In this document: piece after piece, positions 1 to 64,000 of the stretch | Numbering within the stretch: position 1 is the first letter of the stretch | Layout: the number at the start of each line of letters is the position of its first letter | Assembly: GCA_963753975.1 (NCBI GenBank) | Contig: CAVWEH010000002.1 | Coordinates: 160,001 to 224,000 of the forward strand | Direction of reading: 5' to 3' | Source of the DNA: an uncultured delta proteobacterium | Lineage (GTDB): Bacteria > Desulfobacterota > Syntrophia > Syntrophales > Smithellaceae | Length of the DNA: 64,000 nt | Notes under the pieces: generated by a model | Told to the model about the DNA's origin: nothing | The model's database searches: none | The model's input: the letters and a program-made list of their open reading frames with translations, nothing else | Translations under genes and position numbers: made by a program

Positions 1-530
1 TGGCCAGAGCTGCCGGACCCGCATATTCTCCGTCTCTATTTAAAACAGGGCAGGCGCCGTAACAGCAGGCGCAAAGGATGCAATTGACAAACTGATCTAT
101 CTTCTTTCGATCATCCTCACTTTGGTATATTTCCTTATCAGGAGCGGGGCTCTTGCGTATGAGATATGGCTGTATCTTTTCATACATCTGCCAGAAGGGA
201 GTCATGTCCACGACGAGGTCTTTGATAATTTCGAAATTGGGCAGAGGCTCCAAGATTATCGTATCTGTGTCGAAAATGGCGACCTGCGTCCGGCAGGCCA
301 GATCAATTTTACCATTGATGACCATCGCGCACGAGCCGCAAATCGCCGAACGGCAGGAAGACCGGAAGGAAAGCGTCCCGTCAATTTCATCACGAATGCG
401 TAAAAGCATCGCCAGATACGGTCAGGCCGGGGATAACTTTGATCTTGTAGGATACAAAGTGTGGTTCTTTCTCCGGTTCCTTGACGTCATAACGCAGAAT
501 TTTGAAGGTATAAGTATCGCTCTTAATCAA
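1..530 (-). CDS. sdhB: Succinate dehydrogenase/fumarate reductase Fe-S subunit, partial (runs off the window; +1 indel near 416)
   Basis: Hand translation: TTG start overlapping the sdhA stop, YTFKILRYD..., then after a 1-nt shift DGTLSFRSSCRSAICGSCAM and CILCACCYGACP Fe-S motifs. Confidence 0.9.
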
Positions 531-2230
531 TATTTCCTCTCCATGGGTTGATAGTTGGTAATGACAACGTCTTTATAAGAGATGACCGGCTCTCTCTTTT
601 TGCCCATTTTGACGATGGTGTGCTTGAGCCACTTCTTATCGTTTCTCGTGGTATAGTCGCGCCGGAAATGAGCGCCGCGGCTCTCCTCACGCAGGAGCGC
701 GCCCAGAACAATGGTATGCGCTACTTCCAGCATATACTCGAACTCCAGCGCATTGTGCAGTTCATAATTCATGTGCTTATCCGCGGAGGAAATGCTGACG
801 TTTTTGTATCGTTCCTTGATTTTTATGACTTCATCCAGTGCTTGAGCAAGTTCTATTTTAGTACGGAAAATACCTACTTTTTCGCTCATTAACGCGCCCA
901 AATCCGCCGCCAGCTTGTAGGGCCTTTCCCCGCCCGGTTTCGTAAGACACGCAATCTTTTTTTCCACTTCTTTTTTTAAATTCTGCAGAGGTTTATCTTT
1001 AGGTTTTAAATTAGTTGCTGACAATTCTTCATCAATGGCTCGGGCGGCAAGTTTCCCGAAGACGATGGTATCAAGAAGCGAATTTCCGCCGAGCCGGTTG
1101 GCGCCGTGGACGCTCACGCAGGAGCATTCACCCGCGGCGTAAAATCCTTTTATAGCGGAGGCGCCTTTTTCATTGACATCGATGCCGCCCATCGAATAAT
1201 GCTGAGAAGGCATAATTGGAATCGGCTCTTTGACCGGATCGATACCGATAAAATCGATACAGATACTACGAATACCGGGAAGACACTCCAAAATCTTCTT
1301 TTCCCCCAGATGGCGTAAATCCAGCTGAATATATTTTCCCAGTGGATGATCAAAACCGCGGCCTTCATTAATTTCCGTCTGGATACAACGTGAAACAATA
1401 TCACGCGGCGCAAGTTCCATGGCCGAGGGCGCATAATTTTTCATGAAGCGCTCACCGCGGTTGTTAAAAAGAACACCACCTTCTCCCCGACAACCTTCGG
1501 TCATCAGAATATTCGTGCCGATAAGAGTTGTGGGGTGAAACTGGACAAACTCCATATCTTTCAAGCCCACTCCGGCCTTATAAGCCATGCCGATGCCGCT
1601 GCCGGTATTGATGAGAGCGTTAGTTGAGTTGCGGTAAACTCTTCCGTAGCCGCCGGTCCCGAATATAGTTACTTTGGCGCGCACAGGGATTAGTTCGCCT
1701 GTGTGAATATCGAGAATAACGACGCCGTGGCATTGGCCGTCTTCCACGCATAGGCTCGTAACAAACCATTCGGGATAGATTTTGACTCTTTTATAAACAG
1801 CTCTTTCATAAAGAGTGTTCAAAAGCGAATGGCCGGTGACATCGGCGGAATAGCAGGTGCGCGGGTAGCCTCCTCCGCCGAAAGGGCGCTGCGCGATCGT
1901 TCCGTCGGGAAATCTGCTGAAAGGGCAGCCCCAGTGCTCCATTTCATAGACAATTCCGGGGGCTTCCTTGCACATGATTTCAATCGCATTCTGATCGCCC
2001 AGATAATCACTGCCCTTGACCGTATCGAAGGTATGCTTTTCCCAGGAATCGTCACGGCCGGCGGGATTGTTGGTGAGCGCCGCGTTGATGCCGCCCTGCG
2101 CGGCTATGGAATGTGAACGCACGGGATAGACCTTGGAAATCAATCCCACATCGTATTTATCGCAAAGACCGACGGCCGCCCTGAGTCCGGTCAAGCCGCC
2201 GCCAACTATTAGAATATCGTGAGTAAGCAT
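527..2230 (-). CDS. sdhA: Succinate dehydrogenase/fumarate reductase flavoprotein subunit
   Basis: GGGLTG Rossmann motif, RSHSIAAQGG covalent-FAD His, QFHPT, HYSMGG, HGANRLGGNSL, ESRGAH. Confidence 0.95.
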   Translation of the reverse strand: MLTHDILIVGGGLTGLRAAVGLCDKYDVGLISKVYPVRSHSIAAQGGINAALTNNPAGRDDSWEKHTFDTVKGSDYLGDQNAIEIMCKEAPGIVYEMEHWGCPFSRFPDGTIAQRPFGGGGYPRTCYSADVTGHSLLNTLYERAVYKRVKIYPEWFVTSLCVEDGQCHGVVILDIHTGELIPVRAKVTIFGTGGYGRVYRNSTNALINTGSGIGMAYKAGVGLKDMEFVQFHPTTLIGTNILMTEGCRGEGGVLFNNRGERFMKNYAPSAMELAPRDIVSRCIQTEINEGRGFDHPLGKYIQLDLRHLGEKKILECLPGIRSICIDFIGIDPVKEPIPIMPSQHYSMGGIDVNEKGASAIKGFYAAGECSCVSVHGANRLGGNSLLDTIVFGKLAARAIDEELSATNLKPKDKPLQNLKKEVEKKIACLTKPGGERPYKLAADLGALMSEKVGIFRTKIELAQALDEVIKIKERYKNVSISSADKHMNYELHNALEFEYMLEVAHTIVLGALLREESRGAHFRRDYTTRNDKKWLKHTIVKMGKKREPVISYKDVVITNYQPMERKY

Positions 2231-2232
2231 AA

Positions 2233-2538
2233 TTACGAAACCCTGACAAAAAAGTAAATTAAAACGGCCGAAACAGCCGCTGCCGCAATGTTCGATACCC
2301 AGAACAACTGCTTTTCCTTGCGGTAACCAAAATCAATAATGATAGTGCGAATACCGTAGATGCTGTGAAAAGTAAAAAGAATCAGGATAAGAACATCAAT
2401 AACCGGATTCCTGTGCAGACTCAAAGCCCAGTCCGGCCGATTATCTTTGGGCAAAAGAAAGTAGCCGGTCAAGATTTTGATGCCGATCAGAACGATCAGC
2501 GTCGCTCCGCTAATGCGATGAAAAAGCCAAATGAACAT
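2233..2538 (-). CDS. sdhC: Sdh cytochrome b membrane anchor (SdhC-like, about 3 TM)
   Basis: HRISG motif, second His in FHSIYGIR, hydrophobic, directly upstream of sdhA. Confidence 0.8.
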   Translation of the reverse strand: MFIWLFHRISGATLIVLIGIKILTGYFLLPKDNRPDWALSLHRNPVIDVLILILFTFHSIYGIRTIIIDFGYRKEKQLFWVSNIAAAAVSAVLIYFFVRVS

Positions 2539-2569
2539 ATGTTCCCCCTACCTGTTTGTGATTAAACCC

Positions 2570-3352
2570 TCATTTTCCTTTATAGCTCGGTTTTCTTTTT
2601 TCCAAAAAGGCCTTCATGCCTTCCGTTTGATCTTCACTGGCAAAGGCCAGAGAGAAAGACGCTCTTTCAATAATTTTGCCCGTGTAGTTATCAACATCTT
2701 GCGAATTTTGCACCGAATATTTTGCTAAACCAACAGCGACCGGACTGTGCCGGGTGATCATCTTGGCCATGGCAAAAGTTTCTTCCATCAATTTATCATC
2801 AGGAACAACTTTATTTACAAGGTTGATAGACAGAGCCTCTGCGGCCGAAATCATTTTGCCGGTAAGGACAAGCTCTTTGGCTTTACCTAAGCCCACCAGC
2901 TTGGAAAGACGAACCGTTCCGCCAGCACCGGGAATAATACCGATATTAATTTCCGGCTGGCCGAATTGCGCGCTTTCTCCGGCGATGCGAATATCACAGC
3001 CCATGGCTAATTCACAACCGCCGCCCAGGCAGAAACCGGCAATTGCCGCAATAAACGGTTTTCTCGATTCTTCCATTCTCAATGTTAGATCCCAAAGCTC
3101 CGAGTTGGAAAACATCTCCATAGAGGTGTTATTGACCATGGCGGCAATATCCGCTCCCGCAGCAAAAACCTTCTGGCCTCCGGTGAGGATGATGGCGCGC
3201 ACATTCGCATCCGCTTCCATATCGGCGATCGCCCGGGCTAATTCCGTTCGGACGGTTTGATTGATCGCATTGCGCACTTCGGGACGGTTCAGGGTAATGA
3301 TGCCGAGTTTCTCCTCGGCTTTTTTCTCTACAATAATAGCAGTATAACTCAT
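2570..3352 (-). CDS. Enoyl-CoA hydratase (crotonase family)
   Basis: LNRPEVRNA, FAAGADI, GGGCELA, QPEI; ATG at 3352 follows an AGGAGG RBS. Confidence 0.92.
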   Translation of the reverse strand: MSYTAIIVEKKAEEKLGIITLNRPEVRNAINQTVRTELARAIADMEADANVRAIILTGGQKVFAAGADIAAMVNNTSMEMFSNSELWDLTLRMEESRKPFIAAIAGFCLGGGCELAMGCDIRIAGESAQFGQPEINIGIIPGAGGTVRLSKLVGLGKAKELVLTGKMISAAEALSINLVNKVVPDDKLMEETFAMAKMITRHSPVAVGLAKYSVQNSQDVDNYTGKIIERASFSLAFASEDQTEGMKAFLEKRKPSYKGK

Positions 3353-3371
3353 GGATATCCTCCTTCTAGAT

Positions 3372-5207
3372 TTAATTAACCACCAATGATTCTTCCGGGC
3401 AAGCAATCACAATATCTTCTTCACTCTTAATCAGCTCTGTAGTGAGAAATGCTTGGGGAAGTATGTTATTTAAGTAATAGCGGGCGGACGCGATTTTGCC
3501 CTCGTAAAATATTGCCTCGCTTGTTCCTTTTTTCTGTCCGGAGAGCTTTTGCGAGGCAATCAACGCCTGTTCCAGAAGGCATTGACTTACAAAGACCTGT
3601 GAACAGACAAAGAGCGCCCGCATAGCGTTAAGTGGTATCAACTGCCGCTTGGCATCAAAATTACCATACCAGGAATCAAAGGTTCTCTTAACTTCCGTCA
3701 GGGCTTGATAACCTGTGTCCAGATTTTTCATTTCCTTCTCCAAGCCTTTGGCTTTCATGTTGGCATCGATAAATTCCTTGATGGAAGCGAGCCAGTGAGC
3801 AAAAGGTGCCCCTTCCTTCATGCGCATTTTGCGCCCGACCAGGTCGTTGGCGTGAATAAACGATGTGCCTTCCCAAATGGTCAAAATCTTGGAATCACGC
3901 AGATATTGTTCTACCGGATATTCCGTGGAGTAGCCGACGCCTCCTAAAACCTGAATCGCTTCGGCGATAACACCGAGGCTTGCTTCACTGCCATAGCCTT
4001 TAACCAGGGGTGTAAGAATTTCAGCAAACTCACCGTATTTTTTAGCTTTTTCTTTATCAGAAGAGTTACCCTGAATATCCAAATAATAAAACCCCTTGAA
4101 AATCATCGCCCGGATTCCTTCGACCGTGGCTTTCATGTCGAGAAGCATGCGGCGAATATCTTCATGTTTGATAATCGGTACGCGATCGGCGTTTTTGATG
4201 CCGAAAGGACGGCCCTGAATGCGTTCCGTGGCATACTGGGAGGCAAAATAGTAAGCGGCTGCGGCCTGCGTATTAGAATTATGGCCGGTGCCGATTCGCG
4301 ATTCGTTCATCATGTGAAACATCATGGAAAGGCCTTGAGAAAAGCCTCTGGCATCGGGAGCTGGGCCGAGCATAATACCACGGCAGTTATCGTCGTCGCC
4401 GAAATTAAGTAGTGCCGTCGCCTGCGCGTGCAGTCCCATTTTGTGCTCGATGCTGACTGTGACGACGTCATTATGTTTGCCCAGAGAGCCGTCATCATTT
4501 ACCCATATTTTAGGGACAATATAAAGTCCGATACCTGGCGAGCCGGGCGCTCCTTTTTCGGGACGTGCGAGTACGAGATGGATCGTATTTTCACCCGTGC
4601 CCTGGTCTCCGGCAGTGATGAACATTTTGGTTCCTTTGATCTTCCAGATACGGGGATCTTCAGTGGGATAGGCGTGCGTGATGATATCACCGGTATCCGA
4701 ACCGAAGTTCGGTTCGGTCAGGCACATTGTTCCCTGCCAATCGCCGCTGAGCATTTTCGGAATGAACATGTCGTTATCTTTTTGAGCACCGAAACGCAGG
4801 ATAAGATTGGCCGCGCCGCTGGTTAATTTTACGCAGGAGGTAAGGGCGGGGCAGGCGGCGGTATTCATTTCCGCGATAGCCTTGTACAGGATCAGGGGCA
4901 TTCCTGTTTCGATTTTGATACATTCGCTGCTGGAACCCCAGCCATTTTGCTGTAAAAACTGGTAGGCTTCTTTGAAACCGGGAACAGGCGTCACCTTGCC
5001 ACCTTCGAACTTAACGCCAATTTTGTCTCCCGGGGCGTTGATGGGATTGACGATTTCCCGCGCCACCTTATAACCTTCGTTCAGCAGCATTTCCACATCA
5101 TCGAGGCTGAAATTTTCCTTGAATCTGTTGCAGGCAAGCACTTCTTCGGCAGGCAACCATTCCCTAAGAATGAATTTCAAATCTCTCAGGTCGTACTTAA
5201 ATTCCAT
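3372..5207 (-). CDS. Long-type acyl-CoA dehydrogenase (611 aa)
   Basis: GTMCLTEP..GSD, GTKMFIT, EHKMG, QVLGGVGY, IWEGT. Confidence 0.92.
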   Translation of the reverse strand: MEFKYDLRDLKFILREWLPAEEVLACNRFKENFSLDDVEMLLNEGYKVAREIVNPINAPGDKIGVKFEGGKVTPVPGFKEAYQFLQQNGWGSSSECIKIETGMPLILYKAIAEMNTAACPALTSCVKLTSGAANLILRFGAQKDNDMFIPKMLSGDWQGTMCLTEPNFGSDTGDIITHAYPTEDPRIWKIKGTKMFITAGDQGTGENTIHLVLARPEKGAPGSPGIGLYIVPKIWVNDDGSLGKHNDVVTVSIEHKMGLHAQATALLNFGDDDNCRGIMLGPAPDARGFSQGLSMMFHMMNESRIGTGHNSNTQAAAAYYFASQYATERIQGRPFGIKNADRVPIIKHEDIRRMLLDMKATVEGIRAMIFKGFYYLDIQGNSSDKEKAKKYGEFAEILTPLVKGYGSEASLGVIAEAIQVLGGVGYSTEYPVEQYLRDSKILTIWEGTSFIHANDLVGRKMRMKEGAPFAHWLASIKEFIDANMKAKGLEKEMKNLDTGYQALTEVKRTFDSWYGNFDAKRQLIPLNAMRALFVCSQVFVSQCLLEQALIASQKLSGQKKGTSEAIFYEGKIASARYYLNNILPQAFLTTELIKSEEDIVIACPEESLVVN

Positions 5208-5262
5208 TTTCGCTCTCCTTGTTTTTTAATATTCTATTCACATCTATCTTGCTGTATTCATC

Positions 5263-7023
5263 TTACGGACGGTCCAGACCTTTCACTATTTCGGAGCGAA
5301 TGATACGCGGCAATATCATATGATGTTTAGGACAGATCGCTTGCGGATTCTGGTAAACGCAATTGGTAAAGGCCACGAGATATTTACGGATTTCATGAAA
5401 ACGCACGACTTCATCGACAAAACCTTTCTTGGCGCAAAACAGAGGCCCGGAAGTCTTGTCATAGTGTTCAACCATCTCGTTCATTTTGTCGATAACAGGT
5501 TTTAAAGGTTTCCCGGCATCTTTCTCCTTGACCAGTCTGCGGGCGTAACTTGCGGCGGCCGCTGTTTCGCCGTGCATCACATTGATTTCGGTTGCGGCCG
5601 TGCCCAGCGAGAAAGCATTGTTGTTATTGGCTGTCGGGCCACCTAAAACATAATGCGCGGCGGCGGTTCCTTTGCGCAAAACAACGAGCATCATCGGCAG
5701 ATTTGTATTTTCAATGGAATAAATCAATGATTGACCTAAGCCCAGAAGCTCGGCTTTTTCCGCGATATCTCCCACGTCAATTCCGGTGGTATCTTGAAAC
5801 CAGATCACCGGAACCTTGTCGCGGGAGCAGAGTGTTACGAATTCGCTCATTTTGATTAAGCCTTGACGGTAGAGCTTGCCTCCGACGCCGATATATTCAT
5901 TGGTGTATTCAGGATAATCAGGCAGAATGCCCTGCCGATTGCCGATGGCACCGATGAGATAGCCGTTGATTTTTACCAGGCCTGTGTAAATTTCCGGGCC
6001 GAATCCCGGACGAAATTCGAGATGTTCGGAGTTGTCCACCAGCCGGGCGAGAACCTGTTCGAAATCGTACACCCTTTTTTTATTCATCGGAATTATAGAG
6101 GTAATTTCCATGGGCGAATATCTCGGTTCGGCAGGTTCGCTTACGCGGAAAAATTTGGGGTTGTAAGCCGGCATATCCGCCATATAATCTTTGATCGCAT
6201 CCAGGACTTGCTTCTCTTCGTCGAAAACAGCGCTGAAAAAACCGGTCACATCATAATGGACTTTGACACTTCCCGGAGGAACCGATTGGAAATGTCTCGT
6301 TGCGTTAATAATCTCTTCCGCCCCTTCTTCATCAAAAGAACCTTTCGGGGACATGCCGCTCACGATGCCGCCGCCGCCCACAGCCATGTTAGCTTTTTTG
6401 TGGGCAAGTAAAATAGTCGGGCTGATGGCCTGGTAGCCGCCGCCGGCGGGATTGGTGCCGTAGATACCGGCAATAACGGGTATGCCCATCTGTTCCAGTT
6501 CGGCATGACGGAAAAAGCATGTTCCCTGACCGCGACGATTGGCATAAACCTTTTCCTGCTCGGGTAACTTAACACCGGAGCAATTCACCAGCCAGACCAG
6601 GGGAACATGCAGAATCTTGGCGATGTCCGTCACGCGCAGATTGTTTTCCGCCTGCCCGGCAATCCAGGCGCCAGCCATCCATTTGTTATTAAAGCCGATG
6701 AGAATGCACCATTTGCCGTTGATACGAGCCAGACCGTCAACAACACCGGTACTGCCCGATTCCTCGTTTTCCGGATCGAATATGGTGTGCAGAGGGCAAA
6801 ATGTTCCGGGATCGACTAGATAATCAATACGCTCCCAGACGCTCATTTCGCCGCGTTCATGCATAGCTTCGAGCGGTACGCCGACTTTTTTAATCCTCGC
6901 TGCTTCGGCATCGAGCTGTCTCATTACTTCTTCCGCCTGCTTGATGTTCTCCTTCATACTATCGATTTGTTTCGGCGAAAGCGCCTTTCCCAAAGGATCC
7001 ATTTTCTCAAAATATTGTTTCAT
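5263..7023 (-). CDS. gcdA: Glutaconyl-CoA decarboxylase alpha (carboxyltransferase) subunit-like
   Basis: MKQYFEKM start, NCSGVKLPEQ, GTNPAGGGY, QDTTGIDVG, RKGTAAAHYVLGGP resemble GcdA. Confidence 0.8.
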   Translation of the reverse strand: MKQYFEKMDPLGKALSPKQIDSMKENIKQAEEVMRQLDAEAARIKKVGVPLEAMHERGEMSVWERIDYLVDPGTFCPLHTIFDPENEESGSTGVVDGLARINGKWCILIGFNNKWMAGAWIAGQAENNLRVTDIAKILHVPLVWLVNCSGVKLPEQEKVYANRRGQGTCFFRHAELEQMGIPVIAGIYGTNPAGGGYQAISPTILLAHKKANMAVGGGGIVSGMSPKGSFDEEGAEEIINATRHFQSVPPGSVKVHYDVTGFFSAVFDEEKQVLDAIKDYMADMPAYNPKFFRVSEPAEPRYSPMEITSIIPMNKKRVYDFEQVLARLVDNSEHLEFRPGFGPEIYTGLVKINGYLIGAIGNRQGILPDYPEYTNEYIGVGGKLYRQGLIKMSEFVTLCSRDKVPVIWFQDTTGIDVGDIAEKAELLGLGQSLIYSIENTNLPMMLVVLRKGTAAAHYVLGGPTANNNNAFSLGTAATEINVMHGETAAAASYARRLVKEKDAGKPLKPVIDKMNEMVEHYDKTSGPLFCAKKGFVDEVVRFHEIRKYLVAFTNCVYQNPQAICPKHHMILPRIIRSEIVKGLDRP

Positions 7024-7050
7024 TTTTAAAACCCGCAAATTATGATTTGG

Positions 7051-7931
7051 TTAGCCCTGCCTATTTAAAGCCTGTTTCATCGCCTCGGCTATTTTAGTGG
7101 GACTTTTCGCCACGGTAACACCGCATTCGGAAAGTACCCTGATTTTATCCGCTGCCAGGCCTTTGCCACCGGTAATAATTGCGCCGGCGTGCCCCATGCG
7201 TTTGCCCGGAGGTGCCGTAAGTCCGGCAATAAAGGCAGCAACGGGTTTTCTCATATTTTTTTTGATCCATTCGGCCGCCGTTTCTTCGGCATCGCCGCCG
7301 ATTTCGCCGATCATAAAGATACCTTTTGTTTGAGAATCTTCGTTGAATAGTTTCAGTATATCCATGAAACTCATGCCGATTATCGGATCTCCACCAATCC
7401 CCACGCAGGTAGATTGACCCAAACCGGATTCAGTTAGCTGTTTTACCGCCTCATAGGTGAGCGTGCCGCTACGGGAAACAACGCCGATTTCTCCCTTTTT
7501 ATGAATGGCACCGGGCATGATTCCCAGCCTCGCATTCACCCGGCGTAATCACACCGGGACAATTTGGGCCAATGAGTTTCATTGAGCTGTCCCTGAAGAT
7601 ATCTTTTTACCACGACCATATCGCGTATAGGAATGCCTTCGGTAATACAAACGGCCAGTTCAATCCCACCATCTGCCGCTTCCAGAATCGCCTCTGCCGC
7701 CCAGGGGGCGGGAACTAAAATCATCGAAACCGTGGCCCTCGTTGCGCGGACTGCCTCGCGAAGGGTATCGAATACGGGAAATCCCTCGATTGTAGTGCCG
7801 CCTTTTCCTGGAGTGATTCCTCCGACAATATTGCTTCCGTAATCCCGGCACTGCAAAGCGTGAAAAAGGCCGCTTTTACCGGTGATGCCTTGAACAATTA
7901 TTTTAGAAGCACTGTTGATCAAAATGGCCAT
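7051..7931 (-). CDS. sucD: Succinyl-CoA synthetase alpha subunit (two +1 indels near 7592 and 7531)
   Basis: VQGITG..., LIGPNCPG in an intermediate frame, [18 protein letters not shown] phospho-His. Confidence 0.92.
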
Positions 7932-7961
7932 TTCTTTATCCGTCGGTTTTAAAATTATTCC

Positions 7962-9146
7962 TTAATTTATGAGGAGGGCTTTGCGTTTTTTATTGACCTT
8001 CTGGACAATTTTAGCTACGCCATCTCTGAGATTATCAACGGTTTCGACGTTCAGCCCTGATTGAGAAAGAAGGCTTTTGCCTTCGGCAAGGCGGCTTCCA
8101 TCCATCCTCACCACGATAGGGAGGCTGCAAACTATATCCGTTGTGGCGTCAATAATACCTTGAGCGATTATGTCACAGCGCATAATGCCGCCGAAAATGT
8201 TAACAAAAATTCCTTTTACCTTTTTATCTTTTAAAATAATCTTAAAAGCCTCGGCCACTTTTTCCCTGTTTGCTCCGCCGCCGACATCAAGGAAGTTAGC
8301 CGGTTCGCCCCCACATTCTTTCAAAGCATCCAGTGTGGCCATGGCCAGACCGGCGCCATTCACCATACAGCCTATGTTTCCGTTTAATTTTATATAAGCG
8401 AGGTCAAATTTTTTAGCCTGAATTTCCAGAATATCCAACTGTGAAAAATCAATCATTTTTTCATAATCAGGGTGACGGAAGAGAGCATTGTCGTCGAAAT
8501 TTATTTTACAGTCCATGGCTATCAATTTACCGGCCTTGCCGACAGCAAGAGGATTAATCTCAACTAATGAGCAATCCTTTTCTAAAACTATTTTATACAA
8601 ATTCTGCACGAGTTTAACGCCATCATCGACAATTTTGCCTTTCAGTCCCAGGGCTAGGGCCATTTCGCGGGCCTGATAGGGCCGTACTCCAAGAAAAGGA
8701 TCAATATAAAGAGTATGAATTTTTTCGGGTGACACGCGCGCCACTTCTTCGATATCCATGCCTCCTTCGGCAGAAGCGATAAGGCAATAGCGGGATGTCT
8801 GTCTATCCAGAGTGATGGAGAGATAAAACTCTTTTTCGATTTCCACGATTTCCTCAATAAGAATATACTTGACGGCCAGCCCCTTACTCCCGGTCTGAAT
8901 AGTCACCAGTTTCTTTTTAAAGAGTTCTTTTGCCGCCTCAACGGCTTGAAGTGGATCCTGCACTTTCATTACCCCTCCGGCTTTTCCGCGGCCACCCGCG
9001 TAGATCTGCGCTTTCAATACGCAGGGCCGACCGAATTCCTCCAGAACCTTCTGTGTTTGGCGGATCGTTTTTACCATTCTTCCGGCCGGCACGGGGATAT
9101 CGTATGATTTCAGAATCTCTTTGGCCTGGTATTCATGAATATTCAT
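7962..9146 (-). CDS. sucC: Succinyl-CoA synthetase beta subunit
   Basis: [40 protein letters not shown]. Confidence 0.96.
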
Positions 9147-9238
9147 TTCATTTTACCGGTTCCAACACATGTGCATTATTTTTCAACTAGATCAAAGAAA
9201 CGATTTGAGTATCTTGGGTAAATCATTTAAATGATCTC

Positions 9239-10396
9239 TTATACTCTGTTGGGAGCATAACCGAGCGCGGCGTTAGCCACGATCATAGTATGCATATTGG
9301 ATGTTCCTTCCAGCGTTTCGAATTGTTTGGCATCGCGCAGGAATCGGCCGCAGGGATATTCATCGGAATATCCAAACGATCCGAATAACTTCATGCATTC
9401 GTTGGCCGCATGAACGACCTCTTTGGCTCCGTAAAGTTTGGACATCGATGTTTCCATCACGTTGGGAAGTCCTTTATCCTTCAGCCAAGCCGCTTTGTAA
9501 ACAAGATCAGCCATTGCGGCATGTCCCATTTTCATTTCCGCGATCTGTTGCTGAATCAACTGGAATTTGCCGATCTTTTGTCCAAACTGAGATCTTTCGT
9601 TAGCGTATTTGATGGAGGCTTCCAGGATGGCTCCGGAAAGTCCTACTGCACCTGCAGCACATCCGAGCCGTGTGGCATTTAGCTGCGTCATGCACATTTG
9701 AAATCCTTTGTTGACGGTTCCCAGAACGAGTTTTTTCGGCACCTTCACATCTTCAAAAGTAATTTCCGCCGTATCGGAAGCCAAGAGTCCCACTTTTTCA
9801 TGAATCTTTTTACGGGTAATGCCGGGGAGGCTATAATCCATGAGAAAGCAGGTGATCCCATTGGCTCCGGCGTCCTTATTCGTCTTTACATATAATAAGC
9901 CATGATTGGATACTGTTCCGTTCGTAATCCACATCTTATTGCCATTGAGGAGATAATGATTGCCCTTGTCTTCCGCCAAGCATTTCATACCGGCCACATC
10001 GGAGCCGATATCGGTTTCCGTCATGGCGAAGCTGCCGATATATTCACCGCTGACAAATTTAGGAATGTAATGCTGCTTCTGTTCCTCTGTTCCGAATTTT
10101 TGAATGGTCAAAGAAGGTCCCCAACACTGCATGTTAAAGGCCATACGCCAGGATGTATGGACTTTGGCGATTTGTTCGATGACCAGGGCACCTTCCAAAT
10201 AACCCATGCCGTTTCCACCATATTTCTCATCAATGCAGAAACCGAAAAAACCTAATTCAGCCATTTTATCGAATATTTCCTTGCGCCAATGCTGGCTTTT
10301 TTCATCTTCTTCCACATGAGGTTTGATTTCATTTTCGGCAAAATTCCTTGCCATGTCCTGAAGTATTTTTTGTTCTTCGGTTAATCCAAAATCCAT
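9239..10396 (-). CDS. Acyl-CoA dehydrogenase, resembling non-decarboxylating glutaryl-CoA dehydrogenase
   Basis: ACAD motifs; WRMAFNM and C-terminal NR resemble carboxylate-binding residues of Desulfococcus multivorans Acd (from memory); gcdA in the same operon. Confidence 0.7.
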   Translation of the reverse strand: MDFGLTEEQKILQDMARNFAENEIKPHVEEDEKSQHWRKEIFDKMAELGFFGFCIDEKYGGNGMGYLEGALVIEQIAKVHTSWRMAFNMQCWGPSLTIQKFGTEEQKQHYIPKFVSGEYIGSFAMTETDIGSDVAGMKCLAEDKGNHYLLNGNKMWITNGTVSNHGLLYVKTNKDAGANGITCFLMDYSLPGITRKKIHEKVGLLASDTAEITFEDVKVPKKLVLGTVNKGFQMCMTQLNATRLGCAAGAVGLSGAILEASIKYANERSQFGQKIGKFQLIQQQIAEMKMGHAAMADLVYKAAWLKDKGLPNVMETSMSKLYGAKEVVHAANECMKLFGSFGYSDEYPCGRFLRDAKQFETLEGTSNMHTMIVANAALGYAPNRV

Positions 10397-10426
10397 GTTT
10401 AAAATCCTCCCAATTTTTTCTTTAAA

Positions 10427-11691
10427 CTATTTTCTTTCCACGATCAGGCAGATGCCCTGACCGCCGCCGCCGCATATGGTTTCGAGACCGTAACGGCAAT
10501 CTCTGCGAGTCATTTCGTTAATCAGCGTTGTTAAGCGCATTACACCGGTAGCACCGATAGGATGCCCCAAGGAAATTCCGGAACCGTTAACGTTTACTTT
10601 TTCATCCATTTCTTTGTCTTTGATGCCGGAAAGACGGGCATCAGCCAGCGCCTGAACGGCAAAAGCTTCCTGAACTTCGATGAGACCAATCTGGTCAATG
10701 GTAGTTTTTATTTTTTGCAGCGCTTTTTGAACGGACGCAGGCACGGCGGGGTAGGTCAGTTTTGGATCGGTTGCCGCTACCGCACAAGAACGGAAATAAG
10801 CGAGAGGCTTTATTCCCAGCTCTTTCGCTTTTTTTTCGGAAGCGAGCATTATAACCGCTGCGCCGTCATTTTCAGAAGAAGAGTTTCCGGCTGTACAAAC
10901 ACCACCGGAATAAACAGGCTTTAGCTTGGCTAATTTTTCCAGAGTAGTTTCTCTTCTCGGACCTTCATCTACATTGAAGAAAGTCATCTGTTCGCTCTTA
11001 CCTTTACCGACAGGCACGGGAACGATTTCTTCAGCAAATTTTCCGGCATCCTGCGCCGCAATCGCTCTCTGATGGCTCCGGAGTGCCCACTGATCGGCTT
11101 CTTCCCGCGTTATTTTTTCTTTTTTGGCCGCGGCTTCGGCCCAGGTCATCATGGAACTGAGTTCGCCGTAGCGGGCAATGGGCTGCGACATAACGCGCGC
11201 GCGCTGGATGCGATCATAGAAGGGGATTCCCCACATGGCCAGAGCGCCGTGTCCTCTGGGCATAAAGCCGTATTTTTCATGAGTCTTGCCTCCCAGTCCC
11301 CACTTGATATCACCGGGAATATATAGTTCGGCCTGGCTCATAGAGTCCATACCGCCGGCAATAACAATATCAGCATTTCCCGTTTGTATTTTCATGGCAC
11401 CGAAAAAAATAGCATCCAGACCCGAACAGCAACGCCGGTCAAGAACAACTCCCGGAACGCTGTCCGGCCAGCCGGCTTCCAGAACTGCCATGCGCGCGCC
11501 GTTGGCGCATTCGCCGTTTTGATAAGCCGTTCCCATAATCACATCTTCAATCTGTGCCGGATCTATTTTTGCCCGTTTAACAATTCCTGCAAAACAATAG
11601 CGCCAAGTTTATAAACAGGAATATCTTTTAGAGAACCACCGTAAGCGCCGATAGGAGTGCGCACACAATTTAAAATGACAACGTTTTCCAT
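10427..11691 (-). CDS. Thiolase (acetyl-CoA C-acyltransferase); -1 indel near 11584
   Basis: MENVVILNCVRTPIG N-terminus lies in another frame; RRCCSG, NGSGISLGHPIGATG, ICGGGGQG. Confidence 0.92.
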
Positions 11692-11717
11692 GATTTCATC
11701 TCCCCATAATTTTTATT

Positions 11718-12605
11718 TTAAAAATTTAGGTCTTTTCTCGGCTTCTTTTCTCCAGATGTATAATCATACCATCCTTTTCCTGTTTTTTTGCCGAGATCTC
11801 CGCTTAATACCATCTTTTCTAGGAGCAGGGGAGGGCGAAATTTCTTGTCTTTATATCCTTCATAGAGAGTTCTAAAAACGTTAAGACCGATATCTAACCC
11901 TACTGCATCATTTAATTCGAATGGCCCCATGGGATGATTAAGTCCCAACTTGACGGCCTTGTCTATATCTTCGAGGCTGGCTACTCCCTCCAACAAACAA
12001 GTAAAAACCTCCGACCGAAATGCCGCATTAATCCGGTTTACAAGAAAACCGGGCACATCCTTTACGCGTACCGTTTCTTTTTTGAGATTGAACGCTACTT
12101 CTTGCGTTATTTTCACAGTATCGTCAGATGTTTTAAGGCCGGGAATAATCTCCACGAGCCTCATTATTCCTACGGGGCTGAAAAAATGCATGCCGATAAA
12201 TTTTTCCGGCCGCTTCACGGTTGTAGCGAGCGAGGTAATGGGGATAGAAGAAGTGTTGGTGGCTATTATTACATCTTTTTTGCAAAGAGCATCGAGTTTT
12301 TCGAATATGGATTTCTTCACCTCGAAATTTTCAAAAGCGGCTTCAATAATAAAATCGGCCTTTTTTGCCGCTTCCAGATCGGCTGATTTGCTGATTCTGG
12401 ATAAAATAGCATCTTTATCGGCGGGGGTTATTTTTTCCTTCTGTACCTGGCCGTCGAGGATCCTGCCGATGGAATTGAAGCCCTTGTCGATAAACTCCAT
12501 TTTTACATCATTCATGATGACGTTATATCCGGCCTGGGCGGAAACTTGCGCAATGCCCGATCCCATGAGTCCGGAACCAATAACCATAATATTTTTGATA
12601 TCCAT
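11718..12605 (-). CDS. hbd: 3-hydroxyacyl(butyryl)-CoA dehydrogenase
   Basis: GSGLMGSGIA, IEAAFE, NTSS, GMHFF, PGFLVNR, HPMGP. Confidence 0.9.
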   Translation of the reverse strand: MDIKNIMVIGSGLMGSGIAQVSAQAGYNVIMNDVKMEFIDKGFNSIGRILDGQVQKEKITPADKDAILSRISKSADLEAAKKADFIIEAAFENFEVKKSIFEKLDALCKKDVIIATNTSSIPITSLATTVKRPEKFIGMHFFSPVGIMRLVEIIPGLKTSDDTVKITQEVAFNLKKETVRVKDVPGFLVNRINAAFRSEVFTCLLEGVASLEDIDKAVKLGLNHPMGPFELNDAVGLDIGLNVFRTLYEGYKDKKFRPPLLLEKMVLSGDLGKKTGKGWYDYTSGEKKPRKDLNF

Positions 12606-12653
12606 ATTTCTGCTCCTTGCTTATAGTTTCTAATCCTGTCCTGACAAAAGATC

Positions 12654-12669
12654 AGCAAATATCATACCA
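12654..12669 (-). promoter_or_regulatory. sigma54 -24/-12 promoter of the hbd...sdhB operon
   Basis: TGGTATGATATTTGCT = GG-N10-GC, about 50 nt upstream of hbd, divergent from a GAFTGA activator. Confidence 0.8.
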
Positions 12670-12904
12670 CTTGTATTGTTGTGCTCTAAAATTGCCCTAT
12701 GGCCGTACAGGGTAGAGAATTTCTTGTCTTATTTATGATTCGTGACGTTCCCCACAGCCTCATTAGGGCTGAAAAATAGCAAATTGGAATTTCGTCATCA
12801 TTTATTCTAAAATACGTTTTTGTTCCCAAGGAAATTGTTTTGTATGTTTTTTATTGATTATTTTGTATTAATTGTATACATAATTATCTTAAGAAAGAAA
12901 AAAT

Positions 12905-14269
12905 ATGGAAAAAATTCCTCAATTCTTAATAAAAACCATACAGGATATCTCTGATGCTGCCGTAATCATTGATGAATATAATTATGTTTATTATGTAAAC
13001 AATAAATTTGAATCTCTCTTCAACTATAAAGGTAGCGGCAGAAGAAAAACAAAATGTGATTTTCTTTCGTCTCTCAACCTAAAAGCGTCAGTCAGAATGA
13101 TTACTTCACCCCAGTCCGTAACAATTCCCGGCAGTCAACGAAAAATCAGCTTATTTGTCTACTTATTAAACAAATCAAAAAACAAAGATCATTTTTATCT
13201 TATAATTGCCCGGGATTCGGAAAAAAAAGATAGTAAATCTTACGGGCTAAAAAAATTTAACCCTTATGAAGATGAGGAAAAATTTAGGACTGAAAAACTT
13301 TCTCCCGAGTTTAGCGAGTTAGTAGGTGAGAATATAGAATTTAAAAAAGCCCTGGTTATTGCTCAGAGAGCCGCAAAATCCAATATCTCTGTGCTGATCA
13401 TTGGAGAAAGCGGTACGGGTAAAGAAATATTGGCGCGCGCGATACATAGTACGAGTAAACGGAGTGGAAGGCCATTGATCGATGTCAATTGTGCTGCTAT
13501 CCCGGATACTTTAATCGAAAGTGAACTATTTGGATATGAAAAAGGGGCGTTTACCGGAGCAAGAACCGACGGAAGCAAGGGATATTTCGATGAAGCTCAT
13601 GAAGGAACTATTCTTCTGGATGAAGTTGGAGACGCGTCGCTTCAGACGCAGTCAAAACTATTAAGAGTTCTGGAATCGGGTACTTTCAAGAGGGTAGGTG
13701 GTACGAAAAATATTAAGGTTGACGTCCGCATAATATCTTCTACGAACAGAGATTTAACCTCTTTGATCGAACAGAAGGCATTTAGGGAAGATCTTTTCTT
13801 TCGCTTAAACGCTTTTACTATATACCTTCCGCCGCTCAGAGAGCGCAGAGAAGATATATCTCTTCTGATCGACTATTTTCTTAAGTCCAATGACGATATT
13901 GAAAAACGAAATTTAAAATTTTCCTCTTCAGCTATGGAAATTCTCAACTCGTATCACTGGCCGGGAAATGTTCGTGAATTGAAAGGCGTGGTGAGCTATG
14001 CTGTCAATATGAGCAGAGATTCAATAGTAACTCCCAGCTCACTTCCGAATTTTCTATTTGCCCAAGACCCGGGACCGAATCCTGTCGGTTTACCAATAAC
14101 TTCTTTGCCGGATGAAACTCACAATCTCATAGAAGCTGTTAAGAGTTTGGAAAGAAAATTAATTAAAGAAACCCTGGTAACATCCGTGAACAGAACCATG
14201 GCCATAAAAAAACTGGGGATCAGCAGACGAACTTTTTACATCAAAATGAAGCAATATGGTTTTGATTGA
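12905..14269 (+). CDS. sigma54-dependent enhancer-binding protein (PAS-like, AAA+, Fis-type HTH)
   Basis: [37 protein letters not shown]. Confidence 0.95.
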
Positions 14270-14342
14270 AAAAAGTCGCTCAGATTTATCATTCTTTAAA
14301 AAATTTTATTAAAACACATAATTTTGAGGACATAAATATTTA

Positions 14343-14358
14343 TGGAACGTATTATGCA
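14343..14358 (+). promoter_or_regulatory. sigma54 -24/-12 promoter of the HMG-CoA-lyase-like gene
   Basis: TGGAACGTATTATGCA = GG-N10-GC, about 70 nt upstream of the ORF. Confidence 0.7.
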
Positions 14359-14430
14359 TTATATCTTGGCAAGATAAGAATAAAATTTTTCCGGAATTAA
14401 TGACTTTTTCATTTATTTAAGGTAGCTATT

Positions 14431-15396
14431 TTGAAGAAGGAAAATAAAGCAACCATTGTAGAAATATCTCCACGCGACGGTTTACCGGCCGTGTGTAAAA
14501 GCCTTTCGGCGGACAATGAGGTGATGTTTATAAATAAACTATCTCGAGCCGGCTTTAAAAAGATAGAATGCGCATCTTTCTTGCATCCGCGTCTTTTGCC
14601 GAGAAACTATGATGCAGAAAAAATTATTGACGGGATCGAGAAGCAATCGGGAGTAACCTATGTGGGATTGGTGCCTAACGAGATCGGCTGCCGGCGCGCG
14701 TTGATTACTCAAATTGACGAAATTCTTATGCTCGTGGCCGCGAGCGATATCTTCAATAAAATTACGATGGGACGAACACTAAAGGAAACCGTAAACAAAA
14801 CTCTGCCTGCTATTTTCGACGCTACGGGCAAAAGCGGAAAGAGTGTCAGAATCTATATTCTGACCGCTTTTGGTTGTCCCTATACAGGAGTGATTTCATC
14901 CGAAGAAGTATTACAACTTGTATTGAAACTAAGTTATATGGGGGCGACAGAAATTTCTCTTGTCGACTCGACCGGTATGGCCAATCCCAAAAAGGTGAAG
15001 ACCCTTATAAAATCCATTCTTGATTTGAATCTAAATATTAATCTCGCCGTGCATTTCCACAATACCAGAGGTGCGGCTATCGCGAATTGTGTCGCCGCAT
15101 ATGAGGCCGGTATAAGAATTTTCGACACTTCACTGGGCGGCATGAGCGGAACACCTTACGGTTCGATGGAACTTGATCTGGGATACTGGAACGTGCCGAC
15201 GGAAGATCTTGTTTACTTGTTTGAAGAAATGGGGATAAAAACAGGGGTCGATTTCAACCTTCTTCTGGAATGCGTTAAAATTGCGGAAAAATTTACCGGA
15301 GAACCGCTACCCGGGCACCTTCTCCGAGCGAATCCTAATTTCAGCAAATCAAAAGTGTCCGATAATCATAAACCGCCAATGCATTTGGATGTATGA
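14431..15396 (+). CDS. HMG-CoA lyase-like (DRE-TIM metallolyase)
   Basis: PRDGL, AFGCPY, HFHNTRG, NVPTEDL. Confidence 0.85.
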   Translation: MKKENKATIVEISPRDGLPAVCKSLSADNEVMFINKLSRAGFKKIECASFLHPRLLPRNYDAEKIIDGIEKQSGVTYVGLVPNEIGCRRALITQIDEILMLVAASDIFNKITMGRTLKETVNKTLPAIFDATGKSGKSVRIYILTAFGCPYTGVISSEEVLQLVLKLSYMGATEISLVDSTGMANPKKVKTLIKSILDLNLNINLAVHFHNTRGAAIANCVAAYEAGIRIFDTSLGGMSGTPYGSMELDLGYWNVPTEDLVYLFEEMGIKTGVDFNLLLECVKIAEKFTGEPLPGHLLRANPNFSKSKVSDNHKPPMHLDV

Positions 15397-15428
15397 TGAC
15401 GTGTAAATGTAGTAAACGATTTATGTGC

Positions 15429-17231
15429 CTAGCGTTGTGATTCATCACCTCTAAGGAAAAAACGTTTCGGATCGAAACAACGCATAAGTTTTAATTCCTC
15501 TGCCGAAGGCAAGGGAAGAATCTGCAGTTTGCTTTTTACTTTCAATTTCCAGCCGCATTGTTCCTGAATACTCCTCACAGATTCCTCTTCCGATGCCGAG
15601 GGAGTTACAGGAAAGTATCCGGTCAATACCAGTTCATTGTTTCCCACTTCCTTTTCCCATATTCCCAACTGAGAAATTACGGTGGTTACTCTAATACCCG
15701 GTGACGTTATATAGGCGACTTTTTCCACAAAGCGGCTATTGTTTTGCTCCAAAGTAACGACCGTTTCATTGGCACTCGATGCCACATCATTGGCTCCTCC
15801 GGACCCGACTAAAAAAGGCCCTGTTGCGGATAGTCTTGTCGTATTTACATTTCCCAACACATCGACTTGACCCGCTCCGATAACTCCAATGCTGGAAGTT
15901 TGGGAACCGCCCATAATAATGCCTAGGGAAGTAAAGATATCCGAAATCATCTTACAGGAAGGAATGTTACGCAGATTGAATACATAAGGATCGGATGGTT
16001 GAGGAGAGTAACCATAGTAACCGATTTCCGCCACCAGCTCCAGAGGGTATTCTTCCCGACGCAATTTATAATAAGCCAACCAGGCGGCAAGATTCGAAAC
16101 ACCGATGCCGCAAAGAGCCAAACAATATTTTTTTGTTTTAACAATTTCCATAATTTTATGGGAAGAGGCGCTAACCAAACGTTCGGCGGGTGTTGATTCT
16201 TGGGGAGAGGGGAGACGACCGGCTGAAACGGAAAGTTCAGATATCCAGGAATCGTTTTGTATTTTTCCTTTTAAATGCCAAATACGCTGTTGCCCGAGAC
16301 GGGAAAGAAAATCTTCATGATTCTTGCAGCCCAGTACCCATTTTTCCACCCAAGCCTGATATTCATCGGAATTTCGGGCAGCTTTTCGTGCTTCTATAAT
16401 CCATTCTTCATCTTCTCCATATCCTTCCAATTCGGAGACACCTAGAGCATGAATGCCCATAGGATGACCGCCCATAGGTACAGGGCAGACCGCTTTGACG
16501 ACATATCCGGGAAGGCGAGTCATATGAGCGTGGCGCCGGATAAAGTCGGCATCGACAATTTTCTCGACAGTGACGATCACACCCTCCTTCGCTGCCAGTG
16601 CTCCAAAGTGATTTCCGGAGTGCGGCGCGGACATAATGGTATTACCGTCTTTATCTGACGCCCATCCGTGAGCTATGGCAATATCCGGATTATAGGCTTT
16701 AACAACACTTGCCGATTCTCCCTCTGTAAAGGGATTGGAAATTTGACAAAAACTGTCTTTATTTTCAACTTCCATGGAACTCCCGCGAATTGATTTAGTA
16801 GGGAAAAATGGTACTCCCAATGCTCCGGCCATAAAGCGAAGCACAATCGTTAATTGCGTCCAATTTTCCAGCGAGACAGCTCCCTCTCTCAGAGCTCGGG
16901 CAAGGATGGGATTGGGGCCAGGGAAGGGATACCCGTCGCCGGCGAAGGCGACAATAATTTTATTACATAACTTTCCATGAACGAAAAGAGCAATATTGTA
17001 AACATTTCCGGAAATTCCAATAATGGTGAATCGGGGATTTTTTCCCCAAAATTGTCTGGCGATTTCAAAAAAAATGGGTGTCGGCGTGGTCATGCCGTTT
17101 CCGAATTGAATGCTCATCTGCGGTCGGACAAACCGGCGTACGGCTTCAGATAGTTCCATAACTTTACCCGTGCCGCAAGAATCCCGGAATGTCAATTTTT
17201 CCTCTAGAAAACTTTTCAGGTGATTATCCAT
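15429..17231 (-). CDS. Family I CoA-transferase, fused alpha/beta (glutaconate CoA-transferase-like)
   Basis: KVMELSEAV, LRFMAGALGVPF, DKDGN; beta half AEIG, GAGQVDVLGNVN, GSGGANDVAS. Confidence 0.85.
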   Translation of the reverse strand: MDNHLKSFLEEKLTFRDSCGTGKVMELSEAVRRFVRPQMSIQFGNGMTTPTPIFFEIARQFWGKNPRFTIIGISGNVYNIALFVHGKLCNKIIVAFAGDGYPFPGPNPILARALREGAVSLENWTQLTIVLRFMAGALGVPFFPTKSIRGSSMEVENKDSFCQISNPFTEGESASVVKAYNPDIAIAHGWASDKDGNTIMSAPHSGNHFGALAAKEGVIVTVEKIVDADFIRRHAHMTRLPGYVVKAVCPVPMGGHPMGIHALGVSELEGYGEDEEWIIEARKAARNSDEYQAWVEKWVLGCKNHEDFLSRLGQQRIWHLKGKIQNDSWISELSVSAGRLPSPQESTPAERLVSASSHKIMEIVKTKKYCLALCGIGVSNLAAWLAYYKLRREEYPLELVAEIGYYGYSPQPSDPYVFNLRNIPSCKMISDIFTSLGIIMGGSQTSSIGVIGAGQVDVLGNVNTTRLSATGPFLVGSGGANDVASSANETVVTLEQNNSRFVEKVAYITSPGIRVTTVISQLGIWEKEVGNNELVLTGYFPVTPSASEEESVRSIQEQCGWKLKVKSKLQILPLPSAEELKLMRCFDPKRFFLRGDESQR

Positions 17232-17585
17232 AATAACTTGCTCCTTGAAATTGATACAGCTTAATTTACCTATATCAATTTAGAGAGCATTATCAAGTTC
17301 TTTCCTATCTTGCATAAAAGACAATCCTTCGAACTAAAGTATTATTTGGCAGCTTTATTTTCTTGACACCTAAACTACATCTTCATATACGTAAAATATT
17401 GGAATATTCGAAATAAAGCCGGCACTGGAAAAAATGAAGATTTACAGGCTAACTAGAGACGATAAGCGAAGCGGTAAAAAATCGAAAAATGTTTAAGGAA
17501 TGGATAATTGATATTATAAGTCAATTCTTTAATAGATATAGATAATATCAAGACATATAAGAAGAAATTAATAAAGGGAAGTTAA

Positions 17586-18164
17586 TTGAAGCAAGTCTTA
17601 GCTTTCAACGGTAGTCCCCGAAAAAAGGGAAACACATCGACAATCATTGCCGCTATTCTGGAAGGCGCCGCGAGCAAGGGCGCTCAAACAATAGAAATAA
17701 GACTACATGATATCTTCCTGAAAGGATGCAAGGGTTGTCTAAGCTGCCGAAAAAACTTCGGCCGCTGCAATCAGCAGGATGATCTCAGCCCATATTTAGA
17801 GGCAATGAAAACCTGCACCGGCATTATCATCGGTTGTCCTATTTACATGTATCGTATTTCCGGTCAAATGAAGCTCTTTGTTGATAGGCTATATTCACTT
17901 TACGCCAATCGTCCCGATGGCGGTTACGATTCCATGGTGCCATCCGGTAAAACATATGCTCTTGTCGTTTCTCAGGGTGCTCCCAATCCGGAACAATATA
18001 AAAGATCGATTCAATACCTTGCCGGTATGACGGGAAGCGGTCTGGGAATGGAAGAAGTAGGCCGAATTATCCATGTAAATAGCGAAGAATGTCCCGCCGC
18101 AGTGAACAGAGGTCTTTTGCAAGAAGCTTTTGAGACCGGCAGAAGATTAATAAAGATTTATTAA
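17586..18164 (+). CDS. Flavodoxin-fold iron-sulfur flavoprotein / FMN reductase family
   Basis: GSPRKKGNT, CKGCLSC...C, PIY, MKLFVDR. Confidence 0.88.
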   Translation: MKQVLAFNGSPRKKGNTSTIIAAILEGAASKGAQTIEIRLHDIFLKGCKGCLSCRKNFGRCNQQDDLSPYLEAMKTCTGIIIGCPIYMYRISGQMKLFVDRLYSLYANRPDGGYDSMVPSGKTYALVVSQGAPNPEQYKRSIQYLAGMTGSGLGMEEVGRIIHVNSEECPAAVNRGLLQEAFETGRRLIKIY

Positions 18165-18278
18165 GCAAAGCATAATCATCTTATATATCTTGAACTGTTT
18201 TATACTCTGTGATAATTAGAAAACGACTGAAAAAAATAGCAGCCGTTTATAAAACAAGGCGTTTTGCCGGGGGGATGT

Positions 18279-18608
18279 ATGGATTCAGATTCTATAGATA
18301 CCAAGAAAATTTTCGACTTGACGGATGTATATGAAGATCGAAACGGCAGAAATAATCAAGAAGTAATTGTGATAGACGGCCGTGGTTATGAGAAAAATGC
18401 TAAAGATAAAAATACGCACAATATTGCGCAGGAGGCTAAAGAACATCAAATAGCAAATAATCTGAATGAAGAAATTATGCAGCGCACAACGGAAATCGCC
18501 GAAAAAATAGCACGCGAAATAATCCCGGAAATTGCCGAAAGAATCGTAAGGGAAGAAATTGAAAAACTGAAGAAGATAAGCAGCAATGATTCAATGACGA
18601 ATGATTAA
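18279..18608 (+). CDS. Hypothetical protein with amphipathic C-terminal helix
   Basis: ORF with IAEKIAREIIPEIAERIVREEIEKLK tail, first in an apparent operon. Confidence 0.65.
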   Translation: MDSDSIDTKKIFDLTDVYEDRNGRNNQEVIVIDGRGYEKNAKDKNTHNIAQEAKEHQIANNLNEEIMQRTTEIAEKIAREIIPEIAERIVREEIEKLKKISSNDSMTND

Positions 18609-18611
18609 CCA

Positions 18612-19298
18612 ATGAGAAAATATCTGCTTTTAGCAATTCTTGTTCTAATTATTTTTATCTCGCTTCCTGTTTATGCTCAAAACGATCAAGGTGTTTTAAG
18701 CCTTTACGTGGAAGGCAGCGCGAAGATAAAACAAAATGATCTAGCCGGAGCTCGCGAAGAAGCCATTCAAAATGCATTAGAAAAAGCAATATTGGAGACC
18801 GTATCTAAACTATTAGCTGTTCCAACTAAAGCCGAGGAGTTTCAGCAGGCAAAAAACATTATTATTAACGAACAGGATAAGTATGTCCAATATTATAAAA
18901 TTGCAGAAGAAAAAAGACAAGCGCAGAATTTTATAGTTAATGTGAATGTTGTGCTGGCTTTATCATCACTAAAGAATGACCTGCATAAGATGGGTTTTCT
19001 TCAGGCAGCGGAATCGGGAAAAAACAATATCAGAGTTTCTTTAAGCGTTATCGGTTTAAAAAAATATTCGGATTACCTGAATTTAAAAGATTTTTTACAA
19101 AATCGCACAAAATTAGTAAAAAATATTTATCCTTGCAGCTTTCAATGGTCTGAAGTTCATTGTGAAATAGAGCTTTCCGGAGATGCGCAATCTTTTGCGG
19201 ATGAATTGGTGAAAAACGTTGCTTGCGTGCCGGATATTAAACAAGCGAATAATAATAAAATAGAGATGATTTGTTTGAAAAAAATGGAGGAAAAGTGA
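18612..19298 (+). CDS. Exported protein, FlgT N-terminal-like domain
   Basis: Signal peptide ending VYA; EGSA...AREEAIQNALEKAI. Confidence 0.65.
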   Translation: MRKYLLLAILVLIIFISLPVYAQNDQGVLSLYVEGSAKIKQNDLAGAREEAIQNALEKAILETVSKLLAVPTKAEEFQQAKNIIINEQDKYVQYYKIAEEKRQAQNFIVNVNVVLALSSLKNDLHKMGFLQAAESGKNNIRVSLSVIGLKKYSDYLNLKDFLQNRTKLVKNIYPCSFQWSEVHCEIELSGDAQSFADELVKNVACVPDIKQANNNKIEMICLKKMEEK

Positions 19299-19894
19299 AG
19301 GCTTATAAAAATTGTGTATTTTTATTGTTGATCTTGATCCTTGTTTTTTCCGGATGTTCTTCGAAATCAACAAATGTTTTGAAATCTGAATATGAAAAAA
19401 ATTGGATAAAAGTTATCGCTGTTCTCCCTGTGGAAAATAAAACTAAAGACAATAAAGCTCCCCAGTTATTGAGATCTAAATTGCTTGAGCAACTTTATTT
19501 TAAGGGTTACTCCAAACTTCCACTGGCTACAATTGATCAAAAGCTGGAATCGTTATATAGTAGTGACAAAAAAGGGAACGCAGGCATAATCGCACCGCAA
19601 GTTTTGAAAGATTTGGTTGGTGCTGATGCTGTAATGTATTGTACGTTATTGGAAAGCAGTAGCTCAATGGGGTTTTTTTATGCGCCATTGACAATCTCTC
19701 TTTCCTGTGAATTACGCAGAGCGGAGAGTGGTGAAGTTCTTTGGAAGGACAAATATAAATCAACGGATAGAAATTTCGATTTTACCAGCAAAAATCTGGA
19801 GATGAAATCCTCTGAAAGCTACGAGTCTGTCATTGAGGAAGTAGTCAATAAAATCATAGAAACTCTTCCTGATGGCCCCAACTTGCGTGGCTGA
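19295..19894 (+). CDS. Lipoprotein, DUF799/GNA1162-like
   Basis: GTG start overlaps the previous stop (GTGA); lipobox FSGC; IAVLPVEN, GADAV, GEVLW. Confidence 0.7.
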   Translation: MKAYKNCVFLLLILILVFSGCSSKSTNVLKSEYEKNWIKVIAVLPVENKTKDNKAPQLLRSKLLEQLYFKGYSKLPLATIDQKLESLYSSDKKGNAGIIAPQVLKDLVGADAVMYCTLLESSSSMGFFYAPLTISLSCELRRAESGEVLWKDKYKSTDRNFDFTSKNLEMKSSESYESVIEEVVNKIIETLPDGPNLRG

Positions 19895-19945
19895 AAAATT
19901 TTGTTAAATTTTAGACAGGAACTAAAAATCAATGGATATGCGCTT

Positions 19946-20104
19946 ATGAAAAAATTTTTAAAATCATTTTGTGTATCCCCGCAAGAAATCATGATAAAAG
20001 TGGACGTCTATGCGGAAAATCCGAAGGAATTTACCGCAGAGGAAGATAGCCATGACTGGGTGGCCTGGAATAAAGCACGAGAAAAAAATATTAAGAATGA
20101 ATAG
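19946..20104 (+). CDS. Small hypothetical protein
   Basis: Short ORF filling the gap between co-oriented genes; no motif. Confidence 0.3.
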   Translation: MKKFLKSFCVSPQEIMIKVDVYAENPKEFTAEEDSHDWVAWNKAREKNIKNE

Positions 20105-20119
20105 AGAGTCAGGTTGGTG

Positions 20120-20659
20120 ATGAATATACCAAATTTTTTATCATTATCACGGATTATTCTTGTTCCTGTAATAGTAATATTTTTGATACAAGAGTCATAC
20201 ACTAAAGCTCTGATTACTTTTACAGTCGCAGGCTTAACTGATATTTTTGATGGCACCCTGGCTCGCATCTTAAATCGACAAACCAAACTTGGTTCTTTTT
20301 TAGATCCTATTGCCGACAAAATACTGCTGGCGACAAGCTTTGTCACATTGTCTGTTTTTGGTTTAATTCCCGGTTGGCTTACCGTAATAGTTATCAGCAG
20401 AGACTTTATAATACTACTCGGTATAGTCATCTTGTCAATGATGTCGATAACATATGAAATTAAACCGGCATTTATCAGCAAGGTTACAACTGCCCTGCAA
20501 CTTGCCACTATTTTTTTCGCCCTGCTTTTTAAAGCAGTTATTCATGATATCAGTTTTAATTGGATTATAATTCTTTGCTGGTTAACCGCAATTTGTACTA
20601 TTGCTTCCGGATTGACTTATATAATTCGGGGAATAAAATACATTAACCGTGCCGCTTAA
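20120..20659 (+). CDS. pgsA: CDP-alcohol phosphatidyltransferase (PgsA-like)
   Basis: NIPNFLSLSR, TDIFDGTLAR...LGSFLDPIADK signature. Confidence 0.85.
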   Translation: MNIPNFLSLSRIILVPVIVIFLIQESYTKALITFTVAGLTDIFDGTLARILNRQTKLGSFLDPIADKILLATSFVTLSVFGLIPGWLTVIVISRDFIILLGIVILSMMSITYEIKPAFISKVTTALQLATIFFALLFKAVIHDISFNWIIILCWLTAICTIASGLTYIIRGIKYINRAA

Positions 20660-20684
20660 AAGTGCTAATATATAAGATATTTGC

Positions 20685-20713
20685 TTGACACTATAACTAT
20701 TTACTGCTAGTAG
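20685..20713 (+). promoter_or_regulatory. sigma70 promoter for tRNA-Val
   Basis: TTGACA-17 nt-TAGTAG with extended TG. Confidence 0.55.
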
Positions 20714-20741
20714 CTCCAAACTCTGGAGTTGGGTTATATAT

Positions 20742-20816
20742 AGGCACGTAGCTCAGGGGGAGAGCGCCATCCTGACGCGGTGGATGTCCAGGGTTCAAAT
20801 CCCTGCGTGCCTACCA
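20742..20816 (+). tRNA. tRNA-Val(GAC)
   Basis: AGGCACG/CGTGCCT acceptor stem, TAGCTCAG D arm, CCATC-CTGACGC-GGTGG anticodon arm, GGTTCAAATCC T arm, encoded CCA. Confidence 0.96.
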
Positions 20817-20856
20817 TTTTTAAGTTAAAGTAATATGATATGATAAGTGCCAATAC

Positions 20857-20888
20857 AAAGGGCATCAACGAAATGCTGATGCCCTTTT
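20857..20888 (+). terminator. Hairpin between tRNA-Val and thrS (terminator or processing signal)
   Basis: AAAGGGCATCA-N9-TGATGCCCTTTT. Confidence 0.6.
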
Positions 20889-20935
20889 AAAATAGTGCTT
20901 AATATTAATAGTGAGTTCATCAGTAATTTAATTTT

Positions 20936-22849
20936 ATGAATATAAAAATTATTTTCCCCGATAAAAAAGAAGCAGCTATTAAGCCGGGCATTACCGCCAT
21001 GGAAACTGTCTCTCAATGGCAAAAAAAAGCTTTGGATTCTGCTGTCGCGATTAAAGTCAACGGAATAGCCGTGGATTTAAGCTATATTTTGAGAGAAGAC
21101 TCAAGAATTTCTTTAATTGATATTTCTTCGCCCGAGGGATTATCTATTTTACGTCACAGTACTGCTCATGTAATGGCTCAGGCTGTTCAAGACATCTTTG
21201 CGGGAGCCAAGGTATCCATCGGTCCTTCTATTGAAGATGGTTTTTATTATGATTTTGAATATAGAGAACCGTTTACTGCAGATGATTTTGCTAAAATTGA
21301 GAAGCGCATGAGGGAAATTATCGCCTCTGATTATCCGTTTATTCGTGAGGAGATTTCCCGTGCCGCCGCCGTAAAATTATTCGCAAAAAAAGGCGAGAAT
21401 TATAAAGTGGAATTAGTTAATGATTTGCCGGCGGATGTAAAAATTGTAAGCGTTTATAATCAAGGTGATTATATTGATTTATGCCGGGGACCGCACATTC
21501 CGTCGACAGGCAAAATTAAGGCTTTCAAACTTTTGAGCGTTGCCGGAGCTTACTGGCGGGGCGATGAAAAAAACAAAATGCTGCAACGCATTTATGGAAC
21601 AGGTTTTGCCGACGAAAGGTCTCTTGATGAATATCTAAAATTACTGGAAGAAGCAAAAAAAAGGGACCATCGCCGCCTAGGCAAGGAACTTGACCTTTTC
21701 CAAATTAATGAAGAAGTCGGTCCCGGATTAATTATTTTTCATCCCAACGGGATGATGTTGCGTTACATTATCGAGGAATGGGAAAGAAAAGAACATCTGA
21801 AACGCGGTTATGAAATGGTCATGGGGCCGCAAATTCTCAAGGTTGAACTTTGGAAGAAATCGGGGCATTTTGATCATTATCGCGACAATATGTACTTTAC
21901 CGAAGTGGATGAGCAGGCTTATGGGATTAAGCCCATGAATTGCCTTGCGCATATGCTGATTTATAAATCTAAAATTCGCAGTTATCGCGATTTGCCCCTG
22001 CGCTATTTCGAGTTAGGTACGGTTCATCGGCACGAGAAGACGGGGGTTTTGCACGGCCTGATGCGGGTGAGACAATTTACCCAGGATGATGCGCATATCC
22101 TTTGCACGCCCGAACAGCTTAATTCCGAAATTCGTGCTATTGCCGATTTTGTCAATTATGCCATGGGCATTTTCGGTTTTGAATATGAAGTCGAATTAAG
22201 CACCAGACCGGAGGATTCTATCGGCTCGGATCGGGATTGGGAACTGGCAACGACAGCGCTGGAAAATGCTCTTCGGGATAATAAAACAAATTATATGGTG
22301 AATGAAGGCGATGGTGCTTTTTATGGACCTAAGATTGATTTTAAATTAAAAGATGCCTTGAAAAGAAAGTGGCAGTGTGCGACAATCCAATGTGATTTCA
22401 CGCTGCCGGAAAGATTCGATTTAAATTATATAGGAGCAGATGGAGAAAGACATCGGCCGGTTATGCTGCACCGGGTTATCCTTGGTGCGGTGGAACGGTT
22501 TATGGGTGTGCTCATCGAACATTATGCCGGAGCATTTCCAGTTTGGTTATCACCGATACAAAGTGTTTTGTTGACCGTTACGGACAGGCATATACCTTAC
22601 GCTGAAAAAGTTTACGGTGAATTAGTCGCGGCTGGTATTCGTTGTGAAAAATCTTTGGAAAATGAAAAATTAGGGTACAAAATTCGTCAGGCGCAAATGC
22701 AAAAAATACCATTTATGTTGGTTATTGGCGATAAAGAGGTAGAAGCAAATACAATTTCTCCACGTGCGCGTGACGGCCAAAATTTAGGATCGCTGTCAGT
22801 AAAAGAATTTATTGCTCTTGTGCAGGAAATGTGTGAAAAGAAAAAATAA
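20936..22849 (+). CDS. thrS: Threonine--tRNA ligase
   Basis: [36 protein letters not shown]. Confidence 0.98.
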
Positions 22850-22889
22850 TACTTATTTTTTAGAGATTATTTGTTGCGGGAGGTGACGT

Positions 22890-23399
22890 ATAGTTAAAGA
22901 TTTACGAATCAACAGGGAAATCAAGTCGGCCACGGTTCGGGTAATAGCTGAAGAGGCTAAGCAGTTGGGAGTAATAACGTTGGAAGAAGCACTAGCCTAT
23001 GCGGAAAAAGCTGGTTTGGATTTAGTGGAAGTATCGCCTACTGCAGAACCGCCGGTGTGCAAGATAATGGATTATGGTAAATATCGTTACAAGCAAAGCA
23101 AGAAATTGCACGATGCCAGAAAAAGTCAGACCGTTATTCATGTTAAAGAGATTAGATTAAGACCAAAAACGGAAGAGCATGATGTGCAGGTTAAAGTTAA
23201 ACATATAAAAAAGTTTCTGGAGAACCACGATAAGGTAAAAATATCGATGATGTTTAGAGGGCGGGAAATCGCTTTCACCGAGATAGGCCGAAAACTTATG
23301 GAAGAAATAAAAAGCCAGTTGGCTGATGACAGCATGATTGACCAGGAGCCGCGGCTGGAAGGACGAAATATGGTAATGATTGTTTCCCCCAAAAAATAA
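22890..23399 (+). CDS. infC: Translation initiation factor IF-3, probable ATA start
   Basis: GGAGGT RBS then ATA-VKDLRINREI in frame with DLVEVSP, PPVCKIMDYGK. Confidence 0.95.
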   Translation: MVKDLRINREIKSATVRVIAEEAKQLGVITLEEALAYAEKAGLDLVEVSPTAEPPVCKIMDYGKYRYKQSKKLHDARKSQTVIHVKEIRLRPKTEEHDVQVKVKHIKKFLENHDKVKISMMFRGREIAFTEIGRKLMEEIKSQLADDSMIDQEPRLEGRNMVMIVSPKK

Positions 23400-23427
23400 T
23401 AAAAAAAGTTGAAATAGAGGAGATTAA

Positions 23428-23625
23428 ATGCCAAAAATAAAAACACACAGAGGAGCCGCCAAACGCTTTTCGTTTACAGCCAAAGGCAAGATTAAACGTA
23501 GTAAGGCCTTTGCCAGCCATATTCTTACGAAAAAGACGACTAAGAGAAAAAGAGGTTTAAGAAGAAGCACTTTAGTTGATTCAGCAAACTTCAAAGAAAT
23601 TAAAAAACTTATTCCTTATTTGTAA
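23428..23625 (+). CDS. rpmI: 50S ribosomal protein L35
   Basis: [14 protein letters not shown]. Confidence 0.97.
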
Positions 23626-23671
23626 GCAAAAGGGATTATAATATTCTTTAGTAATCAGGAGAGAAAAGGAA

Positions 23672-24031
23672 ATGTCCAGAGTAAAAAGGGGCATCACCGC
23701 CCGTAAAAAAAGAAGAAAGATTTTAAAGCTGGCCAAAGGTTTTTTTGGCGCACGCAGCCGTCTGATCAGAACAGCCACTGAAGCCGTAAATAAAGCGATG
23801 AAATACGCTTATCGCGATCGCCGCTCAAGAAAAAGGGAATTTCGCCAATTATGGATTGCCCGTATTAATGCCGCGGCCCGTCTCAATAATATATCTTACA
23901 GCCGGTTGGTTGACGGGATGAAGAAATCCGGCATTGAATTGGATCGTAAAATACTGGCGGAACTAGCTGTCAATGATCCGCAGGGTTTCGCCCAAATTGT
24001 TTTAATGGCCAAAGGCGAGCAGGCGGCATGA
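23672..24031 (+). CDS. rplT: 50S ribosomal protein L20
   Basis: [21 protein letters not shown]. Confidence 0.98.
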
Positions 24032-25044
24032 TCGGCAATCTTCGCGAGTTGGAGAATAGCGCTCTTGCCGAATTAGAGGCGGCAACAACGGAAGATGAGA
24101 TTTCAGCTGTTAGAACAAGATACTTGGGCCGTAAAGGACTTTTGACCGGCCTTTTACGTAACATTGCCCAGGTGCCTGATAACGAAAAGCCTTTATTCGG
24201 AAAGCGCTGCAATGAGCTGAAAGATCGGCTCAATACGAAGATTGAAGAAGCACTCCGGAACAAATCCCAGTTGCACAAAGAAAACATTTTATTAAAGGAA
24301 AAAATCGACGTTACGTTGCCGGGAAGGTCTGTTCGTTACGGCAGAATCCACCCTGTAATTCAAATCCGCCGGGAAATTTGTGCCATCTTTACTTCATTTG
24401 GTTTTTCCGTGGTCGAAGGACCGGAAGTTGAGCTGGATTATTATAATTTCGAAGCCCTCAATATTCCTAAAGATCACCCCGCCAGGGACATGCAGGACAC
24501 TTTTTATATCGAAGAAAATATAGTTCTACGCACTCATACATCGCCGGTTCAGGTACGGATAATGGAGACGGTTCAGCCGCCGATCAGGATTTTATCACCA
24601 GGAAGAGTTTACCGGCGCGATTCCGATGTTTCCCACACCCCCATGTTCCATCAAATTGAAGGATTAATGGTGGATAAAGGCATCCGTTTTAGCGATCTGA
24701 AAGGAATCCTGACTGCGTTTCTGCGGAAAATTTTCGGTAAAGATACAATTTTGAGATTCCGACCCAGTTTTTTCCCCTTTACAGAACCGTCGGCCGAAGT
24801 TGATATTTGTTGCGTAATGTGTCAAGGACGCGGCTGTCGTGTTTGCGGACAGAGCGGCTGGCTGGAAATTCTGGGTTCGGGCATGGTTGATCCCGCGGTT
24901 TTCCAGAATGTCGGTTATGACTCCGAAAAATATACGGGCTTTGCTTTCGGGCTTGGTCTGGAACGAATGGCGATGCTGAAGTTCGGCATCTCCGATATTC
25001 GCTTATTTTTTGAAAACGATTTTCGATTCCTTAAACAATTTTAG
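24028..25044 (+). CDS. pheS: Phenylalanine--tRNA ligase alpha
   Basis: [31 protein letters not shown]. Confidence 0.98.
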
Positions 25045-25058
25045 GAGAGATTTGCTTT

Positions 25059-27473
25059 ATGCTGGTCAGCCTCAAATGGCTTAAAGATTACGTTGATATT
25101 GATCTCACGGCTTTGGAACTGGCTGATAAATTGACGATGACCGGGTTGGAAGTGGAGGAGATCAAAACCATTCTTCCGCAATTTAGCGGCGTTGTCGTTT
25201 CCCGGATTTTGTCGGTAAAACCCCATCCGAATGCGGATAAGCTATCCCTTTGTGAAGTGAGTGACGGTAGACATAATTATCCCGTAGTTTGCGGCGCTAA
25301 AAACATAAAGTCCGGCGATATTGTTCCTCTGGCGAAAGTTGGAGCGGTAATTCCCGGTGACTATACAATCAAGTCATCCATTTTACGCGGACAGAAATCA
25401 GAAGGCATGCTTTGTTCGGAGGCCGAACTGGAAATCGGCGACGATGCTTCCGGGATCATGCATTTGCCTCAAGATTTATCGCCTGGTTTGCCTTTAGAGA
25501 GGGCTCTAAGCATAGGTGACACCGTTTTTAATGTAAGTGTGACGCCCAATCGTTCTGATTGCTTAAGCATGATCGGCATGGCGCGAGAAGTGGCCGCCAT
25601 TACCGGTAAAAAAATAAAACTGCCGTTCGTGAAAGTTAAAGAATTCTCCGAAGATATCCGTAAATTAACTTCAGTCAAAATCATTGATGCCGACCTTTGT
25701 CCGCGGTACACGGCCAGGATGCTCAAAAATGTAAAAATCGGTACATCGCCTGTCTGGCTGAAGACCAGGCTCGAGGCGGCAGGATTGCGTGCCATCAATA
25801 ATGTCGTCGATGTCACTAATTTTGTCATGTTGGAGATGGGACAGCCGCTGCATGCTTTTGATTTTCGCTTCCTGGAAAAAGGAAAGATCGTTGTCCGCAA
25901 ATCCAAAGAAAATGAAGAATTTATTTCACTCGATGGAAAAAGCCGGAAACTTTCCGCGGGCACTTTACTGATCTGTGACGGTTTAAAGCCCGTCGCCATC
26001 GGCGGTATTATGGGCGGCCAAAACTCGGAGGTAAAGGAAGATACTCAGACAATCTTGCTGGAAAGTGCCTATTTTAATCCTGTTTCCATCCGCCGATCGT
26101 CGCGCAAACTGTCTATGTCCACCGATGCGTCTTTTCGCTTCGAAAGGGGCATTGATCCGGAGGGAGTGGTGAGAGCACTGAACCGCGCGGCGCAACTCAT
26201 TGCAGATCTTTCCGGCGGAATTATTTGTAAAAATTACATCGATGAATATCCACGAAAAGTTCCTCCTATTAAAAACATTACCTTGCGTATTGACCGAATC
26301 CGGGAGGTAATCGGCATGTCGATCGGATCAAAAGAGGTTGTTCGGATATTACGCAGTATCGGCATGCTTGTAAAACAAGTTGACAAGGGAAAGTATGCTG
26401 TTAAACCTCCGACATTTAGAATCGATATAACCAGAGAAATCGACCTGATCGAAGAAGTCATCAGGCTTCATGGCTATGATAGTGTCCCGGCAACCATGCC
26501 TAATGCCGCGCTTACGGAAACGAACGTTATCCCCCGCTTGGATCTGGAAGAAAGAATCAGAGAATTACTTAACGGCAGCGGGTATTCTGAAATAATCAAT
26601 TACAGTTTCGGCAATCCCACATTTGCCGACCATCTTTTATTATCGGAAAATGATGAAAGGCGCAGTTTGGTGCGGATAAAAAATCCGCTCACGGAAGATC
26701 AATCCGCTATGCGTTCGACGCTGGTTTATGGACTGCTTCAGACGTGGAAAAATAACGCCAATAACGGCTCTGATGATTTAAGGTTATTTGAAATAGGCAG
26801 AATATTTATTCGGCGCAAAACAGGCAAGCTTCCTTATGAAAAAAACATGCTGGCCGGACTTTTGGCGGGCAATATTAGCGATGATTTATGGGGTTCTAAA
26901 GAAAGTGCGGATTTCTTTGACCTGAAAGGCTGTCTCGAAAATATATTTTTCGATTTAAAATTAAAAAATTATCAGTACCGCTCGGCAAATACTGAGCCAT
27001 TCTTGCATCCCGGTAAATCTTGTGCTGTTTATTTAGATGACCTGCCTTTGGGTTATTTAGGCTTTGTGCACCCGAAAATCCTGGAAAAGATGGATATAAA
27101 AAATAATGCCTATATATTTGAAATTAATCTGGATATTTTAGTTAAACGCTGGGGGCAGAGTATCTTATTTAAAGAAATATCGAAATTTCCGGCAGTGACA
27201 CGTGATGTCGCTTTTGTTATTCCCGCGGCATTGGAAGCGGATCAGATGCTGAATATTGTTTGGAATCAATATGAAGATTTGCTTGAAAATGTTGTAATTT
27301 TTGATATATATCAAGGGAAAGAAATACCGGAAGGAAAGAAAAGTATTGGTTTGAGGTTTTCTTATCGTGCAGCTGACCGGACGCTTACTGATACTGAGAT
27401 AAATAGCGTCCACGAAAGGATTATACGGGACATTCTTAAATTAACGAGTGCGAAAATAAGAGGCGAGCAATAA
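25059..27473 (+). CDS. pheT: Phenylalanine--tRNA ligase beta
   Basis: HPNADKL, TPNRSD, RFERGID, DRTLTD. Confidence 0.98.
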   Translation: MLVSLKWLKDYVDIDLTALELADKLTMTGLEVEEIKTILPQFSGVVVSRILSVKPHPNADKLSLCEVSDGRHNYPVVCGAKNIKSGDIVPLAKVGAVIPGDYTIKSSILRGQKSEGMLCSEAELEIGDDASGIMHLPQDLSPGLPLERALSIGDTVFNVSVTPNRSDCLSMIGMAREVAAITGKKIKLPFVKVKEFSEDIRKLTSVKIIDADLCPRYTARMLKNVKIGTSPVWLKTRLEAAGLRAINNVVDVTNFVMLEMGQPLHAFDFRFLEKGKIVVRKSKENEEFISLDGKSRKLSAGTLLICDGLKPVAIGGIMGGQNSEVKEDTQTILLESAYFNPVSIRRSSRKLSMSTDASFRFERGIDPEGVVRALNRAAQLIADLSGGIICKNYIDEYPRKVPPIKNITLRIDRIREVIGMSIGSKEVVRILRSIGMLVKQVDKGKYAVKPPTFRIDITREIDLIEEVIRLHGYDSVPATMPNAALTETNVIPRLDLEERIRELLNGSGYSEIINYSFGNPTFADHLLLSENDERRSLVRIKNPLTEDQSAMRSTLVYGLLQTWKNNANNGSDDLRLFEIGRIFIRRKTGKLPYEKNMLAGLLAGNISDDLWGSKESADFFDLKGCLENIFFDLKLKNYQYRSANTEPFLHPGKSCAVYLDDLPLGYLGFVHPKILEKMDIKNNAYIFEINLDILVKRWGQSILFKEISKFPAVTRDVAFVIPAALEADQMLNIVWNQYEDLLENVVIFDIYQGKEIPEGKKSIGLRFSYRAADRTLTDTEINSVHERIIRDILKLTSAKIRGEQ

Positions 27474-27501
27474 GACGAAGTAAAAAAACGGAGGGAGAAA
27501 A

Positions 27502-27774
27502 ATGACGAAAATCGATATCATCCAAAATGTTTACGAAAAGCTGGGTTTTTCCAAGAAAGATTCGGCGGATATTGTTGAATCTGTGTTTGACCTTATTAAA
27601 GATAAACTCGCGCAAGGTGAAAAGGTGAAGATTTCCGGATTTGGTAACTTCGTGGTAAAAGAAAAAAGGTCTCGCCGCGGCCGCAATCCGCAAACTGGTC
27701 AGGAAATTTCGATTACAGCGCGCAGAGTGTTGACCTTTAAATCATCTCAGGTATTGCGCAAAGCTCTAAATTAA
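27502..27774 (+). CDS. ihfA: Integration host factor alpha
   Basis: VKISGFGNF, RRGRNPQTG; follows pheT. Confidence 0.95.
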   Translation: MTKIDIIQNVYEKLGFSKKDSADIVESVFDLIKDKLAQGEKVKISGFGNFVVKEKRSRRGRNPQTGQEISITARRVLTFKSSQVLRKALN

Positions 27775-27921
27775 TAATAAATAGAATTATTCAACTGCAC
27801 CTACATCTTTAAGTACTTTAAATGCCAATTTTTGGTATAATTTAAAGTTAAGGTATTGTATTTTTTTTATTACTTCTCTGATGTGCAGGGAAATTCGTGG
27901 CCGCAAGGATTCAGGAATTGT

Positions 27922-28260
27922 ATGGAGACAATAATTCCCGACAAGGCTTATTTTCGTATTGGTGAAGTAAGTAAAATCCTCCAAGTAGAACCGTACGTTA
28001 TTAGGTATTGGGAAACTGAATTTAGAACAATCAAGCCTGTGCGCACCCGTACTGCACAACGTTTATACAGAAGAAAGGATGTGCAGGAATTATTGACAAT
28101 CAGAAATTTACTCTATTCGCAGCGTTTTACCATTGACGGTGCTAAAAAACAGCTTTTTAAAATACGCGGAAGCTCTGAGCCGGAAAATATCAACTTGGAG
28201 AAAGAAAAGTTAATTCGAATTAAAGAAGAATTAGAGCAAATAAAAAAGATGATTAGCTAA
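27922..28260 (+). CDS. MerR-family regulator (usual ihfA neighbour)
   Basis: IPDKAYFRIGEVS, VIRYWETEF, RLY. Confidence 0.9.
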   Translation: METIIPDKAYFRIGEVSKILQVEPYVIRYWETEFRTIKPVRTRTAQRLYRRKDVQELLTIRNLLYSQRFTIDGAKKQLFKIRGSSEPENINLEKEKLIRIKEELEQIKKMIS

Positions 28261-28289
28261 AAAGCCGGCACTAAGAGCCGGCTTTTTAG
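28257..28289. terminator. Bidirectional intrinsic terminator
   Basis: CTAAAAAGCCGGC-N7-GCCGGCTTTTTAG between convergent genes. Confidence 0.85.
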
Positions 28290-28337
28290 TTTCTGAAAAT
28301 ATTGCAAAAATTCAATGTTTAGAACCACAGCAGGATT

Positions 28338-28622
28338 TTATCCCTTTTTACTGGATCTCTTGGAAGCTTTTAGCGGATTGATTTTTTGTGTTGCTTCTTT
28401 TACTTCCGGCTTTATGTGCGTTGCGGTTGGACATTTTCCACTAATCCACTTGCTTGCCGGATCCGGATAAACAACACAGTATTTGCCGGATTCATAATTA
28501 ATTATCTTGCTGCAATCCTCACACTTATCAATTGTTGTATGACAACTGCCGCCAAAGAAACCGCAACCTTTTTTGCTCATGAAAGCGCAGTCGAGTTCCG
28601 CTTTAACAGTTTGACAAAGCAT
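28338..28622 (-). CDS. PxxKW-family cysteine-rich protein
   Basis: CQTV..C.FM...GC, YPDPASKW...CP.ATH, KINPLKASKR. Confidence 0.85.
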   Translation of the reverse strand: MLCQTVKAELDCAFMSKKGCGFFGGSCHTTIDKCEDCSKIINYESGKYCVVYPDPASKWISGKCPTATHIKPEVKEATQKINPLKASKRSSKKG

Positions 28623-28822
28623 TTGAACGATCCTCCTATATGATAAATTATCACTTTTTAAAGACGTTGCGGTAAAAATAAACGATAAATAATTTCCACG
28701 AACGCCATTGACCTTAAAATGGAGGAGTCCTTAGCAACAAAAAAAGTACTTGTCAAGATAAAAGAAATACTTAATCAGAAACCAAAATAAGGTGTGATTA
28801 TTATATTTCCAGCGGATATTTG

Positions 28823-29332
28823 TTAACGATGATGATCTATTATATGGTTATTTGTCTTGTCTTGATATTCTATATAGATATCATCTCTTGGCGGATATAT
28901 AATTATTTTATTGTCAGCTTTCATTTTAACAGCAATGCTTCCCGTAAGCATTGAGTACCAAATACCGATTTGCTTGCCTTTATCGTCGAGAATCGCAAAT
29001 CCTACCTGCTTTTCTAGACAGCAAGACAATAATCTCATTTGCATATTTGTTACAAGTTCACTAAATAATTCCGGTGTAATTTCTATTTTTTTCCACAAGT
29101 CTGTATCCAACGTATAGGCCTTATTCAAGCCTAAAATTGATGTCGGGTAAACATCGGAGCCACTGATATAATAGTTTAATTTGGCATTAATTTGAAACTT
29201 TTCAAAAGCGTTAGTCGCATCGGTATCCGGTCTAATGCTGCCCCAGTTTTTGGACATGAAAACGTTGCAGGCGGCAAGTAATAGAACCGCCGCAAATATG
29301 ATGTAAAAAAGAAATGTTTTATTTTTTTTCAT
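28823..29332 (-). CDS. Hypothetical lipoprotein
   Basis: Basic N-terminus, hydrophobic core, LAAC lipobox. Confidence 0.75.
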   Translation of the reverse strand: MKKNKTFLFYIIFAAVLLLAACNVFMSKNWGSIRPDTDATNAFEKFQINAKLNYYISGSDVYPTSILGLNKAYTLDTDLWKKIEITPELFSELVTNMQMRLLSCCLEKQVGFAILDDKGKQIGIWYSMLTGSIAVKMKADNKIIIYPPRDDIYIEYQDKTNNHIIDHHR

Positions 29333-29567
29333 TTTTCTCCCGCTATCGATATTATAATAAATTCACTTTGTTGGATGTCAAGGAACTAACCACAAATATT
29401 TATGGTTTCAGTGATTATCTGTCAGAACTTCCCGATTTTCTTAACTTCCGCTTATATTTCCTTGCGTGACTCATCATCAAATGGCAGAAATGATTCCGAT
29501 CATAGAAATGACTTGAACACAGAACAATTTGTTGCTAACATACACCGAAATTTAAGCGGGATCTTCC

Positions 29568-30017
29568 ATGCGTGCAGTTATTCAGAGAGTCGACCGTGCC
29601 GGTGTTATAATCAACCATGAAGAGTTTTCCTCGATAAAAGCCGGAATCATTATCTTTTTGGGAATAGAAAAGGAGGATACGAAAACCGGCGCTGATTATA
29701 TTCTAGCCAAATCGATCAATTTACGTATCTTCGAAGATGACGAAGGAAAAATGAATCGTTCATTGCTGGATATTGGCGGTGAGATGTTGGTCGTTTCCCA
29801 GTTTACTCTTTTAGGTGATTGTATCAAGGGCAGACGGCCTTCTTTCGTACGGGCTGAAGAACCTCAAAAAGCCAATGAACTTTACGAATATTTTATTGGG
29901 GAAGCCCAAAAGAAGGTAAAATATTTGGCGACTGGAAGATTTCAAGAGATGATGCGGATTGAACTTGTTAATAACGGCCCGGTGACAATTTTACTCGATA
30001 GCAAAAAGACTTTTTGA
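29568..30017 (+). CDS. dtd: D-aminoacyl-tRNA deacylase
   Basis: MRAVIQRV, SQFTL, NNGPVT. Confidence 0.96.
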   Translation: MRAVIQRVDRAGVIINHEEFSSIKAGIIIFLGIEKEDTKTGADYILAKSINLRIFEDDEGKMNRSLLDIGGEMLVVSQFTLLGDCIKGRRPSFVRAEEPQKANELYEYFIGEAQKKVKYLATGRFQEMMRIELVNNGPVTILLDSKKTF

Positions 30018-30024
30018 AAAAAAC

Positions 30025-30480
30025 ATGGAAGAATGTGAGATTAAAATCGATAAAGAGGGCACGTGGTACTATCGCGGTGCGCATATGTTTCGTAAAGAAA
30101 TATTATGCATCTTTTTTGAAAATATAAAAATTGACGATTGCGGAAAATACTTAATTGAACTGGGTGAAGAACGATGTTATCTTGAGGTGGAAGATACAGT
30201 TTTTGTTGTTTCCGCTGTTTATAAACTCGGGCTATCGAAGGACAATCGCGATAATATTTATGTTCTATTGACCGATGATTCTTTGGAAATATTGGATTTG
30301 AGCTCTTTACAAATAGGCAAAGATAATGTTCTTTACTGCCGGGTGAAGGAAGGAAAGTTTGCCGCCAGATTTTCCCGTAAAAGTTATTACCAGTTGGCAG
30401 AATATATCGAACAATCGGAAAATGAAGAAATGTTTTTCATCAGATTGAACGGTCAAAAATATTATATTAATAAATATTAA
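30025..30480 (+). CDS. DUF1285-like protein
   Basis: IKIDKEGTWYY.G, LEVED, LY..VK....ARFSR..YY.L. Confidence 0.75.
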   Translation: MEECEIKIDKEGTWYYRGAHMFRKEILCIFFENIKIDDCGKYLIELGEERCYLEVEDTVFVVSAVYKLGLSKDNRDNIYVLLTDDSLEILDLSSLQIGKDNVLYCRVKEGKFAARFSRKSYYQLAEYIEQSENEEMFFIRLNGQKYYINKY

Positions 30481-31965
<1,485 letters not shown>

Positions 31966-32015
31966 GAACTTATAACTTTTTTTATCAATATATTTATTTC
32001 CGAAAAAGTGTAATT

Positions 32016-35000
32016 ATGAAACACTCTGATTTTGTTCACCTTCATGTTCATACTCAATACAGTCTTCTGGACGGAATGATTCGCCTCGAAGATCTTTTCA
32101 AAAAAGCCCGCGAATACAAGATGCCGGCTATCGCTATCACCGACCATGGCAATATGTTCGGGGCTATTGATTTTTACCAGCAGGCCTACAAGCAGGGAGT
32201 AAAGCCGATAATCGGCTGTGAATTATATGTAGCGCCGCGCAGCCGTTTGGATAAAACCTATTCTATCGGCGAGACAGCCTGGCATTTAATTGTTCTGGTA
32301 AAGAACATGCAGGGATATAAAAATCTGATGAAACTCACATCGGCGGGTTACCTGGAAGGCTTTTATTACCGGCCGAGAGTAGATAAAGAGATACTGAAAG
32401 ATTGCCATGAAGGTCTTATCGCTTTTAGCGCCTGTCTGCATGGTGAAATCAACAATTTAATCCTTAAAGGCAAGATGGAAGAAGCTAAAGAAGCGGCGCG
32501 TTCCTACCAGGCAATTTTTGATGAAGACAATTTCTTTTTGGAACTTATGGAAAACGGTATTCCGGAACAAAAAATTGTCAATAAAGCCTTGATGGAAATC
32601 AGTAAAGATCTTTCCATTCCGCTTGTAGCGTCTAATGACTGCCATTACTTAAATCGCGAACATTCCGAGGCTCATGATGTTTTGCTCTGCATTCAAACCG
32701 GGAAGACCATAGAAGATCACGATCGTATGCGCTTAGGCACAGATCAATTTTATTTTCGTTCACCCGAAGAAATGAGTGAGCTTTTTTCCCAGGTACCCGA
32801 AGCTTTATCCAATACGGTGAGTGTTGCCGAAAGATGTAATCTTTCTCTGGAATTCGGGAAGTTTTATCTGCCGAATTTTGAGATTAAAAATCCGGACGAA
32901 ACTTTAAATGATTATCTGGAGCGCAAGGCAAGGGAAGGGCTCCAAAAGCTCCTGCCGGATATTCTGAAAGACCACAAAGAAAGTGAACCGGAAATCAGGG
33001 AAAAATATGAAAAACGTTTGCGCGATGAGTTGGAAATAATCAAGACAATGGGGTTTGCCGGCTATTTTCTGATTGTTTCCGATTTTGTCAAACACGCCAA
33101 GCACAATGATATTCCTGTAGGTCCGGGACGCGGCTCCGCGGCAGGCAGTCTTGTGGCGTATGCTTTAAAAATTACCACTATCGATCCCATCCGTTATGCG
33201 TTGTTTTTCGAACGATTTTTAAATCCGAACCGTATCAGCATGCCCGATATCGATATCGATTTTTGCCAGGAGGGCAGGGATGAGATTATCAAATACGTGA
33301 CCGAGAAATACGGCAAGGATAAAGTTTCCCAAATCATCACCTTTGGCAAAATGCAGGCGAAAGCGGTTATTCGCGATGTGGGCCGTGCCCTCAATATTCC
33401 CTATAGTGAAGTGGATAAGATTGCCAAACTCGTTCCTAATGTTTTGAATATTACTCTGGACGAGGCAATAAAAGCGGAACCAAGGCTCCAGCAGGAGGCC
33501 AAAAATAATCCGCAAGTGGCCAAACTTTTATCTCTATCCAGAATTCTCGAAGGGTTAAACCGCCACGCCTCCATTCATGCCGCCGGAGTTGTTATATCCG
33601 ATGTTCCACTGGTGGAAAGAGTTCCTCTTTGCATGCCCAAGGATGAGATTGTATCTCAATATTCCATGAACGACATTCAAACCGTCGGTATGACCAAATT
33701 CGATTTCCTGGGCCTGAAGACATTGACTGCCATAAAGAATGCGGTTAAATTCGTCAAAGCATCACATAATATCGATTTGGAAATTGATAACTTACCGCTT
33801 AATGATAAACAAACATACGAGCTCCTAATGAGAGGCGATACGGACGGAATCTTCCAGCTGGAAAGCGACGGCATGAAAGATATTATGAAGAATTTGAAGC
33901 CGGACCGTATCGAGGATGTCATAGCTCTAATCGCTTTATATCGTCCCGGCCCCATGAAAATGGTTCCGGAATATATATCCCGCAAGCAGGGGAAAACAAA
34001 GATCAGCTACGACCTTCCCGAACTGGAGCCGATACTCAAAGAAACGTACGGGATCATCGTCTATCAGGAACAGGTTATGCAAATTGCCGGTGCGCTCGCT
34101 AATTACAGCATGGCCGAAGCAGATATTTTACGTAAGGTTATGGGCAAAAAGAAATCCGCAGAGATGGATAAGGAAAAACCCAAATTTCTGGAAGGCACGA
34201 AAAAACATAAAATCAATGAAAACAAAGCGAGAAAGATATGGGAGCAGATGCAAGACTTTGCCGAATATGGGTTTAATAAGTCGCACAGCACCGCTTATGC
34301 CATGATTTCTTACCAAACGGCATATTTGAAAGCCCATTATCCAGTTGCCTTTATGGCGGCACTTTTGACCAGTGAAAAAGATAATCGCGACAAAATAATA
34401 AGGCATATGAGTTCCTGCAAAGAAATGGGTATTAATATTCTTCCTCCGGATATAAATGAATCATTTAAAGACTTTAGCATATCAGGGGAAAATATCCGTT
34501 TCGGTCTCGCTGCCGTTAAAAATGTCGGCTATACCGCTATTGATTCCATTATTTCCGCCCGGGAAAAAAGCAAATTTTCATCATTTATGGATTTTTTAAT
34601 CCGTACGGATTTGCGCAAGACAAATAAAAGAGTTATCGAAAGTTTAATCAAATGTGGCGCTTTCGATTCTTTGGGCTTCAAAAGACGTCAACTCATCCAA
34701 CATTACGAGGAGGCAATGGACGAAGCTCAGCGCCGGCAAAAAGAAACTCAAAGCTCACAGGCGAGTTTTTTTGACCAGTTTGATTCCGACTCCTCCGCAA
34801 AAAATGGCCTGAAAGCATATGAAATACCCGATATTTCCGAATGGGATCAAAAGGAACTCTTAGCTGTCGAAAAGGAAGCTTTGGGCTTTTATATTTCCGG
34901 CCATCCCTTACTGCGGTTTGCGGATCGTCTCAAATTGGTTACCAACAGTGATTCCAGCAGCTTAGACACAAAAAAAGACAAGGATACCGTTACCATTGCC

Positions 35001-35477
35001 GGAGTAATCAGTAGTATGACCGAAAAGCAAACCCGGAGAAAAGATACAATGTGTAATGTTACCCTGGAGGATTTACAAGGTTCCGTAAACATTATATTTT
35101 GGGCGGATACCTATAAAAAATATTACTCCGTTCTGCATGAAGATGAGCCCGTTGTTATTCAGGGAATTGTTGATGTCGGAGATGAATCGCTAAAAATCAT
35201 TGCGCAGGAGGCGATAACGCTTTCCAAAGCACTGGAAAACCCTTACAAACAAGTGCGCTTCATGGTTAACGCCGATAGAATTTCTTCGGAGACTATTATT
35301 TCCCTGAATGAAACAATAAAAAAATATCATGGTAAATATGACGGTTACCTTCATATTATTAATGGAAAAAGTGAAACCGTCATATATTTAGGAGATGAAA
35401 TGCGCGTGGATATTAGCGAGAAGTTGAAAAAAGAGGCGGACAGCATTCTGGGGGAGGGTGCCACCGTATATTCCTAA
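32016..35477 (+). CDS. dnaE: DNA polymerase III alpha subunit
   Basis: HLHVHTQYSLLDG, GPGRGSAAGS, MPDIDID, YGFNKSH. Confidence 0.98.
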   Translation: MKHSDFVHLHVHTQYSLLDGMIRLEDLFKKAREYKMPAIAITDHGNMFGAIDFYQQAYKQGVKPIIGCELYVAPRSRLDKTYSIGETAWHLIVLVKNMQGYKNLMKLTSAGYLEGFYYRPRVDKEILKDCHEGLIAFSACLHGEINNLILKGKMEEAKEAARSYQAIFDEDNFFLELMENGIPEQKIVNKALMEISKDLSIPLVASNDCHYLNREHSEAHDVLLCIQTGKTIEDHDRMRLGTDQFYFRSPEEMSELFSQVPEALSNTVSVAERCNLSLEFGKFYLPNFEIKNPDETLNDYLERKAREGLQKLLPDILKDHKESEPEIREKYEKRLRDELEIIKTMGFAGYFLIVSDFVKHAKHNDIPVGPGRGSAAGSLVAYALKITTIDPIRYALFFERFLNPNRISMPDIDIDFCQEGRDEIIKYVTEKYGKDKVSQIITFGKMQAKAVIRDVGRALNIPYSEVDKIAKLVPNVLNITLDEAIKAEPRLQQEAKNNPQVAKLLSLSRILEGLNRHASIHAAGVVISDVPLVERVPLCMPKDEIVSQYSMNDIQTVGMTKFDFLGLKTLTAIKNAVKFVKASHNIDLEIDNLPLNDKQTYELLMRGDTDGIFQLESDGMKDIMKNLKPDRIEDVIALIALYRPGPMKMVPEYISRKQGKTKISYDLPELEPILKETYGIIVYQEQVMQIAGALANYSMAEADILRKVMGKKKSAEMDKEKPKFLEGTKKHKINENKARKIWEQMQDFAEYGFNKSHSTAYAMISYQTAYLKAHYPVAFMAALLTSEKDNRDKIIRHMSSCKEMGINILPPDINESFKDFSISGENIRFGLAAVKNVGYTAIDSIISAREKSKFSSFMDFLIRTDLRKTNKRVIESLIKCGAFDSLGFKRRQLIQHYEEAMDEAQRRQKETQSSQASFFDQFDSDSSAKNGLKAYEIPDISEWDQKELLAVEKEALGFYISGHPLLRFADRLKLVTNSDSSSLDTKKDKDTVTIAGVISSMTEKQTRRKDTMCNVTLEDLQGSVNIIFWADTYKKYYSVLHEDEPVVIQGIVDVGDESLKIIAQEAITLSKALENPYKQVRFMVNADRISSETIISLNETIKKYHGKYDGYLHIINGKSETVIYLGDEMRVDISEKLKKEADSILGEGATVYS

Positions 35478-35665
35478 TATCATTTTCTATTTCGGCTAAC
35501 TTTGTTGGCTTCGTCGTCGACTTCTTCAGCATATTAGTAATATGCCTCGTCGTATCCTCCTTGCCCCGCTGTTGAGGGACAGTTCAACTAACGATTTCCA
35601 GTTCACTGCGTTCCTGGGAATCGAGTTTCACTGCCGCCGCGTTATCCTTTGAATAAAATGATATT
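35476..35665. repeat. Hairpin repeat family Z copy 1, with a nested 70-bp family X insertion (35566-35635)
   Basis: Core similar to 62009-62130; outer inverted repeat AATATCATTTT/AAAATGATATT. Confidence 0.85.
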
Positions 35666-35740
35666 AAAAAAGAATGCAAATTTAGTAAAAAAGATCATAC
35701 ACTGAACCAATTTTATTGAGTATTTTATAAGTTGGCTTCC

Positions 35741-36460
35741 ATGAAATATGAAGAAAGAACTTATAGAAATTTAATCTCCAAAGACAATCTAAAATCATAC
35801 AATGTCGCTATCGCCGAAAGCGATCTTTTCATAAGTTCGGATAGTGATCTTTCGTTGCAAGCAAAAAAATCCTTACTTCATCATCGTTCATTATTAGAAA
35901 ATTATATTAAAAAACATCCTCTATTTTTGACATCTCTGCTGCCGTTGCCCACAGATAATCTAGCCCCGCCTATTGTAAGGGATATGTTAATTAATTCCAA
36001 TATTTGCGGGGTAGGGCCGATGGCTGCAGTTGCCGGAGCAATTGCTCAATTTGTGGGCAAAGATCTTATTGCTTTAGCAGAAACGCTAATAATCGAAAAT
36101 GGGGGGGATATATTTCTTAAAGCCAAAGATAGATTAACTGTTTCCGTGTATGCCGGAGAATCGCCCTTAAGTTATAAAGTAAATTTTGACGTAAAACCTG
36201 AAAAAAGTCCTTTGGGTATTTGTACTTCGTCGGGGACAGTCGGACCATCTTTGAGCTTCGGGAAAGCTAATGCAGTTTGTGTAATTTCCCCATCAGCGTC
36301 ATTGGCCGATGCGGCCGCTTCGGCTATCGGCAATAAAGTCAAAAGTAAAAGCGATATAAAAAAAGCGCTAGCTTTTGGGATAAAAATTGAAGGCGTTAAC
36401 GGGGTAATAATTATTTACGGAAGCGAAATGGGAGCAATAGGAGAGGTTGAATTTGTCTGA
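35741..36460 (+). CDS. UPF0280 / ApbE-like protein
   Basis: VGPMAAVAG, IENGGDI, GICTSSGTVG.SLSFG.A.A, LADAAA. Confidence 0.9.
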   Translation: MKYEERTYRNLISKDNLKSYNVAIAESDLFISSDSDLSLQAKKSLLHHRSLLENYIKKHPLFLTSLLPLPTDNLAPPIVRDMLINSNICGVGPMAAVAGAIAQFVGKDLIALAETLIIENGGDIFLKAKDRLTVSVYAGESPLSYKVNFDVKPEKSPLGICTSSGTVGPSLSFGKANAVCVISPSASLADAAASAIGNKVKSKSDIKKALAFGIKIEGVNGVIIIYGSEMGAIGEVEFV

Positions 36461-36805
36461 ATGTTCGTTCTGCTGGTTCTATCATTTTACCTGTCGAAAA
36501 GGGGCCTGTCTATCGTATTCAGCGAAAAGAGGGAGAATGCTCTTGTAATCAAGAAAAGTGTTTTCAATGTCGTTAGACATCCAATATACTTAAGCGAGAT
36601 TCTGCTTTATCTCGGCCTTCTGATGCTGAGTATCTCATTGGCTGCTGCAATGGTGTGGGTTATTGCGGTCGTGTTTTTGCATTACATCTCGCATTATGAA
36701 GAAAAGCTGCTGCTTGTCCGGTTTGGCCCGGAGTATGAACAATATATGCGCGAAGTGCCAATGTGGATCCCGCGATTTTGGAGGTGGAGTTCGTTTAAAA
36801 GATGA
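36461..36805 (+). pseudogene. Isoprenylcysteine carboxylmethyltransferase/PEMT-family membrane protein, likely 5'-truncated
   Basis: VVRHPIY, EEKLL...FG.EY.QY...VP; starts immediately after the previous stop. Confidence 0.65.
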
Positions 36806-37232
36806 AATACTCAATTCGACAAATGTCTATCCGTGATTATGAAGCCGTGGTTTCCTTATGGCGTGGAATCTCGGGTATCGGACTGGATGATGACAGCGAT
36901 TCCCGGCCGGCATCGCCCGCTACCTGAAACGTAATCCCGGGCTCAGTTTCGTGGCGCAGGTTCAAGACATGATCGTCGGGACTATTCTTTCCGGTCATGA
37001 CGGCAGACGCGGGTATCTCCATCACCTCGCCGTTGCTGCAACACACCGCAAGCTGGGCATTGGTAAAACACTGACTTTTAGATGTCTTCGAGCTCTGGGC
37101 AAACAAGGCATCCCGAAGTGCAACATTTTCCTGTTGCGCAGCAATTTCAGAGGCAGGTCTTTCTGGAAGCACAATGGCTGGAATCTTCGCCAAGACCTGA
37201 GTGTGCTCCAGAAGAAGACGAAGGATTTCTAA
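36802..37232 (+). CDS. GNAT acetyltransferase (YpeA-like); -1 indel near 36910
   Basis: MKYSIRQMSIRDYEAVVSLW, then shifted frame RNPGLSFVA...GHDGRRGYLHHLAV...RKLGIG. Confidence 0.8.
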
Positions 37233-37315
37233 CCAGCCGGTGGACTTTATGGGCGACAAGCGTCGAAAAGTCACCGGCACTGTTCAAATCGAAAAAGAGA
37301 AAGGGGAAGAGACAC

Positions 37316-37576
37316 ATGAAACTCAATATTAAAGCATTCGCATTGACTTGCGGCATTCTCTGGGGACTGGGACTATTTTTCCTAACCTGGTGGATCATCG
37401 CGTTTGAAGGGCCAAGCGTGGTTCCTACACTTATCGGCAGACTCTACCGAGGCTATACGATTACTCCTGTCGGCAGTGCAATAGGGTTGATCTGGGCGTT
37501 TTTTGATGGCCTGGTTGGAGGCGCCATATTTGCCTGGCTCTACAACAAAATAATGGATTTTGTAGGCTCCAAGTAG
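37316..37576 (+). CDS. Small membrane protein (family often labelled 'bacteriophage holin')
   Basis: MKLNIKAFALTCGILWG...Y.GY..T..GS.IG..W.F.DG...G.IFAWLYN. Confidence 0.75.
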   Translation: MKLNIKAFALTCGILWGLGLFFLTWWIIAFEGPSVVPTLIGRLYRGYTITPVGSAIGLIWAFFDGLVGGAIFAWLYNKIMDFVGSK

Positions 37577-37594
37577 GTACGAGAAAGCTAGATA

Positions 37595-37906
37595 ATGAGA
37601 ATTGACTGTTATTTGTCTCCGGAATGTGCTTCCGAAGAGGCTTTGCGGAAAAATATCACGCGCGCATTGGCCACCGAAAAGATCGAGGCGGAGCTGAGTG
37701 TTTACAGAATAGATAACGAAAAAGCTATTGCTCTGGGCGTAACAGGGTCGCCTTCAGTCTTCATCAACGGAAAGGAGTTGCAGCCACAGGGATTAGTCGG
37801 GTTTTCCTGAAGGATGTTCAGCGACGAGTCTGGAAGACTCACCAATATACCCACAGTGGAAACAATTCGATCGGCAATTAGAGAACACAACGTCTCCGCA
37901 AAATAA
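37595..37906 (+). CDS. Thioredoxin-fold probable selenoprotein (UGA at 37808-37810 read as Sec)
   Basis: C..C N-terminus, GSPSVFING, GFS-TGA-RMF; frame stays open 31 more codons; SECIS-like hairpin follows. Confidence 0.75.
37826..37840 (+). promoter_or_regulatory. Bacterial SECIS-like hairpin
   Basis: GAGTCT-GGA-AGACTC, apical G about 22 nt after the UGA. Confidence 0.65.
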
Positions 37907-38169
37907 TAATTATTTATGGAAGTGAAGCGGGAGCGATAGGGGAAGTTGAGTTGGTTTAATTTGTTCGAAATCGTGATAAGTGTATTATCATTCGCATCTA
38001 AGCTGCTGCTTGAAAAAATTAAATCAATATAGTAAAATAACAAAAAAAGATTATACGAATATTGATAAAGAAAAAGCTAGTGTAAATGAATTCGTACTTC
38101 TTAACATCATGATTTTATATAGAAAAATTTAATTGTTTATGCTTTTATTCAAGACGACATACAAACATT

Positions 38170-38697
38170 AAGGGCAAGGTATTTGCGCTGCTGCTCATAA
38201 TTCTATTAGCCCTTGCATCGCTTACCGGCTATCTGTATCTTACTAATAAAATTACTGTCGGGGAAAGGCAGATAGTTGCTGGCCAAAGACAACTCAAAAA
38301 AGGTCAGCTCATGCTCAAACAGGGAAAAACCAAACTGAAATTAGGCAAGGAAGAATTGTCACAAGGTAAGAAAGAATATGAGAAAAGTAAAGGCAATGTA
38401 TTCCTGGTAATGACGGATAAACTACTGAAAGACGGAAAAGGTTTCCAGCAAGGTAAAACGCGGATCGCTGAAGGACAAAGGCAGGTTGCCAAAGGAGAGC
38501 GCATGATCTACTTTGCGGAAATGCAACTTGCTGAAGGCAAGCTGGAACTGCGCCAAGGAATGGGACGGTTGAGATTGGCCAAGGGCATATGCTTTGTCTG
38601 TGCAATTGGCGTGGTTTTTTTCATCTCTCTATCGCTTCTTCTCTGGTTGTCTTGTACCAGATCACTGGTTCAAATCTTCTTGCATTCTGATGCTTAA
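38170..38697 (+). CDS. Membrane protein with Gly-heptad coiled coil; true start unclear
   Basis: Frame is open upstream of ATG 38311 through a TM segment (KVFALLLIILLALASL); G every 7 residues; C-terminal TM. Confidence 0.6.
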   Translation, partial: KGKVFALLLIILLALASLTGYLYLTNKITVGERQIVAGQRQLKKGQLMLKQGKTKLKLGKEELSQGKKEYEKSKGNVFLVMTDKLLKDGKGFQQGKTRIAEGQRQVAKGERMIYFAEMQLAEGKLELRQGMGRLRLAKGICFVCAIGVVFFISLSLLLWLSCTRSLVQIFLHSDA

Positions 38698-38823
38698 CTG
38701 GTGCTTCCGAAGATACCGTATATCTTCAGGGGATCTTCACTCGTTCTGTTATACAAAGAACCACATTCTTATTATCATTCTCGACTTGACGCGTAGAGCT
38801 TCAATTGTTTCAGCAAAAAAATA

Positions 38824-38851
38824 TTGACAAAGCGGGGAAGGGGGATACTAT
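38824..38851 (+). promoter_or_regulatory. sigma70 promoter upstream of the patatin remnant and DUF5343/HEPN pair
   Basis: TTGACA-16 nt-TACTAT. Confidence 0.6.
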
Positions 38852-38939
38852 GCGGACATCTATAAAATTCTACTGTCAATACGTGGCAATAGAATCAAGA
38901 ATAAGATAATATATCCTCCAAGCGCTAAGTTGGACGACT

Positions 38940-39074
38940 ATGACGACTGATAATTCACATATACAGAATTCGGCAGAGGATCGATTCCAAATACTCTCGC
39001 TCGATGACGGAGGAATCAAAGGCCTGTTCTCTGCCGCCGTAATAAAAGATGTACAAGTAAACATTATTAAGTGA
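38940..39074 (+). pseudogene. N-terminal remnant of a patatin-like (CapV-like) phospholipase
   Basis: 44-aa ORF containing RFQILSLDDGGIKGLFSAAV (patatin DGGGxxG motif with G->D); no GxSxG. Confidence 0.75.
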
Positions 39075-39106
39075 CAGTTTTAAACAATAAAGAGAGGAGT
39101 ATAAGT

Positions 39107-39715
39107 ATGGCGGCAGAACTTCCGTATCTAGCTTCTTACAAAAATGTTTCTGTACTATTTGAAAAAATATTGACGGCAAAGCAACCAGACGCATTCACCT
39201 TGAAATTTCTCTATGAAACGATTGGGTTAAAATCTATCCCAGACCGTCAATTAATTTCCCTTTTGAAAACGCTTGGTTTTTTGGATCCGTCTGGACGCCC
39301 AACCCAATCTTATGCTAAGTTAAAAAATAATAGTGAGGCTCCTTTCGCAATAGCAGCGGCAGTTCACAAAGCATACGAACCTCTCTTTGCGGCAAACGAA
39401 AATGCTAACGAGCTTTCTGGAGATGCCCTAAAAGGATTGGTCGCACAAGTCGCAGGAACTGACGCAGGCATTACTGCGAAAATTACAGGCACATTCAATG
39501 CGCTCGTTAAAAATAGCAATTTTTCTAGACCACCGGCCAGTTTGTCATCAGCGGAGAAAAACAAGAAGGAAAAAGAAAAAAGTGGAATTCAAGAATTAGA
39601 TAAAGGTTCTTTTAGACCGGAGTTTCATTATAACATTCAAATTCATCTTCCATCAAATGGAACTGAGGAAACTTATTTAAATATCTTTAATGCTGTACGA
39701 AAGGTTTTTAAATGA
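39107..39715 (+). CDS. DUF5343-like protein (202 aa)
   Basis: AGAGGAG RBS; LPY...LFEKI..A..P..FT..FL...LKTLGFLD.SG.PT..Y; tail FHYNIQIHLP...IF. Confidence 0.75.
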   Translation: MAAELPYLASYKNVSVLFEKILTAKQPDAFTLKFLYETIGLKSIPDRQLISLLKTLGFLDPSGRPTQSYAKLKNNSEAPFAIAAAVHKAYEPLFAANENANELSGDALKGLVAQVAGTDAGITAKITGTFNALVKNSNFSRPPASLSSAEKNKKEKEKSGIQELDKGSFRPEFHYNIQIHLPSNGTEETYLNIFNAVRKVFK

Positions 39716-40278
39716 TTAACGATGAACGCCTTGCCCTTTTTTTAATGTTAGGCCAATCTGGGCAACGAACACTCGATGAAATGCCCGAGATTGCTCCGCC
39801 TGAATCACTTTTGCTTTCTGATTCTTACGATCTTGCGACACTTCTTCCATCAAGTGTGCGAAGAGCTATAAATGCCGCCGAAACTTATAAACTTCTGTTT
39901 GTTTTTGAGGAATACCTTCGTGATTTTGTCATTGGTGTATTGACCAGCGATACTTCATCGGAGTGGTGGGCTAAAGTTCCAGAGGATGTTCAACAAGAAG
40001 TCACAAAACTTGAGGAAACAGAAGAAGCAAAAAGTTGGATGGCGCTCAGTTCACGAGGTAAAGCTGCTTTAATGACATATCCTCAGCTTTTGAGAACTAT
40101 TGATCATCGGTGGAAGGAAGACTTTGAAGAGATCATTCGGGACAAATCTCTCATTCAAGAAACAAGATTAATTTCTCATTTACGCAATACTATTTGCCAC
40201 ATGACTGTGATATCAGAAGAGGAAATGAATCGAATCCGTCAGACAATTCGTGATTGGTTTCGTGTAATAGCCCCATAA
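39712..40278 (+). CDS. Swt1-like HEPN domain protein (predicted RNase)
   Basis: Y.LLFVFE..LR.FV, EWW..VP, intact RxxxxH (RNTICH); ATGA overlap with the upstream gene. Confidence 0.8.
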   Translation: MINDERLALFLMLGQSGQRTLDEMPEIAPPESLLLSDSYDLATLLPSSVRRAINAAETYKLLFVFEEYLRDFVIGVLTSDTSSEWWAKVPEDVQQEVTKLEETEEAKSWMALSSRGKAALMTYPQLLRTIDHRWKEDFEEIIRDKSLIQETRLISHLRNTICHMTVISEEEMNRIRQTIRDWFRVIAP

Positions 40279-40341
40279 AGAAAATTGCCAAGCAATGATC
40301 GGGTGCGTTTTAGTGGCGCGAATTGATATTTGAACACATCA

Positions 40342-40369
40342 TGTTTACATAACATATCTTATAAGACAT
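40342..40369 (-). other. dif: Probable dif (XerCD) site
   Basis: ATGTCTTATAA-GATATG-TTATGTAAACA, 11-6-11 layout like E. coli GGTGCGCATAA-TGTATA-TTATGTTAAAT; intergenic at a gene-orientation convergence. Confidence 0.7.
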
Positions 40370-40446
40370 AGCCATTTTAAGGCCAAAGTCATTAAAGCAA
40401 CTAATTCTATTGCACTTTTGAGTAAATCTCGGTTGTCGTGATGGTT

Positions 40447-41403
40447 TTACAGCCCGTCGTCGGATAATTGCTTGATTAATTTCGCCTGACGCTCGGAAAG
40501 TTTGCTGGGAACTTCAATATTGATTTTTACGTATTGATCTCCCTTGCCGCCGCCTTTAAGTCCCGGAACACCGTAGCCCTTCATTCTTATCTTCGTGTTG
40601 TTTTGCGTGCCGGGACCTAGTTTCAGCCTTTTTGTGGCACCGTCCAAAGTAGGAACATCAATAGTTGTTCCCAACGCGGCCTGGGTAAATTTGACGGTTT
40701 TTTCGACGTACAAGTCATTACCGTCGCGGGAAAAGATGGGATGAGGCAAGACACTGATATTTAAATATAAATCACCACTAGGACCGCCATTGTGGCCGGA
40801 AAGGCCTTTACCGGGTAATCTTAGCTTTTTGCCGGTGCTGATTCCGGGCGGTATTTTAACACTTATATCTTCAATACGATTTTCGAGCTGAAAAGAGATC
40901 TTTTTGTCGGCGCCAAATACTGATTCCTCCAAAGAAATTGACAAGTTATACTCGGCATCCTGACCTTTTTGCGGCATGTTGGCGTATTGCCGGCCACCAC
41001 CCATAGAGCCAAATAGACCGGCAAAGGGATCGTCATAATCCTCTCCGCCTGTTCCTCCCCTTCTGGTCGTGCGAAATGTAGTTCTGCCTCCGCCTCTCGC
41101 CCCGCCAAAACCGAAACTGCGTAGTATTTCATCCAGATCGAAGCCGCGGAAAATATCTTCCTGTGAATACTGCTGGCGATATTGGTCGGCCGAACCGAAG
41201 GTATCGTATTCCTGGCGTTTTTTGGGGTCGCTTAAAACTGCGTAAGCTTCGCTTATTTTTTTGAATTTTTCTTCAGACGCTTTTTTATTAGTGGGATTCT
41301 TATCCGGATGCCATTTGACGGCCAACTTACGGTAGGCTTTTTTAATTTCATCAGCGGAGGCCTTTTTATCGACCCCTAAAACCTGATAGTAATCTTCTGC
41401 CAT
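40447..41403 (-). CDS. DnaJ-class chaperone without Zn finger (CbpA-like)
   Basis: [13 protein letters not shown] region, C-terminal DnaJ domains. Confidence 0.92.
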
Positions 41404-41452
41404 AGATTGGTATACCTAAAATGTTATAATTAAATGTATTCGACTTGTTAAT

Positions 41453-42038
41453 TTAGGCACTAATTCCCATTTGAAAAGCCGCTAAATTCATTTTTATTAA
41501 CTTTTCCGGAAATAATTTCTTAATAGTTTTTTCCCAAGTAGTTGAATTTATTTCCATTAAATTGGAAGCGACGCCCAAGAGGACGACGTTAGCAGCTTTG
41601 ACGTTTCCCGACTTCTGGGCGAGCTCAGCGGCAGTCGATTTCTTTGACGGATTTGTACCGCTCCTTTAAAAACTTAATAATATCCTTTGGATAAGGCAAA
41701 TCTCCCATATTTACTGCCGGGGGATAAATTTTTTCGCTGTTTACGATAATCGAAGCATCTTTTTTCAAATAATTCAGATAACGCAGGGTTTCCATTTTTT
41801 CAAAAGCTATAAGAATATCAACACTTTCAGGCTTAGCCAAAGGAGAATAAACCTTGCTTCCATAACGGACATGGCTGGTAACACAGCCACCGCGCTGAGC
41901 CATTCCGTGGACTTCGCTCTTTTTGACATCAAAGCCGGCATCCATTAGTGCCTCGCACATGATGTCGCTCGCTCTTATAATTCCTTGCCCGCCGACGCCG
42001 GCCAACAATATGCTTTTTGTTTTAATATTATCCGTCAT
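41453..42038 (-). CDS. iorB: Indolepyruvate:ferredoxin oxidoreductase beta; +1 indel near 41633
   Basis: GVGGQG, EVHGMAQRGG; shifted frame continues GNVKAANVVLLG...NLAAFQMG to TAA at 41453. Confidence 0.9.
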
Positions 42039-42053
42039 AACTTCTTGTATACA

Positions 42054-43814
42054 TTAGCTTATCGCTTCAGATTTGCATATCTGCATGCATAAACCGCAGC
42101 CGTTACAGAGATTTTGATCAATTATCGCTATCCCTTCCCTCTTCGAACCTTCTTTTTTCTCAACTTTTTGCCAGGAAATAGGCGGGCAACCAAGCCCGAG
42201 GCATACTCGACAGCCGGTGCATTTGTCAGGATCTATTTGCAGTGACTTTTGATTCTTTGTTTTTGCCCTTTTAAACAAAACACAGGGACGCTGAGATATG
42301 ATTACAGAGGGGCCGTCCTTAGCCAACTCTTCTTTTATGACGTTTCTTGTTTCTTTAAGATCATACGGATCGATAATCTTTATATTTTCAATTCCTAGAG
42401 CAGAAACTAAAACCTTTAGATTAAGCTGTTTTGTCTTCTCTCCTAAGAGCGTATAGCCTGTTCCCGGATGTTCCTGCATGCCGGTCATGGCTGTTGTACT
42501 GTTATCGCAAATAATGATTAAGGCGTTGCTCTTATTATAAGCCATATTCAAGAGTGGCGTTATGCCGGAGTGAATAAAAGTAGAATCGCCGATTACGCCC
42601 ACAATCTTCCCCTTCCCTTTTTCTTTAAGGGCTTTGCTCATTCCATGGGCCATGCCGATGCTTGCCCCCATGCAAATGCAGGAATGCAAACCTTCCAGTG
42701 GTTTCATAAAGGAAAGAGTGTAACAGCCGATATCGCCAGTAACAAAAACCTTTAGTTTGCCCAAAACATAAAACAAACCGCGGTGCGGACAACCCGGACA
42801 AAGATTAGGCGGACGCGATGGAATATTATGCACAGAAGTGATTGACGGCTTAGCTGACTTATTAATCGCATCTTCGATAATCCCGGGATCAAATTCATTC
42901 GTATAAGGAAAGATTTCCTTGCCGACTACTTTGATACCCATCGCCTTGATTTGCTCTTCTAAAAAGGGATCAAGTTCTTCGACGACGAATATCTTTTTAA
43001 CCTTGGCCGCGAATTTGCGGATTAATTTTTCCGGTAAAGGATAAACCATCCCCAATTTTAAATATGAATAATTAGGAAAAACATCCTTGGCATACTGATA
43101 AGGCATTCCCGCCGTGATAATGCCGACGTCCGGATCATTAATTTCCATTTTATTTTCGTTGAATGTTTCCGCAAATTCTTTTAGCTTAACTAAGCGCTTT
43201 TCCACTTCAATGCGCCTTAAGCGTGCTAAAGCAGGCACCATAACGAATTTTTCCGGTTTATATGTAATCGCAGTCTTATCTTGATACGGTAAAGGCTCTT
43301 CGAGAGAAACAAGTGATTTGGAGTGTGAAACCCGGGTTGTGGAGCGCAGGAAAACCGGCGTATCGAATTTTTCACTAATGTCGAAAGCCAGCTTAATGAA
43401 TTCCTTGGCTTCCTGCGCGTCTGCCGGCTCCAGCATGGGAATTTTGGCAAACTTGGCGTAATTGCGATTGTCCTGTTCGTTTTGTGAGCTATGTAACGAA
43501 GGATCGTCGGCGCTGACAATGACCAGTGCGCCGTTGGTGCCGGTATAACTCACGGTAAAAATGGGATCGGCGGCCACATTAACACCGACGTGTTTCATGA
43601 CGGCCAGTGCTTTTTCTCCGGCCAGGGCGGCGCCAATGGCAACTTCTACGGCAACTTTTTCATTGGGCGACCATTCCGCATAGACTCCTTCGTATTTGGA
43701 AAATTCTTCCAAAATTTCCGTACTGGGAGTCCCCGGATAAGCCGCGGCAAACCGGACACCCGCCTCATAAACACCACGGGCAATCGCTTCGTTCCCTGAC
43801 ATTAATACTTTCAA
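42054..43814 (-). CDS. iorA: Indolepyruvate:ferredoxin oxidoreductase alpha
   Basis: GNEAIARG, YPGTPSTE, SQNEQD, CPGCPHR, GDIGCY, two ferredoxin motifs. Confidence 0.95.
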   Translation of the reverse strand: MKVLMSGNEAIARGVYEAGVRFAAAYPGTPSTEILEEFSKYEGVYAEWSPNEKVAVEVAIGAALAGEKALAVMKHVGVNVAADPIFTVSYTGTNGALVIVSADDPSLHSSQNEQDNRNYAKFAKIPMLEPADAQEAKEFIKLAFDISEKFDTPVFLRSTTRVSHSKSLVSLEEPLPYQDKTAITYKPEKFVMVPALARLRRIEVEKRLVKLKEFAETFNENKMEINDPDVGIITAGMPYQYAKDVFPNYSYLKLGMVYPLPEKLIRKFAAKVKKIFVVEELDPFLEEQIKAMGIKVVGKEIFPYTNEFDPGIIEDAINKSAKPSITSVHNIPSRPPNLCPGCPHRGLFYVLGKLKVFVTGDIGCYTLSFMKPLEGLHSCICMGASIGMAHGMSKALKEKGKGKIVGVIGDSTFIHSGITPLLNMAYNKSNALIIICDNSTTAMTGMQEHPGTGYTLLGEKTKQLNLKVLVSALGIENIKIIDPYDLKETRNVIKEELAKDGPSVIISQRPCVLFKRAKTKNQKSLQIDPDKCTGCRVCLGLGCPPISWQKVEKKEGSKREGIAIIDQNLCNGCGLCMQICKSEAIS

Positions 43815-43837
43815 AAGTTTAATTCTCCGGATCAGTT

Positions 43838-44518
43838 TTAGCTGAGAGATGATATTTTGCGCTTAATGAAAAGAGCCATGGAAGGATCCAAGGTTTTTAC
43901 CAAGGCGTTTTGATAATTCTCCAAAGCTTTCTTTTTATCGTTTAATTCCTCATAAATTCGAGCGATGTTGCGGTAACCGATCGCTTCAAAACCGGTATTG
44001 TTGCTTTTTTGCGCTTCCTCAAAATAATTGAGTGCGGATTTAAAATCTTTCTTCTCTTCATAACAATATCCCAATGACGTTAAAGCGAGAAACTTAATTC
44101 CGGCGTCATCAGATTTTGTGGAAGATACAAATTTTTTATAACTATCGGTAGCTTTATCCAAATCACCTGAATTATAATAAATATTACCCATGTGATAATA
44201 GGCCATCCGCGCGCTCCAGCTATGCGGGTATTTATCAATCAATTCCTGGAAAATTTTCATGCTTTCCTGGACAGCCTCAGAAGTTTCTCCGCTTCGGAGC
44301 ATACCCGCCTGAGCCTTGGCGTATATTTGTGCCGCAGTTGTTTGATAATTATTCCAGTAGAGATAAATACCGAACGCAATAACAATAGTTAAAATTACCG
44401 TAGCCGCAATAGCAAAGAAACGAATCGTGTTTTCGGAAATATAATCAAAGATTTTTTCGAAGCTGGATTGAAAAACATCGGGTTCTTTCAATTGTTTTTT
44501 GGATAGTTTTGCTGCCAT
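43838..44518 (-). CDS. Membrane-anchored TPR protein (YfgM-like)
   Basis: LKEPD.F N-terminus, one TM, TPR repeats. Confidence 0.85.
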   Translation of the reverse strand: MAAKLSKKQLKEPDVFQSSFEKIFDYISENTIRFFAIAATVILTIVIAFGIYLYWNNYQTTAAQIYAKAQAGMLRSGETSEAVQESMKIFQELIDKYPHSWSARMAYYHMGNIYYNSGDLDKATDSYKKFVSSTKSDDAGIKFLALTSLGYCYEEKKDFKSALNYFEEAQKSNNTGFEAIGYRNIARIYEELNDKKKALENYQNALVKTLDPSMALFIKRKISSLS

Positions 44519-44519
44519 A

Positions 44520-44939
44520 TTATTCCCCTTTAATATTATATTTATTTAATAATTCAAGAATTTGCCGCGGAATTCTACGTATCTTTCCCTCCCCATTTAT
44601 GCAGGCATGAACAGTATAACCTTCCACGAGAAGATTTTTCCTGTCTTCATCCCAAATATAAGAATTAAATCTCATGCTCGCTCTTTTTATATAATCTATT
44701 TTAGTTTCAATTGTAAGAACATTGTCGTATTTTGCCGGTAAAAGATAGTGGCAGTTGACTTTTGTTAACGGAAGATTAAAGCCGAGGTGTTCCATTTCTT
44801 TATAGGCAATTCCCAATTGCCGCATCAATTCATTGCGGCCGACTTCGAACCATCTGATATAATTAGTGTGATATACTATGCCCATAGCGTCCGTATCGGC
44901 GTATATCACTCTAATTTTTGTTATGTTGTTGACCGACAA
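44520..44939 (-). CDS. YbgC/FadM-family acyl-CoA thioesterase
   Basis: RVIYADTDAMGIVYHTNY..WFE.GR. Confidence 0.92.
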   Translation of the reverse strand: MSVNNITKIRVIYADTDAMGIVYHTNYIRWFEVGRNELMRQLGIAYKEMEHLGFNLPLTKVNCHYLLPAKYDNVLTIETKIDYIKRASMRFNSYIWDEDRKNLLVEGYTVHACINGEGKIRRIPRQILELLNKYNIKGE

Positions 44940-46152
44940 ACCCTCTCCAATTCTTGATGAAATATTCCATTAATAAATAGCCGGGGGAAATTAAAATGGA
45001 GCTCTCTTTAGCCGCTATTTCATTGAAGGGCAAACCGGAAGCTTTGTTTTCAGATTTCTCCGAAGATAGAACCGCAAAGGGACTGGGATCGCTGACATGA
45101 GTTTTTAAATCCAGCGGTGTCGGATGATCGCTCAGAACAAGAACGCGATAATCACCGAAAGCTCCGATGTTATTTAAAATAGGTCCCACAATTTTTTCAT
45201 CAAAGAATTCAATTGCCTGAATTTTTCCGGCGGCGTTGCCTTCATGCCCCATTTCATCGGGAGCCTCCAGATGAACAAAGATGAAATCCATAAAATGCAG
45301 CGCATCCAAAGCCGTTTCGGCTTTGCCTTGATAATTTGTATCTATATAACCTGTCGCCCCTTCCACGGGAAGGACTTTTAGTCCGGCGATAATACCTATT
45401 CCTTTAAGCAAATCAACAGCGGAAATCATTCCGCCCTGCAAATTATATTTATGCGCCAGCGAAGTTAGTTGAGGCTTTCGTCCCTGACCCCAAAGCCAAA
45501 CGGAATTAGCCTGTTTCTTGCCTGCTTGCTGTCTTTGCGCGTTAATCGGATGGCTCATTAGAATTTCTCCCGCTTTCTGCATAAGTGAATTAATCTCTTC
45601 GGCAGAACTTCCCTGCGGAAGGTAGGAGGCAATCTCTTTTCCTGTTATATCATGCGGCGGAGTTGTTTCCGGAGAAGAAGAAACGTTGCGGCAAACACAT
45701 AAATGACGGTAACCCACGCCGGGGTAAAATTGAAATTGATCCGATCCGATTTGCTTATTGATATCGAGGATGATTTCTCTCGCCTCAGCCGTGGAGATAT
45801 GGCCGGCAGTAAAATCTTCCATGAATGCATGGGGAGAATTTTTTCCGCCGATAGTTACCAGATTGCACCGATAAGCTATATCGCTGGGCCCGAGATTTAT
45901 TCCCATGCTGGCCGCTTCCAACGGCCCTCGGCCGGTATAAGTATGCACGGGATCATAACCCAGAACGCTCAAGGTGGCCACATCACTGCCGGGGTTTAAA
46001 CCGGTAGGAATTGTATCCACCAGGCCCAGAGTGCCTTCCGCGGCAATCTGGTCCAGGTACGGTGTAAAGGCGCGCTGCAAAGGCGTTTTTCCTCCCAGCA
46101 GATTTGTCGGATAGTCGGCCATACCATCGCCGAGTAATATCACATATTTCAT
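44911..46152 (-). CDS. apgM: Cofactor-independent phosphoglycerate mutase (ApgM type)
   Basis: GDGMAD, GKTPL, PGSD, GRGPLEA, DEMGH, SDHPTP. Confidence 0.92.
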   Translation of the reverse strand: MKYVILLGDGMADYPTNLLGGKTPLQRAFTPYLDQIAAEGTLGLVDTIPTGLNPGSDVATLSVLGYDPVHTYTGRGPLEAASMGINLGPSDIAYRCNLVTIGGKNSPHAFMEDFTAGHISTAEAREIILDINKQIGSDQFQFYPGVGYRHLCVCRNVSSSPETTPPHDITGKEIASYLPQGSSAEEINSLMQKAGEILMSHPINAQRQQAGKKQANSVWLWGQGRKPQLTSLAHKYNLQGGMISAVDLLKGIGIIAGLKVLPVEGATGYIDTNYQGKAETALDALHFMDFIFVHLEAPDEMGHEGNAAGKIQAIEFFDEKIVGPILNNIGAFGDYRVLVLSDHPTPLDLKTHVSDPSPFAVLSSEKSENKASGLPFNEIAAKESSILISPGYLLMEYFIKNWRGFVGQQHNKN

Positions 46153-46183
46153 GTTAACGTTTCTATCTTCGCTATGAAAAATC

Positions 46184-47497
46184 TTAATTTAGCTCATCCT
46201 CAATTCTGATCAAAATTGTTTTATCCAGTACAATATCAAGTTTGTCTATTTTTTTCAGCGCCTCACGTACATTCTTTTCTTTGGCTTTATAAGTTGTCAT
46301 GACTATGGGCACGGCGCTGTTTTCTATTCTCGCTTTTTGAATTACTGTGGCAATACTGATATTATTCTCGCCCAGTATGCCGGATATCTTAGAGAGAACA
46401 CCGGGCCTATCAACAACGGAGAAACGGAAGTAATACTTTGTTTCGATTTCATCCATGGGTTTGAGTTTTAAATCTCCCATGGCTGCTTCGCTGATTGATC
46501 TAAGCGGCGTCCGGCCGGAGATGCCTTTTAAAATATTACGGGCACTATCAATTATATCGCTGAAAACGGCGCTCGCCGTCGGCATCATCCCCGAACCTTG
46601 TCCGAAAAGAAAAACCGGACCGGAGGCATCCCCCACGATATGGAAGGCATTATAATTTTGATTGACGTTGGCCAGAAGATGCCCGGAAGGAATCATCGTC
46701 GGATGAATTCTTGCTTCGACAACGTAATTTTTCAAAATGGCAATAGCCAAAAGTTTTATCCGGTAACCTAATTCTTTGGCAAAGGCAATATCTTCACCGC
46801 TGATTTTGGTTATGCCTTCGCAATAAATATCCTTTAAACTGACTTTTTCCCCGTAGGCTAGCGATAGCGTTATAGCCAGCTTATGGGCGGTATCTATCCC
46901 CTCAACATCAAAAGTGGGATCCGCCTCAGCGAAACCCAGAGCTTGCGCTTCTTTCAAAACAACGTCGAATTTCTTATCTTCATCGGTCATCTTGGTCAAA
47001 ATGAAATTGGCAGTGCCGTTTATAATACTCAAAATCGAATTGATTTTATTGGCTGCGAGACTCTCTTTCAAAGTTTTGATAATCGGAATAGTGCCGCCGA
47101 CGCTGGCTTCAAAGCCGATATCAATGCCTTTTTGCTCGGCTGCCGCAAATATTTCGTTGCCGTGAGTGGCCAGAAGCGCTTTATTGGCGGTGACAATATG
47201 TTTGCCCTGAGCAATGGCCTCTAAAAGAAACGTCCGCGCCGGTTCATAGCCGCCCATGAGTTCAATGATGATGGAAATATCTTTATCGTTGATTATTTCT
47301 CCGGCATCGGTAGTCAACTGATATTTATCAAGTTTAACCGACCGCGGTGAGGTAATATCGATATCGGCGATTTTCTTTAAAACAAGCTTCGTGCCCAGCT
47401 TTCTCGTAATCAGCTCTTCGTTTTGCTGCAGCAGTTTGACAACGCCGGTCCCAATATTCCCCAAGCCGATTAACCCGATATTAATATTTTTCATCAC
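46184..47497 (-). CDS. hom: Homoserine dehydrogenase with ACT domain
   Basis: GLGNIG, VTANK, FEASVGG, NGT.N.IL, EADP..D..G.D, DRPGVL. Confidence 0.96.
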   Translation of the reverse strand: MMKNINIGLIGLGNIGTGVVKLLQQNEELITRKLGTKLVLKKIADIDITSPRSVKLDKYQLTTDAGEIINDKDISIIIELMGGYEPARTFLLEAIAQGKHIVTANKALLATHGNEIFAAAEQKGIDIGFEASVGGTIPIIKTLKESLAANKINSILSIINGTANFILTKMTDEDKKFDVVLKEAQALGFAEADPTFDVEGIDTAHKLAITLSLAYGEKVSLKDIYCEGITKISGEDIAFAKELGYRIKLLAIAILKNYVVEARIHPTMIPSGHLLANVNQNYNAFHIVGDASGPVFLFGQGSGMMPTASAVFSDIIDSARNILKGISGRTPLRSISEAAMGDLKLKPMDEIETKYYFRFSVVDRPGVLSKISGILGENNISIATVIQKARIENSAVPIVMTTYKAKEKNVREALKKIDKLDIVLDKTILIRIEDELN

Positions 47498-47602
47498 ATT
47501 TACCTAAATTCGCCTGAATTTTTATGTATTTGTTCATTTTAGGAAAACAATTGCGAATGTTTTTTCTATAACAAATATAGCCCTTTTGTCAAATAGTTAT
47601 AA

Positions 47603-47660
47603 GTCAATGAGACTTGGGTTTTTTGCGGCGAAGCCACGAAAAGGCCCTCATCTAATTGAC
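47603..47660 (+). repeat. Degenerate family X hairpin
   Basis: GTCAAT-GAGAC...GGCGAAGCC...ATTGAC. Confidence 0.55.
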
Positions 47661-47743
47661 CTTGAGCGAGTGAAACTAGTCGAGGGGTCTTTGTCCTGAT
47701 TATATGTAAACAAAGGAAAGCGATTTTGACGGCTAAGAATCTT

Positions 47744-48157
47744 CTATTTAACTGTTATCGGCTTATCCGCAACGCCCGCGTAAAAAACGATAATTTCTGC
47801 CGTTTTAGTGCCTTCGTTTTTTCCGTAATGAGCTTTATTTACAACTTCCACAATTGAGTCTCCGGCTTTGAGGTGCAGTGTTTTTTTATCTTTGGCTACA
47901 ACAGTCAGTTCTCCGCTTAACAAAACTCCGGCGTTGGTTACCGGATGTTCATGCATCGGTAGTTCCGCCCCCGCGGGAATCCTTATTCTCAGAATGGTAA
48001 TCTCCGGCTTACCTTTCGGATAATTCGGAAGAACTTTTCCGTCCCAGCTTGAGCTGGTTTTTGTCAGTATCTCAACAACTACATTCTTTGAATCATCAGC
48101 CGAAACATTGATTAAGAGAAAGAATACGATACATATTCCAAAAATTATTTTTTTCAT
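47744..48157 (-). CDS. Exported cupin domain protein
   Basis: Signal peptide; SWDG..LP.YP.G.PEI, H.HP, GEL, EV...H.G. Confidence 0.85.
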   Translation of the reverse strand: MKKIIFGICIVFFLLINVSADDSKNVVVEILTKTSSSWDGKVLPNYPKGKPEITILRIRIPAGAELPMHEHPVTNAGVLLSGELTVVAKDKKTLHLKAGDSIVEVVNKAHYGKNEGTKTAEIIVFYAGVADKPITVK

Positions 48158-48227
48158 TCCATATTTCTCCTTCGCTCTCGCTGGAAATAATCAGCCGGAG
48201 CGCAGCAAAATGCATGACGATTACATC

Positions 48228-48752
48228 CTATTGTTGCTTAGAGATAATTTTATGAGCTTTCCGGCGGCGGGTCGTTTTCTTACGAATATCAGTAGAGAGT
48301 ACGCTTATATTCCCATCAACCTCGAGCACCGCTAAGTCTACCTCTGATACCGAAGCAATGCCATGCTCACGAATCACTTCCATGAGTTCATCTTCGGTGA
48401 TCCCGGCGCTCTTCAGATGTGAAGACAATATTTTCCCATTGAACACCAGCATGATGGCTTCACCCTGGATTGCCTTGCCGAACTGCGGAAAGCGGAATTG
48501 CAATTTTTTGAGAATGTAATTGACCACAAACAAAGAAGCTGCGGCGACGAGACCGCCGAGAAGAGTCGAATCGGGGCCGACCATCGCGTTTTGTACCGCA
48601 TTGCTGATCAGCAGGATAAATACCAGGTCATAAACGGAGAGCTGCGCCAGCTCCTTCTTTCCAAAGAAACGAATGCTCAGAATGATAAAAAAATAAACCA
48701 CAACAGAGCTGAAGATGATCCGGAAGTAGTTATTTTGGAAAATATCCATCAT
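48228..48752 (-). CDS. DUF421 (YetF-like) membrane protein
   Basis: R.FGKKELAQL...DL, A.LE.DG.ISV. Confidence 0.88.
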   Translation of the reverse strand: MMDIFQNNYFRIIFSSVVVYFFIILSIRFFGKKELAQLSVYDLVFILLISNAVQNAMVGPDSTLLGGLVAAASLFVVNYILKKLQFRFPQFGKAIQGEAIMLVFNGKILSSHLKSAGITEDELMEVIREHGIASVSEVDLAVLEVDGNISVLSTDIRKKTTRRRKAHKIISKQQ

Positions 48753-48968
48753 AAAATTCACTTACAGAGTCTATCATATTTTGAGTTGAGAATAAATTTC
48801 ATTATGCAGAGGTGTGGGAATGTTCAAGTCTTTCCCCGATTTTATAATGTAGTTGGTAAAAATGTCAATCTCCGTGTCCTTGCGCCGCTCTATGTTGACC
48901 TGCATCAAAGTTTTTGCGCCATAGGCAAAGCGATCTATGTAAGACTATGCCTAGCCTATTCTCATTCC

Positions 48969-51428
48969 TTATCCCGTTCTGGCTAAATCGAGCTTCCCCT
49001 GCCATTTCCAAAGTAACGTTTCTTTCAAAATTAAGTGTTCCGGTTTTTCTAAGAACGGGTCGCCAGCAGCCAATTGGAACGCGTCTTCCTTGGCATCGTT
49101 TAAAATACGGGCGTCGCGGATAATGCTCGCAATCCGAAAATCGGGCAGGCCGGATTGTCGTGTGCCCAAAAAATCACCGGGACCGCGAATGGCCAAGTCT
49201 TCTTCGGCAATGGCAAAACCATCGGTAGTTTTTTCCATTACTCTTAACCTCTTGCGGGCATCTGGCGAAGATGCGTAATTGGCGAGCAAAACACAGGTGG
49301 AAGCGATTTCCCTTCTCCCGACACGTCCACGCAACTGGTGCAGCTGCGAAAGGCCGAATCGTTCCGCGTGTTCGATAACCATCAGCGATGCCTGCGGCAC
49401 ATCAATTCCCACTTCGATTACTGTTGTGGACACAAGGATATTGATCTTATTGGCTAGAAATTCTTTCATAACGGTATCCTTTTGTTTTTCCTTCATCTTG
49501 CCGTGAATAAGACCAACTTTATAATCAGGGAAAATATCTCGCTGCAGATGCGCCGCCATATTAGTCGCATCTTTCAAGTCGAGATTTTCCGATTGTTCGA
49601 CTAAAGGATAAACGATAAAAGCCTGATGACCTTTGATCAGTTCTTCGCTGATTAACTTATAAACATTGCTTCTTTTATTTTCGCCCACAAGAAAAGTGTG
49701 AACAGGTTTCTTTCCTGAGGGCATTTCATCTATTACGGAGACGTCCAGGTCGCCGTAAACCGTCATGGCCAATGTCCGCGGAATGGGCGTTGCCGTCATG
49801 ACTAATACATCTGCGTTAATTCCCTTGCCCCGCAAAGTTGCCCTCTGCATGACGCCGAAACGGTGCTGTTCATCGATAACAACCAGACCCAGCCTATGAA
49901 AATCAACTCCTTCCGAAATTAGCGCATGCGTGCCGATGACAATATTGGCCTCTCCGCTCATTATTTTATCCAATGCCTCTTTCTTTTGAATTGTGTTGAT
50001 GCCGCCGATTAGCAAAACCGTTTTTAGCCCCAACGCGGATGCCCAATTCTGAATATTCTGATAATGCTGTTGTGCCAATATTTCGGTCGGTGCCATTATC
50101 GCCGCCTGATATGAATTCTCGCAAGCAGTAACCATTGCCGCCATGGAAACGATTGTTTTCCCACTGCCGACATCACCCTGCAATAGCCTGTTCATCGCAG
50201 TTTCTTTGGCGAGGTCAGAGTGTATTTCGCCGATCACTCTTTTTTGCGCCGCCGTCAAATCAAAGGGCAGAAGCTCGAGGAATTTATTTAAAAGACTTCC
50301 CTCAATATTGAATTTAATGCCGGCATCTAAAATCCGCCCTGTTCTTTTTATGGCCATGCCCAGTTGAAAAAAGAAAAATTCATCATAAATCAATCTGTGG
50401 TGAGCAGGCGAGCTATGGGAATTATATTCCTCCAAAGATTTATCGTTCTGGGGGAAATGCACAGATCTTAACGATTCTTGAATATTCGGTAGATTGCGCT
50501 TTTCGCAGATATCCGCGGGTATTGGCGAAACAACATAGCGGGCATAATTTTCCAGCGCCTGATGCATGATTTTGCGCAGATATTTCTGGTGCAGGCCTTC
50601 GGTTTCCGAATAAATAGGCACAATTCTTTTAAAATTTAAAAGATTTTCGGTTTCATCTTCTTCCAATATTTCGTATTCGGGATGAATCATGGCTTTTCCC
50701 GCGTAATTCGGCCTTGCCTCCCCCGTAAAAATTACTCTGTTCCCTTTCTTAAAGACACCCAGGAGATAGGACATCTGACCTTTAAACCACTTCGCCGTCA
50801 AATTGGCTGTATTATCGCTGATTATAACCTCTAAAATACGTTTCTTTCCGTAGTATTTGTATTGGGCGCCGACAACGCTGCCTATCACAGTCTGAATTTT
50901 ACCCATCTCCAAGCGATTGATTTTTCTTATTTCCCGCCTATCCTCGTAAATTCTGGGTAAAAAATAAAATAAATCTTCGACTGAATTGATTTTTTTAGCT
51001 AAAAGACGCTGCGCCAATTTCGGCCCCACTCCTTTTAAATATTGAACTGGAAGCATCAGCTTGGACAGGGCATCTCTTAACTCAGATACTCTTTGTATTG
51101 TCTGTGGGTCATCAGTGTAAATTGAATGAGGTGCGGTCAAAGAATTTACGTTGGTTTTCAGTTTTCCCAATACAGCTTGCGCTTTTTCTATCGTAGTTTT
51201 TTTTAATTCCAGCTTTTGCCAATCATAATCGGAAAATAGCTTCAATAGTTCCTCAACCATATTAGAAGAATCACTATTGCCGGCCGGAAGCGAGCCCTTA
51301 AGTACGGCCAGTAAACTTAAAAGAGATTTGCCTAAATCTTTGATATGGGATAAATTTTTATAGTCATCAACGGAGGCAAAATTCAAAGGCTGTTCAATTT
51401 TCTGCAGAATCTTTTTTAGTGAATCCAT
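48969..51428 (-). CDS. recG: ATP-dependent DNA helicase RecG
   Basis: QGDVGSGKT, DEQHRFG, MTATPIPRT, QLRGRVGR, RGPGD. Confidence 0.98.
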   Translation of the reverse strand: MDSLKKILQKIEQPLNFASVDDYKNLSHIKDLGKSLLSLLAVLKGSLPAGNSDSSNMVEELLKLFSDYDWQKLELKKTTIEKAQAVLGKLKTNVNSLTAPHSIYTDDPQTIQRVSELRDALSKLMLPVQYLKGVGPKLAQRLLAKKINSVEDLFYFLPRIYEDRREIRKINRLEMGKIQTVIGSVVGAQYKYYGKKRILEVIISDNTANLTAKWFKGQMSYLLGVFKKGNRVIFTGEARPNYAGKAMIHPEYEILEEDETENLLNFKRIVPIYSETEGLHQKYLRKIMHQALENYARYVVSPIPADICEKRNLPNIQESLRSVHFPQNDKSLEEYNSHSSPAHHRLIYDEFFFFQLGMAIKRTGRILDAGIKFNIEGSLLNKFLELLPFDLTAAQKRVIGEIHSDLAKETAMNRLLQGDVGSGKTIVSMAAMVTACENSYQAAIMAPTEILAQQHYQNIQNWASALGLKTVLLIGGINTIQKKEALDKIMSGEANIVIGTHALISEGVDFHRLGLVVIDEQHRFGVMQRATLRGKGINADVLVMTATPIPRTLAMTVYGDLDVSVIDEMPSGKKPVHTFLVGENKRSNVYKLISEELIKGHQAFIVYPLVEQSENLDLKDATNMAAHLQRDIFPDYKVGLIHGKMKEKQKDTVMKEFLANKINILVSTTVIEVGIDVPQASLMVIEHAERFGLSQLHQLRGRVGRREIASTCVLLANYASSPDARKRLRVMEKTTDGFAIAEEDLAIRGPGDFLGTRQSGLPDFRIASIIRDARILNDAKEDAFQLAAGDPFLEKPEHLILKETLLWKWQGKLDLARTG

Positions 51429-51598
51429 TGGAGTCTCCGGGCTGAAAAGTTGACAAACCTAAATCATTTCCGCCGAATTGATGTTTTTTTGTTAACAAAT
51501 ATCGTTTATTTGCGCAAGGAATGATTGACTTAAAAGGCGATTTACGTTACATGAGCGGGCATAATATTTTTAGCAAAAAATCAAATTCATAGGAGATT

Positions 51599-52648
51599 AT
51601 GGCAACTAAGACCACATACAAGTCGGCGGGCGTGGATATCGATGCCGCCAACGAATTCGTAGACCTCATTAAACCGCTGATCAAAACTACCGCGCGCAAG
51701 GAAGTTCTTTCAGGTATCGGCGGTTTCAGCGGACTTTTCCATCTGGATTCGGCAAGACTAAAAGATCCGATATTAGTTTCCTCCACTGACGGTGTGGGCA
51801 CCAAACTAAAAATAGCCCAATTAGTGGATAAGCACGACACCATCGGGATTGACCTCGTGGCGATGTCCGTAAACGACGTGGTGGTTCAGGGAGCCGAACC
51901 GTTGTTCTTCCTTGATTATCTCTCCACGGGCAAAATAGACGTGGAAAAAAGCGTGCAAATCGTCGCCGGCATTGTTCAGGGTTGCCTTCAGGCCGGCTGT
52001 ACCCTTTTGGGCGGAGAAACCGCCGAAATGCCCGGTTTTTATAAATCCGGTGAATACGACCTCGCCGGTTTTTGTGTCGGTGCAGTGGAATCCGATAAAT
52101 TAATCGACGGCTCAACTATCAGCATTAACGACCGCGTTATCGGGCTTGCGTCGAGCGGCCTCCATAGTAACGGATTTTCTTTGGCCCGGAAAGTTCTGCT
52201 GGAAAAAGGCAAATTGACTGTTAAGGATAAAGTTCCAGGTTTGAACAAAACAATAGGCTTGGAACTTTTAGAACCGACACGAATTTATGTTAAATCTCTT
52301 CTTAATCTTTTTAAAAGCTTCAATATCAAAGGTATGGTCCATATCACCGGCGGCGGCTTTTACGACAATATTCCACGCATAATTCCTAGTTCCTGCCGGT
52401 GTGTTATTGACAAAAAGAGTTGGGATGTTCCGCCCTTTTTTGATGTTATAAGGGAAATGGGTAATATCGAAGAAAGAGAAATGTTTCGGGTATTTAATAT
52501 GGGCATAGGTATGATGATCATCGTTGCGGAAAAAGAATGCCAAGCAATTCTGGAACAACTAAAAATGACGGCGCTGGGCGAAAAAGCGTACTTAATCGGT
52601 GCCGTCGAAAAAAGAGAAGATAGTCAAGATCAAGTTTGTCTTACTTAG
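51599..52648 (+). CDS. purM: AIR synthetase
   Basis: YKSAGVDI, DGVGTK, GGETAEMP, HSNG, HITGGG. Confidence 0.98.
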   Translation: MATKTTYKSAGVDIDAANEFVDLIKPLIKTTARKEVLSGIGGFSGLFHLDSARLKDPILVSSTDGVGTKLKIAQLVDKHDTIGIDLVAMSVNDVVVQGAEPLFFLDYLSTGKIDVEKSVQIVAGIVQGCLQAGCTLLGGETAEMPGFYKSGEYDLAGFCVGAVESDKLIDGSTISINDRVIGLASSGLHSNGFSLARKVLLEKGKLTVKDKVPGLNKTIGLELLEPTRIYVKSLLNLFKSFNIKGMVHITGGGFYDNIPRIIPSSCRCVIDKKSWDVPPFFDVIREMGNIEEREMFRVFNMGIGMMIIVAEKECQAILEQLKMTALGEKAYLIGAVEKREDSQDQVCLT

Positions 52649-52980
52649 TGAAACTCCAATTCCGAAAGCGAAACGCATAACCTAATAACCCTGAAGGTCA
52701 TATGAGATCATACATCGGAATTGGTAAGTTGTAATGAGACCCAAGTTTCAGAAACAAAGTAAATAACCTAAATGTCACTGCCGCTGAAGCTTGTAGGTCG
52801 AATCAATGAAACTGGCTGAAAACGAATGAAATGAAGTTGAAGTTTGAAGTGGCGGTTGAATTGATCCCACAAAGCGGAGGGTAGTAAAACTCAAATTTTA
52901 AGAACGAAGTGAATTAAAATTTGTTAGTTGAACTATCCCGTATAAGCAGGGGTGGAATACTTTCAGCTTGTTTTGGGATC
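52648..52980 (+). repeat. Cluster of four tandem or nested family X hairpins with family Y modules, between purM and purN
   Basis: Units at 52648-52731, 52734-52803, 52806-52861 and 52884-52933; outer GATCCCA/TGGGATC stem. Confidence 0.85.
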
Positions 52981-53011
52981 TATACCCGTGATGAAAATTA
53001 GGAAATGATAC

Positions 53012-53677
53012 ATGGCTGATTTATTGAAATTGGGAGTTTTAATCTCCGGAAACGGCTCCAATCTCCAGTCAATTATCGATCATATCGAAAAAGGCTCGTT
53101 AAAAGCAGTTATAAAAATTGTTGTCAGTAACAATCCCGATGCATTGGGGATAACCAGAGCAAAAAAACACGGCATTCAGGTTACTGTTTTAAAAAATGCG
53201 GATTTTAAGTCCAAAGAGGATTTTGATTCCGAATTAATAAAAATCATGAAGAAAAATGACGTGGATTTGGTAATTTTGGCCGGTTTTACTCGCATTCTTA
53301 CCCCTTTTTTTTTGCAAGTCTTTACTCAAAAAATCATGAATATCCACCCTGCCCTGCTTCCGTCTTTTCCTGGATTGCATGGGCAAAAACAGGCCTTTGA
53401 CTACGGCGTTAAATTTACCGGCTGTACAGTGCATTTTGTCGATGAAGGCGTGGACACAGGTCCAATTATTATTCAAAGCGTTGTGCCTGTATATGACGAT
53501 GATACTGAAGAAATACTGGCAGCAAGAATATTAAAGGAAGAACATCGGATTTATCCGCAGGCTATTCAGTTTTACGCTGAAGGCAGGCTGGAGATAAAAG
53601 ATCGTAAAGTGAAGCTTAAATCTACAAAAAAATATTCTTCCCCTTCGCTTTCCAATCCGCCTTCGACGGGTTTCTGA
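53012..53677 (+). CDS. purN: Phosphoribosylglycinamide formyltransferase
   Basis: SGNGSNLQ, NIHPALLP, GCTVHFV, DTGPII. Confidence 0.98.
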   Translation: MADLLKLGVLISGNGSNLQSIIDHIEKGSLKAVIKIVVSNNPDALGITRAKKHGIQVTVLKNADFKSKEDFDSELIKIMKKNDVDLVILAGFTRILTPFFLQVFTQKIMNIHPALLPSFPGLHGQKQAFDYGVKFTGCTVHFVDEGVDTGPIIIQSVVPVYDDDTEEILAARILKEEHRIYPQAIQFYAEGRLEIKDRKVKLKSTKKYSSPSLSNPPSTGF

Positions 53678-53723
53678 TGATGATAATCGAAAAATAATTG
53701 CATATGAGGGAATAAAATAATTT

Positions 53724-55163
53724 ATGTATGATTTAATTGTGATTGGCGACGACCTTTCGTCTTTCATTGCCGCGGCTGTTGCATCTCACTGGGGACTAAG
53801 CACCGTACATATTGCACAAAACGATAGCTCAGTAAAAAATGCGATTGACGGTTACGCGTTTAATATCGATCCGACGTTTTTAACCGGCTTCGGCACTAAT
53901 CAAGCAGGCCTTTCTCTTTTGACTGAACTGAATATCCCTTTGACAGAAGAAGATGTCTCTTTATTAAATCCTGCTTATCAAATAATATTACCGGAGCACA
54001 GGATTGATTTTTTCGATGACAAAGATTCGCTCGTTGCTGAAATTGTTCGTGAATTTCCTGAAATTTCAAAGGAAATCAATAACTTTTACGATATAGTTAT
54101 AAGAAATTCCGCCGCCTTTACTAAATGGCTTCAAGATCATCCGTTCATCCAGCCGAAAAGCATAAAAGATTATTATAACTATCTAAAATTCATTCCTCTT
54201 TTATTAAGATTTAAGCTTGATGCCAGGAAATTTGAGCGGACAATTTTGCGCAATCCTTCCTTTAAAAAAATTATGGAGGCGCAATATGTTTTGCTTTCCT
54301 GCGCCAAAGACGGCTATGGTTCTTTTACTTCGCATTTTCATTATTCTGCTCCTCTGCGCGGCGTTTATCACTTCCCACAAGGCAGACAGACACTTTTTAA
54401 ATTGTTAACAAAAAAAATGCAAGCCATCGACGGTTTGTATCTCGATAATAATAAATTTATCACGATTAAAACAGGCAAAATAATTGAAGCTGAAGTTGAA
54501 AACAACGCCGGCACCATTTCCACTATCTCCGCTAAATACATGATTATCAGTACTAAATCTGAAGAAATGTGCTTTTATCTTAAAGGAAAAAAGAAAATTA
54601 GTATCGCTAAACTGACCAAGCCAGTTAAAATTTCTCATTATCCTTTTACAATCCATTTGGGCATTCCGCAAAAATGTATTCCCGAAAAAATGGCAAGACA
54701 TGCCGCCGTAATATCCAGTGCAGATAAAGATATTTACGATAATAATTTAATCCTCTTGGAATCAAATAATTCTCCTGCAGGGAAAAAAGGTTCTGCCGAT
54801 AAAAGAATGCTGACGGCAACTGTTTTTCTGCCTAATGATTCTACTGTCTGGTCGAAAGAAAATTTAGCAGCGCAAGCTCAATCTATAATCGAGCGCCTGG
54901 AGTTTTTCCTGCCTTTCTTGAAAGAAAACATTAAATTCATTGATATAGATAAATCAATCGATATTTCAATCAAATACCGCAATACAGTTAATCCAAAATA
55001 TATACCGGAAAAATCTTCCCTTACCGGCTTTTGTACAAAAAAAAATAAAGTGCGTAGAAATATTTTCCTTACCGATGCTTCTTTATTAACGGATGCAGGC
55101 GCTGACGGCGAAATCATTTCCGGCCTGCTTGCCGTATACAGAGTACTTGATAAAAGGAAATAA
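53724..55163 (+). CDS. Phytoene-desaturase-like FAD oxidoreductase fold, degenerate
   Basis: YDLIVIGD Rossmann-like start, DGYAFN, YQIILPEHR. Confidence 0.6.
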   Translation: MYDLIVIGDDLSSFIAAAVASHWGLSTVHIAQNDSSVKNAIDGYAFNIDPTFLTGFGTNQAGLSLLTELNIPLTEEDVSLLNPAYQIILPEHRIDFFDDKDSLVAEIVREFPEISKEINNFYDIVIRNSAAFTKWLQDHPFIQPKSIKDYYNYLKFIPLLLRFKLDARKFERTILRNPSFKKIMEAQYVLLSCAKDGYGSFTSHFHYSAPLRGVYHFPQGRQTLFKLLTKKMQAIDGLYLDNNKFITIKTGKIIEAEVENNAGTISTISAKYMIISTKSEEMCFYLKGKKKISIAKLTKPVKISHYPFTIHLGIPQKCIPEKMARHAAVISSADKDIYDNNLILLESNNSPAGKKGSADKRMLTATVFLPNDSTVWSKENLAAQAQSIIERLEFFLPFLKENIKFIDIDKSIDISIKYRNTVNPKYIPEKSSLTGFCTKKNKVRRNIFLTDASLLTDAGADGEIISGLLAVYRVLDKRK

Positions 55164-55166
55164 TTT

Positions 55167-56468
55167 ATGAATTATAATTTTTCTATCAAGAATCTGGGTG
55201 AATGCCTGATTAAATCCCCGCTGAATATCAGCAATTTTACGCAAGATAGGAAAAGATTATTGTTTAACTCCTATTCCGATGACTTTTCATCTTTTTTGGA
55301 TGAAGAAGGGAAACCCCTCTCCGTGGAACTTGCCGGGCCGAGAGCTAAAATTTTTTTTGATCCAGATCAAACAAAAGCGGCAATTGTAACGTGCGGTGGC
55401 CTTTGCCCGGGTATCAATGATGTAATCAGATCAATTACCATGACTCTTTTTCATCACTATCGCGTCAAAGATATTTTCGGAGTTAAATACGGGTTAAGGG
55501 GATTAAACCCGATATATGGACACGAGTTAATAGAATTAACTCCCGATATTGTCAAAGATATAACCAGTATCGGCGGCAGTATCCTTTCAACTTCACGTGG
55601 TCCTCAAGATTCAGTTCAAATAATAAACTCTCTTGCGGAGTCAAAAATCTGCATTCTTTTTTGCGTAGGCGGCGATGGTACCATGCGGGCTGCTGCGCAA
55701 TTAACCGATCTAATTACAGAAAAAAAATTAAAAATATCAATTGTCGGTATCCCTAAAACAATCGACAACGATCTGGATTTAATCGATAAATCGTTCGGCT
55801 TTGATACAGCTATAGAAAAAACCGTAGAAGCTATAAAATGCGCTCATGTGGAAGCCAAAGGTTCCTTCCACGGCATTGGTTTGATCAAAATTATGGGACG
55901 TCTTTCCGGGCATATAGCCGCTCACTCCGCACTGGCCCAAAATGACGTTAATTTTGTTTTAATTCCCGAAGTGCCTTTTGATCTGGAAGGTGAAAAAGGA
56001 TTTTTGAAAGCTCTGGAGGAGCGTATAAAATCGAGCGGTCATGCCGTGGTTTTAGTGGCGGAAGGCGCTGGTCAAACTCTTCTTGGAATGAACGCTTCTA
56101 CTCCGGAAAAAGATGCTTCGGGAAATATTCGTTTGTTCGATATCGGACATTTTTTGAAAAATTCTATAGAGGATTATTTCAATAAAATCAACATGGAAAT
56201 TAATTTGAAATACATCGAACCAAGCTATCTAATCCGCTCCGTCCCCGCCGATGCTTCGGACAGTATTTATTGCAGTTCACTTGGACAATACGCGGTACAT
56301 GCCGGTATGGCCGGTAAAACCGGCCTTTTGGTGGCGCTGCGAAAAGATGAATACGTACATTTACCTCTTAGTGCAGCAAGTTCAAACCGTAAAATAGATC
56401 TCCAAGGCAATGTCTGGTTGCGCGTATTGGAAACTACGGGACAGCCTTCAGCAATGACAAATTGCTAG
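55167..56468 (+). CDS. pfkA: ATP-dependent 6-phosphofructokinase
   Basis: TCGGLCPG, GGDGT, PKTIDND, MGR.SG. Confidence 0.92.
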   Translation: MNYNFSIKNLGECLIKSPLNISNFTQDRKRLLFNSYSDDFSSFLDEEGKPLSVELAGPRAKIFFDPDQTKAAIVTCGGLCPGINDVIRSITMTLFHHYRVKDIFGVKYGLRGLNPIYGHELIELTPDIVKDITSIGGSILSTSRGPQDSVQIINSLAESKICILFCVGGDGTMRAAAQLTDLITEKKLKISIVGIPKTIDNDLDLIDKSFGFDTAIEKTVEAIKCAHVEAKGSFHGIGLIKIMGRLSGHIAAHSALAQNDVNFVLIPEVPFDLEGEKGFLKALEERIKSSGHAVVLVAEGAGQTLLGMNASTPEKDASGNIRLFDIGHFLKNSIEDYFNKINMEINLKYIEPSYLIRSVPADASDSIYCSSLGQYAVHAGMAGKTGLLVALRKDEYVHLPLSAASSNRKIDLQGNVWLRVLETTGQPSAMTNC

Positions 56469-56576
56469 TTTTACACCTTTTTAATAATTAATGAAAAAAT
56501 GAACTATGGAAATAATGCTTGCAAAATATTGCCTTATGTTCTAGTAACGACGCAGTTTTTTGAGGAGGATTTATTA

Positions 56577-56774
56577 ATGTCTCGTGTTTGTGATGTATGC
56601 GGTAAAAAACCGGCTATCGGCAATAGAGTCAGCCATGCTAACAATAAGACAAAAACAGTGTGGTATCCCAATTTACAAAGATTACGTTGCGTGGACAAAA
56701 AAAACGGATCGGTAAAAAAAATAAAAGTCTGCACACGCTGCATTCGCTCCGGATTTGTTAAAAAAGCTATGTGA
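56577..56774 (+). CDS. rpmB: 50S ribosomal protein L28 (Zn-ribbon form)
   Basis: [10 protein letters not shown]...VSHA...PNLQ...CTRC; GAGGAGG RBS. Confidence 0.96.
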
Positions 56775-57564
56775 GGAGTGGCGACCAGCCATAATTCTTT
56801 ATAGTTTGAGCGGTTTCTTGAAGAAATAACTCATCATCTTCATCAATTAGATTTTTTGCTTGCAGAAATAAATTTTTAACGCCTTCATGAAGTAATTGAT
56901 CACTGTTTTGTGAGCCGAATTTGTTTGTATAAAGACGAACTCTTCCTTCAATATTCATAATGCGCTCCATTTTTTCCTTTGTTATATAGAAGGAAGCATC
57001 TTTTATCACTTCTTTAATTTTATCTTCTCCGATAGCATAAAGCCGGTTGAGTGTAGCAGTAAACTCATCAATTTTATTTTTTGCCGTGAAGTTTATCGCC
57101 TCCGCCAAAAGATCAATGGTTTTAAGTGAATTGATTTGATTCAAGATGACAAGATCATAAATCATTTCGATGATCAAATGGGAACGGTAAGCCGCTTCAT
57201 TGTAAGAAATTCCGTTTTTAATAGTATTATATAATTTCAAAATAGAATTGATCAGAGGTTTTCCTTTGGTATAGGAATAGCCTTGGGAATGGGGATCGAA
57301 TTCCTCCTTGTATTCCTGGCAAATGTATCCGTAATGAGCAAGGTCATCGACTAGAAGATGAAATATTACATACGAGGATCGGGGATAGCCTGCCGGAATT
57401 TGCAGAGTTCTTTTTATACTGTGAGTTTGGGAGGAGCTTATTTGCGGGTGTATAGTCAATAAATCCGGCACAATATTATAAATATAAACATCCAAATTTT
57501 TGTTTTCCATATCTGCCGAACCCAAAACCTTCTGCAAAAGATATGTGTGGGTTAGCATCAGCAT
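56767..57564 (-). CDS. Hypothetical protein (possibly Zn-binding helical fold)
   Basis: 265-aa ORF with [19 protein letters not shown]. Confidence 0.7.
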
Positions 57565-57601
57565 AAATTATTTTCCTTTTTACAATTAGTGGAGCCCCCC
57601 T

Positions 57602-58044
57602 CCGGTCGCAGATGACCTTTAGGTTACTGGAGCCGAGGGATTACAAGTCGCGGGATTGATTTCTACGATTTTATATTTATTCTTTAAAGCATCAATGAGG
57701 CCGTTAATGTCCGAAACAAAATCAGGCATGATTGAAATTTTTATTATTGCGGCGTGCGGATCAACCGTTGATACCGTAGCCATTCCTTCATAGCCTTCGA
57801 CAATATACTGTACAATGGCAATATTATGACGATTTAATTTATATAATTTGCTTATCATCTCCAACACGCCTTACCACTGATCTCTTTAAAGATCAAGATT
57901 AACGGCCAAGTGGAGCCTCCGGTCGCAGATGACCTTTAGGTTACAGGAGCCGAGCCGGAGGCTCCCTAAAACAACGCGACCTCCCGCGGGTCACGGCGCT
58001 TTCCTACCCCGGTCGCAGATGACCTTTAGGTTACTGTAGCCGAG
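57602..58044. repeat. Three copies of a 36-bp hairpin repeat (family Y)
   Basis: CCGGTCGCAGATGACCTTTAGGTTACWGKAGCCGAG at 57602, 57919 and 58009. Confidence 0.95.
57619..57867 (-). CDS. DUF4911-like small protein
   Basis: I...QYIVEGYEGMATVSTVD; last residues and stop codon come from the repeat. Confidence 0.75.
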   Translation of the reverse strand: MLEMISKLYKLNRHNIAIVQYIVEGYEGMATVSTVDPHAAIIKISIMPDFVSDINGLIDALKNKYKIVEINPATCNPSAPVT

Positions 58045-58102
58045 AAATTCCCAGTCGCGGGATTGACGCAGGCAGATAAACACTGTATAATTAATAAGAA
58101 AC

Positions 58103-58246
58103 ATGGGGCGATATATGCGCATCGGCAGAATTATACTAATCTTTTTATCCTTATTTGTTTTATCTTGCCAGGCTACCAATTCCAATATCAGAAGCATTAG
58201 TGCCGGTGATGTCAATACATATTTAAGGCAGGCACCCCAAATTTAG
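58103..58246 (+). pseudogene. Truncated lipoprotein remnant
   Basis: MRIGRIILIFLSLFVLSC lipoprotein signal, then an early TAG. Confidence 0.4.
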
Positions 58247-58417
58247 AACGCATCAAAATATCCACTGAACGAGGGCGGCATTTCGCCTCCAAAACAATTT
58301 CCTATTATAGTTAAGTTGAAAGGTTCTATGAAAAATCGGGTACAAAAACTGGATGAAAATCTAATGGTATTATCGAACATTATTCAAAAACATAATTTGG
58401 GAAAAAGTGATGCCAGC

Positions 58418-58445
58418 TTGACATTAAACCCGGCATTGATATGAT
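58418..58445 (+). promoter_or_regulatory. sigma70 promoter of recJ
   Basis: TTGACA-16 nt-TATGAT with extended TG. Confidence 0.55.
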
Positions 58446-58479
58446 ACATGGAGAAGAAAATTAAGATGAAGACAAAAAA

Positions 58480-60253
58480 ATGACGCTACCCAAACAACTG
58501 CCGACAACTCAATGGAAATTGAAAGAATCCGTCAACAAAGATATAGAAGATTCTTTGAGTAAAGAATTTGGCATTTATCCGATCATATCTCAAATTCTGG
58601 CCAACAGGGAAATTCTGGATATGGAAGGCGCCCGCCGCTATCTCTACCCTTCTTTAAATGATCTGTATAGTCCTCTTTTGATGAAAGATATGAAGAAGGG
58701 CGTTTCGCGTCTCTTGAAAGCGATCTACGAACACGAAAAAATAGTTATTTATGGCGATTATGATGCCGACGGGATAACTTCCGTTGTCATCCTTTTCAAG
58801 TTTATCCGGCAAATAACGCCTGATGTATCTTATTATATTCCGGACAGAGTACAAGAAGGTTACGGCTTAAAAATACCTGTAATCGACAAGTTTAAAAGCA
58901 ATAATGTCCGTTTGATTATTACCGTTGATTGCGGTATTTCCGATGCGGAACAAATTGCCTATGCTCAATCAATCGGCATCGATACGATTGTTCTGGATCA
59001 CCATGAAATATCAGGAGCACTTCCTCCCGCTGTCGCTTCCATAAATCCAAATCGCGAAGACTGTCTTTTCCCTTTCAAACATCTGGCCGGCGTGGGCATT
59101 GCCTATAACTTTCTCATCGCCCTGCGCGGCAGCCTCCGCAAGGAAGGATTCTGGAAAAACGAAGATTATCCCAATTTAAAAGATTATCTCGACATTGTCG
59201 CTTTGGGGACTATCGGCGACATCGCGCCGCTTATTGATGAAAACAGAATTTTCGCCAAAATCGGTTTGGAACTGATTACCGAAGGAAAGCGTCCGGGAAT
59301 CAAAGCTCTCAAAGAAGTCAGCGGCGTTGACGGTCAGACAATCGATTCTTTTAAAGCTTCTTTTTGTCTCATTCCCCGCATTAATGCCGCCGGCCGTATC
59401 GCCTCTCCTCTGGATGCGGTCGAATTACTATTGACGGAAAATATGGACGAGGCAAGAATGTTGGCGGAAAAACTGGATGGATATAACCGCCAGCGGCAAT
59501 CAATAGAAAAAAATATTCTAAATGAAATTCTTGAAAAAATCGGCAATATCCCCGATATAGAAAAAATGAACTCGCTGGTTTTTGCGTCCGATAAATGGCA
59601 TCCGGGCGTGGTCGGCATTGTCGCTTCGCGTCTGGTCGATCTTTTCAGCCGTCCGGCATTTGTTATCAGTTTGAATAAACGGTGTGGGCAAAGGCTCCGG
59701 CAGAAGTGTTTCGGATTTTAATATTTATAAAGGAATTCAGCAATGCGCCTCTCTTTTGCTCTCATACGGCGGCCATAGCCACGCGGCGGGGATTTCCATC
59801 AAGGAAGACGATATTGATGAATTTGCCAGTCTTTTGGATGAAATAATTCACGATAGTGTTCAATCTCCGGAACTTATTTCCCAAACATTTATTGATTCGG
59901 AATGTCAGCTTTCCGATATCAATCTGAATTTAATCAGCCAGATGGATATGCTCGCGCCATTCGGCAGCAAAAATCCGGAACCGATACTTTGCGCCCGTAA
60001 TATTAAAGTTTCGTCCCCGTCAATAGTCGGCAATAATCATTTAAAAATGAGACTCACGAGCAAAGGTATGTCTTGTGATTCCATTTGGTTTAGTATGGGT
60101 AAATATCTAACGGCACTTACAGGAGCCAACCTTGACGTTGCCTTTACTCCGCAAATTAATTACTGGAACGGCATTTCCGATATTCAGCTAAAAATGAAAG
60201 ACGTTACTATTCTTTCGCAATATCCAAACTTATGTTTTGTTGAGGAGGATTAA
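58480..60253 (+). CDS. recJ: ssDNA exonuclease RecJ; +1 indel near 59676
   Basis: GDYDADG, TVDCG, DHH, PRINAAGR; shifted frame GKGSGRS, GGHSHAAG. Confidence 0.95.
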
Positions 60254-60255
60254 AT

Positions 60256-60624
60256 ATCAACCCAGCCACTAAAGCAGCACTGTTGAGCGCATTATTATTC
60301 CCCGGCTGGGGACAGTTTTACTTAAAAAAATATAAACGGGGATTAGCATTTCTGCTTCCTGTTGCCGCCGGAACTCTGGCTATTGTCTGGGCAGTGGTTC
60401 AAGTAGCTCTTGCTGTTTTAAAAGCTACTCCTTTCAAAAAAGGCTCCGTTCATTTCAGCGATATAGTCATTCTGACGGTTAATTCCGTCAAGGCGCTTAA
60501 CTTGTTCTACTTAATGTTGATTATAATATTTATGATTCTTCTGTGGGTTTATTCCACTGTTGACGCCTATTTTCTGGGGAAAAAGCAGATTCAGGGTACT
60601 GTTGCCCCCAAAGAATCAATTTGA
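60256..60624 (+). CDS. Small membrane protein
   Basis: AALLSALLFPGWGQFY...W.YS..DAY; RBS points to ATC at 60256. Confidence 0.7.
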   Translation: MNPATKAALLSALLFPGWGQFYLKKYKRGLAFLLPVAAGTLAIVWAVVQVALAVLKATPFKKGSVHFSDIVILTVNSVKALNLFYLMLIIIFMILLWVYSTVDAYFLGKKQIQGTVAPKESI

Positions 60625-60743
60625 GTGGACATTGCTTATGACCTTCCGCTCTGAGTTTCATTAATCCAGCGTCGCTTTGCTTTGCTGGATAATTCGACCA
60701 GCAAGTTTCAGCGCACTTTGTTTCTGAAACTTGCGTCTCATTA
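60625..60743 (-). repeat. Family X hairpin (60692-60741) plus adjacent hairpin modules
   Basis: ATGAGAC-GCAAGTTTCAG-AAACAAAGTGCG-CTGAAACTTGC-TG-GTCGAAT, close to 52734-52803. Confidence 0.85.
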
Positions 60744-61994
60744 CCACTGACGTTGATCAACAATCATCTTCTCCTCCGGTTTGATTTTACCTTTATCCAC
60801 ATATTCTATTTGATCTACTTTAACGGTACAAATTTCTTTAAATACATTTTTAAAACTTTGTTCCCACTGAGCGCTGCCGATTTCCGGCGCGATCTTTTCG
60901 ATAATAATCTTTAATATATCTTCATGACCTTTACGATTCACAACTGCCTGCAACGGAATATTGTTGAATTTTGCTTGAATCATTTTGAGTTGGCTCGGTG
61001 CCAGAAATAAACCACGGACTTTGACAGCATCACCGACGCGTCCCGTAATTCCTGCGAGCCTGTAAGATGTTCGGCCGCAGGGACAAGGCTCAGTAATCAA
61101 ACGTGATAAATCGCCTGTTCCAAAGCGCAGTAAAAAGAAGATTTCGTTGAGCCGAGTAACCACCACTTCACCCAAGTCTCCGGCATTGACGCTTTTGCCG
61201 GTTGTGGAATCAACAATTTCCACAATAGTTTCTTCGCAAATGTGCCAGCCATTCTTCTGCGAGCATTCATAAGCCACATCGCCAACTTCGGTGGCTCCAT
61301 ACATCTGATAAGTATCGATATCGTATTCATTTTCAAAAGAACGGCGCATGTCCGGAAATAAAGGTTCCGCCGCGAAACAGGCTTTTTTCAGACGAAAATC
61401 CTTCTTGAAATCAAAACCCATCTCTTTTGCTTTGATAATTATTGCCATTAAAAAGCTGGGCGTGCCGACATAAGCCGTTACGCGCAAATCTTTTATTAAT
61501 TGCACTTGAATCTGGGAAGAGGAAGTGCCGGAAGGAACAACCGTCGCGCCAACTTTGCGCAGCCCATTATGAAAAGTGAGTCCTGCAGCTACCAAGTGGT
61601 AGGAAAAGGCGTTCAGAACTATATCGGCAGGACCAATTCCCGCGGCAAAAAAAGCGCGTGCCCACAAATAATCATTTTCGGAAAGATGCGGTTCGTAAAC
61701 AGGCCCCGGGGAAGTGAAAATTCGGTCAATGTGCACGGACGGATTTTCCAGAGAAGCGTAAGGGGCATTCTTTAATTGCAACTCCACTAATTTTTCGCGG
61801 GAAGTAACCGGCAGTTTTTCCAAATCCTCTCTTGTTTTGATGCTCTTGGGATTGATCTTGTTTTGATCCAGTATTGCTTTCAGGCGCGCCGATTTTTTAT
61901 AGCCCAACTTCACCATATTGGCGAGAATCTCATCCTGCCGAGTTTTTCTCTCTTTATTACTCCACGATTCTTTTTTATCGAATAGGCGCTTCAT
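60741..61994 (-). CDS. Phenylacetate--CoA ligase family protein (PaaK-like)
   Basis: DLEKLPV, IFTSPGP.YEP, YGATE, GEVVVT, RFGTGDL, GR. Confidence 0.85.
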   Translation of the reverse strand: MKRLFDKKESWSNKERKTRQDEILANMVKLGYKKSARLKAILDQNKINPKSIKTREDLEKLPVTSREKLVELQLKNAPYASLENPSVHIDRIFTSPGPVYEPHLSENDYLWARAFFAAGIGPADIVLNAFSYHLVAAGLTFHNGLRKVGATVVPSGTSSSQIQVQLIKDLRVTAYVGTPSFLMAIIIKAKEMGFDFKKDFRLKKACFAAEPLFPDMRRSFENEYDIDTYQMYGATEVGDVAYECSQKNGWHICEETIVEIVDSTTGKSVNAGDLGEVVVTRLNEIFFLLRFGTGDLSRLITEPCPCGRTSYRLAGITGRVGDAVKVRGLFLAPSQLKMIQAKFNNIPLQAVVNRKGHEDILKIIIEKIAPEIGSAQWEQSFKNVFKEICTVKVDQIEYVDKGKIKPEEKMIVDQRQW

Positions 61995-62008
61995 ATATTC
62001 CCTTCCCT

Positions 62009-62130
62009 TACCCTTTTGCTTTCTTTGGCTAACTTTGTTGGCTGCGTCGTCGGCTTCCTCAACGTATTTTCATATACGCCTCCGGTGCCTCCTCCTTGCC
62101 GCCTCGTTATCCTTTGAAATCGAAAGGGTA
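62009..62130. repeat. Hairpin repeat family Z copy 2
   Basis: Shares GGCTAACTTTGTTGGCT...CCTCCTTGCC...GTTATCCTTTGAA with copy 1; outer inverted repeat TACCCTTT/AAAGGGTA. Confidence 0.85.
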
Positions 62131-62167
62131 TTATTTATAATGAATAATTTTTATGTCTCCAGAATAT

Positions 62168-62242
62168 CTTTAATGCCTCAATAACCGACGCACTTTAGCG
62201 TGTTCGGCACCGTAAGGCACGCAGTTGATTGACTTGTTAGGC
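62168..62242 (-). mobile_element. attC: attC site, last of the array; R' box degenerate (ATTAAAG)
   Basis: GCCTAAC includes the gene stop; internal palindrome TCAATCAAC...GGTTATTGA. Confidence 0.75.
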
Positions 62243-62764
62243 AAATTTATTTTTGTTTATACACTGCCCAATATATTTCCATCGTTCAGGAGCTTGCATT
62301 TTTTTACTACGAACAGTTCTTCCTGAAGATAGCTTAACCTCAATGAAAAAATAAGGTGTAAACATTGCATTAAGAGGGTGTTCGTGCAGTTTACAACTTA
62401 ATTTTACCGGTTGATATAATTCTAGCTTGATTGATTCACTTTCCATGAGGCGATAAACAACCCCGCCATACCAAACATTTGGATAAAGGCTGGGTCTAAG
62501 TAATGGGTTGTGAATATGTTTCATTAATATATAGCGCAGTGAATATGTTCCTCTTGCGCTACATTGAAGGATATATTGGGTTTCTGTGCTTCTATTTGTA
62601 ATTCTCGCGCCAATTTCGTCTGGACCAGCATCGGCAAGAAATATTTTAAAAGAAGGTTCGATATGTATCGGGCGAAGCCATTGATACAGTTTTCGCACAG
62701 CAAATAACGCTGCAATTAAAGCAGTTATAACGCCAGCTAATTTAAGTATGGCTTCTATTCCCAT
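62237..62764 (-). CDS. Integron cassette ORF, N-terminal TM, unknown function (175 aa)
   Basis: ATG 62764 lies just inside GTTAGGC; the longer ORF-track start crosses the attC. Confidence 0.75.
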   Translation of the reverse strand: MGIEAILKLAGVITALIAALFAVRKLYQWLRPIHIEPSFKIFLADAGPDEIGARITNRSTETQYILQCSARGTYSLRYILMKHIHNPLLRPSLYPNVWYGGVVYRLMESESIKLELYQPVKLSCKLHEHPLNAMFTPYFFIEVKLSSGRTVRSKKMQAPERWKYIGQCINKNKFA

Positions 62765-62781
62765 TAATTTTTTATTCCTAT

Positions 62782-62839
62782 GCCTAACGAAATAATCACT
62801 AGCGCGAAGTACTGAGTCCGCACGAGTGACTTGTTGTGG
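62782..62839 (-). mobile_element. attC: attC site
   Basis: CCACAAC...TCACT...AGTGA...GTTAGGC, 58 bp. Confidence 0.85.
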
Positions 62840-62840
62840 A

Positions 62841-63254
62841 TTATTTGAATAATAAGTGCCATGCATCCCTGAATTTACTGTTTTTCAATTTGCCATAGCC
62901 TATGCAAGTCACCTCTGGTCTTCCTGTCCATTTTGTTAAAAGGCTATCTACAAGTAATGATGGTACGACAAATACATCGGGTGGCACTTCGACTTGATCG
63001 AATTTATTCAAATATGATACCAAGACAAAAAAATGATCTTTCTTTCTCAGCTTTGGGTTCAATGGCCAATTTGTTGTATTCTTTAATCCCTTAACGTCAA
63101 TAGTACAAGTTCTGCCATCTGGATGAGCAACAATGAGATCGATTTCTTTTGTATGTCCAAGGGTAATTGTTACAATATATCCAAGGCGAAAGAGTTGAGA
63201 GGCAATGTAGAATTCCGCAGCGAGATTAGTATTCTGAGTATTTTGTTTTATCAT
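62841..63254 (-). CDS. Integron cassette ORF: PD-(D/E)XK nuclease-fold protein
   Basis: AAEFYIASQLFRLG, IDLIV, IDVK motif order. Confidence 0.75.
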   Translation of the reverse strand: MIKQNTQNTNLAAEFYIASQLFRLGYIVTITLGHTKEIDLIVAHPDGRTCTIDVKGLKNTTNWPLNPKLRKKDHFFVLVSYLNKFDQVEVPPDVFVVPSLLVDSLLTKWTGRPEVTCIGYGKLKNSKFRDAWHLLFK

Positions 63255-63271
63255 CGTTTATCCCTTTCTAT

Positions 63272-63331
63272 CCACAACGTTGCTAATCAGCCGCGCGGCT
63301 TTTTGCGATCCGTTGAAAGAGATTGTTAGCA
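63272..63331 (-). mobile_element. attC: attC site
   Basis: TGCTAAC (includes stop)...GTTGTGG, 60 bp. Confidence 0.85.
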
Positions 63332-63874
63332 CCTCCCCTTCTTCTTAGATGTCAATCTCAACAGAAAATTATTGAAACGATCTAAGACAGGATCTAAAAA
63401 ATTTTCATTTTCTTTAAGATCACCACGTTTTGATTCCGCTTTTACCGTTTCCCATTCCTCTTTCAAAAGTTGCTGTGTAGTTTGGATAAGCTCATTTAAA
63501 GAATCTTTAAGTTCATATCTTTTTGAGGTATCAGTCAATTCAGGAATCGTTTTAATTAAATCTTCTATTTTACGTTCTAATTTACTTTCCGGGTCAGGAT
63601 TTAGTTGAAGCCTTATCAAATGCCTTAGTTTATCAATTTGCTTTAACACCTCTCTTTCTTCCGGTTTATTTCGGAGATTTGAATAACACCAATTGTATGT
63701 TAATCCGCAAAATGTCGATATGTTTTGTCTCAGGGTTTTAATCCATTTTACACGTTCGCTAGTGACAGTATTTATAAAGGTAGTTCGTCGGCTTTGCCTA
63801 TAGTTCATTACAATGTTCCATAGGCCAATAATGAAGGTGAGAATTATACCTATTGCGTAAAAAAGGTCTTTCAT
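63326..63874 (-). CDS. Integron cassette ORF, N-terminal TM plus helical domain, unknown function
   Basis: 182 aa, AT-rich, bounded by GTTAGGG and an attC. Confidence 0.8.
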   Translation of the reverse strand: MKDLFYAIGIILTFIIGLWNIVMNYRQSRRTTFINTVTSERVKWIKTLRQNISTFCGLTYNWCYSNLRNKPEEREVLKQIDKLRHLIRLQLNPDPESKLERKIEDLIKTIPELTDTSKRYELKDSLNELIQTTQQLLKEEWETVKAESKRGDLKENENFLDPVLDRFNNFLLRLTSKKKGRC

Positions 63875-63890
63875 AGTGGCATCCTCTGAA

Positions 63891-63930
63891 CCCTAACATT
63901 TAATATATCAACTTGGTATTTTAAGGAATT
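63891..63930 (-). mobile_element. Candidate attI (first recombination point)
   Basis: GTTAGGG preceded by non-palindromic AT-rich sequence containing a second GTT (GTTGATA) 15 nt upstream. Confidence 0.5.
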
Positions 63931-64000
63931 TGATGAAAATATACTTTATTTCCCAATAAATTAAAATATAAATTTGTATTTTAAAATCAATATAAAATCA

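Follow-up and report, generated by a model that had tools for sequence, protein, structure and literature searches.

The type IX retron (retron-Kva2) is composed of a reverse transcriptase (RT), a non-coding RNA, a HEPN protein, and a winged-helix protein, and its HEPN protein cuts tRNA and rRNA on infection, as the accessible part of the source describes (10.64898/2026.07.14.738597). According to the same text, the winged-helix subunit inhibits the HEPN protein. DARNA is a defence protein that cleaves tRNA and is activated by DNA (10.64898/2026.02.22.705581). The phage defence candidates (PDCs) of PADLOC are 145 systems predicted by guilt-by-embedding and left for future study (Payne et al. 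2024, 10.1101/2024.01.29.577857); in the available sections of that paper, the selection criterion is embedding in BREX, DISARM, or type I restriction-modification (R-M) loci, and PDCs are described as less island-bound. A literature search joining Swt1 with anti-phage activity returned the 2013 HEPN survey alone (PMC3710099), which in its accessible part includes DUF4145 among the HEPN families.

Here we describe a gene pair in the window, i.e. the whole 64,000-nucleotide stretch of contig CAVWEH010000002.1 that was analysed. The pair itself is a member of a candidate family already in the catalogue. What makes it of interest is the mechanism, a sensor that would swap effectors, and the slot beside the chromosomal dif site.

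The gene pair and PDC-M34

The pair consists of two adjacent genes on the same strand.

39107..39715, plus strand: gene A, a DUF5343 protein of 202 aa by Pfam, PDC-M34A by PADLOC HMM match
39712..40278, plus strand: gene B, a Swt1-like HEPN protein of 188 aa by Pfam, PDC-M34B by PADLOC HMM match

Both frames are open and overlap by ATGA, and gene A is preceded by the ribosome-binding site AGAGGAG at 39093-39099. The overlap is present in most loci of relatives. The partner was found in 80 of 80 DUF5343 loci and in 80 of 80 HEPN loci, and none of 80 loci has gene B without gene A; genes A and B are one co-inherited module. We based the family assignment on PADLOC HMM matches together with A-B adjacency. 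Specifically, gene A matches the PDC-M34A model PDLC04589 (E 6.7e-48, positions 1-205 of 208), and gene B matches the PDC-M34B model PDLC04592 (E 1.6e-26, positions 35-190 of 192). As both models are matched nearly full length and in A-B order, the pair has no family-level difference from PDC-M34. The PDC-M34A models also match gene A copies with a non-M34B partner (Ymh or DUF4145-like). By these profile matches, the pairing is already catalogued as PDC-M34 and is not new.

A full-text literature search for PDC-M34, DUF5343, and PF17278, with subscription papers and bioRxiv supplements outside its scope, returned no paper. M34, DUF5343, and Swt1 are unnamed in the main text of 10.1101/2024.01.29.577857; DUF5343, Swt1, and PF17278 are absent from the supplements of PMC10440598, and PDC-M34 and DUF5343 from those of PMC13586616. 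No proposed mechanism for PDC-M34 was found in the searchable literature, and as far as that literature shows, the pairing is catalogued yet uncharacterised. PDC-M34 matched 357 GTDB loci in one narrow scan. Its distribution is patchy, with none among 36 genomes of the same family and 29 among 1200 genomes from three phyla.

The Pfam family DUF5343 covers residues 6-140 of gene A with 113 bits (cut-off 27). The protein is laid out as a helical domain (residues 1-140), a variable linker (141-169), and a conserved tail (170-200), which includes the C-terminal end FHYNIQIHLP...IFNAVRKVFK. Across 120 pairs, the mean column conservation of the three parts is 0.61, 0.20, and 0.75, respectively; hence the tail is the best-conserved part of gene A. 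Conserved residues of gene A include D46/R47 and T129. It ends at most 11 residues from the C-terminus in 87 of the 88 representatives that have both parts. The predicted structure is a confident, all-helical model with no strand of three or more residues. The six top fold matches of residues 1-150 are BrxA, SspB, and the recognition domains of FokI, BpuJI, and N.BspD6I, all of them double helix-turn-helix modules of DNA-targeting defence systems that resemble gene A by predicted fold. Residues 1-140 are predicted to form a FokI/BrxA-like double winged helix, and this model makes gene A a predicted DNA binder. A search for sequence homology to BrxA (PF08849) was negative: the profile probability was 1.3% over 21 columns, and Pfam gave no BrxA match. 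Foldseek against the PDB (genes A and B) and against BFVD (gene A) returned nothing at E≤0.001, a PDB sequence search for solved relatives returned none (best E 0.13 and 0.41), and the ESM Atlas matches to gene A are DUF5343 clusters only.

Gene B matches HEPN_Swt1 in Pfam with 54.7 bits (cut-off 27.5) and has an N-terminal extension of about 45 residues. Its R-x4-H motif is complete (R158-N-T-I-C-H163), and both R158 and H163 are kept in 141 of 141 partners and invariant in the alignment. A HEPN helical fold is predicted, with HEPN toxins among the fold matches. Judged by motif and family, gene B is likely an RNase.

The original prediction, made from the letters of the window, had described two intact genes coupled by ATGA, a DUF5343-like first gene with a possible winged-helix N-terminus, and a second gene with a complete HEPN motif RNTICH. 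These descriptions hold, the winged-helix type by predicted fold, and so does the pairing, since homologues co-occur in both directions. The view that the pairing had no name does not, given the PDC-M34A and PDC-M34B matches; a match to a named system was the outcome that, by the original prediction's own terms, takes away its novelty.

The dif site and the variable slot

The pair is located at the right end of a slot, whose features are as follows.

36461..40341, no strand: variable slot between the conserved gene 35732-36460 and dif
37902..37959, plus strand: duplicated 3' end of the conserved gene at 35732-36460
38800..38856, plus strand: sigma70-type promoter element with an A-tract, -35 TTGACA at 38824-38829, and -10 TACTAT at 38846-38851, spacing 16
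38940..39074, plus strand: capV stub of 44 codons, the 5' end of a CBASS CapV patatin phospholipase gene by matches to the CBASS phospholipase model
40342..40369, minus strand: chromosomal dif, right boundary of the slot, 63 bases after the gene B stop

The site at the right boundary, initially called dif-like, proved to be the real chromosomal dif. The cumulative GC skew of the contig peaks at window position 40331, and the GGGNAGGG motifs flip at dif, with 31 plus and 1 minus on the left versus 8 plus and 43 minus on the right. The dif pattern has a single copy in the present genome, 67 of the 116 genomes of the family have the site, and controls gave no match. Similarity of relatives to the window begins at dif and extends to the right. 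The conserved gene on the left has no Pfam match, and we take it to be UPF0280/ApbE-like. It abuts dif, leaving the slot empty, in G003, G007, and G043 and in 8 of 30 family loci read. Across G005, G006, G008, G009, G010, G011, and the loci L203-L232, the cargo of the slot differs and is often defence-like. The duplicated gene end matches the end of the conserved gene in G005, G006, G010, and G011 and, by this likeness, is the scar of an earlier insertion.

Several further traces lie within the window. Just after the duplicated gene end is a palindrome, TGATAA-N5-TTATCA (37969-37996), possibly a regulator box. It was considered as a second dif bounding a Xer cassette and rejected, as 5 bases rather than 6 separate its arms, and the dif pattern is single-copy. 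A GNAT acetyltransferase gene at 36805-37288 is split by a frameshift and is intact (143 aa) in G005; the degenerate attC-like hairpin after the broken gene (37227-37288) is an old integron cassette trace. At 62237-63874 are three low-GC minus-strand genes, one with weak NERD/PD-(D/E)XK matches, possibly the edge of another island.

Chromosome terminus regions gather foreign DNA. We picked 30 non-housekeeping ORFs on the dif side of family members, a set with no matched control. At E≤1e-5, 8 of the 30 match PADLOC: a UG21 RT, GmrSD-HNH, Avs2, PD-T7-4, three TIR-labelled effectors, and one with a SEC-C motif only. The RT (L191:2618-4234 in G008, 538 aa, RT_UG21 at E 7e-143) fills the slot alone. 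Four cargo genes without a Pfam or PADLOC match (L184:1973-3180, L187:1656-2060, L190:5690-6013, and L229:589-1467) are candidates for defence genes. In G089, from another genus of the family, a decayed pair of a DUF5343 tail and a DUF4145-like gene lies directly beside dif (L232:818-1387); it is an independent arrival of the DUF5343 sensor family at this spot. Zot-family genes are found at dif in two family members (L215:57-1001 and L219:1858-2925), which suggests filamentous phages integrated by Xer. Our guess is that slot cargo enters by Xer-mediated integration. Five papers found on dif, XerCD, and defence hotspots mention no defence slot at dif in their titles and the beginnings of their abstracts.

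Over a stretch of 90 bp, the capV stub is 84% identical to the capV of G085, which is intact (330 aa) and precedes a SMODS/AGS-C CD-NTase gene. By this resemblance, the stub is a relic of earlier slot cargo. That the pair is part of a CBASS was rejected, given the 44-codon stub and the lack of any match to the G085 CD-NTase at E≤0.01 in the present genome (95% complete).

Among 14 genomes of the same genus, 4 carry the same promoter element next to dif, and its TTGACA does not vary. G005, G006, and G010 have one copy and G009 has two, at a distance of 0.9-1.6 kb from dif and in front of unrelated genes; the cargo behind the element comprises two unknowns, an SDH-type protease pair, a DUF4145 protein, and a SEC-C protein. 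On this recurrence, we assign the promoter to the dif-side slot rather than to the pair. The spacer holds a GGGNAGGG (KOPS-type) motif (38835-38842) that points to dif and is the last plus-strand copy before it; the motif is kept in G006 and G010, and absent in G005 and G009. As to the upstream region, the original prediction had named a patatin/CapV remnant, which is borne out by the phospholipase matches and the intact G085 gene, and a sigma70 promoter, for which the recurrence beside dif speaks, but not the sequence alone: 11 sites of the TTGACA-16-TACTAT type were found versus 8.9 ± 3.2 in shuffles, which is chance level.

Neighbours, partners, and the conserved tail

In 80 GTDB loci, we scanned the ORFs up to two genes away from the pair (297 of 303, six short ORFs dropped). 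The ORFs were called by a crude script, PADLOC matches were counted at E≤1e-8, and generic ABC-ATPase, kinase, HTH, protease, and exonuclease matches as well as weak PADLOC matches were removed by hand to leave the specific ones. Specific matches occur in 28 of 297 ORFs near the pair (21 of 80 loci); in the controls, one of 87 distal ORFs has such a match and none of the 63 ORFs taken from the window. The distal control comprises 87 of 121 picked ORFs, from L004-L060 only, and the Fisher p of 0.009 for near versus distal treats kin that are not independent. With any PADLOC match counted, the numbers are 39 of 297 near the pair and 6 of 150 controls (p 0.002). The specific neighbours include type I, II, and IV restriction genes, Wadjet, PD-T7-1, Old-/AriA-like ATPases, and several PDCs. 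The neighbourhood comparison proposed along with the original prediction thus turned out in its favour, with defence genes near the pair more often than in controls. In the relative L029, the pair sits between hsdM and hsdS, inside a type I R-M operon, which is the kind of embedding by which PDCs were selected. The other 59 of the 80 loci lack any specific defence gene within two ORFs of the pair, and this fits the description of PDCs as less island-bound in the accessible part of 10.1101/2024.01.29.577857. The pair probably has a defence role of some kind.

An attC-like hairpin stands 3' of gene B in 7 of 135 distinct loci versus 0 of 227 control genes (2 of 154 versus 0 of 167 with a stricter pattern), and L007 is a cassette array with a tyrosine recombinase and nine attC-like sites. 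By these hairpins, the pair travels as an integron cassette in 7/135 copies. For the present genome, a cassette was rejected, as no attC follows gene B. Recombinase-like gene families recur near the pair. These families and the cassette copies would suit a selfish pair that stabilises its cassette array or island by addiction and has no anti-phage role, and so would the lack of an adjacent defence gene in most loci; toxin-antitoxin pairs stabilise integron cassette arrays, according to the accessible part of 10.1101/2024.07.02.601686. We consider this improbable: the pair had no match in 72,556 plasmids, 50,697 phages, and viral contigs, it stands alone here with no mobile element to stabilise, and defence genes are enriched around it.

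A census of 29 loci drawn without selection revealed what follows DUF5343. The next gene encodes a Swt1-HEPN in 10, a DUF4145-like protein in 5 (three of them above the Pfam cut-off), a Hypoth_Ymh protein in 2, and a DpnII-MboI nuclease in 1. Two loci of one genus, one of them frameshifted, encode DUF5343 and an RNECAH-containing domain as a single fused protein; five loci have DUF5343-TPR fusions, and four are without partner assignment. The Ymh partners have PADLOC matches to Aga_HEPN and PD-Lambda-3_B, and we take them to be HEPN-type. Tail-bearing gene A copies precede a nuclease gene in 17 of 18 evaluable cases, with four nuclease families represented; the tail-bearing copy in L002 is alone, with no partner. 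Judged by these gene orders, tail-bearing DUF5343 has exchanged nuclease partners several times. The tail is absent from 8 of 8 fused DUF5343 forms. We infer that it couples the DUF5343 domain to a separate effector, because it is kept before separate nuclease genes and absent from all eight fusions.

Fused forms were also observed in their own right. In the ESM Atlas, the fused domain of L237 is matched by AF_1680 clusters (0.93) and a DUF4145-bearing cluster (0.87), which is a lead only. In L268-L272, from 5 of the 400 genomes of one phylum, a long acidic linker joins DUF5343 to TPR repeats; these proteins lack the tail and have no nuclease partner, and TPR-fused DUF5343 possibly has a non-defence role. 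In view of the TPR fusions without a nuclease and the solo L002 copy, DUF5343 is not always a nuclease partner. A second DUF5343, 2.6 kb downstream of a normal pair, is fused to a Ser/Thr kinase (L017:10014-11387), and this single fusion may be accidental. Longer DUF5343 proteins gave 2 matches among 7997 scored candidates and no new fusion, which is weak evidence.

The solo copy and the TPR fusions would also be expected if gene A were a mere transcription regulator or nucleoid-type DNA binder with a self-associating tail, and gene B an independent stress or defence RNase with no contact to it. Covariation between A and B agrees with this: among 120 paired sequences, tail-to-extension pairs make up 6 of the top 100 versus 4 expected, which is no signal. 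However, gene B never occurs without gene A in the 80 loci, the best-conserved part of gene A is the very part missing from the fused forms, and the pair here has no promoter of its own, yet both genes are intact. A conserved operator for autorepression was also sought, and 128 upstream regions share no such motif, although operators may diverge too fast. Independence of the two genes is, in our judgement, very improbable.

Mechanism and known systems

We read the pair as a phage defence by abortive infection in which a DNA-sensing DUF5343 protein switches on the HEPN RNase, and we give this tentative reading a rough probability of 0.4. Here the pair would be transcribed from the slot promoter, through the capV stub. 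The DUF5343 protein, with its predicted DNA-binding domain, would meet foreign or damaged DNA. Binding would cluster the protein so that active HEPN dimers assemble, and the C-terminal tail would hold the effector by docking or oligomerising. The activated HEPN protein would cut host RNA, probably tRNA or rRNA by analogy with other HEPN effectors, and the cell would be halted.

The opposite polarity has to be weighed, in which gene A restrains an active RNase B, and a phage protein, host shut-off, or a lost DNA anchor frees gene B for abortive infection. A DNA-binding gene followed by a nuclease gene with ATGA coupling, as found here, is typical of type II toxin-antitoxin operons. The defence context serves this explanation as well as the sensor reading, and the HEPN protein of retron-Kva2 is toxic alone and attenuated by its winged-helix gene, as stated in the available part of 10.64898/2026.07.14.738597. 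We then inspected the alleles at 128 distinct loci away from contig edges. Both genes are intact in 115; gene A is broken with gene B intact in 8, and gene B is broken with gene A intact in 5, one of which is a possible start-codon variant. Two of the A-broken alleles are in cultured isolates and six are from MAGs or metagenomes; in L152, an insertion of about 1.5 kb interrupts gene A. Alleles that have lost gene A are at least as common as the reverse and weakly argue against a plain antitoxin, because a lethal toxin should rarely outlive its antitoxin. These alleles may be assembly errors, or gene B may be silenced in them by lost translational coupling. Moreover, a single antitoxin tail would need to inhibit three HEPN families as well as a PD-(D/E)XK-type nuclease; the Swt1-type partner has no profile similarity to the DUF4145-type partner or the fused (RNECAH) domain, and fused A-HEPN-like proteins exist (L237 and L238). 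A restraining gene A is somewhat unlikely, and the evidence leans to gene A as a sensor or activator common to several nuclease families. The original prediction had offered both roles, sensor or antitoxin, and its guess at the function is a reasonable one.

A bolder version of the sensor reading takes DUF5343 as a free-standing FokI/BrxA-type sensor and the tail as a universal socket for at least four unrelated nuclease families in trans, replaced by the effector itself in fusions. The result would be a plug-and-play immunity that reads phage DNA in the manner of restriction, answers with destruction of host RNA, and has its modules swapped via a promoter-equipped dif slot, integrase-free. 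We regard this whole as unlikely.

PDC-M34 gains a testable anatomy, with a domain predicted to recognise DNA in restriction-type fashion, a conserved tail, and exchanged nuclease partners. If the sensor reading is true, the pair would couple DNA recognition to an RNase with no need of a methyltransferase, guide RNA, or second messenger, and its tail would be a small portable coupling part. The dif-side slot contains, depending on the family genome, a CBASS relic, GmrSD-HNH, Avs2, a UG21 RT, PD-T7-4-like HEPN, and TIR-like genes, and the cargo without annotation makes up a short list of new defence candidates.

Compared with known systems, the pair is like the HEPN-MNT toxin-antitoxin in being a two-gene operon with the HEPN RNase second. 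The first gene of HEPN-MNT is a minimal nucleotidyltransferase, whereas gene A matches DUF5343 only in Pfam and has an all-helical model. Among Abi2-Swt1 HEPN effectors, AbiF is bound to a non-coding RNA, according to PDB 8VZ6 and the accessible part of PMC3710099, whereas gene B always comes with a protein partner. No conserved non-coding RNA is shared by the flanks of the pair, which here have only 32 and 63 non-coding bases, and Rfam gave 0 matches over 35400-41600. The type IX retron has an RT and msDNA, and the pair here has neither; no RT gene was found beside the pair in relatives, the only RT-related match being the protease part of an RT-protease model (L011). The likeness to this retron is that of a DNA-binding helix-turn-helix protein controlling a HEPN RNase. 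As far as the accessible part of the retron source describes, its HEPN protein lacks R-x4-6-H, whereas gene B has R-x4-H, and its winged-helix protein carries two HEPN-binding domains before the helix-turn-helix and acts as an inhibitor, which is opposite in polarity to the sensor reading of gene A.
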